Under the pieces are notes generated by a model that was given only the letters and a program-made list of their open reading frames with translations, was not told where the DNA came from and made no database searches. This document shows, piece by piece, positions 1 through 7,965 of a DNA stretch of 7,965 nucleotides; positions within the stretch are counted from its first letter, which is position 1, and the number at the start of each line of letters is the position of its first letter. The translations under genes were made by a program, and so were the position numbers. The stretch is from a virus (lineage: Duplodnaviria > Heunggongvirae > Uroviricota > Caudoviricetes), in the IMG/VR virus record IMGVR_UViG_2711768023_000001; one strand, given 5' to 3'.

Positions 1-86
1 CTCCAATGACTAGTCTAAAAACTAGTATTAAGACTATCACTTATTTAAGTGATACTGGTTGTCTGGAGATTCAGGGGGCCAGTCTA
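1..86 (-). mobile_element. IS2 left end (IRL and adjacent sequence), partial; the element continues beyond the left edge of the window
   Basis: Reverse complement of 1..86 matches, from memory, the first ~86 nt of IS2 (TAGACTGGCCCCCTGAATCTCCAGACAACCA.TATCACTTAAATAAGTGATAGTCTTAATACTAGTTTTTAGACTAGTCATTGGAG), with the terminal TAGACTGGCC at 77..86. All three forward frames contain stops. Recalled sequence, not searched. Confidence 0.8.
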
Positions 87-109
87 GTAAGGCTGCGAGA
101 GGTGAATAA
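87..109 (+). pseudogene. 3' remnant of a class-II holin (pinholin S21-like) gene truncated by the IS2 insertion
   Basis: Frame 2 reads ...K-A-A-R-G-E-stop (aag gct gcg aga ggt gaa TAA, 89..109), matching the recalled C-terminus of phage 21 pinholin (...RRKAARGE). The TAA overlaps the endolysin ATG (TAATG), as in lambdoid S-R junctions. Upstream of position 87 the sequence is IS2, not holin. Confidence 0.5.
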
Positions 110-482
110 TGTCGCCATCATTACGCAAGGCTGTTGCAGTTGCTATTGGTGGCGGGGCTGTTGCTATAGCATCTGTGTTAATCACTGGCCCAGGTGGTAA
201 CGATGGTCTGGAAGGTGTCAGCTACATACTATACAAAGATATCATTGGTGTATGGACTGTATGTCACGGACACACCGGAAAAGACATCATGCCTGGTAAA
301 ACGTATACCGAAGCAGAATGCAAAGCTCTCCTGAATAAAGACCTTGCCACTGTCGCCAGACAAATTAACCCGTACATCAAAGTCGATATACCGGAAACAA
401 CGCGCGGCGCTCTTTACTCGTTCGTTTACAACGTGGGCGCTGGCAATTTCAGAACATCGACGCTTCTTCGCAAAATAAACCA
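109..482 (+). CDS. R: SAR endolysin (phage 21 R-like lysozyme, T4-lysozyme/GH24 fold), 3' end hidden in the N gap
   Basis: ATG 109 with GAGAGG Shine-Dalgarno ~7 nt upstream. N-terminal Gly/Ala-rich weakly hydrophobic segment ([21 protein letters not shown]) typical of a signal-anchor-release domain, followed by the Glu/Asp/Thr catalytic context (GLEG..YKD..VWT). Near-identical over 125 residues to recalled phage 21 R / E. coli prophage lysozymes. The ORF runs into the N run at 483. Confidence 0.9.
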
Positions 483-933
483 NNNNNNNNNNNNNNNNNN
501 NNNNNNNNNNNNNNNNNNNNNNNNNNNNNNNNNNNNNNNNNNNNNNNNNNNNNNNNNNNNNNNNNNNNNNNNNNNNNNNNNNNNNNNNNNNNNNNNNNNN
601 NNNNNNNNNNNNNNNNNNNNNNNNNNNNNNNNNNNNNNNNNNNNNNNNNNNNNNNNNNNNNNNNNNNNNNNNNNNNNNNNNNNNNNNNNNNNNNNNNNNN
701 NNNNNNNNNNNNNNNNNNNNNNNNNNNNNNNNNNNNNNNNNNNNNNNNNNNNNNNNNNNNNNNNNNNNNNNNNNNNNNNNNNNNNNNNNNNNNNNNNNNN
801 NNNNNNNNNNNNNNNNNNNNNNNNNNNNNNNNNNNNNNNNNNNNNNNNNNNNNNNNNNNNNNNNNNNNNNNNNNNNNNNNNNNNNNNNNNNNNNNNNNNN
901 NNNNNNNNNNNNNNNNNNNNNNNNNNNNNNNNN
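483..933. other. Run of 451 N (assembly gap or masked sequence)
   Basis: Uninterrupted n characters. The X-containing ORFs in the track across this interval are artifacts. Confidence 1.
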
Positions 934-1116
934 AAATGCCCTGTGCCATCCTCAGCCGAAACCTCCAGCGCCTCCGGCATGGGCAATGATGCCACCGTCG
1001 AACTCTCTCCAGTTGCTGGACGAAACGTTCTCGGTATCCGGGACGGAATCATCAGCGACCAGACAGCATTGAGAATGCTTCAGGAGTACATCAGGATCCA
1101 ATGCCTTGGGGGGTAG
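934..1116 (+). CDS. Rz: i-spanin (Rz-like), C-terminal part only; 5' end in the gap
   Basis: Open frame emerging from the gap and ending at TAG 1114..1116. The C-terminus (...LQEYIRIQCLGG) has a Cys near the end, like lambda Rz (...YINEQCR). Sits immediately downstream of the endolysin and contains a nested +1-frame proline-rich ORF. Confidence 0.6.
   Translation, partial: KCPVPSSAETSSASGMGNDATVELSPVAGRNVLGIRDGIISDQTALRMLQEYIRIQCLGG
935..1072 (+). CDS. Rz1: o-spanin (Rz1-like lipoprotein), nested in the +1 frame of Rz; 5' end (signal peptide) in the gap
   Basis: The +1 frame reads ..ALC-HPQPKPPAPPAWAMMPPSNSLQLLDETFSVSGTESSATRQH, stop TGA 1070..1072. Pro-rich with a PPAPPAW motif like lambda Rz1 (PPPPPAW). 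The Cys at 944..946 is a plausible lipobox Cys. Confidence 0.6.
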   Translation, partial: NALCHPQPKPPAPPAWAMMPPSNSLQLLDETFSVSGTESSATRQH

Positions 1117-1204
1117 CGGTAATTTTACTCATTATCCTTCAAATCAGATTCTGTTGTCAGAGGAATGGGGGAAGCTGGATTCGCAAGAGCTTTTTATGGG
1201 CAGT

Positions 1205-1714
1205 TTAGCTAAAAAAAGGCAACACGAAGCTAAAACTACCAACATAAAGTGCTGACCAGCTAGCAGCTGAAATCAGACTCACTGTATACACTTTCACTGG
1301 ATGAAGTTGCAACATTCCTGCCACCAAAGGAGCAATATAACGCAGCACGGCGATAAAGCGCGAAGTGAAAAGTATTGACACAGAGTTATTTTGCAACTGA
1401 AGGCGAACCCGTTCTATTGTATTGGAACGGCTTGATATTATACATGCAAGTTGAGGGATATGCCCAATTATTATACCAAGATGGTAATTAACGATAGTAC
1501 CGCACCATGCGCCACTCATGACCGTGATTCCAGCTTCCCATGGTGAAAGAGTCGTCTTGCTGACTGTAATTACAGTGGCCATCATAATTGATGCTGGTGG
1601 CAATATCGCCGAAATGAGTAAAGTGGATTTTGTGAACGCTATTATAAAAAGAAGCCCCCATAGGCGATATGGATGAAGTACAAAATAGTTCATCAAAGCA
1701 TTTATCCACTCCAT
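1205..1714 (-). CDS. DedA/YqaA-family-like polytopic inner-membrane protein (moron, function unknown)
   Basis: 510-nt ORF on the complement strand. ATG is the complement of 1712..1714, preceded by an AGGAA Shine-Dalgarno; the track's first codon is a TTG at 1715..1717. Stop TAA is the complement of 1205..1207. The protein is mostly hydrophobic with several predicted transmembrane helices and resembles recalled E. coli YqaA (P..S..PW...T.G...G..N..LG ... LRY). The region is visibly AT-rich relative to flanking phage genes. Confidence 0.7.
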   Translation of the reverse strand: MEWINALMNYFVLHPYRLWGLLFIIAFTKSTLLISAILPPASIMMATVITVSKTTLSPWEAGITVMSGAWCGTIVNYHLGIIIGHIPQLACIISSRSNTIERVRLQLQNNSVSILFTSRFIAVLRYIAPLVAGMLQLHPVKVYTVSLISAASWSALYVGSFSFVLPFFS

Positions 1715-1767
1715 CAATGTCTTTCCTTCTGTGAATTTTTCTTTGCTATTTAACCGTGATACGACTT

Positions 1768-1797
1768 AATTTAGGCTTAAACACCTTACATTTACAA
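1768..1797 (-). promoter_or_regulatory. Putative sigma70-type promoter for the moron gene
   Basis: On the complement strand: TTGTAA (complement of 1792..1797), 18-nt spacer, TAAATT (complement of 1768..1773), about 55 nt upstream of the moron ATG. Weak match by eye, no experimental support. Confidence 0.2.
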
Positions 1798-1911
1798 GGT
1801 ACTCCTGTGGGGGGCCCTGCCACGGAGCGTCGCAGGAGTGAGTGATGAGGAAGAATTAAAGCAACCTATTGTGACAGGCAGCGATAACAGTAAATCACAG
1901 GAAGCATAATC

Positions 1912-2676
1912 ATGGCAAAACCGGACTGGGAGGCCATCGAATCGGCATACCGGGCCGGAGTCCTTAGCCTCCGTGATATAGGCGAGAAATACGGCGTTAC
2001 AGAAGGGGCTATCAGGAAGAGGGCCAAAAAGCTTGGTTGGGCACGCAGTGGCGGTACGCAGGTTTGCAAAAATGGTACGCAAAAAAGGAAAGTGCGTACC
2101 AGCAGAAAGCCTGCCATTACTGGCCTTACACAAAAAAGTACGCAACTAAAAACAGAATCTACACCGGATACGAAACCGATACGCGGAATGCGTACCGATC
2201 CCCCGACTAACCCATTCCAACCCGGTAACCAGCAGGCATTAAAACACGGTGGTTATGCCCGTCGCCTTCTGCTCAAAGATGAGGTGATAGAGGACGCTAA
2301 AGCGTTGACGCTCGAGGACGAATTATTTCGCCTTCGTGCTAACAACCTTGTCGCTGCAGAGAATATTGGTCGGTGGTTGGTGTCGCTGGAAGATGCTAAT
2401 GGGGACCAGGAAAGGAAGATGCTGATTGAAAATATCAGCGCCGCCGAGAAAGCAATGATGCGCAATACAGTTCGTATTGAGTCCATCGTTGGCACGCTTG
2501 CGACGGTAGGAAAAATATTTGCTGATACAGCCTACCGCAAGGCCGCCACTGATAAGGTGTCTCTGGAGGCTGATCGTCTTCGCCGTGATGCAGGTATTGA
2601 TGATGGCAATGGAGAGCGTGACCTCAATGACTTCTACTCTGACATCCAAACCGACGCTGAATCCGGCTTTACGTAG
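1912..2676 (+). CDS. Terminase small subunit (HTH-containing)
   Basis: ATG 1912 with AGGAAG Shine-Dalgarno 8 nt upstream. N-terminal helix-turn-helix-like segment (LSLRDIGEKYGVTEGAIRKRAKKLGW), basic central region, acidic C-terminus. Lies immediately upstream of, and overlaps, the large terminase gene. Stop TAG 2674..2676. Confidence 0.8.
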   Translation: MAKPDWEAIESAYRAGVLSLRDIGEKYGVTEGAIRKRAKKLGWARSGGTQVCKNGTQKRKVRTSRKPAITGLTQKSTQLKTESTPDTKPIRGMRTDPPTNPFQPGNQQALKHGGYARRLLLKDEVIEDAKALTLEDELFRLRANNLVAAENIGRWLVSLEDANGDQERKMLIENISAAEKAMMRNTVRIESIVGTLATVGKIFADTAYRKAATDKVSLEADRLRRDAGIDDGNGERDLNDFYSDIQTDAESGFT

Positions 2677-4030
2677 TTTCTGGACTATGCGGGCACGTAA
2701 CAAAGTGCTTTATGGTGGTCGGTCATCGTCAAAATCATGGGATGCCGCTGGCATTGCCATATTTCTGTCGAATAAATACACCCTGCGTTTTTGTTGTGCC
2801 CGTCAGATCCAGAATAAAATCGAAGAGTCGGTGTATACCCTGCTCAAAATTCAGATAGACAGGTTTGGTCTGCGGCACCGTTTCCGTATTCTGAACAACA
2901 AAATCATTAACCGGGTTACTGGCTCGGAATTTGTTTTTTATGGATTATGGCGCAACATCGAAGAAATTAAGTCACTGGAGGGGATCGATGTGTTGTGGCT
3001 GGAAGAAGCCCACGCACTGACGGAATACCAGTGGAAAATTCTGGAGCCAACGATCCGTAAAGAGGGTTCGGAATGCTGGTTCATATTCAACCCCGGACTT
3101 GTTACTGATTTCGTCTGGCGCAACTTCGTTGTTGATCCGCCCGAAGGCACTCTCATCCGCAAAATTAACTATGACGAAAATCCGTTTCTGTCTGACACCA
3201 TGCTTAAGGTTATCGACGCGGCGCGACGCCGTGATCCGGATGGTTTTAAACATGTGTATGAGGGCGTTCCGGAGTCTGATGATGATGCGGCAATCATCAA
3301 ACTGTCTTGGATAGAAGCCGCAGTGGATGCGCACAAAACGTTAAATTTCGAACCCAGTGGAAGAAAGCGTATTGGCTTTGACGTGGCTGACAGTGGTACA
3401 GATAAGTGCGCTAACGTTTACCGTCACGGATCCGTTGTTTTCTGGGCCGACGAATGGAAGGCCAAAGAAGATGAATTACTGAAGAGCTGCCAGCGTACTT
3501 ATCAGGCGGCGCTGGAGCGTGAAGCAGATATTGTTTACGACTCTATCGGTGTTGGTGCGTCTGCCGGTGCTAAATTCTCTGAAATTAACGCTGACCGGAA
3601 GAGCGAGAACGCATACGCGCGACGTGTGAATTACCAGAGGTTTAACGCCGGTGCTGGTGTGCATGAGCCAGATGACGAGTACAACGGCATCCCCAACAAA
3701 GACTTTTTCGCAAATCTTAAGGCTCAGGCATGGTGGCTGGTGGCTGACCGTTTCAGAAATACGTTTAACGCCATTAACAACGGAGAACAGTATCCTGTGG
3801 ATGAGCTGATCAGCATAGATTCTCGTTGTCCGTTGCTTGAAAAGCTGAAACTGGAACTGACAACACCTCATCGTGATTTCGACCGTAACGGACGTGTGAT
3901 GGTCGAAAGTAAAAAAGACCTCGCAAAACGCGAGATACCGTCACCAAACGTTGCTGATGCATTCATTATGGCCTTCGCGCCAATCGATACATCGCTGGAT
4001 ATCTGGGAACAGCTGGGGAGACAGGCCTGA
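2627..4030 (+). CDS. Terminase large subunit (PBSX/Terminase_6-like ATPase-nuclease)
   Basis: The ORF is open from 2519. The most plausible start is ATG 2627 (MTSTLTSKPTLNPALRSFW...) with GGAG 12 nt upstream, overlapping the TerS 3' end; alternative ATGs are at 2600, 2603 and 2609. P-loop YGGRSSSKSW, Walker-B-like DVLWLEEAH, C-terminal nuclease-domain acidic motifs (IGFDVADSG.., ..VADAFIMAFA). Stop TGA 4028..4030. Confidence 0.9.
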   Translation: MTSTLTSKPTLNPALRSFWTMRARNKVLYGGRSSSKSWDAAGIAIFLSNKYTLRFCCARQIQNKIEESVYTLLKIQIDRFGLRHRFRILNNKIINRVTGSEFVFYGLWRNIEEIKSLEGIDVLWLEEAHALTEYQWKILEPTIRKEGSECWFIFNPGLVTDFVWRNFVVDPPEGTLIRKINYDENPFLSDTMLKVIDAARRRDPDGFKHVYEGVPESDDDAAIIKLSWIEAAVDAHKTLNFEPSGRKRIGFDVADSGTDKCANVYRHGSVVFWADEWKAKEDELLKSCQRTYQAALEREADIVYDSIGVGASAGAKFSEINADRKSENAYARRVNYQRFNAGAGVHEPDDEYNGIPNKDFFANLKAQAWWLVADRFRNTFNAINNGEQYPVDELISIDSRCPLLEKLKLELTTPHRDFDRNGRVMVESKKDLAKREIPSPNVADAFIMAFAPIDTSLDIWEQLGRQA

Positions 4031-5496
4031 TGGCACGAAACAAACAAGCCCTGCGGCGAACTGTGCAGGCCACAGCTGATGGTTATGAGAATTTTATTGC
4101 CCGCGTAGGGATGCAGACACCTAACCAGCACTCAGCATCCACCTACCGGGCTAATTTCACCAGTCGTAACCGCATGCTGGTGGAATGGTCCTATCGTTCA
4201 TCCTAGATCATCGGCGAAGCAGTCGATGCTATCCCGGATGATATGACCCGCAAAGGCATTCGCATCACTTCGGAAATTGATGCAAAAGATCGTGGCATTC
4301 TCGAATCACAACTGGATGAGTTGCAAATCTGGGATGCGCTGAATGACGTGCTGAAATGGTCGCGCCTCTACGGCGGCGCGGTGGGTTTCATCATGATTGA
4401 GGGGTAGGCACCAATGACCCCGCTGCGACCCGAAACCATCGGTAAGGGCAAGTTTAAGGGGATTCTCCCGCTCGACCGCTGGATGGTCGACCCGGCACTG
4501 ACCCGCCGCATTAAAGATATGGGGCCGGACCTGGGTAAACCTGAGTTTTACGATGTGGTGACCACAGCAACGGGAATTCCTGCCTGGCGCATTCATCACA
4601 GTCGCCTGATTCGCTTTGATGGCGTCACGTTGCCATTTCAGCAGAAGATGACCGAGAACGAATGGGGAATGTCGGTTGTAGAGCGTATCTGGGATCGTCT
4701 TACCGCGTTCGACAGCGCTACTGTCGGCGCGGCGCAGCTGGTCTACAAGGCGCATTTGCGTACCTACAGCGTGGAGAAGCTACGCGAGCTTATCGCACTT
4801 GGTGGTCCTGCGTATGAAGCGTTGCTGAAGAATATCGACCTGATTCGACAGTTCCAGAGTAATGAAGGCATGACGCTCATGGACTCGCGGGATAAGTTTG
4901 AAACCCATCAGTACAGCTTCAGTGGTCTGGATGACATCCTTTCGCAGTTTGTAGAACAGATTAGTGGCGCTGTTGGTATCCCACTGGTGCGGTTGTTCGG
5001 ACAGTCCCCGAAAGGATTTTCTACCGGTGATGCAGACCTTGCCAACTATTACGATCGCATCAGTTCGTTGCAGGAGAGGCGTTTACGTCTTCCGGTGCGG
5101 CGGATACTGGACATCATGCATCGTTCGGAACTTGGCAAGCCGCTGCCGGACGATTTCACGTTTGAGTTTAACCCGCTCTGGCAAATGTCTGATGTCGATC
5201 GCTCAACGGTGGCGTTAAACACCACCAACGCAATCAGTACGGCGCTGGGTGATGGTCTGATGACACTGAAAGCCGCTATGACTGATTTGCGAGAAAATTC
5301 TGACGTAACCGGCATCGGGGCATCCATTACCGACGAGGACATCGAGAATGCCGAAGATGAAGCGCCGCCCGGCATCGGCGAACCTGATGACGAACCGCAG
5401 GAGCCGTCAGGCGGAAATCCGGTATCGAACCAGCCTACGCAGGATAGCGAGGGCGGTCGGAGACATCGTAAATGGTCGCTACGATGGTTCAAATGA
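4030..5496 (+). pseudogene. Portal protein gene interrupted by two in-frame amber (TAG) codons
   Basis: ATG 4030 overlaps the TerL stop (TGATG) with GGGGAG 9 nt upstream. A single frame runs 4030..5496 (486 sense codons) except for TAG at 4204..4206 and 4405..4407. The peptides on both sides read as one continuous portal N-terminal region (..YRANFTSRNRMLVEWSYRSS*IIGEAVDAIPDDMTRKG.. and ..RLYGGAVGFIMIEG*APMTPLRPETIGKG..). The longest uninterrupted part is 4414..5496 (360 aa). Acidic C-terminal tail; stop TGA 5494..5496. Confidence 0.8.
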
Positions 5497-6130
5497 CAGT
5501 ATCACGGAAATTATTGCGGCGCTGGAGCGTTACAGTGAAATCATCACCCCCTGGGCGACAAAGGTCGCGGAAAACTTTACTGCGGACCTAACCCGGCAGA
5601 ACGAGAAAGTTTGGCGGCAACACAGCAAGAACATCAGTCGCGAGCTCCGCAATCTTGTGGAAAGCGCTCCTGTGGGCCAGGTGATGCAATCCATCATCGC
5701 CGAACAGGTCAAGTACATCAAATCTCTGCCTCTCGAGGCCGCAGACAGGGTGTACGACATCCAGAACAAAGCGATAGAGGCTGTTGTCACCGGTGGTCGG
5801 GCGGAGCAGTTTGCTAAAGAGATTGCATCTACCGGCGATGTTGCTAAGTCTAGGGCCGATCTGATTGCCCGAACGGAACTGGGAAGAGCAACGGGCGCGC
5901 TGGATATGGCCCGAGCGATAGCTATTGGCTCGGATGGTTATATTTGGCGTACAGCCGATGATGGCGATGTCCGAGATTCCCACGATCACATGAAAGGTAA
6001 ATTCGTCCGCTGGGATTCACCTCCAACTTTGGACGGCATGACCGGCCACGCGGGCGAGCTGCCAAACTGCCGCTGCTATAAAGAGATCGTGTTTGTTCGC
6101 GTTCCATTCGCAATGAAAAGGGCAGCATAA
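5348..6130 (+). CDS. Head morphogenesis protein (phage Mu F-like / SPP1 gp7 family minor head protein)
   Basis: Carries the hallmark C-terminal motif of the Mu-F family (YIWRTADDGDVRDSHDHMKGK....GHAGELPNCRCY). ATG 5348 has a GAGGA Shine-Dalgarno 9 nt upstream; alternative in-frame ATGs at 5357 and 5387. Overlaps the portal 3' end by 149 nt. Stop TAA 6128..6130. Confidence 0.8.
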   Translation: MPKMKRRPASANLMTNRRSRQAEIRYRTSLRRIARAVGDIVNGRYDGSNDSITEIIAALERYSEIITPWATKVAENFTADLTRQNEKVWRQHSKNISRELRNLVESAPVGQVMQSIIAEQVKYIKSLPLEAADRVYDIQNKAIEAVVTGGRAEQFAKEIASTGDVAKSRADLIARTELGRATGALDMARAIAIGSDGYIWRTADDGDVRDSHDHMKGKFVRWDSPPTLDGMTGHAGELPNCRCYKEIVFVRVPFAMKRAA

Positions 6131-6133
6131 CCC

Positions 6134-7354
6134 ATGAAATACTTTTTTGAGACCAGGCTCGGGGAAACCCGATACCGCCTGGCTGACGGCTCGTTGCTGT
6201 GCAAAGACGTGCCGATAGGACGAACAGGTAAGCAGCTCTATGGTGCTGATGACCTGCCAAAACTGAAACCCGATAAGTTCGGTGAAATAGTCGTCACGCG
6301 TTCTCCTGAGCAGGTATTCCATCCGGCCACGCTTGCCTCATTCGAAGGGATGAGCATCACGATCCTGCATCCTGAAGATGAAAACGGGAATGTGCGGCTG
6401 GTAAATCCCGAGAACTGGAAAGAGCTTGCTGTCGGGCACCTCCAGAATGTCCGGCGCGGGACGGGTGAGCAGTCTGATTTGATGCTGGCTGACCTTATCG
6501 TCAAAGACGAAAGCGCCATTCAGCTTATCGAAGATGGCCTGCGCGAAGTGTCGTGCGGCTATGACGCGGAGTACGAGCAGACCGAGCCAGGTAAAGCCGA
6601 GCAGGTCGATATTACCGGAAACCATGTGGCTCTTGTCCCTAAAGGCAGAGCCGGAAATCGTTGTGCAATTGGAGACAGAGACACAATGGCAAATCAAAAG
6701 AAAAACTGGTGGAACCGCATGCGTGCGGCCATCAAGACAGGAGATGCCGACACCATGAACGAACTGGTGGAGTCGGCTCCCGCATCGGTTACAGGAGATG
6801 AGGGGGATTTGCCGCAGGGCGTTAATCTCAACATCAACCTGTCCCCGCAGCAACCACTACCGGACAAAGCACCAGAGATGGGCGGAGATCCAACCGGCGA
6901 CAGTGATGATGACCTCAAAACATTACTGAAAGCCCTGCTGGCTAAGCTGGAAAGAAATGCCACGGGCGATAACGATAATAAGCCTGACGATAATCCGACC
7001 GGTGACGGCGAGGACGATGAAGAGGAAACCACGATTACTGGTGACTCAGCCTGGCGTGCCGAAGTTATCGTTCCGGGTATCGATCTGAGCCGTAAGATGA
7101 AACCGACCGCGTTCAAACGCGAGGTTCTGGCTTCTGCTGACAAAACGCTGGTTCGCCAGATAGTCGGTGATGCGGATATCCGCAAATTACCGAAACAATC
7201 GGTCGACATGGCGTTTAATGCCGTGTCTGAGGTTGCCAAAGGGCGAAACACCCGCGCCACCACCGGCGATGCACAGCGCCTAAACATGGGCATGACCAGT
7301 ATCGCTTCCCTGAACAAACAAAACGCTGAATTCTGGGCAAACCGTAAAGGGTAA
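6134..7354 (+). CDS. Phage head-assembly protein, DUF2213-like N-terminal domain with an acidic TGD-repeat scaffold-like region
   Basis: ATG 6134 sits 3 nt after the upstream stop, with a purine-rich AAAAGGG 11 nt upstream. The N-terminal ~180 aa (MKYFFETRLGETRYRLADGS..HPEDENG..) resembles recalled DUF2213 phage proteins. The middle is acidic low-complexity with repeated TGD motifs; the C-terminus is more basic and helical. Position between the Mu-F gene and downstream structural genes fits a scaffold/protease role. Stop TAA 7352..7354. Confidence 0.7.
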   Translation: MKYFFETRLGETRYRLADGSLLCKDVPIGRTGKQLYGADDLPKLKPDKFGEIVVTRSPEQVFHPATLASFEGMSITILHPEDENGNVRLVNPENWKELAVGHLQNVRRGTGEQSDLMLADLIVKDESAIQLIEDGLREVSCGYDAEYEQTEPGKAEQVDITGNHVALVPKGRAGNRCAIGDRDTMANQKKNWWNRMRAAIKTGDADTMNELVESAPASVTGDEGDLPQGVNLNINLSPQQPLPDKAPEMGGDPTGDSDDDLKTLLKALLAKLERNATGDNDNKPDDNPTGDGEDDEEETTITGDSAWRAEVIVPGIDLSRKMKPTAFKREVLASADKTLVRQIVGDADIRKLPKQSVDMAFNAVSEVAKGRNTRATTGDAQRLNMGMTSIASLNKQNAEFWANRKG

Positions 7355-7357
7355 AAA

Positions 7358-7864
7358 ATGAATAATGTATTTCTGTACCGGATGCCTGTTGGCATTGCCG
7401 GGGCTGTCTCTCGCCCGCAGGACTTAACCGTCGAACCGGTGGTCCTTAAATCCGATAACGCCTTCGCTGCCTATGGCCTGGCTGGTAAATACGATGATGA
7501 CGGTTTTTTCGTGCCGCTGGCAGATGGTGATACCGCAGACAAGGTGAAGGGGATCTACGTGCGCCCTTATCCGACCACGTCGCAGCCGGACATGGTTCGC
7601 CAGGTGGGAACAGGCAAGAACTTCCCGGGCGACGCCATGAAGCGTGGCTACGTGACCGTTAATCTCGGTTCTGATTTTGATGCCAGCACTATCAAAAAAG
7701 GCGATCCGGTATACGTTGTCGTCTCCACTGATGAATCCATCAAAGTGCCGCTGGGTGGATTCATGTCCACGTCAGTCAGTGGCAAAAACGTGGTGCTGAC
7801 CAACGCTGAATTCACAGGTGCCGGTGATGCTGACGGCAATGCAGAAATTTCCTGGAAGATTTAA
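7358..7864 (+). CDS. Hypothetical phage structural protein (possibly a head cement/decoration-type protein)
   Basis: ATG 7358 with AAAGGG Shine-Dalgarno 7-9 nt upstream, tightly packed 3 nt after the preceding gene. 168 aa, Gly/Asp-rich. No motif I can assign confidently; the role is inferred only from position in the head module. Confidence 0.6.
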   Translation: MNNVFLYRMPVGIAGAVSRPQDLTVEPVVLKSDNAFAAYGLAGKYDDDGFFVPLADGDTADKVKGIYVRPYPTTSQPDMVRQVGTGKNFPGDAMKRGYVTVNLGSDFDASTIKKGDPVYVVVSTDESIKVPLGGFMSTSVSGKNVVLTNAEFTGAGDADGNAEISWKI

Positions 7865-7879
7865 GGAACAGACGAATGA

Positions 7880-7965
7880 GGTGATGCTGCCAACTTACTG
7901 ATTTAGTGTATGATGGTGTTTTTGAGGTGCTCCAGTGGCTTCTGTTTCTATCAGCTGTCCCTCCT
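7880..7965 (+). mobile_element. IS1 left end (IRL plus start of insA), partial; the element continues beyond the right edge of the window
   Basis: 7880..7965 matches, from memory, the first ~86 nt of IS1 (GGTGATGCTGCCAACTTACTGATTTAGTGTATGATGGTGTTTTTGAGGTGCTCCAGTGGCTTCTGTTTCTATCAGCTGTCCCTCCT). Recalled sequence, not searched. Confidence 0.85.
7935..7965 (+). CDS. insA: IS1 InsA (transposition repressor), 5' fragment only
   Basis: GTG 7935 followed by GCT TCT GTT TCT ATC AGC TGT CCC TCC (ASVSISCPS), the recalled N-terminus of IS1 InsA. Truncated by the window edge. Confidence 0.6.
   Translation, partial: MASVSISCPS

Follow-up and report, generated by a model that had tools for sequence, protein, structure and literature searches.

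An IS2 insertion in the pinholin gene of a prophage of Shigella sonnei

The window, a stretch of 7,965 nucleotides, is very probably a fragment, bounded by IS2 and IS1, of a hybrid prophage, lambdoid and SEN34-like, that is defective, has been conserved in Shigella sonnei and has had its pinholin gene split by IS2 (Table 1). The first-pass annotation, which was made from the window alone, had proposed that IS2 removed the pinholin; in the complete S. sonnei chromosomes, 66 of the 71 holin codons, including both TMDs, survive on the other side of the element. The course of events that best accounts for this arrangement is an insertion at GTAAG that split the gene with nothing deleted and left the endolysin gene (R) its Shine-Dalgarno sequence and its ATG; R would have lost its translational coupling to the pinholin gene (S) and come to lie 1.3 kb further from any upstream promoter, so that expression of R, Rz and Rz1 would rely on antiterminated read-through across IS DNA. 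Overall, the locus exemplifies the IS-driven prophage decay that is typical of Shigella.

Table 1. Features of the window (positions counted from its first nucleotide)
Feature	Position	Strand	Basis or remark
IS2 left end (IRL and P_IRL region, element nt 1..86)	1..86	-	86/86 identity to annotated IS2
GTAAG, right-hand copy of the 5-bp target-site duplication (includes the K codon)	87..91	+	Flanks compared
3' remnant of class II (phage-21 S type) pinholin, K-A-A-R-G-E-stop	89..109	+	Direct reading
Shine-Dalgarno region AGAGGTGA of the endolysin (putative function)	98..105	+	Direct reading
SAR endolysin R (R21/RrrD type), codons 1-125 visible	109..482	+	PDB, Pfam, composition
N run	483..933	.	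451 N; identical genomes have 408 nt here
Rz (i-spanin) 3' part, with embedded Rz1 (o-spanin) 3' part	934..1116	+	Rz stop 1114..1116; Rz1 ends 1072
Portal (DUF1073/Phage_portal_3) pseudogene	4030..5496	+	Two nonsense substitutions relative to L002
IS1 left end, 86 nt	7880..7965	+	86/86 against annotated IS1A in L003 6001..6086

Origin of the window and the IS2 target site

Seven complete chromosomes (L004, L005, L007, L008, L010, L011 and L013) were retrieved by the exact sequence of the DUF2213 protein variant encoded in the window, and positions 1..482 together with 934..7965 match all seven at 99.97-100%. One of them, L011, is the chromosome of S. sonnei 75/02 (CP019689; PMC5447701), in which the locus (3472137..3493357) falls within prophage region 75/02pp10, a neighbour of pgl-ybhD-ybhC. 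This region was labelled 'intact' by PHAST, was assigned Salmonella phage SEN34 as its homolog, and was described as common to other S. sonnei genomes (PMC5447701); the head genes of the window also match SEN34, consistent with that assignment. The exact IS2/holin/R junction gave 0 matches in a scan of GTDB species-representative genomes, and positions 1..482 as a single piece are absent from complete E. coli genomes, so the junction is lineage-specific.

The identification of positions 1..86 as an IS2 terminus in reverse complement proved correct: their reverse complement equals 11048..11133 of E. coli FDAARGOS_943 (L003) at 86 of 86 positions, a match far above chance, in a copy that PGAP annotates as 'IS3-like element IS2 family transposase' with a programmed frameshift (CDS start 11139). 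The full copy in L005 (2666..3996, 1331 bp) is 99.85% identical to the IS2 of L003. The element is 1331 bp long in five of the seven loci, and the lengths in the other two (1330 and 1327 bp) are probably due to assembly indels; its gene calls are of 121 and 301 aa, or a fused 409 aa, with HTH_Tnp_1 and rve domains.

A 5-bp duplication of GTAAG had been predicted beyond the far end of IS2, and GTAAG is present there: it stands on both sides of the element, with the same flanks throughout, in all seven complete genomes. In L005, the left boundary reads ...AGAGAAGATAAGC GTAAG followed by IRR TGGATTTGCCCC..., and the right boundary reads ...GGGGGCCAGTCTA followed by GTAAG GCTGCGAGAGG. The empty site, with one GTAAG, is found in L001, L002, L003 and L009, and on L002 the two S. 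sonnei halves overlap by exactly 5 bp (GTAAG, 5197..5201). This is a simple insertion of IS2, with the canonical duplication of 5 bp, into codons 65-66 of a holin gene of 71 codons, the target being GTAAG.

Both ends of the window carry exactly 86 nt of IS DNA (IS2 on the left, IS1 on the right), and these equal lengths of repeat, together with the internal gap, suggest that a de Bruijn assembler built the scaffold from short reads and broke off in IS copies; the N run may then be a scaffold gap rather than a length-preserving mask. The N run hides the 3' end of R (including the D127Y and R136C substitutions described below), the 5' part of Rz and the start of Rz1, a stretch that recurs in other prophages (R-3'/Rz, median 2 and maximum 8 places per E. 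coli genome); the masked R/Rz sequence was taken from complete genomes that agree fully with the window wherever it is not N. The same 86-nt ends and the wrong length of the N gap (451 versus 408) would also fit an IS2/holin junction that is itself an assembly artefact, a chimeric contig end arising from repeat collapse, but the same junction, the full IS2 and both copies of the duplication occur in seven independently assembled complete chromosomes, on which ground the artefact was rejected and has a negligible probability. The case illustrates that a split gene can pass for a removed one where a contig of a short-read assembly stops in an IS.

The split pinholin gene

From position 87 the window reads GT AAG GCT GCG AGA GGT GAA TAA TG, in which the holin stop codon TAA (107..109) overlaps the endolysin ATG (109..111), as the first-pass annotation had it. 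The remnant is identical to the 3' end of the intact holins in L001, L002, L003, L006, L009 and L012, and positions 87..482 are 99.7% identical to E. coli loci in which a 71-codon gene for a 'class II holin family protein' is followed by rrrD. The K of the remnant belongs to the target duplication, and the truly displaced holin codons are AARGE and the stop only. The 5' part of the gene, which had been expected beyond the far end of IS2, is there in the complete S. sonnei genomes: the first 66 codons (MYQMEKISTG...YFKIREDKRK) are intact, directly abut the element, and run in frame into 28 IS2-encoded codons (tail WICPYISRHLLSLNPLQARCRRYSRGER).

The chimeric product keeps the dual start M1/M4 (MYQM), the TMD1/loop/TMD2 sequence and the charged stretch to K66, with a hydropathy peak at approximately residues 33-47; its IS2-encoded tail has a net charge of +5 and a hydropathy too low for a third TMD. 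Residues 5-66 of the ORF match Pfam PF04971 (Bacteriophage P21 holin S) with E=1.7e-34, covering positions 1-62 of the 64 in the profile; the product is not a complete native member of the class II holins because its last 5 native residues have been exchanged for the 28 foreign ones. A 91-aa form of the chimera, counted from M4, is already in public databases on 234 contigs with S. sonnei names, as 'lysis protein S' or 'class II holin family protein [Shigella sonnei]'.

A reading in which IS2 insertion and an adjacent deletion eliminated the pinholin, leaving a truly orphan endolysin that perhaps owed its expression to a promoter reading out of IS2, is invited by the window, which alone shows just the last holin codons, and by the frequency with which IS elements delete adjacent DNA, of which the IS1 copy at 7880 is an example. 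This is nevertheless very improbable: in all seven genomes 66 holin codons abut the far end of IS2 with the GTAAG duplication, the end that faces R is IRL whereas the outward -35 lies in IRR, and a promoter scan found nothing on the + strand. For the sequenced S. sonnei chromosomes, the 66 codons across IS2 refute elimination of the pinholin.

How much function the split gene retains can be considered in the light of experiments on the phage 21 pinholin, in which S21-68 still formed pores after being shortened from the C-terminal side as far as K56 or fused to other proteins at its C-terminus, only the truncation to K56 altered pore behaviour (by raising Ca2+ efflux), and S21-56 fused at its C-terminus to oligomeric proteins still made pores (bioRxiv 10.1101/2021.04.20.440580). 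The S. sonnei chimera is native through K63 in S68 numbering. By the published truncations and fusions, the lost part of S21 is dispensable for pore formation. The description of the pinholin as removed is structurally wrong and is probably too strong functionally as well. The term 'orphan' for the SAR endolysin was likewise overstated, given that a slow spontaneous release of SAR endolysins takes place even where there is no holin (PMC9239132). Were the chimeric pinholin functional, it would be one more naturally occurring case by which to judge how much change the C-terminus of S21 tolerates.

The lysis cassette of phage 21 (the S21 pinholin/antipinholin S68/S71, R21 and Rz/Rz1) has the same gene order and the same TAATG overlap, and its S resembles the S. 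sonnei holin in the M1/M4 dual start, the YWFLQW patch, the LDQVSPSQ loop and K56; the two cassettes share an R that is nearly identical to the 3HDE lysozyme and an Rz with embedded Rz1. Unlike phage 21, S. sonnei has a holin that is interrupted by IS2 after codon 66, the substitutions P41L, D127Y and R136C in R and C18R in Rz, and a cassette within a defective prophage whose head genes resemble those of SEN34. A phage-21-type cassette in a defective lambdoid prophage is also known as essD-rrrD-rzpD/rzoD of DLP12 in E. coli K-12, and PGAP names the homologs of the S. sonnei cassette rrrD/essD. The essD gene of DLP12 itself is presumably intact; the holins of the E. coli relatives L001-L003 are uninterrupted, in contrast to the S. 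sonnei holin split by IS2.

Transcription across IS2 and the endolysin and spanin genes

The end of IS2 that faces R is IRL, and IRR points back into the 5' part of the holin gene, so that transcription of the late operon would run into the element through IRR and out through IRL, antisense to the transposase. This corresponds to the classical polar orientation of IS2, a circumstance on which the present argument does not draw; a search for literature on the polarity of IS2 in orientations I and II yielded nothing usable. The weak native promoter P_IRL, just within IRL, reads inward, toward the transposase, and the strong promoter Pjunc is formed solely by the joining of IRR to IRL in the minicircle (PMC3299598). 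The outward -35 that IS3-family elements contribute to fusion promoters is located in IRR, and the genes activated by IS2 include ampC, acrEF and neoR (PMC9330008). These gene-activating insertions involve the same element with a 5-bp duplication next to a gene start, as here, but in S. sonnei IRL rather than IRR faces the gene, the endolysin; because IRR faces away from R, the fusion-promoter mechanism of IS2 cannot drive it. The IS2 fusion promoter of ampC was reportedly described by Jaurin and Normark in 1983.

A consensus promoter scan of the holin-IS2-R interval returned no + strand promoter, and a consensus terminator scan of the same interval returned no new + strand intrinsic terminator inside IS2, the sole + strand terminator-like site lying in the native holin coding sequence. 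The outward promoter activity that had been suggested for the IS2 end facing R is thus not borne out, this end being IRL with its inward P_IRL. By eye, a weak 8/12 match to the sigma-70 consensus can be picked out on the + strand inside IRL (TTAAGA-17 nt-GATACT, window 28..56); it falls below the threshold of the scan and does not count as evidence of a promoter, though the site might conceivably give rise to R transcripts. The frame of the holin remnant contains several stops in the IS2 end, leaving only a 17-codon mini-ORF with a TTG start.

Two further IS insertions lie upstream of the S. sonnei holin (L005 1008..2457, L010 672..1918). An IS3-family element takes the place of the tRNA region or cluster downstream of the Q-like antiterminator gene, and in the S. 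sonnei genomes retrieved it is always between the antiterminator/late-promoter region and the holin. An IS110-family element with a 398-aa DEDD transposase stands approximately 7 bp before the holin ATG in most genomes (present in L004, L005 and L011, which were compared directly, and absent from L010), and may serve as a lineage marker because it varies among S. sonnei genomes. Since a late transcript must cross 2.6-4.0 kb of IS DNA, expression of R, Rz and Rz1 is probably weak or absent, although RNA polymerase modified by Q could in principle read through all of these elements.

The endolysin belongs by sequence to the SAR class, as had been proposed. R is a protein of 165 aa that matches Pfam Phage_lysozyme (E=1.1e-43) and, among solved structures, RrrD of E. 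coli (4ZPU, E=2.9e-104) and the lysozyme of phage 21 (3HDE, E=2.1e-103), with a complete catalytic E-X8-D-X5-T (E35, D44, T50) and a G/A-rich SAR domain at residues 8-27 (12 of 20 residues G, A, S or T) that is nearly identical to the N-terminus of R21 in 3HDE. Sec-dependent export, membrane tethering and release dependent on the PMF are established for R21 and for Lyz of phage P1 (PMC9239132). The Shine-Dalgarno sequence of R sits within the holin remnant, and hence has been kept downstream of IS2 together with the ATG. Rz is a full-length protein of 156 aa (L005 4513..4983; Pfam Phage_lysis, E=9.9e-30), and the embedded +1-frame Rz1 is a full-length protein of 68 aa (L005 4733..4939; Pfam Rz1, E=3.8e-21) with a VVGC lipobox. 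The S. sonnei variant of R is found on 892 public contigs with S. sonnei names.

The nearest allele is that of L001, from which the S. sonnei R-Rz sequence differs by 4 nonsynonymous and 0 synonymous changes: P41L (window nt 230), D127Y and R136C in R, and C18R in Rz, those other than P41L being at L005 4397, 4424 and 4564. The first lies between the catalytic E35 and D44; D127 is kept in all four solved relatives for which alignments were shown, including the distant 9kbs. The 4:0 pattern and D127Y hint at relaxed constraint on the lysis genes, which need not mean inactivation. Counting all 7 differences of R/Rz from L002 as new mutations was rejected, as L001 shows that some of them are allelic (mosaic).

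It can be asked whether the split cassette is still a working lysis module, possibly a domesticated one, with the chimera acting as a pinholin in a controlled autolysis of S. sonnei. The 5 additional positive charges of its cytoplasmic tail might alter the timing, and R, Rz and Rz1 would be transcribed by read-through or by a cryptic promoter. The retention of native sequence to K63, beyond the point to which S21 tolerates truncation and fusion, would permit this, and so would full-length R, Rz and Rz1 genes with intact triad, SAR domain and lipobox, a Shine-Dalgarno sequence of R's own, and conservation of the locus on hundreds of contigs. The substitution pattern, including D127Y, suggests relaxed constraint instead; between the late promoter and these genes there are as many as three IS elements, the neighbouring prophage genes are plainly decaying, and a species as young and clonal as this would be expected to conserve the locus in any case. 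A working module is rated very unlikely. Its more specific form, a domesticated autolysis module in which a retimed, functional IS2-tailed pinholin would act with R and the spanins, for example in the release of colicin, DNA or vesicles, seems very unlikely too; if true, it would be a case of an IS-encoded peptide tail re-tuning a holin. The reading preferred here remains that of a pinholin split in a decayed prophage. The persistence of R, Rz and Rz1 as full-length ORFs on hundreds of contigs is a counterpoint that could mean either a recent insertion or retention.

State of the prophage

The portal gene was compared with its counterpart in L002, an E. coli relative that is intact and shares 99.9% identity over 6.9 kb, and has two stop codons, at 4205 (TGG>TAG, codon 59) and 4405 (CAG>TAG, codon 126), as well as one more nonsynonymous change. 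At the right end of the window, IS1 interrupts the major capsid (DUF2184) gene 4 nt past its ATG (7876). This IS1 has a length of 768 bp in the complete S. sonnei genomes (L005 11747..12514), shows no target duplication, and is followed by a truncated invertase-like ORF and then by chromosomal pgl-ybhD; nothing in the DNA beyond IS1 in these genomes matched the genes from capsid to tail that the relatives carry. The lack of a target duplication and the non-prophage DNA that follows point to an IS1-associated deletion of the capsid-to-tail genes.

The prophage cannot make particles, and the state of the lysis cassette is therefore without consequence for phage release. Prophage 75/02pp10, with its split holin, its portal gene with two stop codons, and without capsid or tail genes, is an example of how 'intact prophage' labels of the PHAST type can be wrong (PMC5447701). 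Pseudogenisation by IS elements is well documented in Shigella (PMC8072062), and the present prophage is alike in combining IS1, IS2, IS3-family and IS110-family elements with an IS-flanked deletion and nonsense mutations, a pattern of decay that is conserved across the S. sonnei genomes retrieved; it has no distinctive difference from such decay and is one more instance of it. The finding is ordinary, and the chimeric ORF and the endolysin variant have already been deposited and named under S. sonnei.

Between the lysis cassette and the terminase genes there is a minus-strand gene for a DedA/VTT-domain membrane protein of 170 aa (1205..1717; Pfam VTT_dom, E=9.3e-14), which is also present in intact E. 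coli relatives (WP_011069285.1) and looks like a moron. The prophage of L003, in which the holin is intact, has an IS2 copy of its own (11048..12378) in the large terminase gene, with GCTGG on both sides, and an IS1 copy (6001..6768) upstream of the tRNAs; because this nearly identical prophage bears independent IS1 and IS2 insertions at other sites, prophages of this type are a repeated target of IS elements.

Follow-up and report, generated by a model that had tools for sequence, protein, structure and literature searches.

The window, meaning the whole 7,965-nt stretch of DNA analysed here, is very probably (about 90%) a dead piece of a SEN34-like prophage in Shigella sonnei that has been degraded by insertion sequences (IS), with decay that appears young and undirected. 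The remnant is probably nonfunctional and its genes neutral; this view is built on direct observations of the fragment's anatomy, its junctions, a large deletion, the number of substitutions and lesions found in relatives. The locus is already known as a catalogued prophage region of S. sonnei, and IS-driven prophage erosion is a hallmark of Shigella genomes, so the discovery value is small. The interest lies rather in what a young remnant can say about selection when intact-looking genes stand beside broken ones, which is nothing.

Identity and chromosomal setting

Outside a run of N, the window is 100% identical to S. sonnei chromosomal loci, including HE616528.1 and CP019689.1, which correspond to strains 53G and 75/02 (PMC5447701). 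The same region has been catalogued as prophage 75/02pp10, with SEN34 as homologue, and is also present in Ss046, 53G, FDAARGOS_90 and FORC_11 (PMC5447701). The window falls inside the published coordinates of 75/02pp10, 3,461,614-3,492,646. The chromosomal site is fixed: the same junctions and neighbours (pgl, ybhD and an aconitase-family gene) are found in ~20 chromosomes, including those of S. sonnei lineages II and III, and a later IS1-linked rearrangement is seen in two strains (loci L009 and L038). In complete genomes, the flanks consist of more IS elements and of other remains of this prophage. Collinear homology extends to intact prophages at 99.9% identity and to deposited phage genomes at 83-94.5%, and the Pfam and PHROG assignments agree with the gene names. 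The intact siblings at 99.9% are those of E. coli FDAARGOS_944 and loci L004 and L010, in which holin, 488-aa portal, capsid and tail genes are all present.

Anatomy of the window

The features of the window are as follows.

1-86, minus strand: IS2, terminal 86 nt (transposase-proximal end), matching at 100% identity the end of the L026 copy annotated 'IS3-like element IS2 family'; the element runs leftwards beyond the window
87-109, plus strand: class II holin, last 23 nt including stop codon 107-109, by alignment to the intact holin of L001/L004
109-482, plus strand: RrrD-like endolysin, 5' three-quarters, with an N-terminal hydrophobic segment (Pfam Phage_lysozyme, E=4e-30; 'lysozyme RrrD' in the L001 annotation)
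483-933, no strand: run of 451 N, a mask or scaffold gap, covering the end of the endolysin gene and the beginning of Rz/Rz1
934-1116, plus strand: Rz spanin, C-terminal part (Pfam Phage_lysis, E=2.5e-7; full genes seen in relatives)
935-1072, plus strand, +1 frame: embedded Rz1, 3' part, with an Rz1-type proline-rich tail
1205-1717, minus strand: gene for a DedA-family (VTT domain) membrane protein (Pfam VTT_dom, E=9e-14; 'DedA family protein' in L001 and L026)
1912-2676, plus strand: terminase small subunit (TerS), intact (phrog_370 'terminase small subunit', E=7.5e-95)
2627-4030, plus strand: terminase large subunit (TerL) of the PBSX/Terminase_3 type, intact (Pfam Terminase_3, E=4e-38)
4030-5496, plus strand: portal pseudogene (DUF1073/Phage_portal_3), one frame with two in-frame amber codons
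5387-6130, plus strand: Mu-F-like head morphogenesis protein (MuF), intact here (Pfam Phage_Mu_F, E=2e-18; phrog_324, E=1e-84)
6134-7354, plus strand: DUF2213 protein of the head maturation protease or scaffold type, intact (Pfam DUF2213, E=3e-42; PHROG matches including 'head maturation protease' families)
7358-7864, plus strand: 168-aa Gp24-like capsid cement/virion structural protein, intact here (phrog_563 'virion structural protein', E=8e-57; annotated 'structural cement protein Gp24'; Pfam Phage_cement)
7876-7879, plus strand: major capsid gene (DUF2184/Major_capside), first 4 nt (ATGA), the rest absent, by alignment with L001, in which a 313-aa capsid gene starts there
7880-7965, plus strand: IS1, first 86 nt, matching at 100% identity the start of IS1A as annotated in L026; the element extends beyond the window

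At the left edge, similarity to the intact prophage L001 begins at 87, and an IS3-family transposase gene lies directly left of the segment in the S. sonnei loci. IS2 duplicated a 5-bp target, of which GTAAG at 87-91 is the right-hand copy; in 53G this sequence is found on both sides of IS2. The holin of this strain retains residues 1-66 of 71, after which its frame continues for 28 codons within the element. An earlier, sequence-only reading had listed the holin among the broken genes. It is indeed cut by IS2, but the window holds only its final codons, and the ORF from 109, which has a membrane segment, is by its Phage_lysozyme match the endolysin rather than a holin. This gene carries a lineage-specific change, P41L, at position 230. 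Where N letters stand, the last part of the endolysin and the first part of Rz/Rz1 cannot be assessed from the window; all S. sonnei copies that are otherwise identical encode a complete 165-aa lysozyme and a 156-aa Rz there. The DedA-family gene, which runs the other way and separates the lysis genes from the packaging genes, is cargo.

The packaging and head genes TerS, TerL, MuF, DUF2213 and Gp24 have uninterrupted, closely packed reading frames, as the same reading had described them; Pfam and PHROG matches back their names. TerL overlaps TerS by 50 nt, contains a 7-nt tandem repeat (TGGTGGC x2, 3731-3744) and encodes a protein identical to the TerL of the intact prophages L004 and L010. 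The single lineage-specific change in TerS, at 2370, is synonymous. The MuF start at 5387 is taken from the L001 annotation, the longest ORF running from 5348, and the gene overlaps the portal 3' end out of frame. The portal and the gene at the right edge are broken, again as described. Both portal stops are TAG codons in an otherwise single frame: W59* (4204-4206) replaces the TGG of intact relatives within a CCTGG Dcm site, and Q126* (4405-4407) replaces their CAG; the gene also carries A308V at 4952. An uninterrupted portal gene of 488 aa is present in L001, L004, L010, L013, L014, L026, L031, L034 and L037. As for the right-edge gene, nothing beyond ATGA precedes IS1. InsA/IS1 transposase genes come next in the S. 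sonnei loci, where the 768-nt IS1 is followed by DNA that in the intact prophage sits 19,075 nt further right, just before pgl. What is missing in complete S. sonnei genomes amounts to ~19 kb, with the capsid, neck, tail, tail-fibre and ipaHb genes, and IS1 adjoins pgl directly.

Some of these features could suggest that the breaks come from assembly or sequencing, through contig ends in repeats, an N gap or base-call errors that make stops. Both window ends lie exactly 86 nt into an IS, the 451 N stand where every sequenced copy has 408 nt, and in most assemblies the segment sits on a 5-10 kb contig. However, the same IS2 and IS1 junctions and both portal ambers recur, base for base, in ~20 independently assembled complete chromosomes, and complete genomes reveal the DNA beyond the IS elements. 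Leaving the N run aside, these chromosomes refute an artefact as source of the lesions, and its probability is negligible.

Origin of the lesions

A SEN34-like temperate phage very probably integrated beside pgl in the ancestor of Shigella sonnei. The parent prophage would have been of the type seen in intact copies, which have a contractile tail, lysis genes of the lambdoid type and ipaHb, a T3SS effector gene. Its decay involved a simple insertion of IS2 near the holin 3' end that duplicated 5 bp, an IS1 that interrupts the major capsid gene at codon 2 together with a 19-kb deletion of capsid, neck, tail, tail-fibre and ipaHb genes, and two portal nonsense mutations, one of them probably caused by Dcm-site deamination. 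With a portal that ends at codon 59 and no capsid or tail genes left, the five intact genes would be unable to build or fill a capsid. A snapshot of decay, which the sequence-only reading had offered as the simple option, is borne out by a copy that differs from its intact siblings by few substitutions and two IS insertions, with the capsid-tail half deleted.

As is general for E. coli and Shigella, an active Dcm methylase is assumed for the S. sonnei host. In lacI, Coulondre and Miller reportedly found amber hotspots at 5-methylcytosine in CCAGG; the wider background of Dcm and VSP repair is covered elsewhere (PMC2715241). Between 87 and 7879 there are 15 CCWGG sites, at which 30 deaminations of 5-methylcytosine are possible, 8 of them giving TAG. 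Of the four ambers of the remnant lineage, three fall exactly on such positions, namely 4205 in the window (CCTGG to CCTAG) and 5553 and 7601 in relatives. As in the classic hotspots, TAG arose in W59*, MuF W56* and Gp24 Q82* by a C-to-T change of the inner C in CCWGG, whereas Q126* at 4405 lies off any Dcm site. Judging by this context, W59* probably arose by 5-methylcytosine deamination at a Dcm site. A mutational chain can be drawn in which a Dcm hotspot gives an amber codon, the amber a CTAG sequence, and CTAG an IS630 target in one strain.

Six derived substitutions are specific to the lineage (two synonymous, two missense and two nonsense), and five of the six are G:C to A:T. Three of them landing in the portal has P=0.10, and two nonsense changes among six exceed random expectation (P=0.017-0.03). 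This excess, the location of both nonsense changes in one essential gene, and the finding that each sister lineage examined carries some inactivating lesion could indicate that the portal lesions, the capsid-to-tail deletion and the holin insertion were favoured as protection against lethal induction, the other genes being neutral passengers. However, one portal amber and both later ambers lie at Dcm hotspots, so that mutation bias covers most of the excess, and a second hit in an already dead portal is not selectable for disarmament. Moreover, Shigella is described as showing IS expansion and pseudogene formation across the whole genome (PMC8072062). Selected disarmament is thus unlikely, although some selection for portal knock-out is conceivable.

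Intact genes and the question of selection

The sequence-only reading had also called the pattern selective, with parts of the module possibly retained for another purpose: the terminase pair and head-assembly genes could be kept for packaging in trans with a helper phage, in a satellite-like or transduction role. Lineages II and III of S. sonnei share identical, intact versions of the five genes, which show 0 nonsynonymous and 2 synonymous lineage-specific changes, compared with 11 changes in the portal (three) and lysis genes (eight), all tiny numbers. This uneven spread points towards constraint; three of the lysis changes are common to another lineage and may reflect older polymorphism or recombination. 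However, given six substitutions, the five genes would escape nonsense by chance with P=0.83-0.87, so that their intactness is no more than expected. They are the parent prophage's own genes, unaltered, and do not form a set specific to satellites. Moreover, IS2 and additional IS elements cut the late operon off from the DNA upstream, and a consensus promoter scan found zero promoter-like sites on the plus strand between DedA and TerS. Across 934-2700, 4 promoter-like sites were counted vs 2.3 +/- 1.3 in shuffles, which gives no autonomous promoter signal.

Related copies speak against retention, which fails under the refuting condition set by the sequence-only reading itself, namely more lesions in the seemingly intact genes of related strains. 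Within the same remnant lineage, L038 carries MuF W56* and L009 carries Gp24 Q82*; the same comparison of relatives found an IS630 in the portal of L012 and the absence of window positions 1-1658 from L011. Among the sisters, L026 has IS2 in TerL and MuF W209* beside an intact portal, and L013 carries IS2 at a different TerL site and has lost 7 nt of TerL and 17 nt of Gp24, the 7-nt deletion recurring in L031 and the 17-nt one in L014. TerL has thus been hit by IS2 at two independent sites, and by the 7-nt deletion, in sisters whose portal is intact. The lesion survey that had been proposed across strains found different lesions by lineage, and under it MuF, Gp24 and TerL do not stay intact in related strains as genes held by purifying selection would. 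Several single-base homopolymer frameshifts (L016, L017, L024, L034 and L037) may be sequencing errors.

The dN/dS comparison with functional phages, also proposed earlier, gave low values for the intact genes (0.0-0.2, with TerS at 0.9 from only 8 differences) and equally low values for the broken portal (0.06-0.10). Because a certainly dead portal scores as low as the intact genes, this check has no power to discriminate; dN/dS against distant functional phages is blind to recent relaxation. The sample of relatives favours protein-altering variants, which makes the nonsynonymous-to-synonymous ratio among strains unusable.

Altogether, the five intact genes are under no detectable selection, and their retention for another purpose is very improbable. 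They look perfect because the remnant is very young, only ~0.1% away from its intact siblings. It is also very improbable that the terminase pair, MuF, DUF2213 and Gp24 are still expressed and help or hinder a SEN34-like or ipaH-type phage on superinfection, for example by packaging in trans or by recombinational rescue. In that case youth alone would not account for their being intact in the main S. sonnei clades; the one hint is the contrast in changes between the five genes and the portal and lysis genes.

Comparison with related prophages and known systems

The prophage shared by FDAARGOS_944, L004 and L010 matches the window at 99.9% nucleotide identity over 87-7879, with the same gene order and pgl as neighbour. 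It differs in having a complete holin, portal, major capsid, contractile tail, tail fibres, ipaHb (carried by the FDAARGOS_944 prophage) and four tRNA genes, which are lost or broken in the window copy. Prophage 75/02pp10 is the same locus as the window, but its published PHAST label "intact" (PMC5447701) contrasts with two portal stops, a holin cut by IS2 and zero capsid and tail genes. The prophage-finder label is corrected here: capsid and tail genes are missing and the portal is truncated.

Among deposited phages, Salmonella phage SEN34 (Brunovirus) has the same head module (portal, MuF, DUF2213, virion structural protein and capsid) at 83% identity, and Escherichia phages vB_EcoM-689R2, 611R5, 683R1 and 606R2 have it at 94.5%. 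Unlike the window, these are complete genomes, and their terminase genes differ in type and length from its PBSX-type TerL.

Phage satellites (PICI and similar) likewise keep a subset of packaging genes and need a helper phage for the remainder. However, the window has no satellite-specific genes; it holds unmodified parent-prophage genes. A satellite is expected to have its own integrase, replication and regulatory genes and att-bounded ends, and the window ends in IS2 and IS1 instead of att sites. The cryptic lambdoid prophages DLP12, Rac and Qin of E. coli K-12 are eroded by IS elements and deletions; Rz, a lysozyme of the rrrD type and a scatter of intact late genes survive in them. Their age and divergence exceed those of the S. 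sonnei remnant, which stands only ~0.1% from its living relatives.

Gene content of the window

Reading of the sequence and its open reading frames, together with Pfam and PHROG scans, identified the content of the window as a phage late-gene block with the following features.

From 109: endolysin (Phage_lysozyme)
483-933: run of 451 N
934-1116: C-terminus of the Rz spanin, with the Rz1 tail at 935-1072
1205-1717, minus strand: DedA-family gene
1912-2676: terminase small subunit (TerS)
2627-4030: PBSX-type terminase large subunit (TerL)
4030-5496: DUF1073 portal, a single frame with TAG at 4204-4206 and 4405-4407
5387 or 5348 to 6130: Mu-F-like protein (MuF)
6134-7354: DUF2213 protein
7358-7864: Gp24-like cement protein of 168 aa (Gp24)

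The sequence-only reading described a broken holin, portal and right-edge gene beside intact packaging and assembly genes. This observation is largely correct, and the three lesions are real: IS2 in the holin, W59* and Q126* in the portal, and IS1 in the capsid gene. The holin was misplaced, as almost none of it lies in the window and the frame from 109, with its hydrophobic N-terminus, is the endolysin; the N run also hides part of the region.

The DedA-family gene, which encodes a membrane protein with a VTT domain, lies antisense between Rz and TerS, is conserved in all examined prophage copies and is a cargo gene; R97H is found in one S. sonnei clade. The start of MuF lies, in another frame, within the 3' end of the portal; the shared stretch is 110 nt long with the annotated start at 5387 and 149 nt long with an ATG at 5348 that has the better Shine-Dalgarno. 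Phage SEN34 has no such overlap. Gene callers differ over the MuF start, giving products of 247, 260 or 152 aa. A scan of 934-2700 for promoters and terminators returned counts not clearly above the shuffled expectation, with no plus-strand site before TerS.

Insertion sequences at the edges

A megablast search of complete E. coli genomes revealed that E. coli FDAARGOS_944 carries a sibling prophage that is essentially intact and 99.9% identical over 87-7879. In base-by-base comparison, similarity to this sibling ends at 86/87 and 7879/7880; positions 1-86 match the end of an annotated IS2, and positions 7880-7965 the start of an annotated IS1A, at 100% identity, and both annotated elements are in the sister-lineage copy of E. 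coli FDAARGOS_943. The IS2 insertion point is 23 nt upstream of the holin stop codon. S. sonnei 53G shows a simple insertion flanked by a GTAAG duplication; there the first 66 of the 71 holin residues are retained, and 28 residues encoded by IS2 follow. At the other edge, IS1 begins directly after the ATGA of the major capsid gene. Both window ends fall exactly 86 nt inside an IS and the segment is on a 5-10 kb contig in most assemblies, suggesting that the window probably represents one complete short-read contig with repeats at its ends.

Lysis genes and the N run

In about 20 S. sonnei loci that otherwise match the window exactly, the flanks of the N run always enclose 408 nt, 43 nt fewer than the run itself. 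The excess could reflect masking at an arbitrary length, a genuine insertion, or a scaffold gap of estimated size, given that rrrD/Rz-like cassettes are repeated in these genomes. In the S. sonnei copies, these 408 nt (6113-6520 of related locus L018) carry seven changes relative to the intact siblings, roughly tenfold the rate elsewhere in the window. All but one are missense (endolysin D127Y and R136C; Rz C18R, A60D, N74D and W91R), and three of the seven are common to FDAARGOS_943. Rz C18R places an arginine in the N-terminal hydrophobic segment. Both the endolysin and Rz frames of S. sonnei stay open despite the missense changes, including P41L at 230. The changes may be polymorphisms of greater age, may have come from paralogous lysis cassettes by recombination, or may reflect simple neutral decay; among complete E. 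coli genomes none matches as a recombination donor at >99.5%.

Age of the remnant and chance expectation

Changes were polarised against three intact siblings (L001, L004 and L010) over 7,342 nt, and only six substitutions are derived in the window lineage.

230: endolysin, P41L
2370: TerS, synonymous
2908: TerL, synonymous
4205: portal, W59*
4405: portal, Q126*
4952: portal, A308V

The sequence-only reading proposed two explanations for the intact genes, a snapshot of decay or retention for another purpose such as packaging in trans. With six random substitutions, the five genes TerS, TerL, MuF, DUF2213 and Gp24 all escape nonsense with P=0.83-0.87, and the portal takes three of the six with P=0.10. 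The two changes within the five genes, both synonymous, point weakly towards constraint, but n=2 is not evidence. Less expected are two nonsense mutations among six substitutions (P=0.017-0.03).

Lesions in related copies

Four further copies of the window's own remnant lineage (L009, L011, L012 and L038) carry its IS2 and IS1 junctions and both ambers. Genes that appear intact in the window are not free of lesions there: MuF has W56* in L038 and Gp24 has Q82* in L009. In addition, L012 has an IS630 in the portal and L011 has lost the equivalent of window 1-1658. Nor are these genes spared in the sister lineages, where the portal is intact and TerL, MuF and Gp24 are hit. The FDAARGOS_943 copy (L026) has IS2 in TerL near window 3078 and MuF W209*; S. 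flexneri SFBU1023 (L013) has IS2 in TerL near 3292, a 7-nt TerL deletion and a 17-nt Gp24 deletion; L031 shares a 7-nt TerL deletion and L014 a 17-nt Gp24 deletion. Frameshifts in five other loci (L016, L017, L024, L034 and L037) are all single-base and in homopolymer runs and, as possible sequencing errors, were not counted as firm lesions. The set of broken genes thus varies by lineage, as expected under undirected decay. Together with the six derived substitutions, these lineage-varying lesions indicate that "snapshot of decay" was the right description; given the lesions in relatives and the high probability of escaping nonsense by chance, retention for another purpose is unsupported, and lesions of this kind are what the sequence-only reading had itself named as grounds for rejecting it.

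The interior of TerL contains a perfect 7-nt tandem repeat (TGGTGGC twice, 3731-3744), of which L013 and L031 lack one unit, resulting in the TerL frameshift; it is likely a slippage hotspot.

Other discriminators

Comparison of dN/dS with functional relatives, as the sequence-only reading had suggested, was performed per gene against L002 (a 96.7% identical prophage), phage vB_EcoM-689R2 and phage SEN34, and proved to be without power. Values are 0.06-0.10 for the dead portal and 0.0-0.2 for the intact genes (0.9 for TerS, resting on eight differences only). The broken portal looks as constrained as the intact genes, and dN/dS therefore mirrors phage history before decay rather than the recent remnant; it was rejected as a discriminator. 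The among-strain nonsynonymous-to-synonymous ratio was also set aside, because the look-up of relatives collapses places with identical neighbouring proteins and so enriches the sample for protein-altering variants. A scan of portal codon 59 in a one-genome-per-species collection, which excludes the window's own source, yielded just two hits, S. flexneri SFBU1023 and E. coli ECMA0423; each has TGG at this codon and lesions unlike those of the window.

Amber codons and Dcm sites

All four nonsense mutations observed in this remnant lineage create TAG. The ancestral 87-7879 has only 15 CCWGG (Dcm) sites, and TAG results from eight of the 30 possible methylated-cytosine deaminations at these sites. 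Portal W59* (CCTGG to CCTAG), MuF W56* and Gp24 Q82* (CCAGG to CTAGG) occupy exactly three of the eight TAG-creating positions; portal Q126* lies outside them. Classic amber hotspots are those of lacI. Deamination of Dcm-methylated cytosine and Vsr repair are established biology (PMC2715241). Such a bias in mutation would explain most of the excess of nonsense changes, with no need for selection.

The IS630 of L012 (11578-12734; 1,153 nt with a TA duplication) lies exactly in the CTAG made by W59* (window 4204-4205). CTAG is given as the preferred IS630 target (Tenzen and Ohtsubo 1991, as cited in PMC2170065); the Dcm-hotspot mutation therefore created a preferred target, which is occupied in L012.

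Source locus and wider decay

Many complete chromosomes match the exact TerL, portal-fragment and DUF2213 proteins and are 100% identical to the window outside the N run, including HE616528.1 (S. sonnei 53G, lineage II) and CP019689.1 (75/02, lineage IIIc) (PMC5447701). In these genomes, the 768-nt IS1 is followed by DNA just upstream of pgl, and the point joined to IS1 is 19,075 nt further right in the intact sibling, a stretch that holds the major capsid, neck, sheath, tube, baseplate and tail-fibre genes and ipaHb. On the left side, IS3-family and IS110-family elements lie between the lysis genes and the remaining regulatory region, and one of the four prophage tRNA genes is left in 53G and none in related locus L003. 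Because of these losses, decay is far wider than the window shows, and the element cannot make capsid or tail. Amber suppression rescuing the portal was dropped as moot, since the capsid and tail genes are deleted.

In the FDAARGOS_944 sibling, the T3SS effector gene ipaHb lies beside pgl at the right end of the prophage (L025 5761-7587), and four tRNA genes precede the holin (L001 10818-11128). S. sonnei has lost this ipaHb copy through the IS1-linked 19-kb deletion, and most or all of the tRNA genes through IS insertions. In one sub-lineage, the right-edge IS1 is followed not by pgl but by an autotransporter gene (L009) or by sbmA-, ampC- and autotransporter-like genes (L038), which indicates a later IS1-mediated rearrangement.

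In 75/02, CP019689.1 3,461,614-3,492,646 is listed as prophage 75/02pp10; SEN34 is named as its homologue and PHAST labels it "intact" (PMC5447701, Table 3), yet it lacks capsid and tail genes and its portal is truncated. The locus is thus already known as an S. sonnei prophage region, and IS2, IS1 and IS630 insertion, IS-linked deletion and Dcm-hotspot nonsense mutation are all textbook processes.

Follow-up and report, generated by a model that had tools for sequence, protein, structure and literature searches.

A moron encoding a minimal DedA-family protein between the lysis and packaging genes of a decaying Shigella/E. coli prophage

The window, which is the whole stretch of 7,965 nucleotides that was analysed, contains a prophage interrupted by a short cassette between the last gene of its lysis module and the first gene of its packaging module. 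The cassette is a phage moron, that is, extra DNA of foreign composition lying between genes that are normally adjacent, and its single gene appears from its sequence to encode a minimal inner-membrane protein of the DedA superfamily. Chromosomal orthologs of this gene belong to the PhoPQ/low-Mg2+ response, PhoPQ being a sensor of low magnesium and of antimicrobial peptides. The best reading of these data, to which about an even chance is given, is that the cassette is a lysogenic-conversion moron supplying a lipid or lipid-carrier translocator tied to the PhoP regulon, as an envelope adaptation that would probably benefit the host and not serve the phage. The features of the locus are as follows.

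934..1116, plus strand: 3' part of Rz, the i-spanin gene that closes the lysis module (Pfam Phage_lysis; named 'lysis protein' in locus L001)
1107..1904, no strand assigned: inserted cassette (moron) that separates the spanin gene Rz from terS, delimited by the alignment gap in relatives and by GC
1205..1714, minus strand: coding sequence of a predicted minimal DedA/VTT-domain inner-membrane protein of 169 aa (ORF; Pfam PF09335; WP_011069285.1 if the TTG start is used)
1715..1789, minus strand: probable native upstream region co-transferred with the gene, from DNA similarity to Citrobacter cassettes
1721..1728, minus strand: Shine-Dalgarno sequence AAGGAAAG, 7-9 nt upstream of the ATG, with GGAG or AGGA kept in homologs
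1748..1753, minus strand: -10-like hexamer TTAAAT, with TTAAAT or TCTAAT at the corresponding position of 36 orthologous upstream regions
1767..1783, minus strand: PhoP-box-like direct repeat TGTTTA-AGCCT-AAATTA (or TGTTTA-N6-AATTAA), from positional homology to ortholog boxes
1912..2676, plus strand: terS, the small terminase gene and first gene of the packaging module (PHROG 370, E = 7.5e-95)

The cassette and the prophage that carries it

In relatives that are free of the cassette (L002 of E. coli and L003, the Klebsiella phage ST16-OXA48phi5.2), the alignment to the window stops at 1106 and resumes at 1905, and in some phages the left-hand alignment runs on to about 1160. A sequence-only reading of this DNA had placed the segment at 1117-1911, which agrees with these borders, and had described its GC as lower than that of the neighbours. 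This is borne out by the GC of the cassette, 0.421, the 207 other 795-bp windows averaging 0.523 and none falling below 0.473 (z = -4.2), and by the GC3 of its gene, 0.38, where the neighbouring genes have 0.50-0.60. In L002, L003, and most of the approximately 1,870 related E. coli junctions, little or nothing separates Rz from terS. The cassette is carried by only about 6 of 5,426 E. coli genomes, against approximately 1,870 with related flanks, and core-gene status is rejected on these counts. No terminal repeats or target-site duplications were found at the borders, which gives no evidence for transposition. The cassette is absent from all deposited phages, no INPHARED phage has the gene, and the 194 bp upstream of the gene has no match among the deposited phages. 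The window has no Rfam match at the gathering threshold, and the E-value mode returned a chance snoRNA match only. The position is equivalent to that of bor in lambda, a hotspot for cargo.

The ORF at 1205..1714 was confirmed on the minus strand as the single antisense gene that the earlier reading had seen in the segment. An ATG start gives 169 aa, and the TTG at 1717, used by RefSeq, gives 170 aa; the conserved start is the ATG, as CTGATG replaces TTGATG in one Citrobacter homolog. RefSeq names WP_011069285.1 a 'DedA family protein', and the exact gene sequence is present on at least 1000 contigs, mostly of S. flexneri. A literature search for the accession WP_011069285 returned no paper, and no paper in the literature searched joins DedA with moron, exclusion or conversion.

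The host phage is of a temperate type whose regulation and lysis genes are lambdoid and whose terminase is PBSX-type, terS being followed by a PBSX-type terL. Its copy in the window is decaying. The portal gene carries two nonsense mutations (TGG>TAG at 4205 and CAG>TAG at 4405) by comparison with an intact E. coli prophage of 99.9% identity, and the fragment ends in an IS2-like end at 1-86 and an IS1 end at 7880-7965.

A short DedA protein with a lysine at its hairpin tip

The product is assigned by sequence to the DedA superfamily, with COG0586 ancestry. The VTT_dom profile PF09335 matches at 52.4 bits against a gathering cutoff of 33.9, covers profile positions 3-121 of 123, and is present in 21 of 21 database homologs. 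BLASTP against the E. coli paralogs, to which identity is 23-25%, ranks YabI (8e-12), DedA (4e-9), and YqjA (3e-8) as the nearest and leaves YqaA unmatched; of the label 'DedA/YqaA-like' given from the sequence alone, the DedA part hence stands, and the YqaA-type assignment is rejected. The NCBIfam equivalogs lie below their cutoffs, both for PRK10847 of the YqjA/YghB type (31 vs 236 bits) and for UptA (19.9 and 16.3 bits vs 250 and 300). A PHROGs search with the product returned a weak match only, to a family of unknown function, and a PDB sequence search a chance match only (E = 0.14).

The AF2 model (pLDDT 86.5, pTM 0.82), built from a 60-sequence alignment where 19 close homologs alone gave a pLDDT of 58, places hairpins at 15-30/41-52 and 111-118/124-134 and transmembrane helices at 58-85 and 139-168. 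The modelled topology is that of the DedA core, with two re-entrant helix-loop-helix hairpins, each followed by a transmembrane helix, in accord with the small polytopic membrane protein proposed earlier. Foldseek of the model against PDB gave nothing below E = 3.5, there being no solved DedA structure to compare. A family match, predicted transmembrane helices, a distinct composition, and non-core status, by which the sequence-only reading could be judged, have all been found.

The protein belongs to a small and sharply bounded clade with members of 167-180 aa, in which E<=1e-30 is reached by only 12 of 1.84e9 cluster representatives. K29, S30, T31, L38-P-P-A-S42, R119, and R125 are invariant in 73-74 of the 74 members. 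By residue equivalence with YqjA, E39 corresponds to K29, D51 to A41, R130 to R119, and R136 to R125. The hairpin-2 arginines R119 and R125, which are R130 and R136 of YghB/YqjA, are kept in all 74 members, and the acidic hairpin-1 residues of COG0586 are replaced by K29 and A41, invariant in 73 of 74. The C-terminal helix of COG0586 proteins is absent from the clade. In the nearest outgroup, which includes many DedA-PAP2 fusions, the K29 position is Glu in 125 of 128 sequences, and the next-best profile matches are VTT-PAP2(-LssY_C) fusions, which have been assigned to COG0586 (PMC10127716). In the characterised COG0586 flippases the head-group phosphate of undecaprenyl phosphate (UndP) is bound by two arginines, an acidic residue is thought to couple transport to the proton motive force (PMF), and an acidic hairpin-1 tip is regarded as the hallmark of the COG0586 UndP flippases (for the roles of the Arg and Glu residues: PMC10127716; PMC11474028; bioRxiv 10.64898/2026.09.20.752871). 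Because this acidic tip is missing and the equivalog scores fall far below the NCBIfam cutoffs, the substrate or the mechanism of the clade may differ from that of the COG0586 UndP flippases.

The upstream region and the chromosomal orthologs

The clade consists mainly of a conserved chromosomal gene of host-like GC, which is kept even in Arsenophonus genomes of 0.85-0.93 Mb. Next to the ortholog lies an mgtE gene with an M-box riboswitch (103-115 bits) in Enterobacter, Lelliottia, Huaxiibacter, and Arsenophonus, a linkage that spans two bacterial families and occurs in two gene orders; in Morganella the neighbour is corA. The copies of E. coli/Shigella, Citrobacter, and Kosakonia are without an mgtE neighbour. 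The PhoP consensus is (T/G)GTTTA-N5-(T/G)GTTTA in direct orientation, approximately 12 nt upstream of the -10 hexamer. Enterobacter and its relatives have a 12/12 PhoP box at about -104 and a second, proximal box of 9-10/12 whose distance from the downstream -10 is exactly 12 nt, and the Citrobacter orthologs have a box of 9-10/12 at 12 nt from the -10. The pattern xGTTGA-N5-xATT(T/G)A, 12 nt upstream of the -10, is found in Citrobacter, Enterobacter, Lelliottia, and Huaxiibacter, the information content of the half-sites in the ortholog upstream alignment being partly imposed by the anchoring pattern. This geometry is that of E. coli mgtA and phoP, and it matches promoter architectures I and II, which have been linked to horizontally acquired genes (PMC3335776). 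In E. hormaechei, N5F16_08430, identified as the ortholog by MgtE-DedA-SDR synteny and not by sequence, is 23.1-fold up in an mgrB-deletion strain together with arn, pagP, virK, mgtA, and slyB, and is co-induced with mgtE (19.6-fold and 23.1-fold) (PMC10434160).

The DNA similarity to Citrobacter cassettes extends over window positions 1195-1789 with 77-82% identity, from about 75 bp upstream of the start to about 10 bp past the stop, and the upstream 60-75 bp or so before the start codon is conserved with distant homologs as well. The gene had been credited with its own promoter and Shine-Dalgarno sequence. The latter is present at 1728..1721; for the former, a consensus scan of the minus strand over 1718-1911 found no sigma-70 promoter, and a conserved upstream block with the -10-like TTAAAT and the direct repeat is found instead. 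This conservation suggests a promoter region of activator type with a PhoP-like box, which the gene would have brought with it from the chromosome. The distal 12/12 box of the orthologs was not carried over into the cassette, and the repeat at 1767..1783 scores 9/12 as a PhoP box, a score reached by 41% of shuffles, with a 13-nt gap to the -10 and a degenerate second half-site, or with N6 spacing. Control of the window copy by PhoP is accordingly a putative trait, argued by analogy with the orthologs, and a PhoPQ study of S. flexneri 301 does not have the gene among its 38 predicted boxes. A scan of the minus strand over 1000-2000 found no terminator downstream of the stop. A terminator-like site at 1409-1430 on the plus strand was dismissed, as it lies inside the coding sequence and occurs at chance frequency.

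Retention, function and comparison with known systems

The cassette is found in more than one phage background. A 78%-identical copy lies antisense between the lysis genes and the terminase of an unrelated lambda-like Citrobacter prophage (GpA terminase, Portal_2), and in RMDEC465 the same lysis module and cassette are joined to a different packaging module. At locus L107 the stretch 1116-1923 alone survives between IS elements, both flanks having been replaced, and in VL7S7 an IS911 lies 50 bp upstream of the intact ORF. The sequence-only reading had seen in this gene the only apparently intact accessory gene of a prophage being dismantled, with a hint of retention by selection. The ORF is indeed intact in 20 of 20 cassette loci, representing at least 6 states of decay, while the neighbouring phage genes decay; this test is weakened by ascertainment bias, as the 20 loci were found via the gene itself. 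Judged from its substitutions, the gene is under purifying selection (dN/dS 0.08-0.25; 0.24 versus the Citrobacter prophage copy). It is set apart from the E. coli copy by a synonymous change alone, and the Shigella/E. coli copies are 99-100% identical, so that selection is not measurable within that lineage.

In the preferred lysogenic-conversion reading, a temperate phage would have acquired a piece of approximately 0.6-0.8 kb from an enterobacterial chromosome, comprising one gene and about 75 bp of its own promoter, which then settled antisense between Rz and terS. The protein would be made from the prophage in the lysogen, in a manner independent of late transcription of the phage, and would move a phosphate-headed lipid across the inner membrane, most likely the carrier UndP and possibly a phospholipid. 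Such translocation could support the PhoPQ-driven remodelling of the envelope (L-Ara4N lipid A, O-antigen, peptidoglycan) when Mg2+ is limiting and cationic peptides attack the cell. A benefit of this kind to the host would explain why the gene stays intact while the phage decays. Here we infer what is transported and in which direction, that the gene is expressed in the lysogen, that PhoP controls the window copy, and that the host gains in fitness. Of the three functions offered by the sequence-only reading, envelope-stress tolerance is the one that fits the evidence.

The same Mg2+ setting could instead point to an accessory of Mg2+ homeostasis, a protein that works with or regulates MgtE/CorA or that affects divalent-cation flux or membrane potential, the phage copy then aiding host growth at low Mg2+. 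The conserved M-box-mgtE linkage, the corA neighbour in Morganella, and the co-induction with mgtE speak for it, as do the ties of DedA proteins to Mg2+/Ca2+ homeostasis in K. pneumoniae YqjA/YghB (PMC10846249) and in Xanthomonas XdfA. However, the copies without an mgtE neighbour do not share this linkage, the kept Arg pair and the PAP2-fusion nearest relatives point to a phosphate-headed lipid, and the cited paper treats the cation phenotypes seen in DedA mutants as a secondary effect of a hyperpolarised membrane; the Mg2+ explanation is considered unlikely. Less probable still is a neutral hitch-hiker, a cassette without present function in Shigella/E. coli that persists as it is small and recent. 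The near-identity of the copies in that lineage, the small target (510 bp), the degraded PhoP-like box of the window copy, and the ascertainment of the retention loci through the gene would all be compatible with it. It has to contend with the presence of every clade-invariant residue, the dN/dS of 0.24 against the Citrobacter prophage copy, the ORF left intact at all 20 loci including L107 and VL7S7, the exact sequence on at least 1000 contigs, and the independent capture at the same position in an unrelated prophage.

Exclusion is the role of many prophage membrane morons, and an inner-membrane protein encoded at the equivalent of the lambda bor hotspot could likewise act against other phages, by superinfection exclusion or by abortive infection at the membrane, both of which had been raised for this gene. 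Nothing was found in support of them, and a role of this kind is given little credence. PADLOC matched no defence family at E<=1, the gene stands alone without a partner and is not carried by any INPHARED phage, and its orthologs are housekeeping or regulon genes of a chiefly chromosomal clade of host GC, kept in reduced endosymbiont genomes and co-regulated with Mg2+/PhoP genes. Least credible of all is a modulator of the host DedA proteins, which would form heterodimers with YqjA, YghB or DedA via the hairpin interface and act as a dominant negative or an activator. The C-terminal helix that is absent here has been implicated in oligomerisation, and the Glu-to-Lys charge reversal could conceivably pair with the Glu of a partner, but the identity to the host paralogs is only about 24%, and retention in the reduced Arsenophonus genomes suggests that the protein acts alone.

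The lysogenic-conversion reading may be carried further, though only tentatively and with a good deal more doubt than the reading itself. The Lys-tip minimal DedA proteins could form a functional class of their own, a PMF-independent (equilibrative) translocator of UndP or another anionic lipid, in which the invariant Lys would take the place of the proton or cation bound by the canonical Glu; being wired to low Mg2+ through PhoP boxes on its promoter and the M-box riboswitch of the neighbouring mgtE, and spread by phages together with that promoter, it would raise cationic-peptide/polymyxin tolerance and intracellular fitness in S. flexneri. DedA proteins are increasingly recognised as determinants of polymyxin resistance and of the recycling of lipid carriers. 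If the reading is true, a phage-mobilised and regulon-wired DedA, nearly fixed in a major pathogen (at least 1000 contigs, mostly S. flexneri), would constitute a new route for the spread of envelope resistance. The clade would then be a natural experiment on the DedA mechanism, with the substrate arginines kept and the charge of the proposed coupling residue reversed in 169 aa, and the module of M-box-mgtE, PhoP box, and short dedA would connect Mg2+ sensing with the transport of lipids or lipid carriers in a way that can be tested. If it is wrong, the cassette is still a clean and well-delimited moron captured with its native promoter.

Among viral structures in BFVD, the sole ones of similar fold are giant-virus 'SNARE-associated Golgi protein' (VTT) homologs (probability 0.85-0.93, TM-score up to 0.63), which differ in belonging to eukaryotic-virus lineages, in their length of 238-326 aa, in their 7-17% identity, and in their unrelated contexts. 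Within bacteria, YqaA (COG1238) is also small (142 aa) but is without the arginines and has no BLAST match to the clade protein. COG0398 (YdjX/YdjZ, TMEM41B/VMP1-like) similarly has no acidic hairpin-1 tip, but one or both arginines are missing, whereas the clade keeps both. The COG0586 DedAs (E. coli YqjA, YghB, DedA, and YabI; B. subtilis UptA; P. aeruginosa PA4029), putative PMF-driven UndP flippases, share with it the VTT/DedA domain, the two re-entrant hairpins, both hairpin-2 arginines in the RFxxxxR(x)xxPxxAG motif, and the tie to PhoP, arn, and polymyxin physiology, and the DedA-PAP2 fusions among the nearest profile relatives are typical of COG0586. The clade protein differs from them in having 169 aa against approximately 220 aa, no C-terminal transmembrane helix, PP instead of PG, an invariant Lys and Ala where COG0586 has the acidic hairpin-1 residues, and an identity of 23-25%.

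Compared with lambda bor/lom-type morons and the PhoP-activated prophage cargo of Salmonella, the product is predicted to be an inner-membrane DedA and not an outer-membrane or secreted virulence factor, no terminator is detected, and the promoter appears to have been imported with the gene from a chromosomal regulon member, its control by PhoP being putative. As in these known systems, a single accessory gene of foreign composition occupies a hotspot of the late region; it runs against the late operon and parts two genes that neighbour each other in related phages, and a benefit to the host is likely. The upstream region recalls PhoP promoter architecture I/II (PMC3335776).

The prophage fragment and its insert

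A piece of a lambdoid-type prophage makes up the window, with the following features:

109-482, SAR-type lysozyme gene
483-933, masked N run, 451 nt
934-1116, Rz gene, end portion
1912-2676, terS
2627-4030, terL, PBSX family
4030-5496, portal gene, DUF1073
ending at 7864, head genes

An apparently intact prophage adjoining ybhA in E. coli FDAARGOS_944 aligns gap-free to the window with 99.9% identity (8 differences in 6,946 bp). Compared with the intact E. coli copy, the portal gene of the window (4030-5496) carries two in-frame nonsense mutations (4205 TGG>TAG and 4405 CAG>TAG) and is a pseudogene. The three-ORF portal state is also seen in the viral contigs L097, L098 and L104. Positions 1-86 are the terminal part of a multicopy element that fits IS2; in S. 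flexneri SFBU1023 it interrupts terL, where it is 1,331 bp long and has a 5-bp duplication. Positions 7880-7965 are an end of IS1 (median 10 copies per E. coli genome). The IMG/VR contig L098 matches window 1016-7965 at 100% identity. Hence, given the portal nonsense mutations, the IS ends on both sides and the L098 match, the window copy is a dead, IS-bounded Shigella-type remnant, as the sequence-only reading of a prophage being dismantled had it. In the lysozyme/Rz region, the run at 483-933 holds 451 N against 408 bp between the equivalent positions of L001, a 99.9%-identical E. coli prophage, so either a 43-bp length difference lies under the mask or the mask length is unfaithful.

The single opposite-strand gene proposed at 1205..1714 was borne out as a minus-strand ORF. 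Related elements without the cassette align to the window until 1106 (some until ~1160) and resume at 1905, which places the insert at ~1107-1904. The lower GC claimed for it was likewise recovered: 1117-1911 has a GC of 0.421 against a mean of 0.523 over 207 other 795-bp windows (z = -4.2), the lowest of which reaches 0.473, and GC3 is 0.38 for the DedA gene against 0.50-0.60 for neighbour genes. The Rz or terS flanks occur in ~1,870 of 5,426 complete E. coli genomes, whereas the whole query region is present in only 4 (99.8-99.9% identity) and most of it in 2 more, so that the cassette is accessory and not core (~6/5,426). The DedA gene and its upstream DNA had 0 records in the phage collection searched. 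The observation is thereby confirmed far beyond chance, and the identity of the cassette as a moron is near certain. No terminal repeats were found at the insert ends. A GC-rich imperfect inverted repeat, CTCCTGTGG-N9-CCACGGAG, lies at 1800-1830 (+) within the insert part 1790-1904, which is absent from Citrobacter cassettes and cassette-less phages.

Selection for retention of the gene had also been hinted at. The ORF is full-length in 20/20 loci with the E. coli/Shigella cassette, while the phage genes of the 20 loci (holin, lysozyme, Rz, terS, terL, portal and head) have been hit by IS insertions, deletions or nonsense mutations, in at least six different patterns; in the locus L107, the cassette alone (1116-1923) is left between IS elements. 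Pairwise dN/dS is 0.08-0.25 among the window, Citrobacter prophage and chromosomal copies, the window product keeps every clade-invariant residue, and the one difference from the FDAARGOS_944 gene, at 1433, is synonymous. The exact protein occurs on at least 1000 contigs, mostly of S. flexneri. An intact ORF amid decay agrees with selective retention. It is no more than suggestive, since the 20 loci were located via the DedA gene itself, a small target. In L107 (6427-10461), an IS3-family element and an IS110-like insertion flank the cassette, and the protein is the variant V49I. Many DedA-bearing draft contigs of S. flexneri are just ~1.7-1.9 kb, as would be expected if IS copies flanked the gene.

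The DedA product and its clade

The product, named 'DedA family protein' in RefSeq (WP_011069285.1), matches the Pfam VTT_dom (DedA domain) over the entire profile at 52.4 bits (gathering score 33.9). It scores far under the cutoffs of the NCBIfam equivalogs of YqjA/YghB type and UptA, and a PADLOC search gave no match. Among eight E. coli K-12 paralogs compared by BLAST, YabI was best (24.6%, 8e-12), then came DedA and YqjA, and YqaA gave no match; of the earlier DedA/YqaA-like assignment, the DedA part stands and the YqaA part does not. An AF2 model built from a 60-sequence alignment (pLDDT 86.5, pTM 0.82) predicts a pair of helix-loop-helix hairpins (15-30/41-52 and 111-118/124-134) together with two long TM helices (58-85 and 139-168), in keeping with the small polytopic membrane protein that had been suggested. 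As modelled, the product would be a DedA core without the additional C-terminal helix of YqjA, YghB and DedA. Sequence and fold searches of solved structures in the PDB found none with the fold of the model; in a viral structure library, only giant-virus VTT proteins, and no phage protein, resembled it.

Of 1.84 billion cluster representatives covered by a full profile search, only 12 reached E<=1e-30, and below them the score falls steeply. The proteins grouping with the product, here the Lys-tip minimal clade, are 167-180 aa long and are identical to it at 100% in Shigella/E. coli, 57-78% in Citrobacter and Kosakonia, ~42-53% in Enterobacter, Lelliottia and Huaxiibacter, and 34-44% in Morganella, Proteus and Arsenophonus. 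In the alignment with YqjA, the functionally essential E39 and D51 are replaced by K29 and A41, and PG by PP, whereas the arginines R130 and R136 have their counterparts in R119 and R125. K29-S-T, L38-P-P-A-S42, R119 and R125 are invariant in 73-74/74 clade members; 125 of the 128 nearest outgroup representatives have Glu at the K29 position, and both arginines are present there. Three DedA subfamilies were defined by Todor et al. (PMC10127716). From these residues and definitions, the clade belongs to COG0586 by descent and arginines, yet lacks the acidic tip. COG0398 shares the lack of an acidic tip but misses one or both arginines, and COG1238 (YqaA) misses the arginines (PMC10127716), whereas the clade retains both R119 and R125.

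In the UptA model, the Glu equivalent to the K29 position forms a hydrogen bond with the second Arg, and the arginines help to bind C55-P, undecaprenyl phosphate (PMC11474028). In YqjA, these acidic/Arg residues are central in a hairpin-mediated dimer interface (bioRxiv 10.64898/2026.09.20.752871). The Glu-to-Lys reversal at the tip should alter coupling or substrate handling. Many of the 128 outgroup proteins are VTT-PAP2(-LssY_C) fusions, a combination well suited to dephosphorylating and flipping undecaprenyl pyrophosphate in a coupled manner. The nearest non-clade relatives (P0040, P0042, P0043, P0048 and ~67 more representatives of >600 aa) are large fusions with an N-terminal VTT/DedA domain plus PAP2 lipid phosphatase and LssY_C domains.

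Orthologs, mobility and the Mg2+/PhoP link

In Enterobacter, Morganella and Arsenophonus, the GC of the DedA gene is in line with the DNA around it; the Shigella/E. coli gene lies 8.5 points under its flanks. Next to the DedA gene, Enterobacter, Lelliottia and Huaxiibacter have an MgtE-type Mg2+ channel gene in divergent orientation, several Arsenophonus genomes have such a gene in tandem, and Morganella has corA in convergent orientation. The mgtE leader holds an M-box Mg2+ riboswitch (103-115 bits, gathering score 44):

L038 7672-7841, minus strand, M-box riboswitch (RF00380)
L030 7673-7842, minus strand, M-box riboswitch (RF00380)
L061 7660-7829, minus strand, M-box riboswitch (RF00380)
L062 8792-8961, plus strand, M-box riboswitch (RF00380)
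L064 8793-8962, plus strand, M-box riboswitch (RF00380)
L066 8988-9157, plus strand, M-box riboswitch (RF00380)

In Enterobacter, Lelliottia, Huaxiibacter and Arsenophonus, these M-boxes precede a short (~333-aa) CBS-MgtE gene that adjoins the short DedA gene. The mgtE/DedA intergenic region of the first three genera also contains a perfect PhoP box, and with both elements in the common region the mgtE transcript there may answer to PhoP as well as to the riboswitch.

The Enterobacter-group DedA genes have the perfect PhoP box TGTTTA-AGAAC-GGTTTA at ~-104 and a proximal box, (T/C)GTTGA-N5-TATTTA, exactly 12 nt 5' of a TTAAAT or TCTAAT hexamer. Both the box consensus and the rule of 12 nt are published (PMC5775216, PMC3335776), and the mgtA and phoP promoters of E. 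coli were verified to have this spacing; degenerate boxes of like type occur among 23 PhoP-activated promoters, for example ugtL GGTTGA-N5-TATTTA and orgB TATTGA-N5-CATTGA (PMC3335776). In E. hormaechei 4236, a colistin-selected mgrB-deletion strain in which PhoPQ is consequently derepressed, N5F16_08430 ('DedA family protein') is up 23.1-fold and mgtE 19.6-fold, together with arnBCADT (35-56x), pagP (27x), virK/ybjX (45x), mgtA and slyB (PMC10434160). N5F16_08430 was assigned as the ortholog by synteny, as it has the MgtE gene N5F16_08425 on one side and an SDR gene on the other, like the E. hormaechei loci here. There is good support for a low-Mg2+/PhoP ancestry of the gene. Arsenophonus genomes of 0.85-0.93 Mb retain the short DedA gene between rpoD and mutS, and its persistence in such highly reduced endosymbiont genomes suggests an indispensable function. 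At ~8001 in L083 and L088-L091 (Arsenophonus, 0.87-0.94 Mb), it is immediately 3' of dnaG-rpoD and 5' of mutS.

DNA similarity between the window and Citrobacter copies is limited to 1195-1789, from ~75 bp 5' of the start codon to ~10 bp past the stop. From these limits, the gene moved with its proximal promoter-like region (box, 12-nt gap, TTAAAT and Shine-Dalgarno), and neither the distal PhoP box nor a terminator came along. The window box can be written as TGTTTA-AGCCT-AAATTA with 13 nt after it or, just as well, as TGTTTA-N6-AATTAA with 12 nt after it; as a PhoP-box-like repeat it has a score of 9/12, which 41% of shuffles attain. The evidence for its putative PhoP-type origin is phylogenetic and not intrinsic to the window copy.

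The cassette is found in several mobile settings. A 78%-identical copy in C. youngae resides in a different, lambda-like prophage (GpA terminase, Portal_2), antisense, 3' of holin, endolysin and an 89-aa lysis-region ORF and 5' of the terminase genes; other Citrobacter copies adjoin a phage-type dinI. In E. coli RMDEC465, this lysis module with its cassette is joined to another packaging module, and in VL7S7, IS911 lies just 5' of the cassette and the head genes are lost. In RMDEC465 (L021 9727-10266), an 'anti-CBASS protein Acb1 family protein' gene follows terL, and then IS4. In the viral contig L110 (4179-10195), a 73%-identical copy adjoins genes for a 671-aa Mu-like transposase and an SRAP (YedK-like) peptidase, which may be a third kind of mobile setting. 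The 82-kb C. freundii record pRHBSTW-00902_4 (L004), classed as a non-mobilizable plasmid, has the look of chromosomal DNA instead: icd, rluE, mnmA, hflD, purB and phoPQ stand in chromosomal order beside dinI and the DedA homolog.

Proposed role of the moron

The best-supported reading, to which we give about an even chance, is a lysogenic-conversion moron with a PhoP-regulon-derived minimal DedA protein, a lipid translocator for envelope remodelling. The moron would supply the protein to the lysogen, where it would move a phosphate-headed lipid across the membrane, most likely the undecaprenyl phosphate (UndP) carrier, and this movement would sustain envelope remodelling during Mg2+ limitation and cationic-peptide stress. 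We infer both the substrate of the product and the regulation of the window copy. Its strongest competitor is that the protein acts in Mg2+ homeostasis itself, for which the mgtE and corA linkage of the orthologs and the published cation phenotypes of DedA mutants speak. Less likely than either are neutral hitch-hiking of the cassette, a phage exclusion function and a modulation of host DedA proteins through heterodimers.

In the open-access literature, no description was found of a phage-borne DedA gene, nor of the Lys-tip minimal clade, nor of its linkage to M-box-mgtE and PhoP boxes. Already known are morons at the Rz/terS-type hotspot, DedA proteins, and PhoP-activated horizontally acquired genes.

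Follow-up and report, generated by a model that had tools for sequence, protein, structure and literature searches.

Two amber codons in the portal gene of a Shigella sonnei prophage remnant, very probably marks of ordinary decay

How does a phage portal gene come to hold a full-length reading frame that is broken by nothing except two internal stop codons, both of them amber? The gene lies at 4030–5496 of a 7,965-nt stretch of DNA, the whole of which is called the window here; positions are counted on the window, and features are on the plus strand unless stated otherwise. When 4030–5496 is translated, a single 489-codon frame is obtained (488 codons and the closing TGA at 5494–5496), and its internal stops are two, both TAG, at codon 59 (4204–4206, amber 1) and codon 126 (4405–4407, amber 2). 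The frame aligns with the 1467-nt genes of three loci (L001–L003) free of gaps and with 3 mismatches. Both results agree with the preliminary description of the locus, which had a 1467-nt portal frame unbroken except at these two codons.

The window is identical (100%) to the chromosome of Shigella sonnei, as seen in 53G (HE616528.1) and nine more assemblies. Both TAGs were present in all 10 of the independent NCBI S. sonnei assemblies fetched, four of which are complete chromosomes, and in 7 IMG/VR loci from 4 contigs. Because they recur in independent assemblies, base-calling error is excluded. The S. sonnei annotation shows the portal as three small ORFs of 58, 54 and 360 aa, and the UniRef name of one of these fragments is "Alpha/beta hydrolase". 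Each of the three is found on at least 1000 contigs, source-named S. sonnei. A search of the literature on S. sonnei prophage pseudogenes found nothing for this locus.

The repaired 488-aa protein matches Pfam family PF06381 (Phage_portal_3, formerly DUF1073) at 355 bits (cut-off 33.8) and TIGR01555 at 255 bits (cut-off 196). PF06381 is also matched by the 54-aa and 360-aa fragments, the latter spanning Pfam positions 84–355 of 357. Compared with experimentally solved portal dodecamers, the repaired protein aligns with the Pam3 portal 8hds over residues 15–413 (E = 2e-37), and 9jlf, 9l01, 9b41 and 8fvh match it with E = 1e-14 to 1e-22. The gene order is TerS-TerL-portal-MuF-DUF2213-cement-(capsid), with the portal directly after the large terminase gene. 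Judged by its sequence, the window copy is a pseudogene of the PF06381 portal family and not a functional member.

The ancestral codons can be read from intact relatives. The closest intact portals (488 aa) are those of Escherichia coli FDAARGOS_943, FDAARGOS_944 and VL40, and they differ from the window only at 4205 (G>A), 4405 (C>T) and 4952 (C>T). In the window, the first change makes Trp59 TGG into TAG, the second makes Gln126 CAG into TAG, and the third is Ala308Val. In FDAARGOS_943 and FDAARGOS_944 the same prophage adjoins pgl as it does in S. sonnei, so that the copies are orthologous; measured against these intact copies in the same place on the chromosome, the disabling lesions are 2 nonsense changes among 3 nucleotide differences. 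Codon 59 is TGG in 75 of the 75 IMG/VR relatives that cover it, and codon 126 is CAG in all 76 IMG/VR relatives without the window allele, none of which has an internal stop. In E. coli, neither TAG occurs in any of 5,426 complete genomes. In the alignment with the Pam3 portal, Trp59 and Gln126 are conserved as well. A single transition separates each TAG from TGG or CAG, as had been surmised beforehand, and the homologues, 488 aa long and identical over the 4030–4404 translation, do not start at the equivalent of 4414. Mutations and ancestral states alike are direct observations, and so is the restriction of the two stops to S. sonnei. Incidentally, exact look-ups of hypothetical products suggest single-amber or V308-only haplotypes in a few Logan contigs; these rare haplotypes are mutually incompatible and do not fit a single simple mutation order.

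The rest of the window belongs to the same prophage. It opens with an IS2 end (1–86, minus strand; 100% match to the annotated IS2 of L002) that sits within the 3′ end of the holin gene. In S. sonnei loci, IS2 transposase genes lie directly left of the window start on the minus strand, and further IS elements lie upstream. Next come the final 23 nt of holin (87–109) and an RrrD-like lysozyme gene starting at 109; 87–482 is collinear with L001 2101–2496, and the lysozyme gene has a single sonnei-specific change (230 C>T, Pro41Leu). The lysozyme end and the start of Rz are masked (483–933) by 451 N, where the true stretch in S. sonnei 53G is 408 nt. The 3′ part of the Rz-type lysis gene (934–1116; PF03245) ends with TAG. 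An intact cargo gene for a DedA-family membrane protein is next (1205–1717, minus strand; PF09335, WP_011069285.1), with a single synonymous change at 1433. The putative small terminase subunit gene (TerS, 1912–2676) is intact, ends with TAG and has only one change, synonymous, at 2370. It has no Pfam match and is labeled hypothetical in RefSeq; its place just before TerL points to the TerS role. The large terminase subunit gene (TerL, 2627–4030; PBSX family/Terminase_3) is also intact, with one synonymous change at 2908.

Downstream of the portal, a Mu F-like head morphogenesis gene (5387–6130) is intact in the window, as are a DUF2213/Pa193_gp24-type head gene (6134–7354; one change, 7341 G>A, Ser403Asn) and a capsid cement protein gene (7358–7864). 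The major capsid (DUF2184) gene retains only its first 4 nt, ATGA (7876–7879), and its remainder is deleted; the capsid gene of L001 starts at 9847, which corresponds to 7876, and collinearity stops at 7879. The left end of IS1 (7880–7965) then replaces 19,075 bp of prophage in S. sonnei. Capsid, neck, tail, baseplate, fibres and ipaHb are gone with this deletion, which ends at a DNA-invertase remnant adjoining pgl. The IS elements and the deletion are observed as such. A prophage tRNA cluster, which in relatives has the anticodons cat, tct, tgt and tcc, is lost or reduced in S. sonnei, and no CUA-anticodon tRNA was found in the window or, for two S. sonnei loci, in the 10-kb flanks on both sides of the 360-aa portal ORF. 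The remnant is young, because all other visible genes of the window are still intact ORFs, and portal fragments may be expressed from it.

Two nonsense hits, both amber, were called unusual in the preliminary description, but they are explained by the mutation spectrum. The 7342 visible nt of the window hold 8 sonnei-specific changes, 7 of which are G:C>A:T transitions. Of all G:C>A:T changes open to the window genes, 5.0% are nonsense, and TAG makes up 55% of such nonsense; two stops that are both amber are therefore an expected outcome. By effect, the changes (8 events only) are 3 synonymous, 3 missense and 2 nonsense; this is consistent with neutrality, under which 35% synonymous would be expected for G:C>A:T changes. 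Given 7 G:C>A:T changes, at least 2 nonsense outcomes have P about 0.044, slightly above the neutral expectation, and at least 3 of 8 changes within the portal have P about 0.20. Neither value is notable, because the window was chosen for having these stops.

Amber 1 falls on a Dcm site. The ancestral CCTGG at 4202–4206 (context CCTGGAT) is such a site, in which 4205 stands opposite the methylated cytosine of the complementary strand. Positions paired with 5-methylcytosine in CCTGG are 0.8% of the G/C positions, and 1 of the 7 transitions is at one of them (P about 0.055 by chance). Amber 2 is outside any Dcm site. Dcm methylation was probably active in the S. sonnei host, and cytosine deamination is plausibly the chemical cause of the transitions. 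In clonal pathogens G/C>A/T transitions predominate, and GC>AT changes are in excess in Shigella relative to E. coli (PMC2936535). Paired amber stops in enterobacterial pseudogenes require no special explanation.

We conclude with high confidence that ordinary decay has made the portal a pseudogene, within a defective prophage remnant that every S. sonnei sequence sampled carries. This had been offered as the simplest reading at the outset, and it is upheld by intact orthologues 3 nt away, the IS insertions and the deletion of capsid and tail genes. The course of events could be as follows. A myovirus-type prophage would have integrated beside pgl and been inherited by the S. sonnei lineage. 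Relaxed selection would then have allowed IS insertions and the IS1-linked 19-kb loss of the genes for capsid and tail, together with a small number of point mutations, nearly all of them G:C>A:T transitions, the class usual in clonal pathogens. Two of these transitions would have struck TGG (Trp59) and CAG (Gln126), the sole codon kinds that G:C>A:T turns into amber, with the Trp59 amber arising at a Dcm 5-methylcytosine position. Translation should end at codon 59, and the portal is presumably not expressed in full. A full-length portal would be neither needed nor useful, since a capsid can no longer form.

Copies in related bacteria have lesions of their own. FDAARGOS_943 has IS2 in TerL and a TGG>TGA change in its MuF gene. 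In the S. dysenteriae-type copy, the portal is interrupted by IS1 at nt 308, 7 bp are deleted, and 9 of 13 substitutions are G:C>A:T. The annotation of S. dysenteriae Sd197 has a 360-aa product from the same Met, and this protein is encoded exactly by an IMG/VR locus (L093). An amber common to S. dysenteriae and S. sonnei was considered and rejected, as L093 keeps CAG at codon 126 and has the IS1 cut instead. As far as these alleles tell, portal inactivation in S. dysenteriae is independent of the S. sonnei ambers.

It is improbable that low-level readthrough, or reinitiation at ATG 4414, provides some portal or a 360-aa fragment with a retained or new role. That ATG is 7 nt past the second TAG and opens the 360-aa ORF, and the terminase and head genes on either side of the portal have kept their reading frames intact. 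However, passage through two serial stops is a product of two small probabilities, and the 360-aa piece is without the first 128 residues, conserved family positions among them. Intact neighbors are what 8 changes in 7.3 kb would leave, the synonymous ratio is neutral-looking (8 events), and further frameshifts have already appeared in genes neighboring the portal in some S. sonnei strains (L006 and L013). With capsid and tail genes missing, and with no relative having a stop at either site, functional readthrough as it was first proposed is unsupported. Less probable again is that the remnant is kept for function, the truncated portal and the intact terminase and head-accessory genes interfering with related incoming phages. 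If this were true, selection, and not neutral decay, would have turned the portal into a poison or decoy by way of the two ambers.

We give still less credence to a conditional portal gene, whose full protein would be made only in a host with a supE/supF-type suppressor tRNA. Both stops are amber, and codon 126 was ancestrally Gln, the residue of a supE-type suppressor. In addition, the TAGs of Rz (1114–1116) and TerS (2674–2676) are backed up by an in-frame TAA, 1 and 7 codons on. These TAAs had been pointed out before, and they are real, but reading them as an adaptation to suppression fails: E. coli relatives with intact portals share the same bases, so that they are inherited sequence. Trp59, which is kept even in the distant Pam3, would not be restored by a Gln- or Tyr-inserting suppressor. 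No CUA-anticodon tRNA was found within the range given above. With major capsid, neck, tail and baseplate genes gone there is nothing for a portal to assemble into, and a complete, viable phage genome is absent, the fibre genes being deleted too. The suggested suppressor host finds no support, and none of the relatives has a stop at either site.

The probability that TAG is a sense codon here, as it is in certain recoded phages, is negligible; a structural gene does contain in-frame TAGs, one of them where Gln is ancestral, but they number two in one gene, TAG terminates Rz and TerS, either TAG is found in none of the 5,426 complete E. coli genomes or 76 IMG/VR relatives, no suppressor tRNA is encoded nearby, and the host is an ordinary enterobacterium, so that the defining features of reassignment are lacking. 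Just as negligible is the probability of an artefact, be it an error in sequencing or assembly or an amber mutant made in the laboratory. Only a surface resemblance to the classical amber mutants of phages speaks for it, and it is ruled out by the ten independent NCBI assemblies, the 4 IMG/VR contigs and the wide occurrence of the resulting ORF fragments.

With ordinary decay as the preferred reading, the 58-, 54- and 360-aa ORFs derive from a single portal pseudogene, and their annotation should say so. For prophage decay in a clonal pathogen that is still young, the locus serves as a neat case study. Because the ancestral allele persists nearly unchanged in E. coli, the lesions can be listed one by one: two nonsense transitions (one of them Dcm), IS2, IS1 and a 19-kb deletion.

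How does the case compare with known systems? First, the repaired protein is homologous to the solved portals of PF06381 (Pam3 8hds, E217 gp19 8fvh, 9jlf and 9l01), and Trp59 and Gln126 are kept in Pam3; unlike these, the window copy is unable to give a full chain. Second, amber collections of lambda, T4 and P22 contain morphogenesis-gene ambers grown on supE/supF hosts, and growth of phage amber mutants on suppressor hosts reportedly goes back to Epstein et al. in 1963. Such classical mutants likewise can have TAG in a portal gene with the frame otherwise intact, one transition from TGG or CAG. On the other hand, the S. sonnei case is natural, occurs in every assembly examined, and belongs to an element without capsid and tail genes and with no suppressor found nearby. 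Third, Coulondre, Miller, Farabaugh and Gilbert are said to have first shown, in lacI in 1978, that deamination of 5-methylcytosine at Dcm sites (CCWGG) creates hotspots for ambers. Amber 1 likewise came from a G:C>A:T change, placed precisely where CCTGG has its methylated cytosine, whereas here only 1 of 7 transitions is at a Dcm site and an active Dcm is presumed for the ancestor of S. sonnei. Finally, the locus is an IS-ridden cryptic-prophage pseudogene. Such pseudogenes of Shigella and E. coli arise under relaxed selection through point mutations, deletions and IS insertions, and they have the same IS load, structural-gene deletion, fixed nonsense codons and G:C>A:T spectrum. There is no essential difference from them, and here the ancestral allele is known nearly base for base.

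Translation of 4030-5496 gives one 489-codon frame with internal TAG codons at 4204-4206 (codon 59) and 4405-4407 (codon 126), exactly as the preliminary description had it, and with TGA as the terminal stop; a mechanical ORF listing cuts this frame into ORFs of 58, 54 and 360 aa. The gene is a portal gene. In Pfam, the repaired protein matches PF06381 (Phage_portal_3) with 355 bits over profile positions 7-355 of 357, and it matches TIGR01555 with 255 bits. The Pam3 portal (8hds) aligns with residues 15-413 at E = 2e-37, Trp59 and Gln126 being both conserved, and E217 gp19 and other solved portal structures align with weaker scores. The gene is located directly 3′ of the large terminase gene and 5′ of the MuF, DUF2213, cement and capsid genes. 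Homologues do not begin at the equivalent of 4414, a late start that had been weighed as an objection to a single interrupted gene, because the first 128 residues of the repaired protein are part of the family domain.

Naming of the family is inconsistent, as some RefSeq E. coli records call it ‘anti-CBASS protein Acb1 family protein’ and one UniRef entry calls the 54-aa fragment ‘Alpha/beta hydrolase’; Pfam and the solved structures identify a portal, against those names. Incidentally, the last 110 nt of the portal gene (5387-5496) also belong, in a different frame, to the MuF-like gene as annotated in relatives, and gene callers differ on its start (247 or 152 aa).

A related portal was found in 382 of 5,426 complete E. 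coli genomes. Three of these, FDAARGOS_943, FDAARGOS_944 and VL40, have a 99.8% identical portal as an intact 488-aa CDS (WP_000113499.1), whose gene differs from the window by exactly three bases: 4205 G>A turns TGG (Trp59) into TAG, 4405 C>T turns CAG (Gln126) into TAG, and 4952 C>T gives Ala308Val. Thus, the earlier guess of TGG or CAG at the amber sites holds, with one at each. When short queries centred on each amber were searched against E. coli genomes, neither TAG was found, the best matches being 98.4% (one mismatch). Seven of 84 IMG/VR loci match the window exactly and represent 4 contigs; the other 77 (76 distinct relatives) all have CAG at codon 126 and none has an internal stop, and all 76 loci covering codon 59 (75 distinct relatives) have TGG there. 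Because the prophage adjoins pgl both in FDAARGOS_943/944 and in S. sonnei, these are orthologous copies of one integration.

Compared with the E. coli copies over the 7342 visible bases that are collinear, the window carries eight private changes: seven G:C>A:T transitions and one A>T. Three are synonymous, three missense and two nonsense. Of all G:C>A:T changes that the genes of the window could undergo, enumeration gave 34.5% as synonymous and 5.0% as nonsense; the observed synonymous fraction (3/8) is consistent with neutrality, on eight events. TAG makes up 55% of the nonsense outcomes in the window's genes (57% in the portal), and therefore two G:C>A:T nonsense hits would both be amber with P ~0.3. 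The probability of at least two nonsense changes among seven is 0.044, and that of at least three of eight changes falling inside the portal is 0.20; neither is evidence of selection, as these stops were the reason for singling out the window.

The ancestral context of the first amber, CCTGG, is a Dcm site, in which 4205 pairs with the methylated cytosine on the opposite strand; bases so paired are only 0.8% of the window's G/C positions. This amber is what 5-methylcytosine deamination, a classical source of amber codons (reportedly Coulondre et al. 1978), would give, but it is a single event, and Dcm activity in the lineage is presumed.

The surrounding prophage is a remnant. The window opens with one end of an IS2 (1-86), whose insertion hit the 3′ end of the holin gene, and closes with an IS1 end (7880-7965), which cuts off the major capsid gene after its first 4 nt; beyond IS1, S. 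sonnei has a DNA-invertase remnant and then pgl. In FDAARGOS_944, the same two junctions are 19,075 bp apart, and the interval contains capsid, neck, tail sheath/tube-type, tape-measure-like, baseplate, spike and fibre genes and ipaHb, none of which S. sonnei has at this site. Upstream of the window portion, S. sonnei has further IS elements in place of the prophage tRNA cluster, which is therefore reduced or lost: intact relatives have four tRNAs (anticodons cat, tct, tgt and tcc; L001, an intact E. coli locus, 918-1228) between the antiterminator and holin genes, S. sonnei 53G has the first only (L007, 2320-2393), and other S. sonnei strains (L004) have none.

The type III effector gene ipaHb lies near the right end of the intact prophage of FDAARGOS_944 (L098, 17361-19187), and in S. 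sonnei it was taken from this site with the capsid and tail genes by the IS1-linked deletion. Since its prophage carries ipaHb, FDAARGOS_944, labelled E. coli, resembles EIEC or a Shigella-like strain. A DedA-family membrane protein gene (1205-1717, minus strand; WP_011069285.1), placed between the lysis module and the packaging module, is intact and common to all close relatives; it is probably a prophage cargo gene.

Two functional explanations had been proposed for the ambers. An amber-suppressor host is unsupported: the capsid and tail genes are gone from this site, and neither the window nor, in two S. sonnei loci, the 10 kb to the left and right of the 360-aa portal ORF contains a tRNA with a CUA anticodon. 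The TAA codons that back up the TAG stops of Rz and TerS, noted earlier as making suppression tolerable, are identical in relatives with intact portals and are therefore inherited, not an adaptation. Low-level readthrough is likewise unsupported, because with the capsid-to-fibre genes missing from the S. sonnei site, a full-length portal would lack partners for assembly.

The 360-aa ORF recurs on thousands of contigs, and the ten longest NCBI places with it are Shigella sonnei chromosomes, including 53G (HE616528.1). Six of these ten match the visible window parts at 100%, and the remaining four depart from it by a single mismatch and, at most, a few indels. Each of the three portal fragments occurs on at least 1000 contigs, S. 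sonnei by source naming. As both TAG codons are present in all ten loci and also in four IMG/VR contigs, sequencing error is excluded, and so is a laboratory origin, the two-amber allele being common to all the S. sonnei assemblies examined.

Rare products, seen in Logan alone, point to haplotypes that have the first amber only (417 aa), the second only (125 aa) or Ala308Val only (488 aa). No single simple order of mutations accommodates all three, and mixed samples assembled into chimeras may account for them.

Other copies decay in parallel. In FDAARGOS_943, a sister lineage whose portal is intact, IS2 sits inside TerL (equivalent to about 3075-3080), and TGG>TGA puts a stop into the head-morphogenesis gene MuF (equivalent to 6013). 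An S. dysenteriae-type copy encoding exactly the Sd197 protein (L093, 1-1186) was inactivated independently: IS1 cuts its portal at nt 308 with CAG126 intact, its DUF2213 gene has a 7-bp deletion at about 2053, and G:C>A:T changes make up 9 of the 13 substitutions by which this copy differs from L001. An amber shared with S. dysenteriae was rejected, the matching 360-aa annotation being a gene-calling coincidence.

The masked run 483-933 is 451 nt long, whereas the corresponding stretch in S. sonnei 53G (L007, 6113-6520) is 408 nt; because of this difference, the 335-aa ORF 109..1116 across the mask is an artefact, the real genes being a 165-aa lysozyme and a 156-aa Rz. Within these 408 nt, S. 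sonnei differs from FDAARGOS_944 and VL40 at 7, all altering amino acids in lysozyme or Rz by base changes of mixed type. Since changes here are ~15 times as dense as elsewhere in the window and differ in spectrum, this stretch may be a recombination patch.

The intact E. coli orthologues, the G:C>A:T spectrum, the IS elements and the missing 19,075-bp interval bear out the original reading: the portal gene at 4030-5496 is an ordinary pseudogene, part of a decaying S. sonnei prophage remnant, and the dominant mutation class and codon usage account for both ambers. The feature is of a known kind. Published work names G/C>A/T transitions as the commonest mutation where selection on clonal pathogens is relaxed, and reports that Shigella has more GC>AT changes than E. 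coli (PMC2936535).

Follow-up and report, generated by a model that had tools for sequence, protein, structure and literature searches.

The window, by which is meant the whole stretch of 7,965 nucleotides that was analysed, carries phage lysis, terminase, portal and head genes, and its head genes give way to an insertion sequence at the right-hand end. Insertion sequences in fact bound the window on both sides. The features needed to read the right-hand end, together with two that lie further to the left, are as follows.

Positions 1 to 86, minus strand: terminus of a further insertion sequence, taken to be IS2, by which a class II holin gene is interrupted 22 nt short of its stop codon.
Positions 4030 to 5496, plus strand: portal gene (PF06381) with two amber codons, as judged against the intact 488-aa portal of NZ_CP065613.1.
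Positions 7358 to 7864, plus strand: gene for a 168-aa cement or minor capsid protein (Gp24-like), from the list of open reading frames and Pfam; the last intact head gene before the junction.
Positions 7863 to 7867, plus strand: AAGGA, a Shine-Dalgarno-like motif that belongs to the capsid gene, lies 8 nt ahead of the ATG and overlaps the TAA stop of the previous gene.
Positions 7876 to 7884, plus strand: remnant of the major capsid gene, with the ATG and the first base of codon 2 (7876-7879) fused to IS1.
Positions 7880 to 7965, plus strand: left end of IS1, with the left inverted repeat (IRL) at 7880-7902 and the GTG start of insA at 7935; the window stops inside the element.

The 168-aa protein matches PF23982 (XM1_gp53_minor_capsid, E=4.4e-30) and PF22758 (Phage_cement, E=2.8e-21) in Pfam, and in relatives it is annotated as 'structural cement protein Gp24'. 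By direct reading, the 3' end of the window runs ...TGGAAGATTTAAGGAACAGACGAATGA and then GGTGATGCTGCCAACTTACTGATTTAG..., such that the TAA stop of the 168-aa gene at 7862-7864 is followed by an ATG at 7876-7878, a single A at 7879, and IS1 from 7880 onward (GGTGATGCTGCCAACTTACTGAT..., or GGTGATGCTGCC...). The coordinates that the first-pass annotation gave for the AAGGA, the ATG and the start of IS1 are therefore exact. It had also expected a major capsid gene to follow the 168-aa gene, and this is borne out by intact relatives, in which the ATG is the true start of a PF09950 gene. In the closest record, NZ_CP065613.1 (99.9% identical), a 313-aa 'DUF2184 domain-containing protein' is annotated as starting from the ATG equivalent to window position 7876; its gene reads ATG ATT ACT TTT GAT CAG..., and the protein matches PF09950 (Major_capside) with E=6.8e-88. 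The bases that precede this start are those of the window. Because the same ribosome-binding site and ATG begin the 313-aa protein in the intact relative, the interrupted reading frame can be identified as the PF09950 gene. Only 4 nt of it are left in the window, and the leftover frame that is fused to IS1 is ATG AGG TGA, or Met-Arg-stop.

The same upstream bases are normal for this capsid gene, since 87 of the 88 IMG/VR loci whose capsid 5' end is intact have them, a count that takes in one locus starting within the 30-nt context; the 88th has one different base, further upstream. When positions 6900-7965 were compared by megablast with 5,426 complete E. coli genomes, 335 of them matched window 6900-7879 and none matched further, with 'DUF2213', 'structural cement protein Gp24' and 'DUF2184' as the features under the matches. 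The best matches cover 92% of the query and stop at 7879, so that no record among the 5,426 genomes spans the junction. Homology to seven phage records, again by megablast, likewise stops at 7879. The exact junction has no match in the GTDB species-representative genomes, where Shigella is presumably folded into E. coli.

The part of the insertion sequence inside the window, 7880-7965, matches the IS1 that is annotated in phage P1 at 86 of 86 positions (E about 5e-37), and other IS1 copies likewise. At that E value the match to the P1 element is no chance match, and the name IS1 that the first-pass annotation gave to the element is correct. Positions 7880-7902 agree base for base with the annotated P1 feature 'terminal IR of IS1', and the portion of insA inside the window is its first 31 nt only (7935-7965). 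Given that the window stops 86 bases into IS1, the far junction was read from complete chromosomes. A look-up of the 168-aa protein gave ten genomic places. Five of them (loci L002, L003, L005, L008 and L010), all complete chromosomes, match window 1-482 and 934-7965; three are free of mismatches and the other two have one each. At least two of the five are Shigella sonnei, namely L005 (HE616528.1, S. sonnei 53G) and L010 (CP019689.1 3473361-3493867, S. sonnei 75/02).

In all five loci IS1 is complete at 768 bp and identical to the P1 element at 757 of 768 positions, and the right inverted repeat (IRR), GGTAATGACTCCAACTTATTGAT, is found at its far end. Pfam identifies InsA (PF03811 and PF12759) and InsB' (PF03400) in each, and the A6C frameshift motif AAAAAAC lies at IS1 position 307. 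In its inverted repeats, its length, its insA and insB' genes and its frameshift site, the element is thus like the IS1 of E. coli, Shigella and phage P1. Unlike a simply inserted IS1, the copy here lacks an 8-9 bp target-site duplication: the 9-mers that flank it in the five loci, GACGAATGA on the left and AACAGGGGG on the right, are unrelated. A duplication resembling GACGAATGA had been predicted for the far side and is absent. The missing duplication speaks against simple insertion, not against the identity of the element as IS1.

Past the far end of IS1, all five chromosomes read AACAGGGGGATTTACCATG..., a flank that can also be written AACAGGGGGATTTACC-ATG... or AACAGGGGGATTTACCATGCTTATTGG.... 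IS1 ends 16 nt upstream of a truncated DNA-invertase gene. The 43-aa reading frame that follows IS1 is an N-terminal stump of a serine recombinase or DNA invertase, with a PF00239 match at E=4e-4 that lies below Pfam's own cut-off. Beyond the stump the gene order in all five is chromosomal: pgl, ybhD, ybhJ and ybhC. The continuation of the capsid gene (TTACTTTTGATCAGG...) is not present after IS1 in any of the five complete chromosomes. The first-pass annotation had looked for a structural gene to continue past the far IS1 end; in the five chromosomes the invertase stump and pgl stand there instead, the very outcome that it had named as refuting its reading.

What IS1 has replaced becomes apparent by comparison with NZ_CP065613.1 (L012; FDAARGOS_944), which served as the intact reference and in which the prophage occupies the corresponding place in the chromosome. 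Although its label is E. coli, the record carries ipaH and is therefore Shigella-like. The left flank of the L005 locus aligns with L012 1-986 and the right flank with L012 20062-22666, on the same strand and in the same order. Between them, the 768-bp IS1 stands for 19,075 bp of the intact prophage (NZ_CP065613.1 4309986-4329060), the ancestral state being taken from another lineage, that of FDAARGOS_944. The five chromosomes give an identical result for the replaced interval. The missing stretch begins at the second base of codon 2 of the capsid gene and ends 16 nt upstream of the truncated invertase gene that adjoins pgl. In L012 the proximal part of this interval holds the genes for capsid, head completion, neck, a sheath-like protein (DUF3383), a tube-like protein (DUF3277), a tail assembly chaperone and a lytic transglycosylase, and the distal part holds baseplate, spike and tail-fibre genes and ipaHb, after which come the same truncated invertase stump and pgl. 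The tape-measure gene is also among those lost with the 19,075-bp interval. The ipaHb gene, for a T3SS effector, lies at L012 17761-19587, between the tail-fibre genes and the invertase stump.

Taken together, these comparisons indicate that the window is very probably the proximal half, with lysis, terminase, portal and head genes, of a defective SEN34-like myovirus prophage of S. sonnei, in which an IS1-bounded deletion of 19,075 bp removed everything from the capsid gene onward. The deletion is favored because the two IS1 flanks are collinear with, and in the same orientation as, the intact prophage. A single insertion sequence stands in place of one contiguous segment, with flanks collinear with an undeleted reference, as is characteristic of an IS-bounded deletion. 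A gene split by an insertion sequence would have one of its parts on either side, whereas the right flank here is the 5' region of the invertase gene. The capsid gene thus appears, from the aligned sequences, to be deleted rather than split. The proposal that IS1 splits the downstream gene was correct in that IS1 lies right after the capsid start, but the body of the gene is gone with the rest of the replaced interval, and the IS1 event is a far larger lesion than had been supposed.

Three other explanations of the junction were weighed. Simple insertion of IS1 into codon 2 of the capsid gene would leave the remainder of that gene, along with the tail operon, beyond IS1, with an 8-9 bp duplication. 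The left junction does resemble an ordinary insertion junction, and the window stops inside IS1, so that the far side falls outside it. Nevertheless, simple insertion is highly unlikely, since an invertase remnant and pgl follow IS1 with no duplication in five of five complete chromosomes, since the join of IS1 to the capsid continuation is absent from IMG/VR and from the complete E. coli genomes, and since the upstream sequence is normal in the 88 fetched loci with a capsid 5' end. None of those 88 IMG/VR loci has a simple IS1 insertion at the capsid site. A false join of the head genes to the pgl region, by collapse of a 768-bp repeat during assembly, must be considered because IS1 is highly repeated in Shigella and such repeats break or mis-join short-read assemblies. 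An assembly artefact of this kind is extremely unlikely, however, given that the same two junctions occur in five independently assembled complete chromosomes and that the left junction, of the Gp24 gene with IS1, is also found in four IMG/VR contigs.

A discordant right flank is found in one draft contig from IMG/VR, L014 (IMGVR_UViG_2671180338_000008, 1-2343), and can be cited in favor of either a mis-assembly or a genuine rearrangement. The left junction of this contig is the same, but its right flank is different: an unrelated region with a hypothetical gene and IS3-family transposases, and no capsid continuation. The contig may reflect a strain-specific, IS1-mediated rearrangement or may be a chimeric draft; unless it is chimeric, the right flank varies among strains. 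That IS1 is joined to an unrelated region in this one isolate would fit the idea that recombination between IS1 copies, by inversion or translocation, moved the distal half of the prophage elsewhere. Many IS-mediated rearrangements are described for Shigella genomes (PMC8072062), and S. sonnei 75/02 has five phage-associated chromosomal copies of ipaH (PMC5447701). Even so, inversion or translocation is very unlikely. Both IS1 flanks are collinear and in the same orientation, whereas an inversion would put a foreign or inverted segment at the right, and on this ground inversion was rejected. In addition, among the matches listed, the four IMG genomes with the IS1 junction contribute no IMG/VR contig in which the capsid 5' end is intact.

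The junctions on both sides of IS1, the collinearity with the intact reference and the lack of a target duplication are direct observations, and two routes to the deletion seem about equally likely from them. By one route, IS1 would have inserted at one of the junctions, and an adjacent deletion would then have followed by intramolecular replicative transposition into a nearby target. By the other, two directly oriented copies of IS1, one at each junction, would have recombined and looped out the intervening DNA. The two routes are equally placed because no intermediate was found: neither the 5,426 complete genomes of E. coli nor IMG/VR yielded a precursor with IS1 at one of the junctions or at both. 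Synthetic queries that join the right end of IS1 to the invertase flank, or to the capsid continuation, found no place covering at least 80% of the query in the 5,426 genomes. Similarly, IMG/VR has 0 matches to a pattern of the IS1 right end, 0-12 nt and the capsid continuation, and 0 matches to a pattern of a duplicated invertase site followed by the IS1 left end.

A copy of an insertion sequence that lacks target duplications is commonly put down to an adjacent deletion or to recombination between two copies of the element (PMC11708052). No insertion sequence is more abundant in Shigella than IS1, which makes up 46-73% of the IS insertions in reference genomes and is linked to deletions; IS-mediated deletion is counted among the main causes of gene loss in the genus (PMC7373316). 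The absence of a duplication at this locus is attributed to the same cause, in that the copy marks a deletion and not a fresh insertion. With its lone IS copy, collinear flanks and missing duplication, the locus is like the IS-associated deletions that have been catalogued in E. coli and Shigella (PMC11708052, PMC7373316). It does not differ from them in kind; specific to the S. sonnei remnant is the interval, which spans 19,075 bp between capsid codon 2 and the 5' flank of the invertase gene.

A second full-length IS1 lies at L005 13888-14655, about 2.6 kb past the first, in inverted orientation and with 2 nt different. The 2,822 bp that it replaces begin at codon 6 of ybhH, take in ybhI and end within the 5' end of ybhJ. 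Here, too, there is no target duplication, so that this neighbourhood has undergone IS1-associated deletion more than once. Between the two IS1 copies lie the invertase stump, pgl and ybhD.

The other lesions lie in the portal gene and at the left-hand end of the window. The two amber codons of the portal gene are at 4204-4206, where TGG is changed to TAG (W59), and at 4405-4407, where CAG is changed to TAG (Q126 in the intact relative). They make up two of only eight substitutions that separate 6,946 nt of the window prophage from NZ_CP065613.1. In the gene calls of L005 and L010, the portal is accordingly found as fragments of 58, 54 and 360 aa. At the left-hand end, homology to the intact relative begins at window position 87, 22 nt ahead of the holin stop, and loci that match the window have an IS3-family transposase (PF01527, PF00665 and related families) among their gene calls immediately upstream. 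The name IS2 for positions 1-86 comes from the end sequence, which is read as that of IS2, and from an 'IS3-like element IS2 family transposase' that a related prophage has in its terminase region. Several independent lesions have therefore made the prophage defective: the IS2 that cuts the holin gene, the two portal ambers and the IS1 event. The first-pass annotation had counted at least three independent inactivating events, and the holin, portal and IS1 lesions all stand, except that the portal has two ambers and not one.

In the order of its terminase, portal (PF06381), MuF, DUF2213 (PF09979), cement protein and PF09950 capsid genes, the prophage is like the SEN34-like, E217/Pam3-type myovirus prophages of Enterobacteriaceae. 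Its head genes are 98.6% identical to those of Escherichia phage vB_EcoM-606R2 and 81% identical to those of Salmonella phage SEN34. Unlike SEN34-like prophages, the copy in the window is without the capsid gene and all that follows, and it has IS2 in the holin gene and two ambers in the portal gene. The L010 locus falls within the PHAST region 75/02pp10 of S. sonnei 75/02, which has been listed as 'Intact' with SEN34 as its homologue (PMC5447701). That label is contradicted by the locus, in which the capsid gene and all of the tail genes are missing and the portal gene is nonsense-mutated. With Met-Arg-stop as the sole remnant of the capsid frame and the distal genes lost, no virions are to be expected from the element. 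As read from its sequence, the prophage would be irreversibly defective, given that its capsid gene is the stump of a 19-kb deletion, whereas a pseudogene merely split by an IS could be repaired by precise excision.

The result corrects the annotation of the locus and has little significance beyond that. It also illustrates that an IS junction lying at the limit of the sequence in hand should be accepted as a simple insertion only after both its far flank and any target duplication have been checked. Decay of this kind is already known, being typical of IS-mediated prophage and genome decay in Shigella, and the loci are in public annotated genomes. The locus is therefore one more example of the well-documented, IS1-driven reduction of Shigella genomes, here with an ipaH copy lost relative to an S. 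flexneri-like prophage. It is very improbable that loss of the distal half and the ipaH E3 ligase was a fixed, possibly selected and S. sonnei-defining event rather than neutral decay. If the loss had been selected, then the chromosomal effector repertoire would have been trimmed and the remaining lysis, terminase and head genes locked in. Together with the neighbouring second IS1 deletion (ybhH-ybhI), such an event would have reshaped the pgl region.

Two further observations concern the window and its surroundings. Positions 483-933 are a run of 451 N that masks the end of a lysozyme gene and the start of an Rz-like lysis gene; in identical genomes the true sequence under the run is 408 nt (L005 3169-3576). 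A 335-aa 'ORF' at 109-1116 is an artefact of this masking, and the idea that 483-933 is a divergent or inserted segment was rejected, since it consists of masked N only. On the far side of IS1, L005 11291-13887 and L012 20062-22658, which span the invertase stump, pgl and ybhD, are about 98.5% identical, and 37 of the 38 mismatches in this flank lie beyond the stump reading frame. Because the prophage DNA diverges less than the adjoining chromosome, the comparison suggests that the prophage may be younger than the split of the host lineages, or may have been exchanged between them.
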